From Phycisphaerales bacterium (lineage in GTDB: Bacteria > Planctomycetota > Phycisphaerae > WQYP01), in assembly GCA_027451365.1 (NCBI GenBank), contig DAIDJN010000080.1, forward strand, positions 1-61,906: a stretch of DNA of 61,906 bases, in the 5' to 3' direction. The translations under genes and the position numbers were made by a program. This document shows positions 1-61,906 of this stretch, one piece after another. Position 1 is the first letter of the stretch, and each line of letters opens with the position of its first letter. The notes below the pieces were generated by a model that had not been told where the DNA came from, ran no database searches, and saw only the letters and a list, made by a program, of their open reading frames with translations.

Positions 1-485
1 GCCAAATTCAAAGCAAACTTGTGCGGTCCGCCCGGATTCGAGACATCCGAAATCGACAGCCAAATTCAAAATTGCACTCGCCGCGTCCGATTTATTTTCG
101 GACGACGGCCGCCCGTCGCCTCACCCCGAAAGCCGCCTGCCTGCGCAGCAGTCTCTCCGCTGGTTCGCCAGCGCCTCACGCGCAACGGATTCCCGCCCGC
201 GCAGCAGCGCCGCACGGGCACCTGTCGGAGCCCCGACAGATTCACTCTCACGATCATTACCAGTATTTTGTTGAGTTGTCCGAGGTTGAACTGGACCGCG
301 CCCAAGGCCCCAGCCGGCCCGCACCGGCTGCGAATCAGCGGAAGCGGATAACGCCGCCATGGCTGAAAATGCCCCGGCAGAAGGCGCTTTGAACGACGCG
401 TTGATGCGGCTCAGCATTGCGCCCCCCCCCCGATTTGCGCATAATCATACGGGCAAGGAATGGATTCCCGTGTCAGGTTGATCGT

Positions 486-600
486 GGTGGTCGCGCGGTG
501 GTCGCGATTCGGTGCGTAGTCCGGATTGCGATCCGGGTTGTGGCCCGGCGTGCAATTGCGAGTGCGATCTGGAGTGCAATCCGGATTGCGGTCGTGGGCG
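486..600. repeat. degenerate 6/12-nt period tandem repeat (ccggattgcg-like units)
   Basis: Recurrent gtagtccggattgcgatccgggttgtggcccgg...gtgcaatccggattgcg; translates to NPDCTPDR-like repeats on the minus strand. Confidence 0.5.
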
Positions 601-752
601 TTGTGCAACTTCATCGCCATCGTTACCACCATACGCGGATAATCGCAGTGGAAAAGTGTGGACCTTTTAGAAAGCCCCGTTCGCAGCCCGGAGACCTGAA
701 ACGCCCCCGCGAAACGCCGACGATTTTTCCTCTGTCATTAACCTTGAGTCTA

Positions 753-800
753 AATCTACCAGCGACCGGAAAACCTGTAAAGAAAAAAAGAAAAATATTA
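753..800 (-). promoter_or_regulatory. sigma70-type promoter with AT-rich UP element, firing leftwards (TSS ~746)
   Basis: Minus strand reads TTTACA (781-776), 17 nt, TAGATT (758-753), preceded by an A/T-only-like tract (782-803). Confidence 0.6.
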
Positions 801-1005
801 TTTTCCAGCAAAATCCGCGCAACACGTTGGCTTTTTCACGGCGACTAAGTTACATTCCCCCCCTGTCGAAAAAAAGTAGCAAAATACCGGAATTGCCCAA
901 CGTTCAGCCCGACTCTCGGGCCATTGGCCGGAGAACCCCATGCCGCAATCCCGATTTACTGATCATTCGGCAACGTTGGGGCAGCCGTTGGTCGCAGATT
1001 GAATG

Positions 1006-1290
1006 TCATCTGTTCGCGGCACCCGGGGCTGAGCGAACATCTCCGGCCCCGGGCATTTGTCTGCTGGTACCCACCCGCCGACTGGAATCGGATCGTATCG
1101 GCCCGTTACGCGCAATTTGAATCGATAGAGCCAGTTCCTGTACGCCCCAAAATGTGAACCGCAAAAAAAGTGAGGCGAACATGCATGCGGAAAAATAAAT
1201 GCGCCACCGGTTTCTTCGCGGAGTCACGAATGCAATGACCAAGATTATAATTGGTCCGACGACGAGAAGGGCTGAAAATATCATAGACAT
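1006..1290 (-). CDS. hypothetical small membrane protein
   Basis: ATG preceded by GAGGAAGG; two hydrophobic segments separated by a basic loop (PRRNRWR); no family recognised. Confidence 0.35.
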   Translation of the reverse strand: MSMIFSALLVVGPIIILVIAFVTPRRNRWRIYFSACMFASLFLRFTFWGVQELALSIQIARNGPIRSDSSRRVGTSRQMPGAGDVRSAPGAANR

Positions 1291-1489
1291 CCTTCCTCAG
1301 TTTGCGTAATTGGTCTGATTGTCATGGTGCAGTTTGCCGGTAATTGCGCACCAGGCCCCATGACCTTAAGACGAGTTGGAATTAAGTATTCAGCATGTGG
1401 TATTTGGCATGAACTCGAAGCCCGGAGGGTATGAATTGCCAGACGGGGTTATAATACTTCTTCAACAGGTACGTGACGACAATTGCCCG

Positions 1490-1523
1490 GTCTAGCCTGA
1501 TAGTCTAACCTGATAGTCTAACC
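1490..1523. repeat. 13-bp tandem direct repeat (~2.6 copies) upstream of addB
   Basis: gtctagcctgata / gtctaacctgata / gtctaacc. Confidence 0.8.
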
Positions 1524-1565
1524 GGACCGTGTGACCGGGTGTCGAATAAGCTAAGAGTCAGAAAT

Positions 1566-4500
1566 ATGGCGGTACAGTGGATCATCGGCAGAGCTGGCAC
1601 GGGAAAAACCCATTGTTGCATTGCCGCTATCAAGGCCGAAGTTCAGCGCAACCCGCTTGGACCACCTATTTACCTGTTGGTGCCTGAACAGGCCGCCTTC
1701 ATGACTGAACGCCGTCTGGTAACCGGGGATACACCTCTCCGCGGGAGTTTCCGCATCCGGGTAGCCGGCATCCGTCGTTTCTGCCGCCTCGTTTCACCCC
1801 AGCTTGGACTGCCCGAACAGCCCGACCTTACGCCAATTCGCCGCACCATTCTGCTGGTACAGACCCTGCGCCAGTGCCGCGGCCGGTTGACCATATTCAA
1901 AACCATTGCCGACCGGCCCGGATTCCTTAAAATCCTCGATACCATGCTGACGGAATGGGAACAGAACGGCCAAACCGCGGCAACATTACGTCAGCTTGGC
2001 CGGCAGGCCGGCGCGGATCCGATACTGGCCGCCAAACTCGGTGATATGGCGATTCTGCTGGAAACCTGGGACCAGATTGCCGCGCCAGCCATGGCGGACA
2101 GCGGCCGGTTTGTGGCCACCACCGCCGGCGCGCTGGCCGACAGTGACGCACTCATGGCATATCAAATATATGTAGATTCATTTAGTTCATTTAATGCCCA
2201 GGAAACGCGGCTTATCGGACAACTGGGCCGCCGCACCGAAAACCTGACAATCACCCTTCTGGCCGATCCGCAAAGCGCCGCCATACAAGACCCTGATCAA
2301 CCACTTGATGAACTGGGTACTTTTTATAGAACGCAATTGCTTTACCGGCGGCTCTCGCTTGCCTTCGCGCAGGCCGGTGCGGAAGTCAGACCGATTAAAG
2401 CGTTGCTGGAGTCCCGGCGGTTTGCCGCGCCTTTGCTGGCCGAATGGGAAAGCTGTCTGAGCCGGTCCGGGGATGCGCCGCCCGACCCGATTCCGCCGCA
2501 AATTCAATCCGCCGCCATTGAAGTCTGGTCCGGGGCCGACGCGGAAGCCGAAGTGCTGGCCGTGGCCCGCCATATTCAGCGCTGCACCGGCAATGGCATG
2601 CGTTACCGGGATATGGGCCTGGTCGTCGGCGATATGCCGCAGTATGAAGACATGATCACGCGCATTTTCACCGCGCGAAATATCCCGTTTTTTCTGGATC
2701 GTCGCGCCGGCCTGACACATCACCCCCTGCTGGAACTGCTGCGCGGCGCCATGGGTCTGGCCGCGGGCGACCGTTCGCGGACCGCACTGTTGGCTTTTGT
2801 AAAAACCCGCCTGACCGGTGTGCCACCGGCCGATACCGCCGCCTTGGAAAATTACCTTATCGCCCACGGGCTTGATGATTGCGATCTTTCCCGCGCGTGG
2901 CAATGGCATGCGCTGCCCACCGATCCGGTTGCCGACGAACCCTCGCAACACCAGCGGAGTGAAATGGCCGCCGCCAATCGCAGCCGACAACTGCTGTTCG
3001 CGGCATTGCAGCCATGGCTGGCCTGCGCACAGGCCGACGCACCGGCTGTTTCCGGCGGCGGGCTTGCGAGCGCATTGATAGAATTAATTGAAAGGATGGA
3101 GGTAAAGGAAACCCTCGAAAAATGGATTTCAGCCGAGCGTGCCGCCGGAAATCCGCAGATGGCGCAAATTCATGAACAGGCCTGGGGGCAGACCCTGCTG
3201 GCCCTGCAGGAAATGCGCACACTTCTGCCCCAGGGGCCAATGCCGCTGGACGAATTCGCTCAACTGCTGTTTTCCACACTCGAAAATATCACACTGGGGC
3301 TGGTGCCGCCTGCGCCGGATCAGGTTCTGGTCAGTTCCGCCACGCGATCGCGGCATCCAGAACTGCGGCATGTGATTGTTCTGGGTGTGGTGGAAACGCA
3401 ATTTCCCAAGGTAACCACGGAAGACCCCATGCTGGACAACCGCCAGAGGAGGCTGCTGAATACCATCAGCGAAGGTTGCGTGAATCCGGGAAGCGACGAC
3501 AATCTTTTACAAGCCCGCTTTTTTGACTACATTGCCTTCACCCGCTCCAGTGAAAAACTGATTCTGACCTGGCCGCAAAAAGATAGCCAGGGTGCCCGCA
3601 CAATTCCCAGTACTTACCTTGAGCAGTTGGAAAAGGCATTTGCGGTACGGTCCAGGCCCGTACAAATCACCGGTTTGGCGGCGGCTACATGCGCAACTGA
3701 CATTCTGGACGGGGTAACCACTGGCCTGATCGCGGCCCGCAACGGTGGCAGCCTTGACCATGCGGGCGAACCGGCGGCCGATCTTCTGGCAGCGTATACC
3801 TGGCTTCGGCATCACACGGATCCGTCCGTCAGCCAGGCGGTCCGGCAGGCATGGGATTGCCTTGCGCCAAAAAATCCCGCTTCAGTCGCCGCCCCATATC
3901 AGCCGGATGCCGCACGCCGGTTGAAACAGATCAGCATCTCACAACTTCAGACTGCGGCCGCCTGCCGTCTGCAATATTTTCTGAAATACACGCTGGGTCT
4001 GCGTCCACAGGCGAAGTTGATGATGGACGCCATAACCCTGGGGCAGATATACCACCAGATTCTGGAACAGTTCTATCGTGGAATTATTGATATTCCTTTA
4101 TATAACAACCACGTCTGGCCAGACTGGCCACCGGAAACCATTGCCGCCCGACTGGACGCGGCCATGGCCGCGCAAACCGTTACCTTGGAAAAAGAAATGT
4201 TTGCCGGCCAGCCGGAAACCCGGGTGATGCTGGCCACCATCCGAAGAAACCTTCTGTTGCTGCTGGAAGCGCATCATCAGGCGGCATTGCGGAATCAGTT
4301 CCGCCCCACCGCGGTGGAACAGGTTTTCGGCGATCCAAATGCCGCATCCTTTATTCCGGGATTTTTCATTGAACCGGCCGCCGGTACGATATTGCCCGTT
4401 CGCGGCAAAATAGACCGGCTGGATACAACCCCGGATGGCGCGGCCATCGTGCTGGATTACAAAACATCCAGCGGACAGAAATTCAACGCGGTCTTAATGG

Positions 4501-5093
4501 AAGCCGGACTGGACCTGCAATTGATCGGCTATCTGATGGCCCTGCAGAAGGCGACACGTCCCGATGGCACGGAGCTTCAGCCGGTCGGGGCATTTTATCA
4601 GTTCGTGCGGGGCAAAGCCGAGACAATGACAAGCAAGGGCGAAGCCATTTCACCTGCCGATGCCAAATATTATAAACCTTGCCTTCCCCGCGGACTTTTT
4701 GATTCCGATTTTTCCAACGCGTTGGAAACAGGCAGCGTACAGAACCGCAAAGGAAACTGGTTCAGCATTTCATATACGAAGGAGGGTGCCCCCGCCAGAC
4801 GGGGTCACGACGGAGTTTCCGCCGAACAGTTCGCACAACTTCTGCGCATCGCACGCAAAACCATGGAACGCCTCGCCGGCGAAATTCTGTCCGGTTCCAC
4901 CATACCGGCCCCTTTTAGGTTAGGGACGAAAACAGCCTGCACACACTGTGATTTTGAAAATCTATGTCCATTTGACCGGCAATATGGGCACTATCGGAAA
5001 ATTCCCGCCGGCATCAGCGGTATCAATGCCATTGAAAGCGTGCTGATTGGGAACAATTCCCAGGCCGACGGCGACCCGCGGGAGGGAAATTAA
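1566..5093 (+). CDS. addB: ATP-dependent helicase/nuclease subunit B (AddB/RexB)
   Basis: N-terminal GRAGTGKT and LLVPEQ; C-terminal PD-(D/E)XK nuclease (GKIDRLD..LDYKT); Fe-S cysteines (C..CTHC...C); stop abuts addA start. Confidence 0.93.
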   Translation: MAVQWIIGRAGTGKTHCCIAAIKAEVQRNPLGPPIYLLVPEQAAFMTERRLVTGDTPLRGSFRIRVAGIRRFCRLVSPQLGLPEQPDLTPIRRTILLVQTLRQCRGRLTIFKTIADRPGFLKILDTMLTEWEQNGQTAATLRQLGRQAGADPILAAKLGDMAILLETWDQIAAPAMADSGRFVATTAGALADSDALMAYQIYVDSFSSFNAQETRLIGQLGRRTENLTITLLADPQSAAIQDPDQPLDELGTFYRTQLLYRRLSLAFAQAGAEVRPIKALLESRRFAAPLLAEWESCLSRSGDAPPDPIPPQIQSAAIEVWSGADAEAEVLAVARHIQRCTGNGMRYRDMGLVVGDMPQYEDMITRIFTARNIPFFLDRRAGLTHHPLLELLRGAMGLAAGDRSRTALLAFVKTRLTGVPPADTAALENYLIAHGLDDCDLSRAWQWHALPTDPVADEPSQHQRSEMAAANRSRQLLFAALQPWLACAQADAPAVSGGGLASALIELIERMEVKETLEKWISAERAAGNPQMAQIHEQAWGQTLLALQEMRTLLPQGPMPLDEFAQLLFSTLENITLGLVPPAPDQVLVSSATRSRHPELRHVIVLGVVETQFPKVTTEDPMLDNRQRRLLNTISEGCVNPGSDDNLLQARFFDYIAFTRSSEKLILTWPQKDSQGARTIPSTYLEQLEKAFAVRSRPVQITGLAAATCATDILDGVTTGLIAARNGGSLDHAGEPAADLLAAYTWLRHHTDPSVSQAVRQAWDCLAPKNPASVAAPYQPDAARRLKQISISQLQTAAACRLQYFLKYTLGLRPQAKLMMDAITLGQIYHQILEQFYRGIIDIPLYNNHVWPDWPPETIAARLDAAMAAQTVTLEKEMFAGQPETRVMLATIRRNLLLLLEAHHQAALRNQFRPTAVEQVFGDPNAASFIPGFFIEPAAGTILPVRGKIDRLDTTPDGAAIVLDYKTSSGQKFNAVLMEAGLDLQLIGYLMALQKATRPDGTELQPVGAFYQFVRGKAETMTSKGEAISPADAKYYKPCLPRGLFDSDFSNALETGSVQNRKGNWFSISYTKEGAPARRGHDGVSAEQFAQLLRIARKTMERLAGEILSGSTIPAPFRLGTKTACTHCDFENLCPFDRQYGHYRKIPAGISGINAIESVLIGNNSQADGDPREGN

Positions 5094-8000
5094 ATGAAAC
5101 CGAATTTCACCCCGATTCAGCAGCAGGCCATTGGCCACCGCAGCGGAGTTCTGATGGTTCAGGCGGCGGCCGGTTCGGGAAAAACCACCGTCCTTTCCGA
5201 ACGATGCGCCAGTCTGATTGCCGATGGCCCGAACCCGGCCGATATTTCCGAGTTGCTGGTCATGACCTTTACCCGCGAAGCGGCCGGGCAGATGCGCAGC
5301 GGCATTGCCAAAGCTCTGCGGTCGCGCGTTGGCGGCCGATCGGCAGACCGACGGCTGTGGCAGCAAGCGGCCCTGGTCGATCAGGCACACATCTGCACCT
5401 TCGATTCATTTTGTGCATGGCTGGTGCGAAGCTGTTTTGCGCAAGTCGGCCAGGACCCCGGATTCAGCGTGATGGATGCCGTTGAATCGCGCCTTCTTTT
5501 CCAGGATTGCTTCCGCCGCACGCTGCGCAAGTGGCTGACGCGAAACGATGACCAGTCGATTGCGTTCGCCGATATTTTTAACCAGTATGCGGATTCATCG
5601 ATTCGCATGCTGGAACAAATGCTTAATCCTATGGAATCCACCCTGACGAATTTGCCCGATCCGGAAGCCTGGGCCAATGCCGCCAGGCAACAAACCGCCG
5701 GCCTGACACAGGTGGTTGAATATTATCGTCCGCAGTTTCAGGCGCTTGTTGACGCGCTGGCAGCGGCTTTGGAAAATGCAAACTATCAGGCGGATCCGAA
5801 TAAAACAATGGTCAGCGCGTTGAAGGACGTGCATGCGGCGGTTCTTCAGGCCGCCAAAACAACCGACCTGCACCACCCCGAAATCTGGGATCGCGTGCTG
5901 GCACGGATTTTAACCGCGAAGTTTCCAGATAAGACCGGGGGGCTGAAAAAATCCTGTCATGACTACCCACAGGCATTGGAATTCCGCCAAGGCCCATACA
6001 TCCTGCTCAAGAATGAATTCACCTCACTGGCGCAGCAGATTTCCTCGTTCGACAGTCGCCGGATAGCGAATGACGACAAGGAAAGCTGTCGCGTGGCCGG
6101 AATCCTGCTGAATTTTCGCCAAGCATGCCACCATGAATTCACGCAGGCGAAGGCCGCTTTGGGAAATCTGGATTTTTCCGATATTACGCATCTGGCCCTG
6201 CGGGCACTTAAACCCTCCGCCCCCGGCGAGCCCCCCAATCCTCTGCCCGATCTGATTCAACGACGATTCAAACATTTTCTGGTAGATGAATACCAGGATA
6301 TAAATCCGGTCCAACAGGAACTTCTGCGGCGGCTGACTCCGCTGATTAACCAAAGCCGCGCGGTATCCGCACTTTCATTGCCTGCCGCCGAAAGCTTTTT
6401 TGGTGTGGGCGATGTTCATCAAAGCATTTACGCTTTCCGCGGCAGCGAGCCGGCCATTATGGATCAGCAATGTCAGGCTTTGGGTGGCCTGCCCATGCCG
6501 GACAATTTCCGCACCCTGCCGCCACTAATTGATGCTTTGAACTCTATTTTTTCCGTCATTTTCGACCATCACCGCCTCCCGGCGGATGGCTCCTTGACAG
6601 CGCAATTGGCCCCGCTGCTTAAGGCGGGCCGCCCAGGCGCGCCAGATTCCGACCCGCTGATCCTCACCGGTGCCCCGGTCACGCTGCATGTCATCGCATC
6701 CCGGCCGCACAGTCGAAGCGCCGCGCAAGCCGATGGGGAATTCGAATCCGCCCCGGAAAACATGGAAGAAGAAGAACTCTCCACTGGCGAAACCAGCCAA
6801 TCGGGAGCGGGTCAAGAGGATACGCTGGCGGAACTTGAAAGCACCCAGCGGGAAGCCTGCGTAATCGCCGCCGAAATAAAGAAGATAATCGATACAGGAC
6901 GGACAATTACCGGCAAAGCCGGGGCCGGCCGCAGCGCCGAATTGTCCGACATTGTTATTCTTATGCGGTCCGTTCGGTCAACCGCATCTGTTTTGGTGCG
7001 CACGCTTCAAGATTCCGGAATTCCAGCTTTTGCGGAGTTGCGCACCGGCTTTTTCGAGTCCCAGGAAGTATTGGAAATGCTGGATCTGCTGAATGTCCTG
7101 GATAATCCGGCACAGGATATTTCCATCGCGGGGGTCCTTCTGGGTTCTTTTGGCGGGTTCTCTCATCATGATTTATTGCAGATCCGGACCGCATTTCCCG
7201 ACCGGCACGCCGTGCCGTTCCATCAAGCCGTGGCACAATATGCGAAGGTTGGCCCCGCCGGAAGAGAACTGGCCGGCGTCATCGCCGCCGGGCAATCGTC
7301 AGACCTAGCAGCCAGAGTACACGCACTTCTGGACCGCCTTGAGAATTGGCGCAAGCAAATTTACACGCTTGGCGTGGCCACTGGCATGGCCCATATTTTT
7401 CAGGAAGTGAATCTGTTTTCCCGCGTGCTGGCCAAGCCGCATGGGCGGAGGCGGGTCGCAAATCTTAAACTGCTGCATCAAAAAGCCGTACAATTCGGCG
7501 GGTTTCACGCCCAAGGACTTGCCCGCTTTAACGCCTTCGTACAAAACGTTCGCGAAAGCAGCGATACCGATTTTGGCGAAGCGCCGCTGGGTGATTTAAA
7601 TGCGGTGCGTATCATGTCCGTTCATGCCAGCAAGGGTCTGGAATTTCCGATTGTATTTCTTGCGGGACTTGGCCGTAAGTTCAATCTGGAAAATGGCCAC
7701 AGCAAACTTCTGGCCAGCCAGGATGTCGGCATCGGTCTGAAACTATTTGATCCGCAAAATAAGGATTTTCGCGAGACGATTGGCCATCGGATCATCGCGA
7801 AAAACATGCGCGACCGCGAATTGGCTGAAGAAGCCCGGATTCTGTATGTGGCCATGACCCGCGCCCGCGACCATCTGGTGCTGGTTGGACATGCCACCGA
7901 GGGGCAAATTGAAGATTGGGATAAATTTCATGCACCGAAAATCAAAAAAAATATTGCGAATCCGTTGAACTGGCTAGGCCCGATTTTCAGCAGTGGTCAA

Positions 8001-8996
8001 AATAAACAACCGCCGCGGTCCGGGATTTTGGAACGCATTGTGCACGACAGTGCCACTATCCGACTGCCCACAGTCATTGCGCCGCCCCGGACCGCGCCGG
8101 AGGATTCCGATTCGCCGTTAAAACGTATGCTTGCCTTTGAACCGATTGCATCACATCAGAATCCGTCCGCTGGAGACGCTCTGACTTTTGCCTTGAAACT
8201 GGCAACTGAACCATACCCGCACCTTTTTCAGACACACCTTCCCGCGGTCTGCACGGTCAGCCAGTTAAAAAGTCGGGTACAGGAAAATGCGATCGAATCA
8301 GATAACCCGACGGCTTTACTTGCCGAATTAACCGATGCCGGCGCAGAGACCGAACCCGTAAAGGCAACGGATGTGTCGCTGCCCGGATTTCCGGAAATAA
8401 AAGGGACGGCCGCCGCGGCTGTCGGATCGATCACACACCGGATACTGGAACTCATCGATTTTTCCATTGCCCCCACACTCGGGGCTGTGCAGGAACAGAT
8501 TTCGGCAATGATACTTGCGGGACGACTGACCAAAGCGGAAGCGACCTCGGTTGCCATCGACCAGTTGGTCTGGTTTCTGACCACTCCGACCGCCCGCCGC
8601 CTTGCTAAAGCAACGCAAAATGGAGGCAAGCTGTATCGCGAGCTGACATTCTTCTGCACTCGGCCACCCGATGAAATACCCCATCTATCGCCGGCTTGTG
8701 GAACCGAAGCGCTCATGCCGGCCGCAGCACCACCCACCAGCCCGGCCGATCGGCTGCTTGTTCGCGGAGCGATTGATGCCCTGGTAATCGATGACCAGGG
8801 AATTCTTCTGATTGATTATAAAACGGATGCGACCGGCAATATCGCCGCGCGGCGCGCCATGTACCAGTTTCAGGTGCGGCTGTACGCCCAAGCGGTTCGG
8901 GAAATTCTGCAACTTCCTGAAACGACACCGATGGAGGGCATATTGGTATTTATGCGCGCCCAAAAATGTGAGATCGTTCCACTGGAAATCAAGTGA
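5094..8996 (+). CDS. addA: ATP-dependent helicase/nuclease subunit A (AddA, UvrD family)
   Basis: AAAGSGKT, VDEYQD, GDVHQSIYAFRG, MSVHASKGLEF, YVAMTRA and C-terminal GAIDAL..IDYKT nuclease. Confidence 0.95.
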   Translation: MKPNFTPIQQQAIGHRSGVLMVQAAAGSGKTTVLSERCASLIADGPNPADISELLVMTFTREAAGQMRSGIAKALRSRVGGRSADRRLWQQAALVDQAHICTFDSFCAWLVRSCFAQVGQDPGFSVMDAVESRLLFQDCFRRTLRKWLTRNDDQSIAFADIFNQYADSSIRMLEQMLNPMESTLTNLPDPEAWANAARQQTAGLTQVVEYYRPQFQALVDALAAALENANYQADPNKTMVSALKDVHAAVLQAAKTTDLHHPEIWDRVLARILTAKFPDKTGGLKKSCHDYPQALEFRQGPYILLKNEFTSLAQQISSFDSRRIANDDKESCRVAGILLNFRQACHHEFTQAKAALGNLDFSDITHLALRALKPSAPGEPPNPLPDLIQRRFKHFLVDEYQDINPVQQELLRRLTPLINQSRAVSALSLPAAESFFGVGDVHQSIYAFRGSEPAIMDQQCQALGGLPMPDNFRTLPPLIDALNSIFSVIFDHHRLPADGSLTAQLAPLLKAGRPGAPDSDPLILTGAPVTLHVIASRPHSRSAAQADGEFESAPENMEEEELSTGETSQSGAGQEDTLAELESTQREACVIAAEIKKIIDTGRTITGKAGAGRSAELSDIVILMRSVRSTASVLVRTLQDSGIPAFAELRTGFFESQEVLEMLDLLNVLDNPAQDISIAGVLLGSFGGFSHHDLLQIRTAFPDRHAVPFHQAVAQYAKVGPAGRELAGVIAAGQSSDLAARVHALLDRLENWRKQIYTLGVATGMAHIFQEVNLFSRVLAKPHGRRRVANLKLLHQKAVQFGGFHAQGLARFNAFVQNVRESSDTDFGEAPLGDLNAVRIMSVHASKGLEFPIVFLAGLGRKFNLENGHSKLLASQDVGIGLKLFDPQNKDFRETIGHRIIAKNMRDRELAEEARILYVAMTRARDHLVLVGHATEGQIEDWDKFHAPKIKKNIANPLNWLGPIFSSGQNKQPPRSGILERIVHDSATIRLPTVIAPPRTAPEDSDSPLKRMLAFEPIASHQNPSAGDALTFALKLATEPYPHLFQTHLPAVCTVSQLKSRVQENAIESDNPTALLAELTDAGAETEPVKATDVSLPGFPEIKGTAAAAVGSITHRILELIDFSIAPTLGAVQEQISAMILAGRLTKAEATSVAIDQLVWFLTTPTARRLAKATQNGGKLYRELTFFCTRPPDEIPHLSPACGTEALMPAAAPPTSPADRLLVRGAIDALVIDDQGILLIDYKTDATGNIAARRAMYQFQVRLYAQAVREILQLPETTPMEGILVFMRAQKCEIVPLEIK

Positions 8997-9104
8997 TTCC
9001 GAACGCGCAAATAAGTTCACGGCGGATCGGGCAGAATGGCGGCACCGGCCAAATGCCGGCAAGAATGCAAAATGAGACTCAAAAAAAACTGATGGAAAGA
9101 GAAA

Positions 9105-9176
9105 AGCGGGCGAAGAGATTCGAACTCTCGACATTCACGTTGGCAACGTGACGCTCTACCACTGAGCTACGCCCGC
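9105..9176 (-). tRNA. tRNA-Gly (GCC)
   Basis: GCGGGCG acceptor stem, AGCTCAGTGGTAGAGC D arm, CACGT-TGCCA-ACGTG anticodon arm, GTTCGAATC T loop; CCA not encoded. Confidence 0.97.
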
Positions 9177-9197
9177 AGAGCAACAGTCGGATGAAGG

Positions 9198-9225
9198 ATT
9201 ATAACCGAATCGGAACACTTGTAAA
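9198..9225 (-). promoter_or_regulatory. sigma70-type promoter of tRNA-Gly
   Basis: TTTACA-16 nt-TATAAT about 20 nt upstream of the tRNA. Confidence 0.7.
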
Positions 9226-9345
9226 CATCTGTTTTGCGACAAAAAAGCCAGCGGTTCAATTCGGTTCTTTACTCAGCCGCCGAAAATTGCGCTGCGAACC
9301 AAAGACCCGCGGCTCAAACAATCCGGAGGCCGACCTTCAGCGGAT

Positions 9346-9780
9346 TCAGTTCGCGGCCGTCTTTTCACCAACGCTTTTAGCCAAACCGACGAGTTGAATA
9401 ATGACAATGTCGCCGGCGTCACCAACGCGCCATTCGGCGGTTTTTATGATGCGGGTATAGCCGCCCGGCCGATCCGCAAAATGCGGAGCGACTTCATTGA
9501 ACAGCTTCTGCACCACGGAATCATCCTGCAACATTTCCCGATCCTTGGGATCGGTCATGAGGCGGTCATGGAGCCGCGAAATTACCAGGCGGCGGGCCGC
9601 GAGGGTCTTTTTCTTGGCAAGTGTGATGATGGGTTCAATGAAACGAACCAGTTCCTTGGCTTTGGGAAGCGTGGTGCGGATCTCTCCGTGTTCAATCAGC
9701 GACTGGGCCAGATTGCGCAGCAGCGCGCTGCGATGGGCCGCCGTGCGGGAAAGCCGTCTGCCTACAACAAGATGACGCAT
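9346..9780 (-). CDS. rplQ: 50S ribosomal protein L17
   Basis: MRH...LSRTAAHRSALLRN, IRTTLPKAKE, RPGGYTRIIK. Confidence 0.98.
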   Translation of the reverse strand: MRHLVVGRRLSRTAAHRSALLRNLAQSLIEHGEIRTTLPKAKELVRFIEPIITLAKKKTLAARRLVISRLHDRLMTDPKDREMLQDDSVVQKLFNEVAPHFADRPGGYTRIIKTAEWRVGDAGDIVIIQLVGLAKSVGEKTAAN

Positions 9781-9925
9781 GAGACAATCTCCAGATTTTT
9801 AAATCCCGATGTACAACCTTTTTATACACCGGGAATCAGAGGCCAATTCGCAATTGGCCGATTTACCACAGTTGCCAATGGCACCCGATCGCCACGCCCG
9901 GAAGCGTAGCGGCGGATCATCAGCC

Positions 9926-10987
9926 TTAAGCCTTTTGGGCGTCGGCAGTCGCCGGGACGGCGGCGGGTTCCTGCCCCACCGCGTCGGTTTCAGATTCAGA
10001 TTCAGGAATCGCCATACCAAGGGAAAGCCCCATATCCTGCAGTTTGCGTTTAACCTCACGAAGACTGGTCTTACCAAAACTGCGAACTTTCAGAAGTTGG
10101 GCGTCAGTCATTCGGGCCAAATCGCCAACGGTATGAATTTTGGCCGACTCCAGACAATTGCCCGCTCGAACGGAAAGCTCCATCGTGGTGATGGGTTGAT
10201 CAAGCTTGGAGGCAAGCTCCTGGCTGAAAACCGCGGGGGCGGACGGTTCGTCGGCCACCAGCGGCGCATCAATTTCATCACCAAGGTCAAATTGATGCAG
10301 AAATGCGTTCAGATGCTTCCGCAGGATTTTGGCGGCCTCAATCAGCGCCAATTCCGGCGTGATGGTGCCGTTGGTCCAGATTTCCAGCAACAGGCGGTCG
10401 TAATTGGTTTTCTGACCGACGCGTGTGTCCTCGGTTTTGTAGCGCACGCGCGTGACCGGCGAGTAGACCGAGTCAATCGGAATAATACCAATGATCTGTT
10501 CTTCAGCGGTGTTTTCAGCGGCGGTCACAAAGCCGCGACCCTTGTGAATTTCCAGTTCCATGTCAAAGGTCATGTCGCTGGTAATGGTGGCCAAAACCAG
10601 GTCCTTGTTGTGAATGGTAATTGCCGGGTCGCCCTGCAGGTCGCCGGCGGTAACCACGGCCGGCCCCTTCTTGCGCACCGTGAGGTTTTTGGGAACGTCG
10701 CCTTCCAATGAAACAATCAGGGATTTGACGTTGAGAATAATATCCGTGACATCTTCCACGATGCCCGGTATCTGGGCAAATTCATGTTCCGCACCGGCAA
10801 TGCGCACTGAAACTGGCGCGGCACCCTCCAGGCTGCTAAGCAGCACGCGTCGAAGCGAATTGCCGATGGTGGTACCGAAGCCGCGTTCAAACGGTTCAAT
10901 GGTAAATTTGCCATACGTTTCGTTGAGGATGGAATGATCCACATCCACTTTAGTGGGCAATTCAAGCCCGCGCCAGCGCATACGCAT
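9926..10987 (-). CDS. rpoA: RNA polymerase subunit alpha
   Basis: EPFERGFGTTIGNSLRRVLLSS; alpha-CTD LSVRAGNCL...SFGKTSLREV. Confidence 0.99.
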   Translation of the reverse strand: MRMRWRGLELPTKVDVDHSILNETYGKFTIEPFERGFGTTIGNSLRRVLLSSLEGAAPVSVRIAGAEHEFAQIPGIVEDVTDIILNVKSLIVSLEGDVPKNLTVRKKGPAVVTAGDLQGDPAITIHNKDLVLATITSDMTFDMELEIHKGRGFVTAAENTAEEQIIGIIPIDSVYSPVTRVRYKTEDTRVGQKTNYDRLLLEIWTNGTITPELALIEAAKILRKHLNAFLHQFDLGDEIDAPLVADEPSAPAVFSQELASKLDQPITTMELSVRAGNCLESAKIHTVGDLARMTDAQLLKVRSFGKTSLREVKRKLQDMGLSLGMAIPESESETDAVGQEPAAVPATADAQKA

Positions 10988-11137
10988 AAAAAAACCTCCG
11001 ATTCAAACCGCCGCGGGATTATCGCCGCATGGCATCTATCACCACGGCAGGAAAACATCAAAAAATGTCAACCGGGCGATATAGCCCGGGCATTGGCACC
11101 ATGCATCGCACAGATGAATCATCCGGCGAGCGAAAAA

Positions 11138-11518
11138 TTAAACACGGCGTTTTTTAGGCGGCCGACAGCCGTTGTGCGGCAGCGGTGTGTTGTCTTCAAT
11201 CGACGTGATTTTCAGGCCGCTGTTCTGAAGGGCGGTAATAGCCGATTCACGCCCCGATCCCGGACCGTTCACGCGAACTTCCAACTCCTGAAGGCCAAAC
11301 TTCTTGGCCTTGCCGGCGCAGTTTTCCGCGGCGCGAGTGGCGGCGAAGGGCGTGCTTTTACGCGAACCCTTGAAGCCGACAGTCCCTGCTGAATCCCAGG
11401 CGAGGGTTTCGCCGTTCACATCGGTAATCGTCACCTGTGTGTTATTGAAGCTCGCTTTGATGTGGGCGATTCCACGAACCACATTCTTGCGAACTTTCTT
11501 CTTCCCAACCTTTGCCAT
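11138..11518 (-). CDS. rpsK: 30S ribosomal protein S11
   Basis: [33 protein letters not shown]; start moved to MAKVGKK. Confidence 0.98.
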
Positions 11519-11679
11519 AAGCACACCTTTGTTAATAACCAGCGAAGCCATCAGCGTCGCGAATCTACAGTTTTTATTCCGACAGGCCGGATGTTCTGAA
11601 TCCGCGCCCCGTCTGCGTTCAGGCGACTCCGGGCCTGTCCGCAAAATGCGGTCGATCCATAGCCGCAATTCATTACGGG

Positions 11680-12066
11680 TTAGCCGTGCAGTTCCTTGAC
11701 GCCCTTCTTGCCGGCCACAGTCTTACGCGGTCCCTTGCGGGTACGCGCATTTGATTTCGTGCGCTGTCCGCGAACCGGCAGATTGCGCCGATGGCGCGAT
11801 CCGCGGTAAGACTGAATATCCTTGAGCCGGGCGATATTCTGTTGCAACTGCCGACGAAGGGCACCTTCCACGACAATACTGCGGTCAATGATGTTGACAA
11901 TGCGGGCAACTTCATCTTCGGTAAGGTCCTTGGCCCGCTTCTGAGGATCAATGGAGGCTTCCTTGAGGATGCTCATGGCATTTACGGGACCGACGCCATA
12001 GACATAGCGAAGGGAAATACGCACGGGCTTGTCCAAGGGAATATCCACACCGGAAATACGGGGCAT
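11680..12066 (-). CDS. rpsM: 30S ribosomal protein S13
   Basis: [27 protein letters not shown]. Confidence 0.99.
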
Positions 12067-12140
12067 TCGAGGCTCCTTAACCTGCTATCCATATTGATAT
12101 GGGCCGTCGCGCCACGTCGCCCGGGGCGCAACAACCCGGT

Positions 12141-12257
12141 TCAACCCTGACGCTGCTTGTGGCGGGGGTCGGCTTTGCATACGACGCGCAAAACTCCAGC
12201 ACGCCGCACAACAATGCAATGCTCACAAATTCGTTTAACGCTCGATCTTACTTTCAT
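12141..12257 (-). CDS. rpmJ: 50S ribosomal protein L36 (Zn-ribbon form); below the ORF-track length cutoff
   Basis: Manual translation [38 protein letters not shown]. Confidence 0.97.
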
Positions 12258-12421
12258 GGTCGCGATCCATTTCGTTGAATTCAACTGCGGGCGAACATCG
12301 CCCGATCCGCCGGTCTCATGCCGCCAGGCCGATACCCTTGTGCACCAACGGACTGATTCCCGCGGAATCAGCGGTGCGGCTTATGGAAGGCTGCCAAGCG
12401 GCCATCCAAGCCAAGCCCAGC

Positions 12422-12450
12422 AGTTTACCACGATGCCTGATTTTTGCCAA
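12422..12450 (-). promoter_or_regulatory. promoter of rpmJ-rpsM-rpsK-rpoA-rplQ
   Basis: TTGGCA-17 nt-TAAACT. Confidence 0.6.
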
Positions 12451-12562
12451 CTGTCATCGACTCCGCCCGGATATTCCATTCTCCGCCGCCGGGGCAATCT
12501 CGGCGGCCGCCTTCCTTTGAAGACCACCAGGTCGCAACATTCGGCAATTTAACTGCATGCAA

Positions 12563-12778
12563 TCAGTTCCGGGTTATTATTCTTCCTCGCGACAGGTCGT
12601 AAGGTGACATTTCCACAATAACCCGGTCACCCGGCAAAATACGGATATAATTGACGCGCATCTTTCCGGAAATATGTGCCAGTATAATGTGGCCGTTCTC
12701 TAATTTGACCCGAAACATCGCGTTGGGCAGTGCTTCACTGACCACAGCTTCAACACGAAGTGCTTCTTCCTTTGGCAT
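12563..12778 (-). CDS. infA: translation initiation factor IF-1
   Basis: [34 protein letters not shown]. Confidence 0.99.
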
Positions 12779-12827
12779 TCAAATCCCCGTCAGAGCCATA
12801 AAACAGCGGCGAGCCAGCCAAACCCGC

Positions 12828-12850
12828 AAAAAAACACGGCCCCCTGGCCG
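12828..12850 (-). terminator. intrinsic terminator-like hairpin between map and infA
   Basis: CGGCC-AGGG-GGCCG followed by TGTTTTTTT on the minus strand. Confidence 0.45.
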
Positions 12851-12903
12851 GGCAGTCAGGCACAACGGCACCGCCAGCAGATAATTTCTGCTTGAATTTT
12901 GCG

Positions 12904-12932
12904 ATTATGCGTTATCACAGCCCATTTGTCAA
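12904..12932 (-). promoter_or_regulatory. infA promoter overlapping the map stop codon
   Basis: TTGACA-17 nt-CATAAT. Confidence 0.65.
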
Positions 12933-13697
12933 TATTTCGCATCCGCTGGCTGTGACGGCCAGGGTATGTTCGACATGGGCGGCCGCGGAATCGTCTTTGG
13001 AAACGACGGTCCAGCCATCATCCAGCACCACCACTTCTGGACGGCCGATAATGACCATCGGCTCAACGGCGATAGTCATTCCCGGTTCAAGATAAAAATC
13101 ATCGCGATTCAGAAATTCTCGCGACACAAAATTTGGTACTTTTGGGTCCTCATGCATCCGTCGGCCTATGCCATGCCCTACGAATTCGCGCACGCATGAA
13201 AAGCCATTGCTTTCGACGTGAGCCTGCATTTTTCCGGCAATTTCGCTCCAGCGAATTCGCGGGCGAATGGACCGAATCGCAACATCCAACGTTTCTTCGC
13301 TTACACGAATAAGCTTTGCGATGGAATCCGAAACAGAGCCGACCGGCACAGTGATGGCGGAATCTCCGCACCAGCCATCCAGCCGAATTCCGCAATCAAT
13401 ACTGACCACGTCGCCTTCTTTTAACACCCGCGAACCGGGAATGCCGTGCACGACTTCCTGATTAACACTGATGCACGTATTGCCGGGGAAGCCGCGGCCC
13501 GGTTCATAAGTGGGATAATTTTTGAATAATCCCACACCCTTAAGCGATGTGAATGTGTCGAACGCCAGTTGGTCCAATTCGGCCGTTGATATTCCGGGGC
13601 GAACCGCCTGACGACAGACCGAAAGGGTCTGGTGAACCACGCGCCCGGCCGCCCGCATAAGTTCAATTTCCTGCCGAGATTTTAACGCAATTCGCAT
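12915..13697 (-). CDS. map: methionine aminopeptidase type I
   Basis: CISVNQEVVHGIP, DxG...GDSA, GHGIG..HEDP, AVEPM, AHVEHT; start could be 13727. Confidence 0.96.
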   Translation of the reverse strand: MRIALKSRQEIELMRAAGRVVHQTLSVCRQAVRPGISTAELDQLAFDTFTSLKGVGLFKNYPTYEPGRGFPGNTCISVNQEVVHGIPGSRVLKEGDVVSIDCGIRLDGWCGDSAITVPVGSVSDSIAKLIRVSEETLDVAIRSIRPRIRWSEIAGKMQAHVESNGFSCVREFVGHGIGRRMHEDPKVPNFVSREFLNRDDFYLEPGMTIAVEPMVIIGRPEVVVLDDGWTVVSKDDSAAAHVEHTLAVTASGCEILTNGL

Positions 13698-13791
13698 TTG
13701 ATCTTTCCGAGTCAGATTTAGCCACATTCCCGCGATTGATATTACCGACCAGCATGACGCCGCAAACGATCGGCAGCGCCAGGCGAAGCGT

Positions 13792-14457
13792 TTAGTTCCG
13801 TTCCGGATTATCCGCGAAATGCCGACGAATTTTATCGAGGACGGACAGGGTTACATCGCTTGGCGCGCCGGTGGCGTCAATGGTTTTGAAATCTCCCTGT
13901 TGAGCATAAAACGAAATAAGAGGAGCCATACTTTCCTGATACGTGTGAATCCGTGTCCGTACCACTTCAGGCTGGTCGTCCTCGCGAATGATCAGCGCAC
14001 TCTCGTCGTTGTCACAATGGCCGGGAACTTTTGGCGGCATGGAATCCAGATGATAAACCGCCAGGCAGACCGGGCATATTCGGCGCCCTTCAAAACGACG
14101 GGCGAGCACAGACGGATCGACCACAAAATTTAAAACCAAGCCAAGCGGCCGATTGGCGTTCTGCAGCATGGTACGCAAGGCCTGCGCCTGAGGCAGCGTA
14201 CGCGGAAAGCCGTCAAGCACAAAACCGCGATTCAGCGCGGCGATCTTTTTTTCCATCAGGCGGATCATCAAGTCGTCGGGCACCAGCAGGCCATTGTCAA
14301 TAAAATCCCGAATGCGCATGCCCAATGGCGAACCGCTCATCTTTTCGCCGCGCAGAAGGTCACCACTTGAAAGGTGAACCAGGTTGAATTCCTGACAAAT
14401 GCGAACAGCCTGCGTTCCCTTCCCGGCACCCGGTGGTCCCAAGAGGGCGATTCTCAT
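13792..14457 (-). CDS. adk: adenylate kinase
   Basis: GPPGAGKGTQA, LDGFPRT, Cys-containing LID. Confidence 0.98.
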   Translation of the reverse strand: MRIALLGPPGAGKGTQAVRICQEFNLVHLSSGDLLRGEKMSGSPLGMRIRDFIDNGLLVPDDLMIRLMEKKIAALNRGFVLDGFPRTLPQAQALRTMLQNANRPLGLVLNFVVDPSVLARRFEGRRICPVCLAVYHLDSMPPKVPGHCDNDESALIIREDDQPEVVRTRIHTYQESMAPLISFYAQQGDFKTIDATGAPSDVTLSVLDKIRRHFADNPERN

Positions 14458-15899
14458 GCGGCCGATCCTTTAACCGGCCGTATGCTTGTGGCAGACCCCT
14501 GGGCGGCGGCGGGTTTGCGCCGCGCGGAAGACGAACTTTCCGGTTCCAACAGGCTGCCATAATTCCGCATGACCAGATTCGCTTCAACGCGGTTAATGAA
14601 GTCCAGCAGCACACTGACCACAATCAGCAGGCCGGTACCCCCAAGGAACTGGGTAATCATGTAATTCACGCCCATATAGCGGGAAACCACCGTGGGCACC
14701 AAGGCGATAACCGCCAGAAACGCCGCGCCGCAATAGGTAATTCGCGTCATGACGTTTTCCAGATATTCTGCGGTACGCTTGCCAGGGCGAAGCCCCTTGA
14801 TGAAACTGCCGTAGTCGCGCAACTGATCGGCCATTTCCTTGGGACGGAACTGGACGGTGTTCCAGAAATAAGAGAAGAAGAAAATCATGGCCACATAACA
14901 GACAATATACAGGTAGTGGCCGGTAATAAGCGAGCTTTCCAGCACCTGAAAAACGCGGAACTGGCCCAGATGCGGCGAAAGCCATTGCAGCACAACCGTC
15001 GGAATCAGCATAAGCGAACTGGCGAATATGATCGGCATGACGCCACCATGATTCACGCGCAACGGAAGGTACTGGGTCTGGCCGCCGTATACACGATTCC
15101 CGCGGATATGCTTGGCCTGTTGAATGCTAAGACGGCGCTGGGCCTGTTCAAGAATAATAGCGCCAGCCGAAACGCTGACAAAAGCCGCCAGAAGAAACAT
15201 GATCGTTCCGATGCCATAGCGGTGATTTTCCGCGCCCGCCACAGTCAGCGAGGTATGTTTGTACAGACTGGCAATGGCCGAGGGCATGCGCGAAACAATA
15301 CTGGCCATAATGATCAGCGACACGCCATTGCCGATGCCGAACGCGTCTATCTGTTCGCCCAACCACATCAGGAAAATACTTCCCGCAGACATGGCCAGGA
15401 GTCCGGTGATCCAGAACAGTGTCAGATGATGGTAATAGGTGTTCGGGTAAAGCAGGCCATGGGCCCGATGGGGTGATGTGGCGGTGAGATATTTCAGCCA
15501 GACCACAGACTGGATGACGCAAAGTACCACGGTGGCATAGCGTGTCCATTCATTTATTTTACGCATTCCGGGCTCGCCTTCCTTTTGCAGCTTTTCAAGC
15601 GAAGGGATGACCGTACCCAGAAGCTGAAAGATGATTGAAGCACTGATGTAAGGCATGATACCCAGCCCAAAGATGGTACTCATACCAAGGTTGCCGCCCG
15701 AAAAGAGCGACAGATAGTTGCTGATCTGCCCGACGGCGGAGTTGGACTGCTGAGAAACGAAAAGACTTAATGCGTGGGTATCGACACCGGGCAGCGGCAC
15801 GAAAAAGCCGATGCGATATACGCAGAGCAAGCCAACTGTGAACAGCAGCTTATTGCGCAGTTCTGGAATGCGGAAAATATTAAACAGTGTCTTGAACAC
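14454..15899 (-). CDS. secY: preprotein translocase subunit SecY
   Basis: LGIMPYISASII, WLGEQI..FGIGNGVSLII, GVMPIIFASS, GLRPG, GGTGLLIVV; GTG start (MFKTLFNIFRIPELR) after GAGG. Confidence 0.98.
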   Translation of the reverse strand: MFKTLFNIFRIPELRNKLLFTVGLLCVYRIGFFVPLPGVDTHALSLFVSQQSNSAVGQISNYLSLFSGGNLGMSTIFGLGIMPYISASIIFQLLGTVIPSLEKLQKEGEPGMRKINEWTRYATVVLCVIQSVVWLKYLTATSPHRAHGLLYPNTYYHHLTLFWITGLLAMSAGSIFLMWLGEQIDAFGIGNGVSLIIMASIVSRMPSAIASLYKHTSLTVAGAENHRYGIGTIMFLLAAFVSVSAGAIILEQAQRRLSIQQAKHIRGNRVYGGQTQYLPLRVNHGGVMPIIFASSLMLIPTVVLQWLSPHLGQFRVFQVLESSLITGHYLYIVCYVAMIFFFSYFWNTVQFRPKEMADQLRDYGSFIKGLRPGKRTAEYLENVMTRITYCGAAFLAVIALVPTVVSRYMGVNYMITQFLGGTGLLIVVSVLLDFINRVEANLVMRNYGSLLEPESSSSARRKPAAAQGSATSIRPVKGSAA

Positions 15900-15982
15900 A
15901 AAAAACCTCGCTGCCGCGGACATTATTCAGGCTGGCGGAAGCGTCAACTTCCGCCCTGGGCCTGGGGAAATTCAAGCCCGCA

Positions 15983-15991
15983 ATTGTAGCA
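15983..15991 (-). promoter_or_regulatory. extended -10 promoter for secY
   Basis: TG-C-TACAAT on the minus strand ~85 nt upstream of the start. Confidence 0.45.
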
Positions 15992-16101
15992 GAAGACAGG
16001 GCCGACCGACAAATGGTCGAAACGGCAATTCGTTCCAGCGAAAAAGAAACGTGCGCGGGTTTGACTTGAAGGGGCGATTGTGCGAAAATACGTATCTTGA
16101 T

Positions 16102-16175
<74 letters not shown>

Positions 16176-16178
16176 TTT

Positions 16179-16207
16179 AAAAAGGCCGGCCCAAAGCCGG
16201 CTTTTTT
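16179..16207. terminator. probable bidirectional intrinsic terminator
   Basis: aaaaag-gccggc-ccaaa-gccggc-tttttt. Confidence 0.8.
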
Positions 16208-16519
16208 ATTGGCAGAGCAGATCAAACCTTAACAAGGGTACAAAATAATTAGGCTGCGGCAAAGGAAAAAGTCTTCGCCCGCAAAATCAACTCAGGGCAC
16301 AATTCATGCGGCGGCAGTAATCGGGAGTTGGGTGTTCATGTCGAACGCCGTTTCTCTGCCAATCGCATCGTCGCCCCATTCGCTTTCACCATCCGGGCGC
16401 CTTAGCCCGCAAAGCCTTTAAACATGCCGCCAGGTTGAAAACTCAATCGCCATGCGTATGCCCGGAACCAATCGGGTGGAACGCATGCGCCCTGGAGGCC
16501 TCATATCGATGCTACTGAT

Positions 16520-18991
16520 TTAACTCAGCAGGCCGGAGGGTGGGCGGTGTTTAGGATCGGTAGCCCAGTCCTTATCCGGAGTGGCGGACATTTGGAACAC
16601 CAGATCGCCGCCGCGGGTAATTTCTTCATGGGTGATCCAGGATCGTTCAAGAATCTTGCCGTTGAGTTTCACCTGCTTAATGTAACAATTGGCGGCGCTG
16701 TTATGATGCGCCACAATGGTGAATCTTGTTTTGGTGTGCGGGTTATTGATATCAACCCTGTTTACCAGTGGGCTTCCAATCACGTACACACCCGTGACTG
16801 CATTGACCGGATAAAAGCCCAGCGCCCCCATGGCAAAGCAACTGGACAACTGGCCGCAATCGTCATTGCCGGGAATGCCGGTGGGCGTATTGTTGTAAAG
16901 GGCGAGAATTTTTCGGACCCAGTACTGAGTTTTCCAGGCCGCCCCGGCAAATGGATAGAGATAGGGAATGTGGTTGCTCGGCTCATTGCCCTGGGCATCC
17001 TGACCGACCATACCGCTGATATCCGGCGGCGATTGGTACACCTGTGAGGGTGCCCGGAAAAAGGCGTCGAGCTTGGCGATGAAATTCTGATCGCCCCCCA
17101 TAAGAGCGATTAATCCGGGCACGTCCTGCATCACATTAAAGGTGGCCTGCCAACTGTCGGATTCGGTGAAGTCATGCCAGTATTCCTGGTCCGGGCGGAA
17201 GGGTTCCCGCCAGCGGCCATCGGCAAGTTTGCCCCGCATAAATCCCGATTTTGAGTCAAACAGGTTGCGGTAATTCTGCGCCAATTTATAAAACATGCTG
17301 GCATCTTCATGTTTTTCTAACATTTGCGCCATGGCACCCACACACCAGTAGTCGTAGGCAAAATCCAGCGTGCGAGAAACCGATTGCTGCCCGGGCGCAG
17401 ATGCCACGTAACCCAGCGTGCGGAACTGTTCCTGAAGGGCCTTGTTGTTGTTCGCCGTAGCACCCACAAGTGCCGTATCGCGCATGGCGGCGTAGGCGGC
17501 CGACACGTCAAAATCGCGGAATCCGCGGGCATAGGCGCCGGCGATCATCCCGACAACATGAAAGCCGGTCATACACCAGGTTTCATTGCCCCACAGTGGC
17601 CAGACCGGCAGAGAATGCTGACCCAACTGCTGGTAATCGACCAGCAGCGTGCTGATGACTCCGCCGACCCGTTGCGGCTGTGTCAGCATGATAAAAGGGA
17701 ATTCGCCCCGGTATATATCCCAAATGGAAAGCGTGGTGTACTTGGTAAAGCCGGGATTTGCATGATTTTTGTGATCTTGGCCGCGGTAGGTGCCATCCAC
17801 ATCGTTAAATGTCGCCGGAGCGATCAGGCCGTGGTAGGCGGCGCTGTAAAATGTTTCCGAAAGCGCTTTATCGGAAAATTCCGCGTTAAAGCAGGCCAGT
17901 TCATTCCCCCATGCGGCCTGCGTCCGGGATTTAACAGACTGAAAATTCCAATGCGGAATTTCCGCCGCCAGATTTTTCCTGGCCCCTTCAATTCCCGTAC
18001 AGGAAATACCGACCCGCACCACCAGAGGCCGACGCGACGGAGCGTGGCTGAATATGGCTTTGACCTGTGTACCGGAAAACTTTCGGGCGGAAGGGCTGAT
18101 ATTTTCCGTTTTGCGACCATCCACGGAAACATCATAACTGGCGATCGGCTCGCTGAATTCGATAACAAAATAGACTTGCTTATCCGCCGCCCAGCCATGG
18201 GTATAGCGCTTGCCGCTGATAGTGGTGGGGCTTTCAACATTTAATTGTGCATGATAAACCGAACAGCCAAGTCCATGAACCAGGTCCAGAATAACGCCGC
18301 GCCGGGTCGCCGCGGGCAGCGCTGGATATGTATAGCGGTGCATGCCGCAGCGCGTGGTGGCGGTGAGTTCCGCCTTTACTCCGGGTTTTTGCAGATATAC
18401 GCTGTAATAACCGGCGCGAACCACTTCCTGTTTATGGGAAAATGGCGAGGCGTAATTCTCACCGCCGGCGGAAACCCAGCCGGAATCATGACCCAGCGCA
18501 ACGGTTTGCATTTCGTGCTGGCCGCGCGGCTTGTGGGCATCCCATCCCCAATTGGCACCTTCCACCACAGGCATCAGCAGAACATCGCCAAGGTCTTTGG
18601 CTCCGGTGCCCTGCAAATGGGTATGGCTGAAGCCCAGAACGGTGTTGTCCGGATAGTGGTAACCCGAACAATGATCCCAATGATACAGGTCCCAGCGGCT
18701 ATTCCATTTGGGTTCCGGTGGACCGGCTGTGTCCGGACTTAATTGAACCAGGCCAAACGGTGCCGCTGCGCCGGGAAAGGTATGGCCATGCCAGCCGGTG
18801 CCGACAATCGGACGAACATACGCAAGACCGGTTGCCTCGGGTCGGGACTCGAAGTTCCCACTGGCTCTGGCAATGGATACAGATGATCCGGTCGGGTCCA
18901 GTCGGTCGATCATGACCGCTGCGGCGGCCACGGCAACCGCCCCCTGCAGAAACTCCCGTCGGCGAATGCTTTTCGAATTTTCAACTTTCAT
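16520..18991 (-). CDS. GH92 alpha-mannosidase family protein with Tat signal
   Basis: RRREFL twin-arginine leader; GHTFPGA..PFGLVQLSPDT, GFSHTHLQGTG, GNEPSNHIPYLY, GNDDCGQLS. Confidence 0.92.
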   Translation of the reverse strand: MKVENSKSIRRREFLQGAVAVAAAAVMIDRLDPTGSSVSIARASGNFESRPEATGLAYVRPIVGTGWHGHTFPGAAAPFGLVQLSPDTAGPPEPKWNSRWDLYHWDHCSGYHYPDNTVLGFSHTHLQGTGAKDLGDVLLMPVVEGANWGWDAHKPRGQHEMQTVALGHDSGWVSAGGENYASPFSHKQEVVRAGYYSVYLQKPGVKAELTATTRCGMHRYTYPALPAATRRGVILDLVHGLGCSVYHAQLNVESPTTISGKRYTHGWAADKQVYFVIEFSEPIASYDVSVDGRKTENISPSARKFSGTQVKAIFSHAPSRRPLVVRVGISCTGIEGARKNLAAEIPHWNFQSVKSRTQAAWGNELACFNAEFSDKALSETFYSAAYHGLIAPATFNDVDGTYRGQDHKNHANPGFTKYTTLSIWDIYRGEFPFIMLTQPQRVGGVISTLLVDYQQLGQHSLPVWPLWGNETWCMTGFHVVGMIAGAYARGFRDFDVSAAYAAMRDTALVGATANNNKALQEQFRTLGYVASAPGQQSVSRTLDFAYDYWCVGAMAQMLEKHEDASMFYKLAQNYRNLFDSKSGFMRGKLADGRWREPFRPDQEYWHDFTESDSWQATFNVMQDVPGLIALMGGDQNFIAKLDAFFRAPSQVYQSPPDISGMVGQDAQGNEPSNHIPYLYPFAGAAWKTQYWVRKILALYNNTPTGIPGNDDCGQLSSCFAMGALGFYPVNAVTGVYVIGSPLVNRVDINNPHTKTRFTIVAHHNSAANCYIKQVKLNGKILERSWITHEEITRGGDLVFQMSATPDKDWATDPKHRPPSGLLS

Positions 18992-19026
18992 AATATGTCC
19001 TTACCTTAATAAGAGAAACCAGTCGA

Positions 19027-20748
19027 TTAGTGTTTCAGAGCCGAATTCTGCCGCATCGCCTGCCGATACAACGCGGCGAGTTGCGATGGCGTTACATCCA
19101 CATAGCGCGGACCAAGAATCTTAAGAGTACGCGCCAATTGCGGCAGATTGTTCTGCCAGTTCCAGACAAACACATTGATAAATGCCGGCCGATGCTTTCC
19201 CGTGCGATCACGAATTTGCGCCGCGGTCTGCCGGGCGCTGTGGGCAAAGGTCATCGCGCGGAATACCGGCTGACCGGTCTTGAGCGTGTAAGTAAACTGA
19301 CGGTAATGCTTTTCGCCCTGATAGCCGTAGTCCGGCATCAGAAAGCGCACTTCCGGCAAAGCGCGGCCCACGCGGGCAATGCTGGCCGGATTCACGCCCA
19401 TCAGACGGAGGGTTTTCATGTCCATGCGCCGCATATACCGCCAGGTCCAACGGTAAAACGCATGGAATGCCCGTTTCTGATCGGTGAGCCGCTTGGCCCA
19501 TTGCGGGGGATACATGTAACCGGCACCGGAAACATCGCAGATAAATTCATCTTTCGGCGAAGCATGCGCATAGTACCATTTGACCAGCGTGGGGGCTTCA
19601 TCCAGAAGTGTCGGCCCCATACCCCAGCCGATGGCGAATTTGCCGTGGTCCGGATTGTTAAACCAGTGCAGAAAAAAATTGTACCAGGCGCACAGGTTGT
19701 CGCCATCGGAAATGGTAAAGGAAAGATAGACTTTGGATGGATCGTATGTCGGGGGTGGAAGAAATTTTTGCCGCATCGTCGCCTGGCGCACACCGCTGAA
19801 TACGGACATATTCTGAAGATAATCGCTGACAACCGTAATTTTTGCAAACTGCGATGCCAGTGTGACGCCCGGACCTTCATCCAGTCCCATGCCGTCGCCA
19901 TGCCACCAGAATCCGCGCACCACGCCATCGCGCGGGGTATGGGCGAAAAGAAGTTCCACTTGCCTGCGTTCGGCGGCCATATTTGCGCCGGGCTTTCCGG
20001 CGGCCTTAGGGCCGGTGACCCAGAAGGTCATGCCTTTGGCCGCGATAATCTGGTCGATACTGCCATCGGCCAGCAGCGGCGGGTCCAGGCACAAAAACAG
20101 AAATGGATTCATTTTGGGTGCCAGATTGACCCGCAGATAGCGCAACGCCCCGGCATCGGAATGAAATTTTCCTCGCAAATCCACCCGAATTATCAGATGA
20201 AGTTTCTTTGCCAGCGCGGGCGTGGCAATAACCAGATCATCCACCGCCGCTACATCGGCGGCAATGTCCGGCGATTCATAAATTTTCGGATCCGGCACGA
20301 CCGCGCCGCGAATAGATGAAGCAAATCGGCGCACCAGAGAAAGCGGATGGCGCACCAGAATGGGTGTGCCGGTTTCGTGCTGCTTTTGCATCTGACCAAG
20401 CCAGAAACGGTCGATTCCCGACCATATCAAAAATATCCGCGGCTGTTTGCGATTCACAATTCCCTGAAGGCTTCCCAGCAGGATGCGCTGGGAGGCGGGA
20501 AGATGCTGCATATCCGCCACAAACAGGTGGCGCGCCGGCGCCGGCATTTTCGGCTGAAGTGTAGGATATGGCCGGCGCATTTTGGGCAATGTGATATGCC
20601 AAAGCGCCGAATCCCGGCCCGCCGCAATCGCGTGTCGACCGCAACACAAGATGCTCCAGGCACACGCGAATGCCACTGCGACGATTCGCCGAAAGCCGGG
20701 GGCACCGACCGTGCGGATCGCTAAATCAGATTGGCGATTTAACAGCAT
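19027..20748 (-). CDS. GxGYxYP-family putative glycoside hydrolase/esterase, secreted
   Basis: SLQGIVNR.QPRI N-terminal motif, SDGDN, SGAGYMYP signature; signal-like N-terminus. Confidence 0.85.
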   Translation of the reverse strand: MLLNRQSDLAIRTVGAPGFRRIVAVAFACAWSILCCGRHAIAAGRDSALWHITLPKMRRPYPTLQPKMPAPARHLFVADMQHLPASQRILLGSLQGIVNRKQPRIFLIWSGIDRFWLGQMQKQHETGTPILVRHPLSLVRRFASSIRGAVVPDPKIYESPDIAADVAAVDDLVIATPALAKKLHLIIRVDLRGKFHSDAGALRYLRVNLAPKMNPFLFLCLDPPLLADGSIDQIIAAKGMTFWVTGPKAAGKPGANMAAERRQVELLFAHTPRDGVVRGFWWHGDGMGLDEGPGVTLASQFAKITVVSDYLQNMSVFSGVRQATMRQKFLPPPTYDPSKVYLSFTISDGDNLCAWYNFFLHWFNNPDHGKFAIGWGMGPTLLDEAPTLVKWYYAHASPKDEFICDVSGAGYMYPPQWAKRLTDQKRAFHAFYRWTWRYMRRMDMKTLRLMGVNPASIARVGRALPEVRFLMPDYGYQGEKHYRQFTYTLKTGQPVFRAMTFAHSARQTAAQIRDRTGKHRPAFINVFVWNWQNNLPQLARTLKILGPRYVDVTPSQLAALYRQAMRQNSALKH

Positions 20749-20841
20749 ATTGCTCCTGTGGGAAAAACCGGCGGCGATTCAGCCCGACCACCCGCGGACC
20801 ATTTATTTCATCAGCAAAACCAAGAGCCGCCTGCGACGGGG

Positions 20842-23415
20842 TCAGTGCCGGGGAATATACCACTGGGCGAGACCGGCATCAAAGAACTGGCCTCCGGTGG
20901 TCTGCAACACATGAACCGCCATTAAATTTCTACCTGCGTGAAGCGCGCGGCGACCCGCCGGCGTCATTCGAATCGGTACATACGAAGTGCTGAAACCGGG
21001 GGCCGAAGCCGCAAAAACGCCGTTAATATAAACCTGCACATCTTCATCATGATAGCAGTAAACACACAAATGTTTGAATTTGCCCGCGGGCATCGTGAAC
21101 GTGCGGCGAAGCCAGATGTTGTCTGTCCGCCAATTCGTGCGGGGTTTTACACCAGGATCAACCGAACCGAATCCAGCCGCGCCGGTTTTCCAGTCGGATA
21201 CGTCAAATCCTGGCTTGTTCCACCCGGCAGCGGGCTTGTCCAGAGTGTAGTGCCAGTAAATCGGCCCGGATTGAGCGGTGGGAACTACAATTTTCACCAC
21301 CGGCGGAGGCGGAAGAGGCGCCCAGTTGTTGGAGAATTGCGCCCCCTTACTGGCCCATTGATGCCAGATTTTGGCGTTGTTCATGAAGGGCATGAACGCG
21401 GCACCCATCACAGGCCGCGCGTGCATACCAGCCCATGCCTTACGCGTGCCATATTGATCGGCAAAAGGCACACGGACCGGGGTTTCATTCAGGAAATTAT
21501 AAATGCGATCGATGATCGTCTGGAAATCCTTATGGCGGGTGGCGAGTGTCGCCGTCCAGATTTCAAAATCGGTCTTGGTTTGTGTCACTGTGCTTCGGTC
21601 AGGCAGGCCGTAGCGGTGTAACTGCGTCATGTAGAATGCCATTTCCTTCCGGCGCACCGACCTGGGAAATATATTCATGCCCAGGGCCTGATCCCAAACC
21701 ATATTGTAAACCATGCTCCATGTGCCGGGCTGGTTGAACGCCATCCGGTAATGCGAGCCGTCATTGTCCACACGCATCCATTTTCTGGCCCACCGGCGCG
21801 CCAGAGATTGATAATTATTTGCTTCCGCCGTCAGGCCGCGCATGCGGCACAGCATGCCATAAGCACCCATCGCAACGATTGCCTTGACCGAAAGATTTGC
21901 ATTATGAGCCATAAAACCCAGGAAATCGTTGGTACTCAACTGTTTGCCCGGATCAAACCCGCTTTTCCGCAGATACCGAACCCAGCGGGTAAGCAGCGGC
22001 CAATATTTGGTGGCAAAATCGGCGTTGCCCTCCGCCTTAGCGATGGCGGCGGCGAGAATAATCATGTTGCCACTTTCCTCCACCATCATGTTTTCACCGC
22101 CGGTGTTGTAGTGACCGGTGCAGTCCGGATAGGTACCCAGATCATGCGGCGAATACGGAAATTTCCAGCGCGGCGTGCTGGCGGAATCCAGTACCGGAAC
22201 CATCGAAGCGGCCTCCAACTGCGGACAGAATGTCAACAACAGTGGCGAGGCGGGAAAAAACACGTCAACCGTGGCGATATCACCATTGCTCGTTTCCTCC
22301 TTGGTGTAAACCATCGGCTTGCCGTTGGCATCCGCGGACATTCCCATTGCCGCCAGCGCCTGCCGATAAGACATGGACGCGATGGTGGCATACTGGTAGC
22401 GGCCGATTTTTTTCGCATCGGAAATAACCGTCGCATCGAACGCGGCACTTTGTTTCATCAACAACTTGTAGTGACCGGCCGCCCACCGGAACATTGCCGA
22501 TGGCGTATGGAACACATGCCGCCAATACGGCCGTTGCGGTTCCCCAAAAAAGTTTATTGCATACACTTCATCGTAAGCCACCATGACATGGCGACTGACC
22601 GGCACAGCGGCAATTGAACCAAGATTAAATGCGAATGCCTCCACCGGTTCGCCGTTGCGGACACGGCGGGGCATGTGTGTGGAATCCGCGGCGGGCAGTG
22701 TGCCGCTGGCCACAAAATGGTTCATACAACGGTCGCTGCCGGCAATGCACGAAGCGCTTTGACTGCTGCTGGCGGCGGTATATATATAGCCCCAGTCCAG
22801 ACCGACCGGATCACCGGAAATATCAAAATAATTCTGCGTAGTGGAACCAATTTTAAGCGCGGTAAGCGGACCGAAGACTTTGCGGCTCCAGGTCACTTTC
22901 TGATTGTCATGATTCACCGCAATCGCGGAGCTGGTACTGTAGTACACCTGCACCTGATGCGCGTTGCCATCAGCCGATTTGGCAGTCCAGGTAATGTAAG
23001 TCACCGGCAGCGTCATTGTTTTAAGGTGCGCCGGCAGTCGCGGCGTCATGAAGGTCAGCGTCAGATCAATTTTGCTGTTAGCAAACTGGTAAATGGTGGT
23101 GGTAGGACGCACCGTCACGCCGACTTGACGCAACGCCGGAGCAGACGCCGGCTGTGTCCCCATAATGCGGTAAGCCTTGCCGTCGATTCGCACCAGGCTC
23201 ACCAGGCTTTGCACCCGCCCATCCCAATACCGAGTGCGATGGCTGGTCAGTGTGTTGGCCTCCGACCAGATACTCATATATGGATCAAATGTGACCAGTG
23301 GCACTGCGGGCGGGCGAAATACCGGCGCGGCGGCAGCGTTGCGCGGCGCTGCCTGCGCAACACACAACGCCATTGCGGCAAGTGCCATAGTCAGAAGTTT
23401 TCCAACCTTAAACAT
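20842..23415 (-). CDS. GtaA 'glutaminase-like' (DUF4964/DUF5127/DUF4965/DUF1793) secreted protein with C-terminal beta-sandwich
   Basis: RPPAVPLVTFDPYMSIWS, KEETSNGDIATVDV, PHDLGTYP, MVEESGNM, WSMVYN, ARPVMG; signal peptide. Confidence 0.85.
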   Translation of the reverse strand: MFKVGKLLTMALAAMALCVAQAAPRNAAAAPVFRPPAVPLVTFDPYMSIWSEANTLTSHRTRYWDGRVQSLVSLVRIDGKAYRIMGTQPASAPALRQVGVTVRPTTTIYQFANSKIDLTLTFMTPRLPAHLKTMTLPVTYITWTAKSADGNAHQVQVYYSTSSAIAVNHDNQKVTWSRKVFGPLTALKIGSTTQNYFDISGDPVGLDWGYIYTAASSSQSASCIAGSDRCMNHFVASGTLPAADSTHMPRRVRNGEPVEAFAFNLGSIAAVPVSRHVMVAYDEVYAINFFGEPQRPYWRHVFHTPSAMFRWAAGHYKLLMKQSAAFDATVISDAKKIGRYQYATIASMSYRQALAAMGMSADANGKPMVYTKEETSNGDIATVDVFFPASPLLLTFCPQLEAASMVPVLDSASTPRWKFPYSPHDLGTYPDCTGHYNTGGENMMVEESGNMIILAAAIAKAEGNADFATKYWPLLTRWVRYLRKSGFDPGKQLSTNDFLGFMAHNANLSVKAIVAMGAYGMLCRMRGLTAEANNYQSLARRWARKWMRVDNDGSHYRMAFNQPGTWSMVYNMVWDQALGMNIFPRSVRRKEMAFYMTQLHRYGLPDRSTVTQTKTDFEIWTATLATRHKDFQTIIDRIYNFLNETPVRVPFADQYGTRKAWAGMHARPVMGAAFMPFMNNAKIWHQWASKGAQFSNNWAPLPPPPVVKIVVPTAQSGPIYWHYTLDKPAAGWNKPGFDVSDWKTGAAGFGSVDPGVKPRTNWRTDNIWLRRTFTMPAGKFKHLCVYCYHDEDVQVYINGVFAASAPGFSTSYVPIRMTPAGRRALHAGRNLMAVHVLQTTGGQFFDAGLAQWYIPRH

Positions 23416-23616
23416 CAGGGACTCCTAAGAAAGAATAAACCGAATGTCGACTGTTAATGTATGGACGCATCAGACCCATGGTCCGGGCCATCCTGTTCCT
23501 TAGACGATTCATGGCAACAATCGGCAAGCTGCCAGCCGACTGACCGCCGTCGGGCCGCCCCGCCAGATTGTTCCGCGTGCCACGGTTGGGCGGCCCGGGC
23601 CACAAATGCCACACAA

Positions 23617-26205
23617 TCATTTCACTTTCCATTGTAATATGCCGCCGGAAAAGTGCGGCTTTAACTGGACAACAAGTCGCAATTCCCGCGTCCGCACGGG
23701 GGTAAAGCGCACGGTGTTAAATTTGTTCACCCTTACCCCGCAGACGGTTGGAGAATGCACCGGCAGCCAACTTCCCTTATGACGGTAATAGACAGACCAG
23801 CGTTGCGGAGTGCGGCAATTTCCCCCGATCGGTTTGTCGTCAAACCAGTAGACGTCGCAGCTTGAAACAGTACGGCGTTTGGCAAAACGAATCTTCACCC
23901 ATTCGCGCGTTCCTTCATGGGGCCACCAGGTGAAACGCGGCAGGCTGGCCTCGGATGATGAATCAGGATTAATTCCATCCACCATTGCCGCCGCAGAATC
24001 ACCAGGATTCGTCCAGGACGCGGTGGCGACCGTCGCGCCATGGGCTCGCCAATGGTGGGCCGCCGAGCCTGTGCCGATGACTGGAAACATCGAAACGCGC
24101 AGCCGGGCGGCACCCATTGGGATAAGTGTCACAGTCCGGACGGGCTGATTGGATATCACCGGGCTTTCATGCAGTGTGCCTATCATGCCGAATTTGTTCA
24201 TTTGCCAGGCGGGAATGCGACGCGCCTTCACCTGAAGTTCAATCGGCACGTGACGCTGGGTCCATGGCTGCAACGGCAGACCACCCGGCAGGCTTTCCGG
24301 GAATGGATTATCTTTCATTTTCGCCGACCATTGCGCGGCCAATGCCTGATGCGAATCGCGAAGCACCTTGAATGAGGCCGCCGGATTGCCCGGGTCAAGC
24401 ACCAGACCATAATTCCACGGCGAAGCCGGGTAAACCGCCCAGTGGGTCATTTGCGAAACGCCAGGATAAACCTTCCACTTTTCCTTGATTTTCAGAGAAA
24501 ATGCCAGCGGACCGTAACTGACGGAAACAGCATTTTTTGCCTGCGGGTTGGTGGTCCACTGGTGCACGGTCACGTGCATCGGCATCGTGAATTGCAGTTT
24601 ATCTCCGTTTTTCCAGAGCCGATTCACTCGGATATACGAACAGGGGGTCGCGTCCACTGGCAGCGGCTGACCATTGACCGCCACCGTTGCGCCGCGGCAC
24701 CAATCCGGCACGCGCACGTAAAGTGGAAACGCAACCGCACCGGTCAATTGCAACGGGGAAATGTGAATCGCAAAGGCGGCGGTCTGACCAAACGGATAGT
24801 TCGTGGTTTCCACGACTTTTACAAATTTCCCGTTCCCCACACGCGCCTGGACCGACGAATCCGCATAGAAATTGGCCAGCAGGCCATTATCTGATGTGGC
24901 CAGCCACACCGATTCATTGTAATAAGGCCACCCTTGACCGAAATTGTGTTCACAGCACCGGAACACCGGACCGGCGCTGTAGGAAAACATGGTGCCGCTG
25001 TCATCAATATCAGGCGCTTTGTTCCCCGGATCCAACTGCACCTGATTGGGGGCCGTAAGATAATGAAGGGCATCCATATTGGAAGTGGCGGCGGCTGGAA
25101 GCATGTTCAACGCCAGACGATCGCACCGGTCCGCCCAGAAGGGATTTCCCGAAATTCGGGTTAAAATTTCATCGCTGAGCATGTTTTCCACAATGGCACA
25201 GGTTTCAATGCCCTGGCGAGGGCCAAAATAGCCCATGCGCGCGTTTTCATCGGCTCCATAGCCACCGCCGACAACCTGCCCATAAAGTCCGAACATCATT
25301 TTCCAGTCGTTCTGCGTGGCTCGCAGATCAAGCTTATTGTGCGAAAGCTCATAATATTCCGCAGGTTCACGGAACCCCTCGCCAAAATTGACACCATGAT
25401 AAGATGCAATTCCGCCGGTCCAGTCGGAAGAATGTGTATGAATTGTTTTAACCAGCTTAAGAAGCGACGCATCACCGGTACGGTTATACAGCCAATAAAT
25501 GTCATGAATGCCTTCACTCCAGCGGACGGCACCCCAGCCGAGGCTGAAGACTTTGGGTGGCAGACTTTCCAGATAATGGAAGTATCGCGATTCCAGCCGC
25601 AGGACGCGCTTATCACCGGTATCCGTGTAATACTCCTGCAGCACTTCGAGCATAATCTGATTGGGCCACAGCGAAGGCAATCCGTTATGCGCTGTTTTCA
25701 GCCGAAGGGGGCCAAAATAGCCGTCCGGCTGTTGCGTGGACATTATTCCTTTAACCCAGTGGGCGGCATCCGCCATCATGCGTTTGTTTTTCAAAAGATA
25801 GGCCATCGGCACATAGCCGCGCAGCCAATAAGGAAGTTCCTCCCAGCCATTGGCACTCATGGAGCCGCGATGGGTCCATGCGGTTTTATTGTAATCACAC
25901 CAGTCGGCTGGGCCATCCACCACATCACGGCCATTTTTCACTTCATCCATGCGGCCAATCATGCCGTGAGATTCAATCACCAGCATGTTGTGCACCCAGC
26001 CATGCACTTTCACGGCTCCATAAGGCAGACGCAGGACCGCTTCAGGCAGCAATGGCGGGCGATTGCCAATGTCGTACGCGTTACGCTCGATCGCGGGAAT
26101 TCGCGGCAGATCACGAACGGAGGCAAACACATACGGCCCCATCGCGGAACTCAAAATGGCCGCCAGAAAAACGCCGATCATCAATAAAGGACTATTGCGA
26201 TTCAC
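23617..26205 (-). CDS. GH127/GH146-like beta-L-arabinofuranosidase family protein, secreted, with C-terminal discoidin-like domain
   Basis: Zn/Cys motifs ETC and RCC, HGVN, GADE, TNYPF, RVPDWC, LIPMGAARLR. Confidence 0.88.
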   Translation of the reverse strand: MNRNSPLLMIGVFLAAILSSAMGPYVFASVRDLPRIPAIERNAYDIGNRPPLLPEAVLRLPYGAVKVHGWVHNMLVIESHGMIGRMDEVKNGRDVVDGPADWCDYNKTAWTHRGSMSANGWEELPYWLRGYVPMAYLLKNKRMMADAAHWVKGIMSTQQPDGYFGPLRLKTAHNGLPSLWPNQIMLEVLQEYYTDTGDKRVLRLESRYFHYLESLPPKVFSLGWGAVRWSEGIHDIYWLYNRTGDASLLKLVKTIHTHSSDWTGGIASYHGVNFGEGFREPAEYYELSHNKLDLRATQNDWKMMFGLYGQVVGGGYGADENARMGYFGPRQGIETCAIVENMLSDEILTRISGNPFWADRCDRLALNMLPAAATSNMDALHYLTAPNQVQLDPGNKAPDIDDSGTMFSYSAGPVFRCCEHNFGQGWPYYNESVWLATSDNGLLANFYADSSVQARVGNGKFVKVVETTNYPFGQTAAFAIHISPLQLTGAVAFPLYVRVPDWCRGATVAVNGQPLPVDATPCSYIRVNRLWKNGDKLQFTMPMHVTVHQWTTNPQAKNAVSVSYGPLAFSLKIKEKWKVYPGVSQMTHWAVYPASPWNYGLVLDPGNPAASFKVLRDSHQALAAQWSAKMKDNPFPESLPGGLPLQPWTQRHVPIELQVKARRIPAWQMNKFGMIGTLHESPVISNQPVRTVTLIPMGAARLRVSMFPVIGTGSAAHHWRAHGATVATASWTNPGDSAAAMVDGINPDSSSEASLPRFTWWPHEGTREWVKIRFAKRRTVSSCDVYWFDDKPIGGNCRTPQRWSVYYRHKGSWLPVHSPTVCGVRVNKFNTVRFTPVRTRELRLVVQLKPHFSGGILQWKVK

Positions 26206-26495
26206 TATGGAAAACTCCTCGTGCTGAAAACAGGTTACCGCGCGATCGCCGAATTCTCAGGTATTATAAACGATGTTTCCAAATTTTGATTGCGTCTGGC
26301 ACCAAATCAATATTCGATTGACGTCAGCCAAGTCGGCATTACTTTCATCTGCCACACCGGAGAGCATTGCCTGCCCATTGCGTTTGGAAACGCCAACGCA
26401 AAAACCCCCTCCGGAAGCACAATGCGTTCTCCCGGAGGGGGAAGTCGGAAGGAGTTTTTCGGAATCGGGTTGACTGATCACCCGAATTCGATTCA

Positions 26496-28124
26496 TCAGG
26501 CTTTGGCCGCAACACGACGGCGTCGGAGTATCAACATACCCGCAGCGCCCAAACCGAATAGAGCCATGACGCTCGGTTCCGGAACGGGAGCGGAAAACAG
26601 GCCGCTGATCTGGCTGGCGGTTAAGGCCGAATTCCAAGTGGACAGGTCATTGTAACTGCCCAGGGTAGTCGGGTCGTTATACGGATCCAATCCACCAATG
26701 CCATTTCTTGACCCATTTGTTCCGCTGGTGCCATTGGCCATTGTTGCAAGATCCAGCGCACTGGTTGGCGTTTCGCTCATCTGTAACACACCATTGATGT
26801 ACAGTGACGCCAGATTGGTCGTGGCATTATAAACCAGCACTTCCTGCGTTAGTTGACCTGCAGGCAGCGGTTTGCCGTTGGCGGCAATCAAACCGTAGTT
26901 TGGCAGGGACGAACTGGTGACGCTGTTAAAGCCGCTGCCATCCTGGCGTTGGGCCTGTACAACGATATTTGCGTTTGAGGGAGTGTTAGCTGTACCAAAA
27001 GACAGCATGCTGCCCCATGAATTGGTCGGATCATTGGCGGACCGAGTCATGGTCAGAGCAATCGTAAAACTGCCCGTGTAACCGGTAAACGCGGCACCCG
27101 GAACGGACATGCCGTTACCGGAATTTGTGCTGGTGGTTACCAGTGTACCACCGGTTACAGAAGTTCCGGTTCCAACAATGGTACCGGCGGTTGCTGCGGA
27201 ACCAGCTGTACCAATGTCAGAAACCGCAGTTCCATTGATCGTCGATTTGCTGAAGTTCCATTCATCAGTTGCCTGCGGTGGCGTAACTGGAGTTGCCGTA
27301 AGCGACGGAGATGGCGTGACGCTGGTGGCCGCGGCATTCGTGGTCCAATAGGTGGGAGCGGTGCCACCGGTGGGTGCCGTAACCGAAAACTTGAAGTTCG
27401 CACCACCACCCTGTTGGTAGTTCATAACTTCGATCGGGTAATAGCCGGCGCTGCTGAAGCTAACCGTCGCGGTGCCGTCTGCAGCTGGAATGGACGTGCC
27501 GTTGTAGCTCGTGGCGACAATTTGCGTGCCCGTTCCGGCGTTACCGGTTGGCGTGATGCCTGTACCACCGACGAAAACCGTTCCGGCATCATCAGCTACC
27601 GGCATACTAAACGTGTATGTGCCAGCTGAAGCAATTTTAATGTAGCCCATCTGGTCTACAATAGAGCTGGCCCAAGGAGCGCCATCGACTTGTGCCGCAC
27701 CGGCAGAATCCGCACCCAGATAGAGTGATGTCGGATATTCGCCACCGTTGTAATTAAAGGTGGTAGCGGTGTTCAGAAAAGTTTCGGCAGCCGGCGGCAA
27801 CTTGGTGGTAACACCAGTTGTGGAATCGGATAGCGATCCATTGCTGATAAAGCTCTCCACGTTGGCGACATCTGATAACATCGGCGAGCTATTCGTAGGC
27901 GTGGGAATGCCGTAATAGCCGGAACCAGCTGGTCCACTTGTGGGGACATGCCACACCGTTCCGACAAGCCCCTGGGTCAGGCCAGTAGAACCAAGTTGCA
28001 AGGCCGGCGAACTGGTAATACTGATGGTGCCGCCGACACCGAATGCCATTGACGCCCCCATCAGCGACATACCCGCCGCGGAAAGAAACGCCAAACGCTG
28101 TTTGGAAATGAATTTGGACTTCAT
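26496..28124 (-). CDS. PEP-CTERM surface protein with PA14-like and LamG-like domains
   Basis: C-terminal VPEPS + hydrophobic helix + RRRR; GTYTF..DDAG..YYPIEV.NYQQGGGA (PA14); LYINGV...WNSALTASQI (LamG); GGAGG RBS before MKSKF. Confidence 0.88.
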   Translation of the reverse strand: MKSKFISKQRLAFLSAAGMSLMGASMAFGVGGTISITSSPALQLGSTGLTQGLVGTVWHVPTSGPAGSGYYGIPTPTNSSPMLSDVANVESFISNGSLSDSTTGVTTKLPPAAETFLNTATTFNYNGGEYPTSLYLGADSAGAAQVDGAPWASSIVDQMGYIKIASAGTYTFSMPVADDAGTVFVGGTGITPTGNAGTGTQIVATSYNGTSIPAADGTATVSFSSAGYYPIEVMNYQQGGGANFKFSVTAPTGGTAPTYWTTNAAATSVTPSPSLTATPVTPPQATDEWNFSKSTINGTAVSDIGTAGSAATAGTIVGTGTSVTGGTLVTTSTNSGNGMSVPGAAFTGYTGSFTIALTMTRSANDPTNSWGSMLSFGTANTPSNANIVVQAQRQDGSGFNSVTSSSLPNYGLIAANGKPLPAGQLTQEVLVYNATTNLASLYINGVLQMSETPTSALDLATMANGTSGTNGSRNGIGGLDPYNDPTTLGSYNDLSTWNSALTASQISGLFSAPVPEPSVMALFGLGAAGMLILRRRRVAAKA

Positions 28125-28487
28125 GATGGAAACCTCCCAAAAAAAGGAACACTCCAGCCCGTTCAAGCGTGAAGACCGAAACATGATCTCCCTGATAATC
28201 CGCTTAAAATCATTCGCCCAAATGGGCCAGGCATTAAGCCAAGTTAAAAAGCTCCTTAAAGCTCTTGATTTGAAAAAACGGCCCGCGAAAATGCTTCACA
28301 AATACCGCTTTTCGTTGTCGGTTACAGCGTTTTAAAACGGCCGGCATCCGCCGCCGACCAGCTGAACCAGCAACACCCCTTCGCGAGGCTTTGCATCCAT
28401 GCATCCGTCGAAATCTGAATCAATCCTGCAGCCAGTACGAATCCATTCGCTGCCGCCGTAATTAAACCGCGCTATTGACCCCATCGA

Positions 28488-29477
28488 TCAATAGTACCCA
28501 CCATTGGTTGCGTGCATTTGATGGTCGTTGTTCCAATCCATGTTCATCTGACCGCCGCCCTGATTGGGGTTGATCTGAACCAGATCTTTTTGCGTATCAA
28601 AGCTCACATGGCCATCCGCCCAAAGCACATTTGAACCCGCATCATGAATCGCGCCGGGCCATTCAGCCCATTGCACCACACCGGGAACGCTGGTTTGGGG
28701 CAACGGAACACTGGTTCGCGATGGGTCGGAATTATAAATAAAGGTGTAATTCGGCAGGCCATGGGTGGCATCATCGATGCGATCAGTGATGACAATCATC
28801 AACCCTGGATTCACCACGGCGGATTGTGGAACCTGAGGATAATAAGTATTTGCTCCGCTGGCATCAATATCGCCACCAAGACCCTCGCCAAAGGACTCCT
28901 GCCCAGGTACTGGAAAGCTGCCCAATGTACCCCAATCGTTATAGCCGTAGGAGAACGCCGGCATTGAAAGCTGCGGCCCTTGAGTCGCCTGCCAACTACC
29001 GCCCAGATACAATACCTGCTGGCCCTTGCCATAACCAAAACCCATTAAAAGAGTTCCCTTGCCATAACCAGCGGGAATAGAGGGACTTGAGGCAATTGGC
29101 CACATATAACCCAGATATTGCTCGTCGATTGTGCGGGCCGGACAATAGAACAACTTCGCAGATCCCGGTCCCATCATGGTCATCAGACGCGGCACCCATA
29201 CGCAAAAATTATTGGATGGACCGGCGCCATTTACGACTTCATTTCCCGGATAATAGCCCTCCCAAGTCTGGCAATATTCTTGAATCGCAATGCCCATTTG
29301 ATGTTCATTAGCACCGCAGGCGGTCGCTTCAGCTTCAGCTTTAGCCTGCGCCAGCGCGGGGAGCAACAACGAAATCAATAGAGCGATAATGGAAATCACG
29401 ACCAGAAGTTCAATAAGCGTGAAACCTTTTCCAGCGGTCGAGATTCTGTCTCTTTTCATACGGTTAACAACCAACAT
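28488..29477 (-). CDS. prepilin-type N-terminal cleavage/methylation protein with H-X9-DG motif (DUF1559-like)
   Basis: [26 protein letters not shown]-terminal [23 protein letters not shown]. Confidence 0.92.
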
Positions 29478-29665
29478 GATGGCACTCCTCTTTTCGACTT
29501 TACCGCCCTGAAAAACTGATGACACACCTTCGGAGTTACTTGATCCCTTTTCACCGGTTCAACTTGACCCGAATCAGTGGCATCCAGTTCATATGTCCGC
29601 TACATGCCTGCTTCGTACCTTTCGCAGGCGGGGGAACAAACTTCTCTAAAACGCCCAAGATTAAA

Positions 29666-29682
29666 CTTGATTTAGTATCAAG
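29666..29682. promoter_or_regulatory. palindromic candidate operator
   Basis: CTTGAT-N5-ATCAAG immediately downstream of the predicted TSS. Confidence 0.5.
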
Positions 29683-29698
29683 GGCTGTGACATCAGTT

Positions 29699-29750
29699 AG
29701 TATACTCACGAAAAAGCAGAATGCAAGCACAAAATATTTATTTTTTTTAA
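29699..29750 (-). promoter_or_regulatory. promoter of the DUF1559/PEP-CTERM cluster
   Basis: TTGCAT-16 nt-TATACT with an A/T-rich upstream tract. Confidence 0.6.
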
Positions 29751-30171
29751 TGCTTTAAAGCCCATTGAAAAGCCTCTAACGAATGCCAATAATTCCGCTA
29801 TTCCAGCAGCTAAAATCAGCTTTTTGGCCCCATATAGTACATTTTGCCACCCAAAAAACGCGCGAAGTTAATATATTAAAATACAATAGCGGACGCCCAC
29901 TGCGATAAACGAACAATTCTTTTAACGGTGCTTTGACCTTTCAGGCGGATTTACGCGGATTGGAGCTAGGGCGCTGACAGTTGCGGTTCACCGCCGAAGA
30001 CATGTCAGCATCCCTGCACGGTCCGTGGAAATCAGGGCTATTTTGAGGAACTATTTAATCTGAAGATTAGTCTGAGAAAACGCGCATCCCGACTTTTCGC
30101 GCGAACCTGAAAACCGCAAGATGAATTGTTCGATTTTAAATTCCATTCTGAATCATGCAAAAACAGAGATT

Positions 30172-31320
30172 TCAGTGAACCTTTGTTCCCGCAGGAGCAT
30201 CCGACGTTGAATCGCGTATCACCAGTGAACAGGCGATAGAGACGGTCATTGCCGCAAGGTCCGGACGTTCCAGCCGTTGCCGCATCAGATTCGTCGCCTG
30301 AATAGCCATACCTTCCGCTGACTGGCGGACGGTCGTTAACGGTATTGCGAGAAGTGCGGCCGTGGAAGTGTCGTCAAAACCGGTCAGCTTGATCTGCTGG
30401 GGAATCTTTAATCCCTCCCGCAGCAGCGTCCGCATCACCTTGGCCGCCGTCATATCATTCACGCAGGCAATACCATCGGGCCGATGCTTGGCCAGCATGG
30501 CGGCCACATAGGCGGAATCATCGCCGTCACCGGAACAAATATCACACCAGATCGCCGGTGAATGGGCAACGGCGCTCCGCACACCCTCCCAGCGGGCTTC
30601 GGCGGTGGGATGCTCGCGTGCATCAGTGAAAAACAGAATTCGACGGCAGCCGCGATTAATCAGATGCTGCCCTACCAGAAATCCGCCAAGTTCATTATCG
30701 GAGCCTACGACGTCAAACCGGCTGCGGTCATGCAAGTGGTGAATATCCCGATCCAGCAATATCAGGGGAATTTTGCGGGTCTGGCATTGACGCCCCACGG
30801 CTTCATTAATTTGGGCACAGTTTGCCGTCACTGGCAATGGCAGATAAAGCAGGCCGCGCACCGGCCCCTTGAACAGATGATCCAGAATATCGGCGGCAGC
30901 CTGTGGCGAATCGGTGTCCGTAATTTCATGGAACAGCAGTTGCCAGCCTAGTTTTTGCGATTCTCTGGCCAGAACCTGATGCACCGTGGAAAAAATACTG
31001 CCCGGTTCCAACGGAGGAAATATGACGCCCATGCTCGCTAATGCCGCTGGCTGGGGACCTTGGACGTAGGTACCCGATCCGCGGCGGCGACGCACAATGC
31101 CGGCGGCCTCCAGGTCGCGCAATGCGCGAATGACGGTAATACGCGATACGTTAAATTCCGCCAGCAATTCTGATTCCGTTGGCAGCCGGCTGCCGGCCGT
31201 GTATTCACCCCGCCGAATCGCCCGTAGCAGCGCATCATATACAGCGCGATACTTCGGCTGATTCTCTCGTTTGCGGACCGCGGCCTGCATAGGTTCTGGT
31301 TTTGTTGCGCTTTTTCGCAT
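30172..31320 (-). CDS. GntR-HTH / LacI sugar-binding domain transcriptional regulator (AraR-like architecture)
   Basis: RLPTESEL..FNVSRITVIRAL..GSGTYV; C-terminal ACVNDMTA, LTGFDD, LTTVRQ. Confidence 0.92.
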   Translation of the reverse strand: MRKSATKPEPMQAAVRKRENQPKYRAVYDALLRAIRRGEYTAGSRLPTESELLAEFNVSRITVIRALRDLEAAGIVRRRRGSGTYVQGPQPAALASMGVIFPPLEPGSIFSTVHQVLARESQKLGWQLLFHEITDTDSPQAAADILDHLFKGPVRGLLYLPLPVTANCAQINEAVGRQCQTRKIPLILLDRDIHHLHDRSRFDVVGSDNELGGFLVGQHLINRGCRRILFFTDAREHPTAEARWEGVRSAVAHSPAIWCDICSGDGDDSAYVAAMLAKHRPDGIACVNDMTAAKVMRTLLREGLKIPQQIKLTGFDDTSTAALLAIPLTTVRQSAEGMAIQATNLMRQRLERPDLAAMTVSIACSLVIRDSTSDAPAGTKVH

Positions 31321-31447
31321 AAAAATTCCAATGTTATTGCGAATTCCGTTTCCGGTATTCTCGCCGTTTGTCAGGTTTTAGCAAGCGGGGATCAAAATTA
31401 TCGACGATTGGCGTGTTGTCGGAAAATGCAAATTTCATAAAAGAGGT

Positions 31448-33442
31448 CTATTTTCTTAAAGTGACTGTTTGCCGAATATCCGTTTCTGGCTCCGCATTGG
31501 AATCCATGGATAACCGGCACCACCAGAACAGATACATGCCGCCGGCACCGATCAAAAAGAAGGGCAGCGTCATGAAAAAGGACGCGTAAGCCTTCATCAC
31601 CAACTGCATGGGCAATAGAAACAGGGTCACTTGCCAAAGTAACGCAAATGGAACAGTTAGCAGATCGTTGCGGTGCTCCGCACGAATGGCGCGCCTTCGG
31701 TCGCTGGTAAAAACATCGCGCATCGGCCCCCAGAAGCCGAAGGGTCGCGTTACCCGGTAAAAATTTTCGGTCACTTTTTCCGGTGTGGGGCGCGTCAGTA
31801 GCGAGCCGATTATGGTGGCCAGAAAGGAAATGAGGGTCATAAGCAGAAACTGCCGCCATTCCAGAAGATCAGGCGATACAATCCGCTCCACGATCGCGGA
31901 CACGCCGCCCGTCAGTGTTCCGGCGGCCACCCCCCATGCGTTGCAGCGCCACCAGTAAAGCCTTAAAACCTGTGGGCCCAGGGCACCCGCGGTCAGGCCC
32001 ATAGCAATCCAGCCCCACAAATTATTAATATTCTGGGCCTCTATCCCCATATAAAATCCGCCAGCGACAATCACCAGTGTCCCAAGGTATGCGGCCACTA
32101 TCAATTCCCGACCAGTTGCCCGCGGTCGCAGAAAATTTTTATAAATATCGTTCACCAGAAGCGCCGTGGCACTGCTGACCTGCCCGCTTAAAGATGTCAT
32201 CATGGTGGCCAGCATGGCCACCAGCAGAAGGTCACGGATTCCGGGAATCGAAATCGCACCCAGAGCCGCGGGGAGAATCAATTCCGGGTCAACCGATCCG
32301 CCGTATCCAACCAGCGGCAGTTTCGTTGTCCAATGCGGCCCAAGCACGCGTTGGAGGCCCGCAATAAGTCCGCGCGGACACCGGGCTGGATCATGCACAA
32401 TATGGGCGGTCAGGTCCTGCCAGAACGCGGGCGATGCGTGCGGGTAATAATGATGAATCAGCGCGGCGGCGGCACCCACCGTCTGCGGCGCGGCAAACAG
32501 ATGCCGCACCAGCAGAATGCCCAGAATCGCAAAGCCCATCATCATCGGCCAGCGGAACATCAGTGTGCCGGCCTGCAACAACGAAAGCAGCCCGCAATCG
32601 CGGTCCGTTTTGGCCGCAAAATAACGCTGTTCGGCACCGCCGCCCAGACCGCCAATCACGCTCCGAAGGAGATAGAAAGAGACAATAAAAATTAGGAAAT
32701 GGTAGGCGCCGTAGCCTGCCGGCGTATGCACCCGCCAGGTGGGCAACGAAACAGACCAATGCTGGTTTCCCGTCACCACGGCCGCGGTGACCGCCAGTGC
32801 ATGACTGTCGGAAAAGCTCATCCACGCATAAATCGCGACCACCACACACGCCGCGATCACCACCACGCCGTGAATCAGATTGGTTGCCACCACGCCATAA
32901 TAACCGGCAAACATCGTATAAAGGGTGGCCGCTCCAAATACCACAGCCGTGGCGGCAACAGGCGAAAACGGAACAAACAGCCCCAGAAAAAGGCTCGCCC
33001 CGCGCACAAAATAGGCGATCATGCCTATTACCAGCACAATGCCCATAAAGGCCGTGAGGAACCGGACAATTTCCGCCGACTTGCCCTCGCCAAAACGAAA
33101 AGTGTACCACTCGGCGGCGGTCATGCAGCGCGAACGCCGATGCCATTTGCCGGTAAAAGCCAGCATAAATGCCAGCACCAGCACCGCACCGCCGCGAAAT
33201 TCGATGAACAGGCCGCGCGGACCGAGCAGGTAAATAAACGAGGTAATCAGCATGGTTCCGGTCAGGTCAAACCACAACGCCATGCCCGTGATGCCCAGAA
33301 ATACCCACGACATCGACCGTCCGGCGAGAAAATAACTCTCCAGGCTCGAAGAAGCCCGCCGACTAAGCATCAGACCTACCGAAAGAACCAGGGCGAAGTA
33401 TCCACCGATGATGGCCAGGTCCCATGATCTTAAAGGTTCCAT
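31448..33442 (-). CDS. sodium:solute symporter (SSS) family protein
   Basis: YFLAGRSMSW, multiple TM helices, QRYFAAK, LRLYWWRCNAWG, FYRVTRPFGFWG. Confidence 0.9.
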   Translation of the reverse strand: MEPLRSWDLAIIGGYFALVLSVGLMLSRRASSSLESYFLAGRSMSWVFLGITGMALWFDLTGTMLITSFIYLLGPRGLFIEFRGGAVLVLAFMLAFTGKWHRRSRCMTAAEWYTFRFGEGKSAEIVRFLTAFMGIVLVIGMIAYFVRGASLFLGLFVPFSPVAATAVVFGAATLYTMFAGYYGVVATNLIHGVVVIAACVVVAIYAWMSFSDSHALAVTAAVVTGNQHWSVSLPTWRVHTPAGYGAYHFLIFIVSFYLLRSVIGGLGGGAEQRYFAAKTDRDCGLLSLLQAGTLMFRWPMMMGFAILGILLVRHLFAAPQTVGAAAALIHHYYPHASPAFWQDLTAHIVHDPARCPRGLIAGLQRVLGPHWTTKLPLVGYGGSVDPELILPAALGAISIPGIRDLLLVAMLATMMTSLSGQVSSATALLVNDIYKNFLRPRATGRELIVAAYLGTLVIVAGGFYMGIEAQNINNLWGWIAMGLTAGALGPQVLRLYWWRCNAWGVAAGTLTGGVSAIVERIVSPDLLEWRQFLLMTLISFLATIIGSLLTRPTPEKVTENFYRVTRPFGFWGPMRDVFTSDRRRAIRAEHRNDLLTVPFALLWQVTLFLLPMQLVMKAYASFFMTLPFFLIGAGGMYLFWWCRLSMDSNAEPETDIRQTVTLRK

Positions 33443-33839
33443 GAATCTCCATCAGGCCGACTGTGACCATCGCTGGATGCCTGATCTGCAGGCCGTCATC
33501 GGGTCAACTCCCGTTGTTCAGCATGGCGGGTAAGCCAATATCGCCGGGTTTAATCCGCGGCGGCATAGCGACCGGTTTTGCTACGACGGCATTTTACGAA
33601 CTTTGGCCCGAATCGAACACCCCCCTTTGCGGAGGGTTTAACCGTTGGACCACGGCGGCAGGAACACGACACATTTTCGGGAAGTTATGCCGGCAAATCC
33701 GGAAACGGTCGCGGAGAATTTCGCTCCCTTTTTTGAGGTCAGTTGATTTTTTTCGGAACCGACCGGATGATATGTTCACTCAATCGAAGCAAGTATAGCA
33801 ATGGTTTTGCGGCCTGGCGGCTGAATTCAGAAAAAAAGG

Positions 33840-35366
33840 ATGGAAACAATGACGAATCTGGACTCCGCGAATTTGCCAAAAACATCCGGACCGATCCCTG
33901 GAATCGGGCCAATCGTGTTCGCCGTTTCAGCGGCGGCTCTGGCCGGACTTCTGTTCGGCTATGACACCGGTGTGGCCTCGGGCGTGCAGGGGTATCTTCA
34001 GAGTTATTTCCATCTGTCCAATGGCTGGCTGGGCTTTGCGATTGCCTGTCTGGAACTCGGATGCGTTCCGGGAGCGATGTTTGCGGGAACCCTGGCGGAT
34101 CGCTATGGGCGCAAAAATATCCTCATTGTCTGCGCCGTCCTGTTTGCCATCTCCGGCATTTTATCGGCTATTCCCCAGGTCTTTTTTGAACTCGTTCTGG
34201 CTCGAATACTTGGTGGACTGGCCATCGGCGCCTCATCCATGGTGGCCCCGGTTTATATCGCGGAAATCGCACCCGAACGCCACCGTGGCCGTCTGGGATC
34301 ACTTTTTCAGCTTGGTATTGTGGTGGGGATTGCCCTGGTCTACTGGGTCAATTTTTTTATTCTCAAGACCGGGCACTCCATCTCCACCGCGCACGGTGTC
34401 GCCGCTGTGAACTGGAATCAGACGATGGGCTGGCGTTGGATGCTCGGTTCTGAAACCTTTCCCGCGTTGCTTTTTTTCCTGATGATTTTGGCCGTTCCGG
34501 AAAGCCCCCGCTGGCTGGTAATCAACAATCGGGAGGAGCAGGGGCGCACGATTCTGACGAAATTCGTCGGCTCAGCAGGCGCGGAAAGAGAAATCAAGGC
34601 GGTAAAGGAGGTCGCGGCTCAAGAGGACGGCCGATTCTCTGAATTGTTTGCTCCCCGATACCGCCTGCCGTTGATGATCGCCTTGTTTCTGGCGATTTTC
34701 TCTCAATTCAGCGGCATCAATTCCATTATATATTACGCGCCTCGCGTGTTTGAGGCTGCTGGCATGAAAACATCAAATGCATTTGGTTCCACGGCGCTGG
34801 TGGGAATGGTAAATCTGGCCTTTACCTTTATTGCGGTTGGATTTGTGGACAAAGCGGGGCGCAAGTTACTTCTGGCAATCGGCACAGCCATTCAGGTGCT
34901 GTCTCTGGCATCGGTTGGGTTGGTGTTCGCAATGGCTAAACACGCCACCGTGTTGAAACTGACCGGCGGCAAAATGGTTCCCCATGTTATTTACCATTTC
35001 GATCACACACAGGTGGTTGTTCTGCTTACAAGCATATTGGTATTCATTGCCGCGTTTGCCATGGCGATGGGGCCGATGCCCTGGATCATCATCTCAGAAA
35101 TATTCCCGGCTAGAATTCGCGGCCGCGCCGCATCGGTGGGCATATTTACCCTGTGGATTGCCATATATATTGTGGCACAGACATTCCCGTGGCTTAAGTC
35201 CAATGCGGGCCTGACCAACACCTACTTCATCTATTCCGGCTGTTCCCTTATCAGCTTCCTGTTTGTCCTGCTGGTGCTGCCGGAAACCAAGGGCAAGACG
35301 CTGGAACAGATTGAGGCGTTCTGGCATCATCGGCATCAGGCTAAAATTGACGGCGGACAGCGCTGA
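33840..35366 (+). CDS. sugar porter family MFS transporter
   Basis: GLLFGYDTGV, DRYGRK, YIAEIAP, PESPRWL, QFSGINSIIYY, PETKGKTLEQI. Confidence 0.96.
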   Translation: METMTNLDSANLPKTSGPIPGIGPIVFAVSAAALAGLLFGYDTGVASGVQGYLQSYFHLSNGWLGFAIACLELGCVPGAMFAGTLADRYGRKNILIVCAVLFAISGILSAIPQVFFELVLARILGGLAIGASSMVAPVYIAEIAPERHRGRLGSLFQLGIVVGIALVYWVNFFILKTGHSISTAHGVAAVNWNQTMGWRWMLGSETFPALLFFLMILAVPESPRWLVINNREEQGRTILTKFVGSAGAEREIKAVKEVAAQEDGRFSELFAPRYRLPLMIALFLAIFSQFSGINSIIYYAPRVFEAAGMKTSNAFGSTALVGMVNLAFTFIAVGFVDKAGRKLLLAIGTAIQVLSLASVGLVFAMAKHATVLKLTGGKMVPHVIYHFDHTQVVVLLTSILVFIAAFAMAMGPMPWIIISEIFPARIRGRAASVGIFTLWIAIYIVAQTFPWLKSNAGLTNTYFIYSGCSLISFLFVLLVLPETKGKTLEQIEAFWHHRHQAKIDGGQR

Positions 35367-35424
35367 AGCGGAGCTTGAGCCATGGTCTGCGGGTGATTTG
35401 GCGAGACACGCCGTGGCGCGCGAA

Positions 35425-37434
35425 TCAGCGGCGTTTGAACTGCTTTTCCAGGTCCCGCAAAGACAGGCGTATGGTTGTCGGGCGGCCATGCGGGCAATTG
35501 CTGGAACGCTCCACATCCAGCCGCTGGGACAGCAGCGAGCGGATTTCGTCAGGTGCCAGCGGATCGCCCGCCTTCACCGCGGCCTTACAGGCGGCCATAT
35601 CCAGCACTTCATGAAGAAGTTCTTCCTCACTGATGCGCCCGGAAGATTCCAACAACCGGTCCAGCAGGGAATGAATGTAGTCCACCGGATTGAGCCTGGC
35701 CAGCAGCGTTGGCAGGCTTTGCACCGCGACACTTACATGGTCAAATTCTGATATTTCCATACCAACGCGCTCAAACATGGGCTGCAGCCGCCCGATAATC
35801 GCCATCTGTCGCGGACTTACGGACACCACTACCGGCATCAGCAGACGCTGGGCTTCCATCGGGCCTTTGCGCACGCGGGCCAGAAGCTGTTCGTAAATAA
35901 TCCGCTCATGCAGGGCATGCTGGTCTATCAGCAGCAGGCCATCCGGTTCTTCCACTACCAGATAACTGTCGTGAACCTGCAGGAATTTTCCACCCAATGC
36001 GGTGTAGCCGCCGGTCTGGCCAGCACGGGCGGATGGGCCGGCCATTTCCGCCGATGGCCGGTGTACTTCCGTATTTACAGCGCTTTCCACGCCGGCCATG
36101 GGGGCAACGAACGACGCTGAATCCGGCCAGTCGCCCGCGGCTGGCTGCCGGGTGTCCACATCTGGGGTTTCCGCCAATGGTCCAGCAGGAGGATTCACCA
36201 GCGGAATCGCTGATCGGGTTAATTCATCCTGGCCCGTCGCCGAAGCTGTTCCCGACGAAGGAAATTCGAATCCGGACTGGGGCGGATTCGAGGCCCGAAA
36301 AAAATCGGCCACCACCTGGCGGCTCTGGGCGCTTTGCTGATCCAGATGCTGGCCGCCCGCCGGCAATCTCATGCCGGAGTGGAATCTGGCGGCGGCGGTT
36401 AAATCGCGAGCCAGCAACTGTTCCCGCAACGCGGCAAGCACGGCACGATATGGAAGATTGGGTTCGCGAAAGCGGACCTCAGTCTTTTGCGGATGTACAT
36501 TGACATCGAACGCTTCCGGATCCATCCAGACGAAAATCACCGCGACCGGCTGACTGTTGGGTTCGATCAGCCCGCGATATGCCTCCTTGATGGCATGAAG
36601 AAGGGACCGGTCACGGATAAACCGTCCATTAAGAAACAAATATTGGTAACGTGCCGTACCGCGCGCGGTTTCGGGCAGACCGATCCAGCCACCGACCCGA
36701 ATGTGCCGGTCATCCAGATTCACGCCGAGCAACTTGTCCTTTAATTCCGGACCGAGCGCCTGAACAATCCGCCACGGGTGATCCGCGGTTGGCGGCAGGT
36801 CCAGTGTGATGCGGCCATTGTGGGAAAGCTGAATTCCGATTCCGGGAAATGCCAGCGCGGTGCGCAGAACCATTTCCTGAATATGGCCGAATTCCGTTGC
36901 GTCGGTCCGCAGAAATTTCCGCCGCGCGGGAACACAGTAGAATAAATCGCGAATTTCAATTGTGGTGCCGGGCGGACCCGCGCAAGGTATGGCCGGACCA
37001 ATCACACTTTCGTGTGCTTCAATCGAAACCGCCTGCAGGTCCGCGGGCCGGCGTGTGATGATGCGCGCGTGACTGACACCCGCGACCGATGCAATGGCCT
37101 CGCCACGGAAGCCCATTGTGGAAATAGCGAAGAGGTCCTCCATGGTTCTGATCTTGCTTGTGGCATGGCGAGCGAACGCCAGGGGCGCATCTTCCGGCGA
37201 CATACCAGACCCATCGTCGGTGATGCGAATCAGCGTGCGACCGCCATTTTCAATCTGAATGGTGATGCGCTTCGCCCCGGCATCCACGGAATTTTCCAGC
37301 AGTTCCTTCACCACACTGGCAGGACGTTCCACCACCTCGCCGGCGGCTATTTTGTTAATCAGCGCATCGGGCAGCACGGCGATAGCGCCGCCACGCGGGT
37401 CTGCGGTCGCAACTGAAATGCTTTCTTCAGACAT
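35425..37434 (-). CDS. mutL: DNA mismatch repair endonuclease MutL
   Basis: IAAGEVVERPASVVKELLENS, GFRGEA, DVNVHPQK, DQHALHERI, ACK, CPHGRP. Confidence 0.98.
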   Translation of the reverse strand: MSEESISVATADPRGGAIAVLPDALINKIAAGEVVERPASVVKELLENSVDAGAKRITIQIENGGRTLIRITDDGSGMSPEDAPLAFARHATSKIRTMEDLFAISTMGFRGEAIASVAGVSHARIITRRPADLQAVSIEAHESVIGPAIPCAGPPGTTIEIRDLFYCVPARRKFLRTDATEFGHIQEMVLRTALAFPGIGIQLSHNGRITLDLPPTADHPWRIVQALGPELKDKLLGVNLDDRHIRVGGWIGLPETARGTARYQYLFLNGRFIRDRSLLHAIKEAYRGLIEPNSQPVAVIFVWMDPEAFDVNVHPQKTEVRFREPNLPYRAVLAALREQLLARDLTAAARFHSGMRLPAGGQHLDQQSAQSRQVVADFFRASNPPQSGFEFPSSGTASATGQDELTRSAIPLVNPPAGPLAETPDVDTRQPAAGDWPDSASFVAPMAGVESAVNTEVHRPSAEMAGPSARAGQTGGYTALGGKFLQVHDSYLVVEEPDGLLLIDQHALHERIIYEQLLARVRKGPMEAQRLLMPVVVSVSPRQMAIIGRLQPMFERVGMEISEFDHVSVAVQSLPTLLARLNPVDYIHSLLDRLLESSGRISEEELLHEVLDMAACKAAVKAGDPLAPDEIRSLLSQRLDVERSSNCPHGRPTTIRLSLRDLEKQFKRR

Positions 37435-37526
37435 GATGCCTCAACAAATCTACTCTTCTCGCGGTGTCAACCGCGCGGCCCGGCGCCAGATATTCCGGCC
37501 AGAATTTTACCCGATTGCCACCCCGC

Positions 37527-39188
37527 TTACCGGCTGGCGGCAGGCTTTCGCGCCCCGGGCTTTGCCACCCGCGCTGAAAAATGCAATTTCACCTGAAACA
37601 ACCTCTCAAAGCAATCGGACTTATGACGCGCCGCCCAAAGTTCCAGTTCCGGATCAAACGCAGTCTGCACCACAATGCTGACCGTTCCCTTGCGGCGAAT
37701 AACCCGCAAGTCGCGGACATTGCCATAATGGCCGCGGTCCAGAGCTTCGGCCAGGCGGAGAATCGCGGAAAGCTGATCCACAATTTTTCGGTCAGTTGGC
37801 GGAAGTGCCATATAGTCAGGGTGGCTTTTCTTCGGTTCACTGCGTCGATGGTAACGGGCGGTATTTGCCATGATTTCCAGTTCACGGGGAGAAAAACCGC
37901 TTAAATCCCCGTTTTTTATCAGATAAAGAGAATGTTTATGGTGGCCACTGTGGCCGATATGCCAGCCGATGTCGTGCATAAGGCCGGCGAATTCGAGAAG
38001 TTCACGGTAGTGGCGCTGCAATTTATGCAAAGGCAAAAGGCGATCAAAAAGATTGACCGCCAGCCACGCGACCTTTGTGTGGTGGGCCTCGTCAAAATTA
38101 CACCGCCGGCCAAGTTCCACCACACTGCGTCGCCGCGGATCGATTATTTCAACAGAAAGGCGTATCCGCGGCCAATGCGTCTGCATATAGTCGATGATCA
38201 TTCCCTCGCGCATCGCACGGTCAGAAACTTCAATCACCGGCATATCCAGTTCATCGAAAAGATATTTCACCAGCACCGCGCCGGCGACAATCTGGTCGGC
38301 CCGGCCGGGATCCAGCCCGGACAGGTCCAGTCGGTCCTTCTGATCCATATTCAGCAGTCGTCGATACAGCGTTTCAAAATCCTCGCGTCGGATTTCCGTA
38401 AGCAGGCGATGTCGGATAACCTCCTGCCCGTGGCGCGCCAGGCACATCGCCGCCAGATTTTCCATGGTTCCGGAGGTTCCGATGAATTTCGCCGGTGCCA
38501 GCGCCCGAGTCCGCTTGATAATGCCCTTGAGTTCATGATGAATATGCTTTTCGAGCGCCCGGATTTCCCCGCGGCTCGGAGGATCATGGGCGATAAACTG
38601 CTGGGTCAGGCGACTTGCCCCGAGTTTGCGGCTTTCCAGCATTGCGGCTTTCTGCGAATCACCGATGATAAATTCCGCCGAACCGCCGCCAATGTCCACG
38701 ACCAGCGCGCTGGAATCCACCATATCCACGGCCTGTCGCACCGCCAGGTAAATGAGGCGGGCCTCTTCCTGAGAGCTTATCACGCGGATATTCAAACCGA
38801 GCTGCGTTTTGGCGGCCTGCACAAAATCGCCGCCGTTAACGCTTTCCCGAACGGCGCTGGTGGCATACGCGCGTATCCGGTCACAGTCCAGATTACGCGC
38901 CACCCGCAGATAACGGCCCAACACGGCAAGCGTATGCTGCATGGCCGACCTGGTAAGTACATGGCGAACCAGCGCGGCGCTGCCCAGCCGCGTCAGGTCT
39001 TTTTCCGAACTTAAAATTTTAAAGCCGACTGACCGGGTGACTTCCACCACCACCATGTGCAGACTGTTGGTGCCGATATCAATTGCCGCAATGCGCAGGC
39101 CATGTGGCGCGCCGCGGCGCCCGCCGGATTCAGGCGCGCCGTTGCTATGGGACGGACCGGTCTTAATATATGTGCGAGACTTTGCCAT
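37527..39188 (-). CDS. ppx: Ppx/GppA exopolyphosphatase with C-terminal HD domain
   Basis: AIDIGTNS, ATSAVRE, EEARL, DIGGGSAE, MREG, MHDIG..HHKHS. Confidence 0.93.
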   Translation of the reverse strand: MAKSRTYIKTGPSHSNGAPESGGRRGAPHGLRIAAIDIGTNSLHMVVVEVTRSVGFKILSSEKDLTRLGSAALVRHVLTRSAMQHTLAVLGRYLRVARNLDCDRIRAYATSAVRESVNGGDFVQAAKTQLGLNIRVISSQEEARLIYLAVRQAVDMVDSSALVVDIGGGSAEFIIGDSQKAAMLESRKLGASRLTQQFIAHDPPSRGEIRALEKHIHHELKGIIKRTRALAPAKFIGTSGTMENLAAMCLARHGQEVIRHRLLTEIRREDFETLYRRLLNMDQKDRLDLSGLDPGRADQIVAGAVLVKYLFDELDMPVIEVSDRAMREGMIIDYMQTHWPRIRLSVEIIDPRRRSVVELGRRCNFDEAHHTKVAWLAVNLFDRLLPLHKLQRHYRELLEFAGLMHDIGWHIGHSGHHKHSLYLIKNGDLSGFSPRELEIMANTARYHRRSEPKKSHPDYMALPPTDRKIVDQLSAILRLAEALDRGHYGNVRDLRVIRRKGTVSIVVQTAFDPELELWAARHKSDCFERLFQVKLHFSARVAKPGARKPAASR

Positions 39189-39196
39189 ATGCTCTG

Positions 39197-39225
39197 ATTA
39201 TGCTGCCAGTAGTCATGATTGTCTA
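39197..39225 (-). promoter_or_regulatory. ppx promoter, probably giving a leaderless mRNA
   Basis: TAGACA-17 nt-CATAAT ending 8 nt before the ATG. Confidence 0.55.
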
Positions 39226-39238
39226 ACGGGTGTACCCG

Positions 39239-40267
39239 ATGAAGCACTCCACCGTCAAAACCACAAGATTCCAGCCGGCCGCGCCCGGCGCGCCGCCCCC
39301 TGAGGCGAGGCCCGAAAAATCGCCGGTCTTTCCCGCGCTCAAGCCACCACGGGGCGAGGGCTGGCCATCACGCCGAGCCACGAGCCTAAGCGCTCTTTTC
39401 CGCCGCGCCGAGGAACGAGTCCTGGGTCAGGTCATTGCCGCTGCTCATCAACCGGATGCCGCCGCGATTCATGACCTGCGCGTTACGCTTCGGCGATTCG
39501 CGGAATTGCTGCAGACCGCCCGAATTGCGGGCCTTCTGTCAGACGCCAAAGGCCGACGCCTTCTGCGGCGGATACGCGCTATTCGGCGGCTTGGCGGCGC
39601 GGTGCGGGATATTGATGTGCTGAAGGGGCTTCTGTCCACGCCGCCCGCCACCAGCCACCGCGCGCCAAATGCCGCCGCCGTGGCCGCTACGGATCGGCCC
39701 GGCCTGAAGCAATTCCGGAAAAGAGAAGAGCTTGTCAAAAAACTGCAATCCGAACTTCGCAAGCTGATTTCCAGCGGATTCTTGACCATGCTGAACCAAA
39801 GTTTAACCACAGGCCCCACTGCGCCGCGGAGCCTGACGGCGGCCCATATCTGGCGACGGGTTCTGGTGAATCGCCGCAATTTTTCCAGCGCCTGCCGGGT
39901 TGCGGCGGCTGGGGGAAATGACATCCAGATTCACCGCGCGCGAATCGCGGCAAAAAAGCTCCGCTATTCTTATGAACTTGCTTCCGAGGCTGGCGTGCCG
40001 CGGTTGCAAATGACTCTTACGCAACTTAAGCGTTTTCAAAAAATTACCGGCGATCTGCATGATGCCCATCTTGCAATGGAATTTTTTGAGTCTGGTGCAA
40101 AAAGGCGGCGCGATACTTTACCCCGCAGACTCCCGGCCCGCATGGCCACCCGCCATAAGCGGCTTCACGCCGCCGCGATAAGGGAACTCGCCTGCTGGCT
40201 CAACGTGCCTGTAATTCCGACCACCGCTGACCCGGATAATGGGGCATTGTCAAAAATGCGCCGCTAA
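39239..40267 (+). CDS. CHAD domain protein (polyphosphate-binding family)
   Basis: IHDLRVTLRR, VRDIDV, IHRARIAAKKLRY, GDLHD; very basic; divergent from ppx. Confidence 0.88.
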   Translation: MKHSTVKTTRFQPAAPGAPPPEARPEKSPVFPALKPPRGEGWPSRRATSLSALFRRAEERVLGQVIAAAHQPDAAAIHDLRVTLRRFAELLQTARIAGLLSDAKGRRLLRRIRAIRRLGGAVRDIDVLKGLLSTPPATSHRAPNAAAVAATDRPGLKQFRKREELVKKLQSELRKLISSGFLTMLNQSLTTGPTAPRSLTAAHIWRRVLVNRRNFSSACRVAAAGGNDIQIHRARIAAKKLRYSYELASEAGVPRLQMTLTQLKRFQKITGDLHDAHLAMEFFESGAKRRRDTLPRRLPARMATRHKRLHAAAIRELACWLNVPVIPTTADPDNGALSKMRR

Positions 40268-40288
40268 GCCAATCGGCGTCCAAAAACA

Positions 40289-41719
40289 TTACGCGGCTGC
40301 GGAACAGTCCAGCCCCTGACCGATGGCATCGGTTAAAGCCGCCAGACATTCGGCATCAATTGCTAATCCCACATCTTTTTCCATGATCGCCAGCGTGTCG
40401 GCCACCGGAACGGCCTTGCGGTATGGCCGTTCAGCGGTAATGGCATCAAAGATGTCGGCCGTGGTTAAAATGCGGACCTCCAAGGGGATTTCGCGGCTGA
40501 CAAGCCCGCGCGGGTACCCCTTACCATCCAGGCGTTCATGATGCGAACCGGCCACGAAGGCCAGTTCGGCAAAGATAGGAATCCGTTTAAGAATTTCCTC
40601 AGAAAAGGCGGGATGTTCCTTTACCTTCATCCATTCCTGGGGCGTCAGCTTTCCTGGTTTGTCCAGAATAGCGTTGCTGACAGCCAGCTTGCCGATGTCG
40701 TGAAGCAGGGCCGTCCGGTGCAGCCATCGCCGTTGCTGATGGGAGAATCCCATGGCGCGTGCAATGGCCACGGTGTATCGCGCCACACGGGAGGAATGAC
40801 CGAAAGTATAGGGACTTTTGGAGTCAATGACGCGGGCGAATGCGGCGGCAATTTCGTCCATCTGTGTATCATCAACCAGGCAGGCGTGAATGGAGGGTTC
40901 CAGAGATCGAACGCGCATATCCAGATTCGAATCATCCAGGGCACCGAAAAAATTCGGCTCAGCGGAAAGTTCGATGGCCGACTGCACAAGCATCGGGTCA
41001 AACCATGTCGCGCTCCGGTCGCGCATCTGCCGAATGGCTTCTGCAGCGCCGCCCACGCTATAAAACACCTCCGCTACCTGAGCCAGGAGCGCAATCCGGC
41101 TGACCAGAGGAATAGCGGTTCCGGACATGTGCGCCGGCCGCCCTTTGCCATTCCAGTGTTCCCCCAGACAGGCGATGCCTTCGGCGACGACTTCACTGAA
41201 GCCCATCTGCCGGGCTATTTCGGAACCACGTTCGCATCGTCCCTGTACCAGTTCAGTCTGCAGTTTTTCCCCATTGAGCGCAAGGTTAATAAAGCGGCCG
41301 ATTTTTTCACGAAGTGAAGCATCCGGTGCCAGGTTCGCCAGCACGAACCGCGCCACGCGTGTGAAACTCTGGGAATCCAGCGTTGCGTATTGTTGCTTTA
41401 TTTCCCGCTCGTCATTGGCGTAGAGTTCAAAAAGCCGCGCCGCATTGCTTGAACAGCCCGCATCCTTCAGCAGAATCGTGTAGTAAAGGTCGGACAATTC
41501 ACGTTCGCTTAAGTCCAGTCGATAGCCTATTTTCATTCCCAGCCAGCAGGCTCGCAAACAATGGCCGGGTGGCAGGCCCTCGGTCAGGTCCAGGGCGTAG
41601 CTTAGCGCGCCAATAAGCTCTGAAAGATACATATCCTTTGGCGCGCTGGACATGTTCATCCAGGCCAGCGGCGTATCGGTTAGACAAACCGACATGCCGC
41701 CATTTACCGCTGTTGTCAT
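40289..41719 (-). CDS. HD-GYP cyclic-dinucleotide phosphodiesterase-like protein (tandem HD domains)
   Basis: GHSSRV, LLHDIGK, HHERLDGKGYP, ADIFDA..RPYR; degenerate N-terminal HD (LLKDAGC); start uncertain. Confidence 0.88.
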   Translation of the reverse strand: MTTAVNGGMSVCLTDTPLAWMNMSSAPKDMYLSELIGALSYALDLTEGLPPGHCLRACWLGMKIGYRLDLSERELSDLYYTILLKDAGCSSNAARLFELYANDEREIKQQYATLDSQSFTRVARFVLANLAPDASLREKIGRFINLALNGEKLQTELVQGRCERGSEIARQMGFSEVVAEGIACLGEHWNGKGRPAHMSGTAIPLVSRIALLAQVAEVFYSVGGAAEAIRQMRDRSATWFDPMLVQSAIELSAEPNFFGALDDSNLDMRVRSLEPSIHACLVDDTQMDEIAAAFARVIDSKSPYTFGHSSRVARYTVAIARAMGFSHQQRRWLHRTALLHDIGKLAVSNAILDKPGKLTPQEWMKVKEHPAFSEEILKRIPIFAELAFVAGSHHERLDGKGYPRGLVSREIPLEVRILTTADIFDAITAERPYRKAVPVADTLAIMEKDVGLAIDAECLAALTDAIGQGLDCSAAA

Positions 41720-42075
41720 ACTCTCACCACCTGTCATATTCGTATTCCCTTCCAAGACTTCCAGCCAGCGGCCCATGCCGCGGATTTCACGACGGGTCGA
41801 ATGGCTCTATGCCGCAGAAATATCGACATTTCAGGGCTGCGGACGCCAATTCATTGCGACGGGATTTTGCCGGAATGAATCGGCACATCTGATCATGGCC
41901 TTCTTATGGGGCGTTTTCGATTTACCGGACACACCGCTGAAGAGCCAGCGGGGCCAGGCCACCACCGCTGGAATCGACTTGAGGCCCGATAAAGGGACAA
42001 TGCAGCACCGCGTCGCATGCGGTATCATCTGGAAGCCGACGGTGCGGTGGCTGTCTGGCGAACGGGAATGCGGGT

Positions 42076-44241
42076 ATGACCATTCAGCACTTTGTCCTGC
42101 AGATTGCAATCATTCTGCTGGTGGCGCGCGCCTGCGGCGCGGCGTTAAGGTCGGTGGGGCAGCCAGAGGTGATCGGTGAAATGATCGGCGGATTGCTGCT
42201 GGGGCCATCCGCGCTGGGCCTGTTGTGGCACGGAGCCGTGCAGAACTGGCTTTTTCCAAAGTCGTCCATGCCGCTGCTGAATCTGCTGGCCAGTCTGGGC
42301 GTGATTTTTTTCATGTTCATCGTGGGGCTGGAACTGGATATCGCCACATTGCGCGGCAAAGGAACCACCGTGGTTGCCACCGGCCTTTCGAGTCTGCTGG
42401 GACCGTTTATCTGCGGATTGGTTATCGCCTGGGGAATTCTACATTTTCACTTTATCACGACCACCGAGAAAAGTCCGCTGGCTTTTATTCTGATGGCGGC
42501 CACCGCGATGGCCATGACCGCGTTTCCCGTGCTGGCCCGCGTTATCAGCGATCTGAATCTGGGCAAAACGTCCGCCGGATTGCTGGCTATTCCAACAGCG
42601 GCCGTGCTGGATGTGGCTGGCTGGTGCCTGCTGGCAGTGGTGTACGACCTGGCGCGGGCGGATCTGACCGGAAACAGTTCGTCAATCCTGGGGTCCGTTT
42701 GGGTTGGCGGACGAACCGCAATGCTGGCGGCCGCCTATGTTATTGTCATGATGTTTGTGGTTCGCCGATTTCTCTGGCGGTTTTACGCCCACTTTGAAGT
42801 CCGCGGCCGCATGACGCGCAACGTTCTGGCCATCACGCTGTTTATGCTTCTGATGAGCGGACTTGTGACAGAAGTGCTGGGCATCAATGCGATATTCGGC
42901 GCGTTTATGATGGGGCTTATTTTTCCGGCCGATGAAGCTTTCGTGCGGCATATCACCTCCAAGCTGGAAGATATCACGCTGCTGGTCCTGATGCCGATCT
43001 TTTTTGCCACCGTCGGCCTGCATACCAATATCGCGGGGCTGGCAGGGGAAAATATCTGGCGGATATGGCTGGGCCTCGCGGGTCTGCTTTTTCTTATCAA
43101 ATTTCTGTTTTCAGCTGCGCCCGCCTGGTTTCTGGGAGCCAAAGCCGTTGATTCCGCCAAACTTGGCCTGTTGATGAACACCCATGGTGTGGTGGAACTT
43201 GTGGTTTTAAGCTTGGCGTGGCAGATGCATGCAATTCATTCCCACAGTCTGGCGCTGCTTATTCTGGTATTGCTGACGATTACAATTTTTTCATCGGGCC
43301 TCACCCGATTGATTGAATTTCCCGCGCAGCGGCGCAAATTGCGCCAGACCCTTTTTGCTCAGACGGCCGCCGACCCGGGTGAAAACGCAAATCACCTTCA
43401 TGTCCTGATTCCACTTTCTCAGCCAGACACGGCGGCGCTGCTGGTAAAAATGGCCACCAGTTTTATGGCCGGCAAGGCGGGCCGCATTACGGCATTGCGT
43501 ATGCTGGAACCGGGCAACTGGCAGTTGGCGCGGGAGGTACTTGGCCCAGCGGAGGTTGATCCTCTGGACGCGGCCACCCGTGAGGCGGAACGCCACCATG
43601 TGGCCATACAACCATTGAGTTTTCCGAGCCGTACGATTGCGCGCGATATCTGCCGCGTGGCTCAGCATCAGCACGCGGACTGGATTCTGCTGGGTGCACA
43701 CCGTGGAATATTGAATCCGTCCGCAATCGGCGGCGTGGTCCGTCAGGTATTGAAAAAATCTCCCTGCCACGTAGGCATTCTGATAAACAAAGGCCTTGGC
43801 GACCTGCGCCGCGTGCTGGTGCCATACCTCGGCGAGCCGCAAGACATCGGCGCCCTTTTGGCGGCACAACTGCTTAGCCGATCGGAGTCCGTGCAGATCA
43901 CCATTTTGCACGTGGTAAAGCCCGAACGAACGAAAGAAGGTGAGCAAATCGGCGTGAAAGGACTTGTCGACCGGTTCCTGCCAAATCCGGGTGGGGGAAA
44001 CAACATTCATATGCAGGTCATTCCCAGTGAAAATCCGCCTGCGGTTGTGGTCGAACAGTCGCGAAATCATGACCTGATTGTGCTGGGAATTTCCCCGCTG
44101 TGGAAACTCAGGCAGAATCTGCTCGGTCGCGCACCGAGTTTTGTCGCCCAGATGAGCGGCTGTTCAATTCTTGTGGTGCAGACCGCCGGCGGCGGTCAGG
44201 CAGCCACTCCGGCAGTTGCCGCCGAAAAGGCCCAGGCCTGA
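42076..44241 (+). CDS. cation:proton antiporter (CPA2/CHX-like) with C-terminal USP-like domains
   Basis: GQPEVIGEMIGGLLLGPS, TAFPVLAR, IFGAF, PIFFATVGL; IGGVVRQVLKKSPCHVGI. Confidence 0.92.
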   Translation: MTIQHFVLQIAIILLVARACGAALRSVGQPEVIGEMIGGLLLGPSALGLLWHGAVQNWLFPKSSMPLLNLLASLGVIFFMFIVGLELDIATLRGKGTTVVATGLSSLLGPFICGLVIAWGILHFHFITTTEKSPLAFILMAATAMAMTAFPVLARVISDLNLGKTSAGLLAIPTAAVLDVAGWCLLAVVYDLARADLTGNSSSILGSVWVGGRTAMLAAAYVIVMMFVVRRFLWRFYAHFEVRGRMTRNVLAITLFMLLMSGLVTEVLGINAIFGAFMMGLIFPADEAFVRHITSKLEDITLLVLMPIFFATVGLHTNIAGLAGENIWRIWLGLAGLLFLIKFLFSAAPAWFLGAKAVDSAKLGLLMNTHGVVELVVLSLAWQMHAIHSHSLALLILVLLTITIFSSGLTRLIEFPAQRRKLRQTLFAQTAADPGENANHLHVLIPLSQPDTAALLVKMATSFMAGKAGRITALRMLEPGNWQLAREVLGPAEVDPLDAATREAERHHVAIQPLSFPSRTIARDICRVAQHQHADWILLGAHRGILNPSAIGGVVRQVLKKSPCHVGILINKGLGDLRRVLVPYLGEPQDIGALLAAQLLSRSESVQITILHVVKPERTKEGEQIGVKGLVDRFLPNPGGGNNIHMQVIPSENPPAVVVEQSRNHDLIVLGISPLWKLRQNLLGRAPSFVAQMSGCSILVVQTAGGGQAATPAVAAEKAQA

Positions 44242-44771
44242 GAACCCGTTTTCCAGTCCGGACAAATAGCCAAACGGGTGGGATCCTGATTGCATCGAAT
44301 CATGATGAATTGCGCCACACAAAAGGCGCACAGTCTGCCCTTCATGACTATGCGACAAACCGTTTGTGGGCAGCGGCGAAGCTGAATCGGGCGGCCAAAT
44401 AAACGATAGACCGTCTATCTGGCGGACAAGATGGCGGCAACGATGGATTTCACACCGCACCGCGGAGAACATTAAGAGCGGCGATTTTCAAATGTTTGAT
44501 CACGTTCAGTTATTGGCGGCATGTGGTATAAATCGTCAGCACAATCAAATCCGCTACGCGGCGTGGTGACACTCCCAAATCCGCTCACGCGCCCCAAAAT
44601 GTTTTTTGGCAATCGCGATCACCTCCCGCACCTGCTGAATCCCGCAGCGCCACCGCCAGTTGCCCCACATGCCCCGACCAGCAATGCATGTGCTTGCAAT
44701 CGAAACGCGTGCCCCAGACTTTATTGACCGCAGAGGCACGTCGGGAATTGAAAATTGTGAGAGTGCAAATG

Positions 44772-46826
44772 TTACGTGCGAAGCTGTGCGCCAAACCGGG
44801 AGGCCAGCAAATCCACGGCATTTTGAACCTGCTGTTCCACATGTTCCGAACGCAATGTTCCAGCCGAATCGCGGAAGACCAGGCTAAAAGTCAGACTTTT
44901 AACGCCCTCCTGAACCTGCTTGCCGCGATAGGTTCCGGTAAAGCTAATCTGTTCCAGGAATTTCAGCCCAGCGGCGGCCAACGTGTCGCGCACGTCCGCC
45001 CAACGGACAGATAGAGGCAGAACTAGCGATAAATCGCGGCAAACCGCCGGGAACCGCGGCACGGGAACCGCGGTCCGCATCGGCACAAACAGGTTGATGA
45101 GTGCGGGCAGATTTAGCTCGGCACCCGCTGCGGCATGACGCAGGTCATAATGTTTCATCACATCCGCGCTGAATTCACCGGCAAATCCAATGTGCGTACC
45201 GGCGGACGATTCACCGGACGGGCTGATTTGGTCTGGATGCGCAATTAGCGCGGCGGAAATTCCCGTCGCCATTCCCGGCACAGCCGTCGGCGTTTGCCGA
45301 AGCATCAGCCGCGGATTGATCGCATTTAACATCACCTCCACCACGCCGAGCACTTCAGTGATGCTATTGCCCACAATTGCGAGGCGCAATTCTTCGCTTG
45401 GCGGCACCGTCGGGCTTTCGGCCGCCTGCCAGTAGGCACGCGCAATTTCAAATAGTCGGGGGGCTGACTGACCGGCGCTCTGATTCAACTTGCGCGCCGC
45501 CAGCAGGCCGGGCAGAATGGACGGCCGCAGCAAATTGGCGGATTTCCGCACCGCATCGCTGACGCGCGCCGCAGACCGGTTCGGCGGCATAAAAAGGTCA
45601 ATCTCATGATGATCCACAAAACTGTAAGTAACGACCTCATGCCAGCCGGCGGCACACAAACTGTTCCGTACGACCTGCCGCGCGCGTTCCGTATCTTCCA
45701 CCGGAGCCACTGTGTGCGTGACGGCTGCTCCCAACGGAACACGGCCATATCCCCAAACGCGCACAATTTCTTCAATCAGGTCTATTTCCCGCGTAATATC
45801 CGATCGATAGGAAGGAATACGGCAGACAATTCCGCCGGTCTGCGGGTCTGATTGCGGATGCAGATGCAGATGCCCAAGAATCGAGACCACCTCTTCCAGA
45901 GGTACAACGGTGCCCAGAATTTCACGGATGCGTGCAAGACGAAGTTTGACCGTCACGTCTGGTATGACCGCCCTGCCTGCCATAAGCAGACCTGTAGCCA
46001 GCTCGCCGCCCGCCAGTTCAACAATGAGTTGAGCCGCCCGCCGTGAGGCGAATTCCACCATGGCCGGATCAACACCGCGCTGGAAACGAAACGACGAATC
46101 GGACGACAACCCCAGGCGGCGCGCCGTAGCCCGAACGGAAAGCCGATCAAACCCGGCGGATTCCAGCACAATGTCGCCCGTAGCCGAGGTCACTTCGCTT
46201 TCTTTGCCGCCCATAATGCCCGCAATTGCCAGCGGGGAAACCGCGTCGGCAATCACCAGCGTATCACTGTCCAGTGGATAACTGCGTCCGTCTATCGCCA
46301 GCAGCGATTCGTTTTCACCCGCGGTGTCAACCGTCAGGCGGCCGCCGCGCACCTGGGCAAAATCAAAAGCGTGCAATGGCTGACCGGTTTCCATCAGAAC
46401 GTAATTGGTTACGTCCACCACATTGTTGACACTGCGCAAACCGATGCTTTCCAGCGACTCGCGCAGCCACGCCGGCGAGGGTCCGACTTTCACATTGCGC
46501 AGCAGCCGTGCCGTATAGACCGGGCAATACTCCGGCGCAAGTATCGATACCTGAAGGTCCTTTTCCGCTGCGGCTCCGGTTTCCATCAGCGTCACCACCG
46601 GCGGCCTGAAATGACGATGCAGAAGCGCCGCCAGCTCCCGTGCCAAGCCAAGATGACTGAAACAATCCGTGCGGTTGCTGGTCACTTCCACATCCAGCAC
46701 GTCGATGCCCCCGACCTTGTCCACGTGCTCCACCACCAGGCCTGCGTTGATCAGCGCTTCCTGGGCGGCGGCGGCTTCCACCGGCCGGTCGAGATACTGA
46801 TTGATCCAATTGATCGCGATTTTCAT
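44772..46826 (-). CDS. pheT: phenylalanine--tRNA ligase beta subunit (short form)
   Basis: TSNRTDCFSH, NNVVDVTNYV..GQPLHAFD, RSDITREIDLIEE, C-terminal RFPAVCRDLS (FDX-ACB). Confidence 0.96.
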   Translation of the reverse strand: MKIAINWINQYLDRPVEAAAAQEALINAGLVVEHVDKVGGIDVLDVEVTSNRTDCFSHLGLARELAALLHRHFRPPVVTLMETGAAAEKDLQVSILAPEYCPVYTARLLRNVKVGPSPAWLRESLESIGLRSVNNVVDVTNYVLMETGQPLHAFDFAQVRGGRLTVDTAGENESLLAIDGRSYPLDSDTLVIADAVSPLAIAGIMGGKESEVTSATGDIVLESAGFDRLSVRATARRLGLSSDSSFRFQRGVDPAMVEFASRRAAQLIVELAGGELATGLLMAGRAVIPDVTVKLRLARIREILGTVVPLEEVVSILGHLHLHPQSDPQTGGIVCRIPSYRSDITREIDLIEEIVRVWGYGRVPLGAAVTHTVAPVEDTERARQVVRNSLCAAGWHEVVTYSFVDHHEIDLFMPPNRSAARVSDAVRKSANLLRPSILPGLLAARKLNQSAGQSAPRLFEIARAYWQAAESPTVPPSEELRLAIVGNSITEVLGVVEVMLNAINPRLMLRQTPTAVPGMATGISAALIAHPDQISPSGESSAGTHIGFAGEFSADVMKHYDLRHAAAGAELNLPALINLFVPMRTAVPVPRFPAVCRDLSLVLPLSVRWADVRDTLAAAGLKFLEQISFTGTYRGKQVQEGVKSLTFSLVFRDSAGTLRSEHVEQQVQNAVDLLASRFGAQLRT

Positions 46827-46931
46827 GTCTGGTTCCGGACGCCTGCGCGGTACAACTGCTTAACCCGGTGTCAGGCCTTCGCCGGGGCGCCGCAGAAACA
46901 CAATCTGGCGGCATTGCCTGGGGTGCGGCCT

Positions 46932-48911
46932 TCACTGCACAGGCACAAACCCGCTGCGTGCCACCACAGATTTATACCTTAGCCAATTCCCGAGATATAA
47001 CTGGCGCATCTGAAAATTCAGCACGGATGCGCCACCTACGCGGACATAGGAGGCCGCAAGCACATTTGCCGGCAATGGCCGGGCGTGAACCAGTTGCAGC
47101 ACGAACACTTCCAGCCGCGGGTCCACCGCGATGCAGGTCGCCGGCTTGCCAGCCAACCGGGCAATCAGCGCGGAAAGTTTTTCGGTTTTCAAAAGCTGCG
47201 CGGCGGTCTCTGGCCGGGTGGACTTGGCCACCTTCATGGCCTGCTCCTGGCGGGCCAGCCGGATGGAGGCACGGGTCAACTGCCCCAGTCGTCCATGCAC
47301 GCCTGGCACATAAGAAGGAACCAAAATGTTAATTGCCTCACCCGAGGCGTCATAACCCACCGGATAGCGGGTCAGGGCGGTGAAGGCATTGGGAAATTGA
47401 ACCGGCAAGGTCTCTTTTTTGGCTACCGCGGCCAAGCCGATTTTCACAGCCAGCGCGGCCAGTACAGCCCCGCGGGCCGTGTCGGCTTTGTACGCCTCCA
47501 GCAACCGGGCGTCGTGCACAACCTGTGCCTGCACCTGTTTCAGCGTTTTGGGATCATGCGCCGGACTGACCGCTGTGACGCGATAGATATAATCGTTACC
47601 CTTTGAATCAGTCAGAACAGGACCGTCGCGGCCTACCTGCAGGTGCAGCAGCAGGCCAAGACCTTTGCTATGGAGATCCAGTTCATGCACCTTCATGGCC
47701 AATGTCGCCAAGCCCACCGGAGCAGAAAATCCACTTTCCGTCACGCCGGCCTGACCAATTCCACGCAAGCTGGAAAGCGCGGAAGCATCCGCCCACTGGT
47801 TCCAGGTTGCAACCAATGGCGTATAGCCGAAGCGCTTGCCGATTTTGGCGGCAATCCCCTTGTAGGACGCCCATTTGGCCGCGGGCATGGCGGCATATAA
47901 GCCGTCAATTTCCGGATTCGCCCATACCTTGCCGGTCTGCCGCGTGGCATATTCGGTCATCCGACGGAACAACAGTTCAATCCGCTTGTCCTGCTGTTGG
48001 CGGATCAATTTTGCTTTCACCGCTGCGAACGGCTTATAGACCGTTGGAGCGGAAGTGCTATCGGCGCTGGCGGGCGGTTCCACCGCGAATTCATCGCGAT
48101 GGTTCTGGTAATAGCGGTATGCCGCCTGCACATCGGCAAATGTTACCTTCATGCCGGCGCGCACTTTGGCGCTTTGAAACTTCATAAATTCAATTTTCAC
48201 CCGGTCCGGATACCGGTACCCAAACGGATACTGATGCCCGGCCACCGTCGGCGGTGCCGCCGGTGAAGACGGATCCCATGGCAACATGGTGCGATAGCGA
48301 CTGAACAGGGTTTGAAGCAGGGCGGTGCCGGGCGACGGCATGGCACCGGCATTGTCGGCCGCACGAAGACGAATGTAGCCAATTTGTAAAGACGACTCCA
48401 GTTCGCTGATGGTGTGCGCCAACTGCGGATCGCTGGGCTGGGCGGCGCCATACACGAAATTCGCCAATGCCTGAATTTGGTTGTAATCGCCGATCGCCTG
48501 CACAATATTCTGGGCAACGTAACTGGAATTCTGCATAACGGCTTCCACGCGTTTTTGCACGCGCTTATCGCTTAGCTCCGCAGCCGCCGTGTTGTAGTCC
48601 GGCAGAAATCCATTTTGGCGGGCTTCGCGCAAAAGCAGATAAAACTGGATCGCCGCATCGGTATTGTTCCGCTGCGAGAGCCAGGGAACCAATCCTGGAT
48701 TCAAGCGGCGCAGGATGCGCACGTCAATAGTGGCGATCGTCAGATCGCCCGTCGTCAGTGGCTGACCGTCCAGTTTACCAATGACAAAGCTGGATCCTCC
48801 CTTGCCCATGCCCGAGGTATACGAATACCCGGCCAGGAACACAATCATCAGGATGACGCCAAAGAACGCCATCAGGGGTTTGCTGTATTTACGCATCAAG
48901 GTTATGGACAT
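46932..48911 (-). CDS. membrane-anchored PpiD/SurA-N-like periplasmic chaperone (putative)
   Basis: N-terminal MRK..K + TM helix, IGKLDGQPL, PDRVKIEF, AYRYYQNHRDEF, KPFAAVK resemble the PpiD scaffold; no clear parvulin motif. Confidence 0.55.
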   Translation of the reverse strand: MSITLMRKYSKPLMAFFGVILMIVFLAGYSYTSGMGKGGSSFVIGKLDGQPLTTGDLTIATIDVRILRRLNPGLVPWLSQRNNTDAAIQFYLLLREARQNGFLPDYNTAAAELSDKRVQKRVEAVMQNSSYVAQNIVQAIGDYNQIQALANFVYGAAQPSDPQLAHTISELESSLQIGYIRLRAADNAGAMPSPGTALLQTLFSRYRTMLPWDPSSPAAPPTVAGHQYPFGYRYPDRVKIEFMKFQSAKVRAGMKVTFADVQAAYRYYQNHRDEFAVEPPASADSTSAPTVYKPFAAVKAKLIRQQQDKRIELLFRRMTEYATRQTGKVWANPEIDGLYAAMPAAKWASYKGIAAKIGKRFGYTPLVATWNQWADASALSSLRGIGQAGVTESGFSAPVGLATLAMKVHELDLHSKGLGLLLHLQVGRDGPVLTDSKGNDYIYRVTAVSPAHDPKTLKQVQAQVVHDARLLEAYKADTARGAVLAALAVKIGLAAVAKKETLPVQFPNAFTALTRYPVGYDASGEAINILVPSYVPGVHGRLGQLTRASIRLARQEQAMKVAKSTRPETAAQLLKTEKLSALIARLAGKPATCIAVDPRLEVFVLQLVHARPLPANVLAASYVRVGGASVLNFQMRQLYLGNWLRYKSVVARSGFVPVQ

Positions 48912-48979
48912 CGCCGTTTCCTGTTCTATTGCCGTCTGCCAGTACCGGCCCGCAAGGTCGGTTCTTCCGCAAGTCCTTG

Positions 48980-49008
48980 AGCATAAGCGAACCGAAGCAG
49001 AGCGTAAA
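48980..49008 (-). promoter_or_regulatory. promoter of the PpiD-like/pheT unit
   Basis: TTTACG-17 nt-TATGCT. Confidence 0.55.
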
Positions 49009-49150
49009 TATCCCGGCGTGGCAGGGAGGCTTAAAAGGGGGCTGCCAGTTTTTCCAGCGGGTCAGGCGTTTTCCTGGGAGGGCTGCGCCGTTGGGGAAGA
49101 TTCGGAGGCCCGTCGTAGAGTGACTGGAGCCGTGCCGGTGGTTACTGCAT

Positions 49151-49171
49151 GCCAAGACGCCCGCCCCCCAC
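49151..49171. repeat. degenerate solo copy of the REP-like element
   Basis: gccaagacgcccgccccccac versus ggcaagatgcccgccccccaac in the 54.8 kb array. Confidence 0.6.
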
Positions 49172-49215
49172 GTTAGGATTCAGTTGTGGCGGAAAGCATT
49201 TTAGAAGACAGAAAA

Positions 49216-50325
49216 TTATGATTCAGACGGGTTGCCCAGCCGTTGGGCCGTCTGCCGCCGGGCAATATCACAGGCCATCAGAATTGCCGATCGCATGGAA
49301 CCGGCATCCGCACGGTTGCGGCCAACAAGATTAAAGGCTGTGCCGTGGTCCACACTGGTTCGCACAATCGGCAGCCCAAGCGTCAGGTTCACGCTGCCGG
49401 AAAAGTCCAGCAATTTTACTGGAATCAGCCCCTGGTCATGGTACATGGCCACCACCAGGTCATAAGTCCCCTGTGCGGCCTGTACAAAAATGGTGTCCGC
49501 GCTGAACGGACCGTGCACATCCATCCCCTGCTGCCGGGCCATAAGAATGGCAGGTTCAATAATGCGCTTTTCTTCATCACCAAATTGCCCATTTTCACCC
49601 GCATGAGGATTCAGCCCGCATACGGCAATCCGCGGCTTTTCAATACCGAACCAATCAATCAAGGCCTGATGGGCCAGATCAATCGGGTCAAAAACCGTCC
49701 CTATTTTGAAACTGTGCCGAAGCTCAAACAATGGCTCATGAATGGTGCACAACACAACTTTCAGGCCTTTATGGCTACTGATAAGCGGAGGGGTGCCGAC
49801 GGCCAGCGACGGCGTTTCAGCCGCCGATACCGGCGTTCGAGCGTTGGCGGCGAACATCATCGCAAAACGCCTGGCACCGGTACGTTCGGCCAGCATTTCC
49901 GTATGCCCAGGCCAACGGTTATAACCCGCCATTTTCCAGCTTTCCTTGCAGATCGGCCCGGTTACCATTGCATCAATCCGGCGTGTTTTTGCCGCTTCCA
50001 AGGCATCCACCACAAATCGCATGGAGGCCACGCCGCCGAGTTTCGAGGGAGCTTTAAGGTCCATACCCATAAAACCGAAATCGTCGTAATCCAGCACCAC
50101 CACATCCTGGTCGTAGGGGCGCAACCGCTCCGGCTGGTCGCGCCACCAGAACGGTTCAATTTCAGCCATATCTGCAGAATAAGACAGCAATTCGTTAAAG
50201 CCGAAAATCACGAATCTCGCCTGCCGACGCACTTCCGGCGCGGCCAACGCTTTGACGATCACCTCGGCTCCTATGCCGGCCGGGTCGCCCATGGTGATGC
50301 CTATGGTAGGCAACGTGCCGCTCAT
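49216..50325 (-). CDS. pdxA: 4-hydroxythreonine-4-phosphate dehydrogenase
   Basis: ITMGDPAGIGAEV, GHTE, GLNPHAGE, AMYHDQGLIP, RTSVDHGTA; ATGA overlap with ribE. Confidence 0.95.
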   Translation of the reverse strand: MSGTLPTIGITMGDPAGIGAEVIVKALAAPEVRRQARFVIFGFNELLSYSADMAEIEPFWWRDQPERLRPYDQDVVVLDYDDFGFMGMDLKAPSKLGGVASMRFVVDALEAAKTRRIDAMVTGPICKESWKMAGYNRWPGHTEMLAERTGARRFAMMFAANARTPVSAAETPSLAVGTPPLISSHKGLKVVLCTIHEPLFELRHSFKIGTVFDPIDLAHQALIDWFGIEKPRIAVCGLNPHAGENGQFGDEEKRIIEPAILMARQQGMDVHGPFSADTIFVQAAQGTYDLVVAMYHDQGLIPVKLLDFSGSVNLTLGLPIVRTSVDHGTAFNLVGRNRADAGSMRSAILMACDIARRQTAQRLGNPSES

Positions 50326-50969
50326 GTCCGCACCCCGGTTCCCGCCACAGCCACCGCCGGTGAACACCCGGGCACCATGTCCCGCAAATAATTCAAAATG
50401 GTGCGGGCCAGAATATCAGTTTCCACATTCACCTTTTCACCCGGGCGCAAGCGCCCCAACGTGGTCTGTCGAAGGGTGGTCGGTATAACCGCCACCGTAA
50501 AATCTCGGTTGGTCACTCGGGCGACGGTCATGGAAACACCGTCCAATGCCACGCTGCCCTTGTCCACCAGCAGACCGCGACACTCTTGCGGCAATGAAAA
50601 TGTGATACGCCAGTCTTCAGCGGACATTTTCACTTCCAGAACCGTGGTCACAGCGTCCACATGGCCTTGTACGAAATGGCCGCCCAGAGGATCGCCGGCG
50701 CGCAAGCTTGGTTCCAGATTCACACGATCCCCGATTTGTTTGTCGCCCAATGTGGTGCGGGCCAGCGTTTCGCTGATCACGTCAAAACTCAACGCACCAT
50801 CGGCGGGCGGGCCGGCCACCGAAAGGCAGACACCAGCGACCGCAATGGAGTCTCCGGATTTAATGGCCGCCATGGGCAACTCGCACGGGTTCACCCAAAG
50901 CCGCCGTCCCGCCCCGGTTGGTTCGTTGGCGGCAATTGTACCCATAGCCTGTACAAGCCCTGTAAACAT
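50322..50969 (-). CDS. ribE: riboflavin synthase (alpha chain)
   Basis: MFTGLV, GDSIAVAGVCLSV, GGHFVQGHVD, KGSVALDGVS, VNVETD. Confidence 0.97.
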   Translation of the reverse strand: MFTGLVQAMGTIAANEPTGAGRRLWVNPCELPMAAIKSGDSIAVAGVCLSVAGPPADGALSFDVISETLARTTLGDKQIGDRVNLEPSLRAGDPLGGHFVQGHVDAVTTVLEVKMSAEDWRITFSLPQECRGLLVDKGSVALDGVSMTVARVTNRDFTVAVIPTTLRQTTLGRLRPGEKVNVETDILARTILNYLRDMVPGCSPAVAVAGTGVRT

Positions 50970-51089
50970 GGCACCATTCTAGCGAATTTAGCGCAAGAAT
51001 TCCCGCGTCCGCAATATTTCGTCGCGGTCAGCCATTCCGGCAATGCGCCAGCGGCATGGCGGAGGGTTGAGTATCCCGCGGGGGGAATA

Positions 51090-52064
51090 TTATGGCTTGG
51101 TCAGCGACGGGCGATAAAGCGCCGTATTGAAAGCCTTTTTGAAATCAGTCCAGTTGGAATTTTCCGTAGGCTCGGCCACGGCATCCACCGCCATCTGGGT
51201 TTTGGCATCCAGATTATCTATCAGATTTATCAGCACCGCTTCGGGCGTTTTCGGCTGAATAGCGGCACCGAATTCCGGCTCGCCATGGTGCGAAAGCACG
51301 ATATGCTCCAGCACCATCAGCAGGTCCGCGCGAATCGGTGCGCCACGCTGTTTGCCGATTTGCGCCGCATGCTGATGAATCCAGAGCGTACCGAGCACGA
51401 CATGCCCGACCAGCCGGCCCATGTCCGTGTAGTCAAAACCACAGTGATAGGAAAGTTCAGCCGTCTTGCCGATGTCATGCAGAAAAAGTCCCGCCAGAAC
51501 CAGATCACGGTCTATATCCGGGTAGCGCGGGCAGATCAATAGCGCCAATTCCAGCAGACTTAGCGTATGTTCCAGCAGGCCGCCAAGCCAGGCGTGATGC
51601 ATTTTCTGGGCGGCCGGTGAAAGCGCAAATTTTTTCATCAACTCGGTATCGTCCAGAAACGAGTTGACGACAAGCGCCAGGTCCGGGTCCTTGATCTGCA
51701 AAAGAATTTCCCGCACGCGGGCCTGCATGTCCGGGATGCTTTTCCGTGTCTGTTTGAGCAGTTGTGTCACATCAATCCGTGATGGATCTTCCACCCGATT
51801 AATCGTTTCGGCCACTAGCTGAAAATGTCCCTGATACGTTTCCACGCGCCCGCGGATGGTCACGTACCCCGGTGAAGGAATGCGGTCGTAGGTGTCGCGC
51901 GGGACACTCCACATGCGGCAATGAATCTGGCCGGTGGCGTCCGAAACGTCGGCCTTCAGAAACGGCTTATTGGTGCTGGTGGTGCCAAGCTGCTTACCGG
52001 AAATAATAAACGTCTGATCCAGAGAATCTCCATCGCGGAGCTGGTTAATTGCAATTCTACCCAT
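51090..52064 (-). CDS. yhaM: YhaM/Cbf1-like OB-fold + HD 3'-5' exoribonuclease
   Basis: N-terminal OB fold (DATGQI, RGRVETY), PAA..HHAWLGGLLEHT, LHDIGK, LSHHG, IDNLDAK. Confidence 0.88.
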   Translation of the reverse strand: MGRIAINQLRDGDSLDQTFIISGKQLGTTSTNKPFLKADVSDATGQIHCRMWSVPRDTYDRIPSPGYVTIRGRVETYQGHFQLVAETINRVEDPSRIDVTQLLKQTRKSIPDMQARVREILLQIKDPDLALVVNSFLDDTELMKKFALSPAAQKMHHAWLGGLLEHTLSLLELALLICPRYPDIDRDLVLAGLFLHDIGKTAELSYHCGFDYTDMGRLVGHVVLGTLWIHQHAAQIGKQRGAPIRADLLMVLEHIVLSHHGEPEFGAAIQPKTPEAVLINLIDNLDAKTQMAVDAVAEPTENSNWTDFKKAFNTALYRPSLTKP

Positions 52065-52165
52065 GACTGAAAACACTCCTGTTATGCCCCGGCGAAAATG
52101 CCGCCCAGGCTGATAATCCGCCCGGATGCCGCCACCGGCTGGCACCGGTATAACCGAAAACGGCC

Positions 52166-53812
52166 TTAACGGGCCAGTTCCACTGCCCGGACCTCGCGCA
52201 AAACGGTCACTTTTATTTCGCCCGGGAAGGTCAATTCCGACTGGATTCGATTGGCTATTTCACGGGCGATAAGCCGCGCTGTGGCGTCATCGCACTTTTC
52301 CGGGTCTACAATCACCCGAACTTCGCGGCCCGCCTGAATGGCAAATGCCTGGCGCACGGACGCAAAGCTGGTGCAGATAGCCTCAAGTTCCTGCAGACGT
52401 TTGATGTACCGCTCCAGTGATTCCCGCCGCGCGCCGGGCCGCGCACCACTGATCGCGTCGGCCGCCATGATAATCGCCGTGTAAGGAGTCGTGGCTGGAA
52501 TATCATTATGATGCCCGCCAATCGCATTAAGCACCGCTTCGGGTTCATTGAATTTGCGGCAGAATTCCATGCCCAATGCCGGATGCCCGCCTTCCTGGTC
52601 ATGATCCATCGCCTTGCCGATGTCATGCAGCAGACCCGCGCGGCGGGCAAGTGTGCCATCCAGTTTCAGTTCCTCGGCTATCATCTGGGATATATATGCC
52701 GTTTCCATTGAATGACGCAACACATTCTGGCCATAACTGGTGCGGTAATGCAGCCGGCCCAGCATTTCCACAATTCTGGGGTGCAGGCTGTTGATATTCG
52801 CCTCCAGCACCGCCTTTTTGCCCGCATTGCGGATGGAATTTTCCATTTCCTTGCGCGTGGCATCCACAATTTCCTCTATCCGGGCCGGATGAATGCGGCC
52901 ATCGGCAATAAGTTTTTCCAGCGTCAGCCGCGCCACTTCGCGGCGAATCGGATCAAAGCAATTCACCGTAATAACGCCCGGCGTATCATCAATAATGACA
53001 TCCACGCCTGTGGCCTGTTCAAAGGCGCGGATATTCCGGCCCTCGCGGCCGATGATGCGGCCCTTCATGTCGTCACTGGGAATGGTCACTGATTTTGTTG
53101 TGCCTTCGCTGGTGACATCGGCGGCATATCGCTGCATTGCCTGAAGCATAATGTTGGTCGCTTTTACGCGGGCCTCATCGCGGGCCTGGTCTTCCAGCCG
53201 TTCGACCATCAGGGCCATATCATGGCGAACTTCACCTTCCACGCGCTTCAGCAGCAACTGCCGGGCGTCCTCCATTGATAAATTCGTCAGACGAAGCAGT
53301 ACCTCTTTTTCCTGCGCCAGCGTCTGTTCAAGCTGTTGTTCCTTGGCTTGCAGATTGCGCGTTCGATCAGTAAGCGATTTTTCCAGCGATTCCAGGTTTT
53401 TGTCTTTGGTCGTCAGCGTATCAAGCTTACGGTCCAGCATATCCTCGCGTTTTAACAGGCGCTGTTCCACGTTGCGCATTTCGGCTCGCAGCGTTTCAAT
53501 TTCACGCTCGGCCTGCTCGCGGATTTTCAGCGATTCAGCCCGCGCTGTAAGTTCGGTCGATTTCAAAAGATCTGCGGCTTTTTCGCGGGCGTCAGTCAGC
53601 ACCTTCTGGGATTCGGCGTTATTTTTAGCCAAGGCCGCTCGTCCGCTGGCGCGCGCGGCAACGAGTGCCACAATCAACCCGACCACCAGCCCCCCCGCCG
53701 CTCCTGCTCCCAGCCACAGCGGATCAAACGCAACGGCCACCACGCCCGAGCCGCCCAAAATCCGCCAAGCATGACCAACGCCCGCCATCGCGAGCGTCAA
53801 TTGAAGAGACAT
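52166..53812 (-). CDS. rny: ribonuclease Y
   Basis: N-terminal TM + coiled coil; KH domain MKGRIIGREGRNIR; RTSYGQN; LLHDIGK; SGARPGAR; AIQAGREVRV. Confidence 0.98.
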   Translation of the reverse strand: MSLQLTLAMAGVGHAWRILGGSGVVAVAFDPLWLGAGAAGGLVVGLIVALVAARASGRAALAKNNAESQKVLTDAREKAADLLKSTELTARAESLKIREQAEREIETLRAEMRNVEQRLLKREDMLDRKLDTLTTKDKNLESLEKSLTDRTRNLQAKEQQLEQTLAQEKEVLLRLTNLSMEDARQLLLKRVEGEVRHDMALMVERLEDQARDEARVKATNIMLQAMQRYAADVTSEGTTKSVTIPSDDMKGRIIGREGRNIRAFEQATGVDVIIDDTPGVITVNCFDPIRREVARLTLEKLIADGRIHPARIEEIVDATRKEMENSIRNAGKKAVLEANINSLHPRIVEMLGRLHYRTSYGQNVLRHSMETAYISQMIAEELKLDGTLARRAGLLHDIGKAMDHDQEGGHPALGMEFCRKFNEPEAVLNAIGGHHNDIPATTPYTAIIMAADAISGARPGARRESLERYIKRLQELEAICTSFASVRQAFAIQAGREVRVIVDPEKCDDATARLIAREIANRIQSELTFPGEIKVTVLREVRAVELAR

Positions 53813-53869
53813 AAGACCCCCGGTTTCAGATTTTCCGCCTCGATTTGCACCCCATGTTATTGCCAAACC

Positions 53870-54300
53870 GACCGCTGAAATTCAAAACGATTCATTATCT
53901 TCCACGGCACATTGCCAATGGAAAGTTGACAGGCTACATGAACGCCCCGGATTTCTCCGGAAGGCCAGCAAGCCGCGCCAATGACCGCACGCATCTGTTG
54001 ACGGATGAATGAAGGGCCGACATATGGCCGGTGTGATGGGCAAAATCAGCCGCGAAACCTTCAGGCTCAATTGGCCCGGGACGCGGCGATTCCGCTGGAC
54101 CAGACGCCTGACAGGCCGTCCAGGGAAGACGGTCGCAACCCGCCTGGAATGCCATACCGCCGAGAGCAATGTCCCGTCCGCATGTGCCATTTCCGGTCCG
54201 ACCATTCGCCAATGGCCCTGGAAATAGCGACCTTGTGTGCCCTTTTTTGAATCACTGAATCACCATTCGTCAATCTATATCACTCTGCCATCAGAGCGTG
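53870..54300 (-). other. structured non-coding region (rny 5' leader domain)
   Basis: No credible ORF; nested long-range helices and local hairpins (see findings). Confidence 0.5.
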
Positions 54301-54314
54301 CCCGGACCAAACCC

Positions 54315-54514
54315 GAAACCAGATGGATTCCAGTCCGACATAAAGCGGCGTGCCATAGCGAAGGCGTTTCGCATCAGGGTTCCAAACAGGCGAACCATGA
54401 CCACCCAAGCCAGCTCAAGGCGAGCCTCGCAAGCCGAGTCAACTCAATGAGTTGCAGTCAGATCGCCAAAGACTGCTTTCCAGCGCAAGAGCCGGAAACA
54501 ACCTTTGACTTCTT
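54315..54514 (-). ncRNA. candidate structured RNA, possibly 6S RNA
   Basis: Starts at a strong promoter; ~200 nt; ends can pair (GAAGUCA/UGGUUUC, UUCCGG/CUGGAA, AAAGC/GCUUU); position upstream of rny is typical of ssrS; family not confirmed. Confidence 0.4.
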
Positions 54515-54520
54515 TTTATA

Positions 54521-54549
54521 ATGTTAACAATGGAACGAAAACGGGTCAA
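54521..54549 (-). promoter_or_regulatory. sigma70-type promoter ~700 nt upstream of rny
   Basis: TTGACC-17 nt-TAACAT with TGn extension. Confidence 0.75.
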
Positions 54550-54800
54550 CTTTTCAGTTTAACCAGCCAATCGCGGGCATCCGCCCGCATTTTGTCGCCA
54601 ATCGGTCCGTGCCGACATTCCGCCCGTGGCCCGTCTCCGGTGTTGTATCCAATGCCCGCCGAAAAACCGGCACTTACCTCGCCCCGGCGGATTGCGTATG
54701 CACCGCGCTAGAAAGGATAATAAGCAACAGGAACAATGGGCGGCATAAACAGTTCAGGCGGGACACCTGCCCCCAAGCTGACGCAATGGCAGACGGCACG

Positions 54801-55003
54801 CCTGGGACTGACGACCAGGCGGGCAAGATGCCCGCCCCCCAACGAGGGCCGACACCTGGGGCACGCGACGAAGCGGGCAAAATGCCGGCCCCCCAACGAG
54901 GGCCGACACCTGGGGCACGCGACCAGGCGGGCAGGATGCCGGCACCCCACCTGGGCAGCGCCTGGGGCACGCGACCGGGCGGGCAGGATGCCGGCACCCC
55001 AAC
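54801..55003. repeat. tandem array of four 52-54 bp units, each with a REP-like palindrome
   Basis: cctggg starts at 54801, 54855, 54909 and 54961; core GCGGGCA(A/G)(G/A)ATGCC(C/G)GC followed by a C-run. Confidence 0.9.
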
Positions 55004-55161
55004 GTGAAAACACAATCCATCATCCTGCCTGTCCGCAAGCCGCATACAATCCCGCAGCCCACCGGACAAGTTGAAAGATAGATTCCCCCCCTCAAGTGCT
55101 AATAATAAATTGAGATATTTATATATGCAATAGATACCAACCGGCCGGCCGATCAGATTCG

Positions 55162-56211
55162 TCACATTCCTCGCCGTTGCATGCGTTTGGCCAGATACAT
55201 CGTCAGTGCATGGTCAAACGGCTCTGCCGTGTTTAACAGCACGTGGCTGATGCGCATCGATCCTGCCGCTGCGCGAATCGCCGATAGATGGGCGGATACC
55301 GCATCCAGATATTGGCGGCGAACCAGGATCGGGTCCAGCCGCAGACGATGATCGGCTGATTCAAGATTTCTAAAAAGCGTCCATTTGCGGAATGGAAAAG
55401 ACAGCTCATCCGGTGCCATCACATGCAGAAGTATAACTTCGTGCCGCCGATGCCGGAAATGATGAAATGCCTTGATTAAATCATCCGTTTTTTCAAAAAG
55501 ATCGCTGATCAGAATCACCATGCCGCGATGGCCGAGTTCCTCGGCAATGTTGTGCAGCAGCGGAGCTAAGGCGGATTCGCGTGTGCAGACGGTCGATTCA
55601 AGGGCCTGAACCAGATTGATCAGATGCGACGGTGTGGACCGCGGCGGAATGAAGGTACGCACTTTGTTGTCGACGGTGACCAAACCAACTGAATCCTGCT
55701 GATGCAACACCAGATAACAAAGTGCCGCGGCCACGAACTGGGCATAACGAAACTTGTTCAGCGGGTCATTTGTGCCGCCGTAACGCATGGACGCACTGCA
55801 ATCCAGCACAATATGTGCCCGCAAATTTGTGGTAACTTCGTACTGTTTAATGTAATAGCGATCAGCCTTGGCGTACAGCCGCCAGTCAATGCGTTTAATA
55901 TCGTCGCCGGGAACATACTGTCGATGCTGGGCGAAATCGACGGCGAATCCCAGATGCTGCGAACGGTGCAGCCCCTGCACGTAGCCATCCATCACCTGAT
56001 GCGCCAGCAGGTCCAGTTTGCTGATTTTGGCTAGCGCCGCGGGTGCCAGAAGTTCCAGCGAGACCGGCGCGGCCGCGGCCGCAGGCCGGGAAGCCGGGGG
56101 GGGCTGTTGAGATAATTCAGGCGGCGGCAAAAAATCTCCCGAAAACAGGTGTTGCGTGAAAAATAAGCCCTGGTTTCCCAACGCGGCGGACCATTCGACC
56201 AAATGGGCCAC
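55162..56211 (-). CDS. DUF58 family protein (MoxR-associated, vWA-like)
   Basis: GLHRS..G..DFAQHRQYVPGDDIKRIDWR, LDCSASM, ILISDL. Confidence 0.93.
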   Translation of the reverse strand: MAHLVEWSAALGNQGLFFTQHLFSGDFLPPPELSQQPPPASRPAAAAAPVSLELLAPAALAKISKLDLLAHQVMDGYVQGLHRSQHLGFAVDFAQHRQYVPGDDIKRIDWRLYAKADRYYIKQYEVTTNLRAHIVLDCSASMRYGGTNDPLNKFRYAQFVAAALCYLVLHQQDSVGLVTVDNKVRTFIPPRSTPSHLINLVQALESTVCTRESALAPLLHNIAEELGHRGMVILISDLFEKTDDLIKAFHHFRHRRHEVILLHVMAPDELSFPFRKWTLFRNLESADHRLRLDPILVRRQYLDAVSAHLSAIRAAAGSMRISHVLLNTAEPFDHALTMYLAKRMQRRGM

Positions 56212-56226
56212 CTAGCCAGCCGCCGG

Positions 56227-57492
56227 TCAGGCGGCAGTCGCGTTGCGCAGGACCTCTTTAATAAGGCGGTCAATAATGCTGTCGCTGGTCATGCCATTGG
56301 CTTCCGCGTTAAATGTTGTCAGAATCCGATGTCGCAGAACCGGATGGGCCACCTGCACGATGTCATCCGTGGTGACATGCATGCGGCCGTGCAGAATTGC
56401 CCGGGCCTTGCCGGCAAGAATCAGATAAATGCTGGCGCGCGGCCCGGCACCCCATTGCACCAGATCGGCCAGCCAGGCGGGAGCATCTTTCTCCTTCGGG
56501 CGGGTGGACCTTACAAGGTCCCTTGCAAAAATATACACGTGGTCGGCCACGGGCACGCGGCGGACAATTTGCTGAAGTTCCATAATCATAGGCCCGTCCA
56601 GCAGACGGGAAAGTGCGGCGCGCACCGGCGCGGTGGCCTGCTTCATGATCAGAATTTCCTGTGCCGGATCGGGATATTTCACCAGTGTCATGAACATGAA
56701 CCGGTCCAACTGGGCTTCCGGCAGCGGGTAGGTGCCTTCCTGCTCGATTGGATTTTGCGTGGCCAGAACAAAAAAAGGTTCCGGCAGGGTGTACGTGTTA
56801 TCGCCGGTAGTGACTCGATGTTCCTGCATGGCTTCCAGCAGGGCTGCCTGGGTTTTGGGAGGCGTGCGGTTGATTTCATCCGCCAGCACAATATTGGCAA
56901 AAAGCGGTCCACGCACGAAGCGGAATTGGCGGCGGCCAGTGGCACGGTCTTCTTCCAGCACGTCGGTTCCGGTTATGTCTGATGGCATAAGGTCCGGCGT
57001 GAACTGAACTCGCTTGAATTCCAGTTCGAGCACATCGCTGATGGTTTTAACCAGCAGCGTCTTGGCCAGACCGGGCACACCCACCAGCAGGACGTGCCCC
57101 TGGCAGAACATGGCTGTCAGCACCTGTTCGATGACTTCCTGTTGACCCACTATCACTTTGGCCAGTTGTTCGCAGGTCATGCGGTAGGCCATAGCGAACT
57201 GCTCGACGGCTTCCACATCCGTGGTGCTGACACGCGATACTCCGGATGCGGACGATAAAGCAACTCCGCGCGAGGCCACGGGCATCGGCACAGCGGGATT
57301 TTGTGCGGGTTCATGATTCGGTGAAACAGCCGGGGCGGGCGCGGCTGGCGGGTCATCGGCCAGGGGAATAAGGCCGTCAGGCGAAATTGCAGCCGCCGCT
57401 GGCGCCGTTGCCGGCGCAGGTGCGGGTGCAGATGCGGGAACTGGCGGAATTATTTTGTCGGGGTCGGAAAAGCTCCCGATGAAATTCGACAT
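56227..57492 (-). CDS. MoxR family AAA+ ATPase
   Basis: GVPGLAKT, RVQFTPDLMPSD, LADEINR, ATQNPIEQEGTYPLPEAQLDRF; Pro/Ala-rich N-terminal extension. Confidence 0.96.
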   Translation of the reverse strand: MSNFIGSFSDPDKIIPPVPASAPAPAPATAPAAAAISPDGLIPLADDPPAAPAPAVSPNHEPAQNPAVPMPVASRGVALSSASGVSRVSTTDVEAVEQFAMAYRMTCEQLAKVIVGQQEVIEQVLTAMFCQGHVLLVGVPGLAKTLLVKTISDVLELEFKRVQFTPDLMPSDITGTDVLEEDRATGRRQFRFVRGPLFANIVLADEINRTPPKTQAALLEAMQEHRVTTGDNTYTLPEPFFVLATQNPIEQEGTYPLPEAQLDRFMFMTLVKYPDPAQEILIMKQATAPVRAALSRLLDGPMIMELQQIVRRVPVADHVYIFARDLVRSTRPKEKDAPAWLADLVQWGAGPRASIYLILAGKARAILHGRMHVTTDDIVQVAHPVLRHRILTTFNAEANGMTSDSIIDRLIKEVLRNATAA

Positions 57493-57815
57493 GCGATGAA
57501 CTCCATTTAACTGGCCAGGTCGGGACCGGCCATACAACAGATTTCTGCAAAAAGCGGCAATCCGGGGCGCAACTTTCAGTCAGACTCTGATTAAATACAA
57601 TACCATTGAACCGGATTTATTGCCTGCCGAGGCTGAAAATCTGCATCGGAAAAGCGGAAAACCAGCGCAAACCGAACAATTTTCCGCAAAAATGACCGAC
57701 CAGCCCAAGAATTGGCTGACGACTCGCCGGGGCGGCAAGTCTGGTGGGCTTGAAGCGCAGGCTGGTCGCGTTTAGAGTAAACAATCGGTTTAGGATTTGA
57801 TCGCAAGGCGTTTTC

Positions 57816-58289
57816 ATGCGTTTGACTGATATTCTTCGGCCCCAAGATGTGCTTGCCCCCATGCAGGCCACGGAAAAAAAAGCGGCCATCAAAGAACTCG
57901 TCGGGCTGCTGGCAAAATCTCCGGATGTCAAAGATCCGGAATTATTGCTGGCCAGCGTACTGGAACGTGAAGCCACGCGAACCACAGGTGTAGGCCATGG
58001 CTTGGCTATTCCGCACAGCAAATGCCAAGGCGTGAAAAAGCTGATGGTAGCCATTGGAAAGGTGAATCCCCCCATCAATTTTAATTCTATTGATGACCAG
58101 CCCGTCTCCATTATTGTGCTGTTGGTCAGCCCGCCGGAACAGACTGCGGCCCACATTCAATGTCTGGCCAGTATCAGTCGGCTTATGACAATCGAAAGCT
58201 TTCGCAATACTCTGCAAAAATGCCAGACCGGGGCGGAGATTTATGCCGCCATTGCCGACCGGGAAAAGGCACCGGAAGCAGCGGCCTGA
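57816..58289 (+). CDS. ptsN: PTS IIA (Ntr/fructose-type) domain protein
   Basis: EREATRTTGVGHGLAIPH, FNSIDDQPV, HIQCLASISR. Confidence 0.88.
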   Translation: MRLTDILRPQDVLAPMQATEKKAAIKELVGLLAKSPDVKDPELLLASVLEREATRTTGVGHGLAIPHSKCQGVKKLMVAIGKVNPPINFNSIDDQPVSIIVLLVSPPEQTAAHIQCLASISRLMTIESFRNTLQKCQTGAEIYAAIADREKAPEAAA

Positions 58290-58604
58290 ATTAACCAAGC
58301 GCCTCTCCTGAACCCGGAATGCAACGCGAATTGACCGCGATTAAACCGCCTTTAATTCACCCGAGCTTCGCCATCGCGGATCCGGCATGTTCTTAAAAAC
58401 GGTGGACACATCAGGCCAGTCGCCCCCCTTTTTCCGCCTCCATTTAACCGGCCATGAATCCCGCCCCGCTATTATGCCCGATTGTCCGGGACTCAATATA
58501 AAAGCTGGCCGTGGCGAAAACCGGACGCTATCGTGTAAACTAAAAATCGCAAGGCGAATTGTGCGGAATGCAATTTGCCGCTGATTTTTTTCCGGAACCG
58601 AATC

Positions 58605-59468
58605 ATGCGCGAATATCTTGACCTTATCAAACTGGTTATGGACAACGGCGTGCGTAAACCAAGCCGCACCGGAGTGGACACGATATCCTGGTTCGGCGCG
58701 TTTTACCGGGTGAATCTGGCGGACGGCTTTCCGCTGCTGACCACCAAGAAGGTGAATTATCCGGCGGTGCTCCGCGAATTGCTCTGGTATCTTTCCGGCG
58801 AGGAACATATCCGCAATCTGCGGGCGCACACGAAAATATGGGACGCCTGGGCGGATGAACGCGGTGAACTGGAAACCGCCTATGGTCGTTACTGGCGACG
58901 TTTTCCGCACCCCGTTCAGAAAAGCCATGCGCCGGTGCGCCAAACCGGCCTGACGACGGCCGAAGTGCAGGAAATTGATCAGATCCGATATGTGATAGAC
59001 GAAATCAAACGGAACCCCAACAGTCGCCGTCTGGTGGTCAGCGCCTGGGAACCAGGTAACGCGGAAACCAGTCGTCTGCCCCCCTGTCATTACAGTTTTG
59101 TGTTTCAGGTGCTGGATGGGTGCCTGAATTGTCATTTGTCGCAGCGGTCGGGCGACATTGCGCTGGGCATACCGTTTAATCTGGCCTGTTACGCGACCCT
59201 GACCCAGATGATCGCGCAAGAATGCGGATTAAAGCTCGGATATTTTGGCCACACAATTGTAGATGCGCATATATATACGGCTGAACCCGGTTCGCCTATG
59301 GCCGCATACGATCATCTGGCCGGCTTGCGTGAACAATTGACGCGCCAGCCGCGACCGCTGCCAAAACTGCACATCGCCCGCAAGCCGTTTGACGAATTAA
59401 AATTTGAGGATTTCACATTGGAAGGCTACAACCCGCATCCGCCGATCAGCTTTAAGGTCGCGGTATAA
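58605..59468 (+). CDS. thyA: thymidylate synthase
   Basis: RTGVDT, FPLLTTKK, ELLWYL, LPPCH, QRSGD..LGIPFN, DAHIY. Confidence 0.98.
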   Translation: MREYLDLIKLVMDNGVRKPSRTGVDTISWFGAFYRVNLADGFPLLTTKKVNYPAVLRELLWYLSGEEHIRNLRAHTKIWDAWADERGELETAYGRYWRRFPHPVQKSHAPVRQTGLTTAEVQEIDQIRYVIDEIKRNPNSRRLVVSAWEPGNAETSRLPPCHYSFVFQVLDGCLNCHLSQRSGDIALGIPFNLACYATLTQMIAQECGLKLGYFGHTIVDAHIYTAEPGSPMAAYDHLAGLREQLTRQPRPLPKLHIARKPFDELKFEDFTLEGYNPHPPISFKVAV

Positions 59469-59516
59469 GATCGCCGCTGAGCGGTCCTGATCTGATTTTC
59501 CAGAAAGGATTCTGTT

Positions 59517-60041
59517 TTGCGCATCAGCCTGATAGCCGCCATGACACCGGCCCGCCTGATAGGCGCACACGGCGCACTGCCATGGCACAAGCCCGAGGAC
59601 TTGCGCCATTTCCGTGAATTGACCACCGGTCACACCGTGTTAATGGGGCGAAAAACGTATGACTCTGTCGGTCGTCCGCTGCCCAATCGCCGCAATCTGG
59701 TTTTAACACGCAAAGGTTTGGCCGCCCCGCCGGCAGGAATAGAAACTGTCGCGACACTCAAAGAGGCGATTGAGATGGCTGTTGGCGCCGGCGAATCTGA
59801 ACTGTTCGTGGTTGGCGGCGCGGAAATATATCGCCTGGCTCTCCCTGTTTCGGATACCATGTATCTGACGTTCGTGCACCTGCCGCAGGAACCGGCCGGT
59901 GATACCTGGTTTCCCGAATGGAAGCCGGAGGAATGGAGAATTGTAGAGACACGGCACTCATCAGACTTGGACTTTGTGAGACTCGACCGCCTTGCCGCCG
60001 GTGCGATGTCACACATTCATTCGAAAGGGCCATCACCATGA
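59517..60041 (+). CDS. folA: dihydrofolate reductase
   Basis: LPWHKPEDL, MGRKTY, RPLPNRRNLV, VGGAEIY, GDTWFP; TTG start. Confidence 0.96.
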   Translation: MRISLIAAMTPARLIGAHGALPWHKPEDLRHFRELTTGHTVLMGRKTYDSVGRPLPNRRNLVLTRKGLAAPPAGIETVATLKEAIEMAVGAGESELFVVGGAEIYRLALPVSDTMYLTFVHLPQEPAGDTWFPEWKPEEWRIVETRHSSDLDFVRLDRLAAGAMSHIHSKGPSP

Positions 60042-60265
60042 ACTGGAAATTGACAACTGGAATTGCGCTGATCGTATTGGGTGCCGCGGCCCTGGTGTTC
60101 AAGGGTATCACCTGGCAAAGCCGCAAACCGATTATTCGCGTCGGCACCGTTCACATGGATGTGACGGTGCATCACCATCTTATGGCCGAACCACTGGCTG
60201 CCGCCGCGGCAATCGCCGGGGGCGTGGTTCTTGTGGTATGGAGCCGGCGGTCCGCAAAACCTTAA
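60038..60265 (+). CDS. small two-TM membrane protein
   Basis: MNWKLTTGIALIVLG...AGGVVLVVW; ATGA overlap with the folA stop. Confidence 0.7.
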   Translation: MNWKLTTGIALIVLGAAALVFKGITWQSRKPIIRVGTVHMDVTVHHHLMAEPLAAAAAIAGGVVLVVWSRRSAKP

Positions 60266-60439
60266 CGACAATTCTTCAATCGGTTCGGCGCCGTAACCGA
60301 CAACGCGCAGGACCGTGTGCGAAGCTCGCGGCGGATCACCGGCCGTGGACACCGGACCGAAAATAAGATTCTGTCCGGCAGAATTCCAATTCAACCGCCG
60401 GACTGGATATAATACAGACAAAGGAAAGGAGGCTGTCCT

Positions 60440-60937
60440 ATGGTAAGTGTAAAAACCATGAGCCACTTCCCCCGGAAAGAAATCGAAGACTATGCACGCG
60501 GAGGATTGGCCCTGGATGCGGCCATTCAAGGATTGTCCGATGCCGACATGGATACGATTCCCATACCGGGTACCTGGAGCATCCGTCAAATTGTTCTTCA
60601 TTTAATGGATAGTGATCTGATTGCCTCCGACCGCATGAAACGTGTCATTGCGGAGGAAAATCCGATGCTGGTAGGATTTGATGAAAGCGCGTTTGCGGCC
60701 CGCCTGTTCTATACGGAACTAGACGCCGCCACAGCAGTCGATATTTTTCAAAAGAACCGGATTCTGACGGCGGAAATTCTGCGGCGTCTGCCCGTGGAAG
60801 CCTTCGCTCGATTCGGAACCCACAGTCAGCGCGGACGCATTACGCTCGGCGAACTGCTGACCATTTATGTGCGGCATTTGGATCATCATTTGAAGTTTCT
60901 AAAACATAAACGCCAGTTGATTGGAAAACCATTATGA
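60440..60937 (+). CDS. DinB/YfiT-like family protein
   Basis: PGTWSIRQIVLHL, GTHSQRG, HLDHH; AGGAGG RBS and upstream TATAAT. Confidence 0.9.
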   Translation: MVSVKTMSHFPRKEIEDYARGGLALDAAIQGLSDADMDTIPIPGTWSIRQIVLHLMDSDLIASDRMKRVIAEENPMLVGFDESAFAARLFYTELDAATAVDIFQKNRILTAEILRRLPVEAFARFGTHSQRGRITLGELLTIYVRHLDHHLKFLKHKRQLIGKPL

Positions 60938-61458
60938 GCAGGGATGCAGGCCCCGCGGCGAACCGGCGAAAGCGACAGCCAGCGGGAAAATTGCCGCACG
61001 CGGCGCGGTCGGCACCGCGCGGCAAAACGTTACATTATGAACAGTCCGCCGGGTTTATTCTGTTCCGGCAGACACCCGCGGGAAGGGTATATTTGCTGCT
61101 GGACTACGGCAAACACTGGGATTACCCCAAAGGACACCTGGAAAAAAATGAAACCCAATGGCAGGCGGCGGTACGCGAATTGGCCGAAGAAACGGGCATT
61201 ACAGATGTGCAGCGCGTGGCCGATTTCTGCCGGCGGATGGAATACCGCTTTGTGTCTTCGCGCAAAGGTACCGTTCACAAACGGGTGACTTATTTTATCG
61301 GCCGCACACAGGCTAAGGATGTGACAGTTTCCGAAGAACATGTTGGATTCGCATGGCTGGAATTTGACCAGGCCATCGCCCGCCTGACATTCGATTCGGC
61401 CCGTGAAATTTTAAGACATGCCCACCAGCGGCTGGAAGAAATGACTAGCGGGAAATAA
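60934..61458 (+). CDS. NUDIX hydrolase (Ap4A hydrolase-like)
   Basis: SAG, HWDYPKGH, Nudix box AVRELAEETG, SEEH..FAW. Confidence 0.9.
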   Translation: MSRDAGPAANRRKRQPAGKLPHAARSAPRGKTLHYEQSAGFILFRQTPAGRVYLLLDYGKHWDYPKGHLEKNETQWQAAVRELAEETGITDVQRVADFCRRMEYRFVSSRKGTVHKRVTYFIGRTQAKDVTVSEEHVGFAWLEFDQAIARLTFDSAREILRHAHQRLEEMTSGK

Positions 61459-61906
61459 CGTGAAATCGACTGCGGTTCGCCAGAACGGCCGCAACTGGGC
61501 ATCCTGCCCATCGTAAATCGTTTGAAATGCGGGCAGCTTAACCGCTATTCAGGGATACCAAGTTACCGTGTTGCGGACCGCTTCACGAAAATAAACCAAT
61601 GGAAAATACGGAAGGCGGCCATTGTGTACGACTCTGCCGCCGACGAGACGGCTTGCAGCTCTCTTTCCTCATAAGAAATACACGCGGCATGCCCCTCGCG
61701 GACGATCAAGCCGTCGACAGGCCCCCGTGTCGCAAATTGCCAACGACGCGGCACGGCAACGCAATCGCTTCGTGCGTAATGCGAGAATTGGCCCCAAAAC
61801 TGCATTTAACCGGGATGGTTATTTGACGGCAGATATGCAATCAGGCGTCGAATTTGCTGTTCATCGCAATCGTTGAATCTGCAAGTCGCATCCCGCGATA
61901 ACTGGC

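Follow-up and report, generated by a model that had tools for sequence, protein, structure and literature searches.

A conserved, covarying 5′ leader ahead of the RNase Y gene in a Phycisphaerales family and its possible role in RNase Y control

The untranslated region ahead of rny

What occupies the roughly 700 nucleotides that precede the gene for RNase Y (rny) in the window, the whole 61,906-nt stretch of Phycisphaerales DNA analysed here, and does it act upon the gene that follows? In many bacteria the lifetimes of mRNAs are set by RNase Y, whose own control is known chiefly from Bacillus subtilis, a species with a short, unstructured leader. To our knowledge, substrate recognition by this enzyme is still poorly understood, and few large structured RNAs of bacteria lie outside Rfam. 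A first-pass annotation had placed a multi-branched RNA domain at 53870–54300, reading it as an undescribed cis-regulatory leader of an rny-yhaM unit or as part of a large non-coding RNA. This interval proved too narrow, the conserved element extending on the minus strand from a promoter at 54549–54521 to the rny start at 53812, with its most conserved part (54444–54260) mostly outside the domain as originally drawn.

The gene itself (52166..53812, minus strand) encodes an RNase Y with RNase_Y_N, KH and HD domains recognised by Pfam, and a Shine-Dalgarno-like GGGGG (53817..53821, minus strand) lies 4 nt ahead of its ATG at 53812, a start matching that of a same-genus genome. The closest named records belong to metagenome-assembled genomes of Planctomycetota/Phycisphaerae. 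On the same strand, 20 nt 3′ of rny, follows an OB-fold and HD gene (51090..52145), which we take from its domain layout to be YhaM-like. Its linkage to rny is confined to the source genus, and the supposed rny-yhaM unit is a local arrangement, since a yhaM-like gene follows within 1.5 kb of rny in only 1/29 of the relatives' loci. Upstream, the sigma-70-type promoter (TTGACC-N17-TAACAT) is the sole promoter-like site in 53750–55200, where 0.9 would be expected by chance, and from it we infer a transcription start near 54514 and a predicted leader of 702 nt. Between this promoter and the MoxR-type AAA ATPase and DUF58/vWA genes at 55162–57537, an ordinary set on the same strand, lie three tandem repeats of ~54 nt (54816–54975) sharing a GCARGATGCC core, with 11 related matches and 52 core words elsewhere in the genome; from their resemblance they are presumably REP-type repeats.

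The gap between rny and the next upstream gene yielded zero Rfam matches at gathering score, four chance-level ones at E ≤ 10, and neither tRNA nor tmRNA. The initial statement that the region has no credible ORF is borne out by the 7 small ORFs in this gap, for which there were 0 Pfam matches, and by the lack of any reading frame common to 35 leaders of the source family. The pairings first proposed are likewise present as placed, joining 53998–54007 to 54264–54273, 54012–54017 to 54239–54244, 54131–54136 to 54227–54232 and 54186–54194 to 54220–54228 with 9/10, 6/6, 6/6 and 9/9 pairs (one G-U), together with the five hairpins at 53900–53923, 53947–53960 (correctly assigned a GAAA loop), 54116–54132, 54200–54217 and 54283–54296. 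Yet in this copy alone such features do not exceed expectation. The minus strand of 53870–54300 folds with a z-score of −1.42 (11/100 shuffles were equally good), and it holds 26 perfect 6-bp helices and 3 nine-of-ten helices, against 20.2 ± 4.4 and 2.3 ± 1.4, respectively, in shuffled sequence.

The same-genus genome, 56% identical over aligned columns, discriminates between these helices. Three of the long-range pairings are kept (9/10 pairs in 53998–54007/54264–54273, 5/6 in 54012–17/54239–44 and 8/9 in 54186–94/54220–28), whereas 54131–36/54227–32, with only 2/6 pairs kept, is unsupported. Four hairpins also stand, at 53900–23 (5/5 outer pairs), 54283–96 (5/5), 54200–17 (6/7) and 53947–60 (4/5), while that at 54116–32 (3/6) does not. 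Judged as sequence, the window's copy alone is no better than chance, and it is the relatives that rescue and enlarge the finding.

Architecture and covariation of the leader

Among 61 genomes, rny was detected in 60. Of 37 genomes of the source family, 35 have usable upstream DNA (one is without an rny match and one has the gene at a contig edge). All 35 family loci present TTGAC-N17-19-TANNNT and then a 479–717-nt leader before rny, the promoter consensus itself lying 480–1000 nt upstream of the gene in 35/35. DNA similarity among relatives is highest at 54455–54190, and the order of elements is constant: a 5′ hairpin, motif A, the stem P2, a linker, two abutting hairpins, motif B, a variable domain, B′, A′, a further hairpin and the ribosome-binding site (RBS). 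Comparison of these sequences identifies the leader as one multi-way junction, in which the outer helix A:A′ (54444–54438 with 53930–53924) closes P2 to P4 and the inner helix B:B′, the latter being the 53998–54007/54264–54273 pairing already proposed.

Read 5′ to 3′ on the minus strand, the leader would begin with hairpin P0 (54465..54509), a predicted fold whose sequence differs between genera, relatives also having 5′ hairpins. Motif A (RGTTGAY, 54438..54444) is the 5′ strand of the outer long-range helix P1 and occurs in 34/35 leaders, the patterns for motifs A and B having been widened by hand to admit variants. There follows stem P2 (54346..54436), closed by CGG/CCG (its closing C-G pair is present in 27/27), interrupted by a 1x1 internal loop and, in long members, holding two optional hairpins. 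Between P2 and P3 lies a U/A-rich single-stranded linker of 5–8 nt (54340..54345), a candidate endonuclease site by its likeness to RNase Y site rules (PMC11321564; 10.1101/2023.03.12.532304). Hairpins P3 and P4 abut one another (54281..54339) and appear in separate folds of 34 members, P4 including the hairpin at 54283–54296. Next comes motif B (ATAGATYGA...TGGTGA, 54260..54278), the 5′ strand of P5, which is the most conserved sequence of the leader and is present in 35/35. In one genus an open frame after motif B is retained, with changes that are largely non-synonymous as judged by eye. The branched domain inside P5 (54008..54259), which holds most of the helices first annotated, is conserved at genus level only and cannot be aligned between genera. 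It is followed by B′ (53998..54007), the 3′ strand of P5 pairing with motif B, by A′ (53924..53930), the 3′ strand of P1, which in about a third of members, the source genome not among them, is also complementary to the RBS, and directly thereafter by hairpin P7 (53900..53923), the one whose outer pairs are kept in the same-genus genome.

Covariation, the outcome on which the leader interpretation was originally made to depend, was found in the relatives' rny upstream regions, with both long-range helices A:A′ and B:B′ covarying. For the local stems P2 to P4, an unfitted MAFFT alignment of 9 sequences is 84.5% paired, with 6/20 pairs doubly changed and 13 doubly changed cells against 4.8 in shuffles; a model-fitted alignment of 27 sequences is 92.1% paired, with 15/20 pairs doubly changed and slid controls at 23–42%. 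In P3 and P4, double changes affect 5/5 and 8/8 pairs, respectively, in an alignment fitted to the model. The B:B′ helix outperforms shuffles at p ≤ 0.05 in 15/35 leaders, and in 15/17 genera a motif B pairs better with its own leader than in foreign combinations. As for A:A′, a near-perfect 6-nt partner is located 40–175 nt before the start in 24/34 leaders (5.3 expected) and in 13/17 genera (2.4 expected), the double changes including G-C to C-G and T-A to C-G, so that one position displays G-C, C-G, T-A and A-T alike. Since the genera are related, and the search windows and motif patterns were chosen after inspection of the sequences, these counts overstate independence.

Of 8 full leaders, 6 fold at z-scores of −4.2 to −8.0; the leader of the window (−1.57) and a second one (−0.87) do not. 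In the window's leader the best B duplex does not surpass its shuffles (z +0.58), the predicted probability of A:A′ is 0.04, and although the cost of forcing a helix singly is modest (0.0 kcal/mol for A:A′, 2.6 for P2, 4.3 for B:B′), forcing the three consensus helices together costs 12.9 kcal/mol. By these folding predictions, the window's copy is among the weakest of its family.

With a promoter ~700 nt upstream, conserved and covarying elements, one copy per genome and no match to any Rfam family, the proposal of an undescribed structured 5′ leader of rny has held up, and we have little doubt that such a leader exists. The RNA family is uncatalogued, being absent from Rfam and from the papers searched; the literature covered, consisting of open-access papers with few of the motif-discovery supplements, held no description of the leader RNA.

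Distribution and comparison with known RNAs

R1, a covariance model trained on 9 short members over the A-to-B core and biased to such members, matches 31/35 family leaders, among them the 9 used in training and the window's own (E 7e-5), and misses 4/35. In whole genomes it finds matches in 22/45 of the family, 21/23 of these matches being the rny leader, one per genome, while two weak matches located elsewhere (E 0.005 and 0.049) are probably due to chance. Against 23 other-family rny loci it returned zero matches, and against 130 other-family genomes of the class 0, the best unfiltered non-family E being 0.35; among 151 genomes of the phylum it recovered its own genome only. Genes upstream of the leader fall into 23 clusters among 33 loci and a yhaM-like gene seldom follows rny, so that the RNA travels with rny rather than with a neighbourhood. 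Three metatranscriptome contig sets, all from the same study, hold no long piece of the source organism and are uninformative on expression; they contain one 40-nt match to motif B, at depth 2.

Beyond the family, the trace of the element is its short core. ATAGATY occurs 180–650 nt before rny in 25/107 non-family loci, where 3.1 would be expected and the reverse strand yields 1, and is concentrated in families f7 (6/7), f15 (4/4), f11 (2/4) and f2 (8/19), with 3 of the 25 sites coinciding with a promoter rather than the element. In these four families it usually comes after one or two predicted hairpins, and a downstream partner, whose sequence differs from one family to another (GATTGA/TCAATC, GATTCA/TGAATC), is present in 16/26 motif-bearing loci (5.5 expected), the motif being absent from 8 of the 34 loci. 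In 51/107 non-family loci rny is preceded by the promoter consensus of the source family. Homology of the leader core across families is likely on this sequence evidence, resting as it does on a short core, and because R1 finds none of the divergent families the class-wide claim is one of motif counts and not of the model. In family f2 (L091, L100, L223–L227, L236–L244) the rny leader is related and well conserved, and comprises a GACGGCC/GGCCGTC stem, the hairpin GGCC-TTCG-GGTC and ATAGAATTCAC. Long rny leaders headed by a promoter, which have shared words of their own and lack the ATAGAT core, were also observed in f5 (L085, L087, L097), f13 (L098, L265–L267), f9 (L088, L090) and f4 (L084, L095, L254–L257).

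The position of the RNA made 6S RNA a natural first guess. In some other phyla 6S RNA lies upstream of rny and, like the leader, it is non-coding and has a strong promoter. Even so, the 6S family (RF00013) has no match at E ≤ 10 in 53700–55200 or in 13 relatives' rny loci, and of the 6S matches seen in 41/61 genomes none falls, by coordinates, inside the rny leader. The shapes differ as well: 6S RNA is a rod of ~190 nt with a central bubble and its 5′ end paired to its 3′ end, whereas the leader is multi-branched, with a separate 5′ hairpin and a multi-way junction, and the source genome has a separate 6S candidate on contig C26. The latter (G000:C26:124484-124687, L001:1501-1704) is a probable 6S RNA, longer than usual and scoring 31.5 bits, below the 46.4 cut-off; sub-threshold 6S matches of 200–230 nt occur across the source family. 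Divergent RNase P, SRP RNA and tmRNA were rejected as identities for the locus, all three being found elsewhere in the genome and none within the window. The genome further shows two distinct RNase P RNA genes above cut-off (G000:C42:42-444 and G000:C44:17043-17498), 73% alike over 211 nt, representing a second copy or binning contamination.

A closer analogy is offered by leaders of nuclease genes. The Rfam rne leader families gave no match, and the locus precedes rny, the RNase E gene being on contig C56; nonetheless, the leader shares with the rne type a long structured UTR of conserved structure tied to a nuclease gene. The E. coli rne 5′ UTR (PMC13692253) is likewise a long structured leader of a decay-initiating endonuclease gene with proposed nuclease feedback, and consists of branched stem-loops whose shape is conserved beyond sequence. 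It differs in gene and nuclease and in length, at 361 nt against 479–717 nt, and the rny leader has in addition a 5′-to-3′ helix clamp whose 3′ strand is able to pair with the RBS. The B. subtilis rny 5′ UTR (PMC10303841) belongs to the same gene and has a single sigma-A-type promoter, and UTR-dependent autoregulation has been demonstrated there; it is, unlike the present leader, 164 nt long, AU-rich, lightly structured and RNase J1-dependent. The leader described here is four times longer and has a conserved multi-way junction, and RNase J (TIGR00649) was not found in the source genome, which is 93% complete.

Possible control of RNase Y synthesis

Several genera repeat motif A in the ribosome-binding region, just after the Shine-Dalgarno (SD) sequence (GAGGTTGAC) or just before it (GTYGA..AGGG), so that A′ is able to pair either with A or with the start region. 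An A-like GTYGR in the last 22 nt before the start is found in 12/35 leaders and 7/17 genera, against 64/1078 (5.9%) of own-genome genes. In 11/34 leaders the A′ window is among the best tenth of all windows for RBS pairing, own combinations beating foreign ones in only 11/17 genera, and removal of motif A in silico raised A′–RBS pairing in 9/22 leaders and lowered it in 0/22. Mean predicted SD accessibility hardly changed upon this removal (0.245 to 0.219), several members are predicted to be OFF even at full length, and in the window A′ does not pair with its RBS (rank 0.93). As accessibility barely moves and the window shows neither state, the switch is supported in only part of the family.

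We consider it probable that the leader regulates rny after transcription. More specifically, and tentatively, we favour a cis-acting 5′ leader that controls RNase Y synthesis post-transcriptionally via nuclease feedback, a reading to which we give slightly less than even confidence. In the intact leader A′ would be held on A, leaving the RBS usable. Abundant RNase Y, or RNase E, which the source genome also encodes, would bind the conserved junction and cut, the U-rich linker before P3 being the most plausible site; the fragment carrying A would then be lost from the 5′ end and A′ would shift onto the RBS, upon which translation would halt and the message decay, providing negative feedback on the nuclease. 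Several steps have precedents: RNase Y cleaves its own 5′ UTR in B. subtilis (PMC10303841), and RNase E is recruited to its own leader by branched stem-loops (PMC13692253). According to PMC11321564, RNase Y prefers AU-rich unpaired RNA that is followed within a few nt by a hairpin, a hairpin that the S. aureus enzyme requires, and the linker–P3 unit resembles such a site. B. subtilis RNase Y sites, described in 10.1101/2023.03.12.532304 as AU-rich and G/A-preferring, with a hairpin that mainly stabilises the product, fit less well, the preferred G/A dinucleotide being rare in the linker and the site rules loose. A covarying leader with defined helices permits exact mutational tests, namely breaking and restoring A:A′ and deleting the linker, and the leader is also a candidate natural high-affinity RNA for RNase Y.

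Translational riboswitches usually have a junction-closing helix whose 3′ strand doubles as an anti-SD, and the leader, with its own junction-closing helix and, in part of the family, an A′ that may alternatively hide the RBS, resembles this layout. The main rival, which we hold to be unlikely, is a riboswitch-like ON switch, in which a metabolite, an ion or a protein other than a nuclease would stabilise P1 and free the RBS of A′ without cleavage. An ON switch needs members that are OFF at full length, as several are predicted to be, and the ATAGAT junction recurs in five families. Against it, the invariant bases are mostly in helices, with few invariant and unpaired; stem lengths vary widely, the A-to-B span alone ranging over 86–160 nt; the RNA occurs only before rny and never before pathway genes; and there is neither an Rfam riboswitch match nor a known aptamer. 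The leader also departs from the class in that P1 loops out ~500 nt and in that no more than about a third of its members show the anti-SD switch.

The other option in the first-pass annotation was a large ncRNA. Such an RNA, independent or processed, would do no more than share a transcript with rny until cleavage sets it free, and might serve for instance as a nuclease scaffold or decoy; we find this improbable. Its appeal is that the RNA is large, has its own promoter and ends clamped by P1, retains a sequence core across families and occupies the slot of 6S RNA in other phyla. Such an RNA should end somewhere, and no intrinsic terminator is predicted within the window's leader, the candidates in 10/35 family leaders being scattered without a shared position. 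Likewise, no copy was found away from rny, and 6S RNA, RNase P, SRP RNA and tmRNA exist elsewhere in the genome. This option is less likely because a shared terminator is missing, the outer helix closes 90–150 nt before the start codon, and the 3′ strand is, in a subset of members, coupled to the RBS, with which the outer helix competes in many.

A leader without regulatory function, be it a passive structure for stability or spacing or a sequence in decay, would agree with a window copy that folds no better than shuffles and with a P5 domain unalignable between genera, but is very unlikely given that compensatory changes keep the long-range helices across 17 genera and that an A-like copy at the RBS is enriched. 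Least credible is transcription attenuation or pausing with P2 and the U-rich linker as a conditional terminator, for although P2 is followed by 4–6 U in a few members and a terminator scan flagged this spot in 3/35 leaders (L021, L026, L029), the linker in many members is GTTAAA or GATTAG, too short in U, a conserved intrinsic terminator is absent from the leaders, and that of the window has none predicted.

The view that the slot upstream of rny is regulatory, to which nuclease feedback would belong, is supported by one sister family, f6, where a different kind of element fills it. Both the RNA core and the promoter consensus are absent there (0/19), and 10/19 loci (L081, L083, L086, L199, L201, L203, L207, L210, L211 and L213) carry an ORF of ~90–110 codons with a hydrophobic, putatively transmembrane (TM) segment and RAPP or RGPP near its end, the stop lying ~90–230 nt before rny. 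The TM+RAPP/RGPP/RASP type of ORF was seen also in L131–L142, and the same type recurs in 11/14 further Phycisphaerae records; it was found in 0/123 other loci and on no reverse strand, and four of the f6-type ORFs gave zero Pfam matches. A leader peptide of this kind was rejected for the source family, a TM+RAPP ORF occurring in 0/35 leaders, which share no frame. ORFs of the RAPP and RGPP type are known to encode arrest peptides controlling the gene that follows (PMC12992588), and the f6 ORF is a candidate arrest peptide controlling the membrane-anchored RNase Y. The text of that paper makes no mention of rny, nor is there a match in 10 of its supplementary files; in the literature searched, no description of RAPP ORFs before rny was found.

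It is conceivable, if rather doubtful, that Phycisphaerae control RNase Y by interchangeable leader devices: an ancient hairpin-hairpin-AUAGAU RNA in most families, which in the source family would have become integrity-sensing, a 500-nt clamp holding the anti-SD strand until cut, and a membrane-insertion-sensing RAPP arrest peptide in one sister family. If true, this would constitute a new class of nuclease-sensing translational switch and, within the searches made, the first case of an arrest peptide tied to RNase Y supply. That one and the same slot is filled by an RNA switch in one family and by an arrest-peptide ORF in its sister suggests strong selection on the dosage of RNase Y in cells that possess RNase E as well.

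Two minor observations concern the records themselves. The rny leaders of L110 and L007 are near-identical although they come from two different records, and one record set contains two rny loci in a single assembly.
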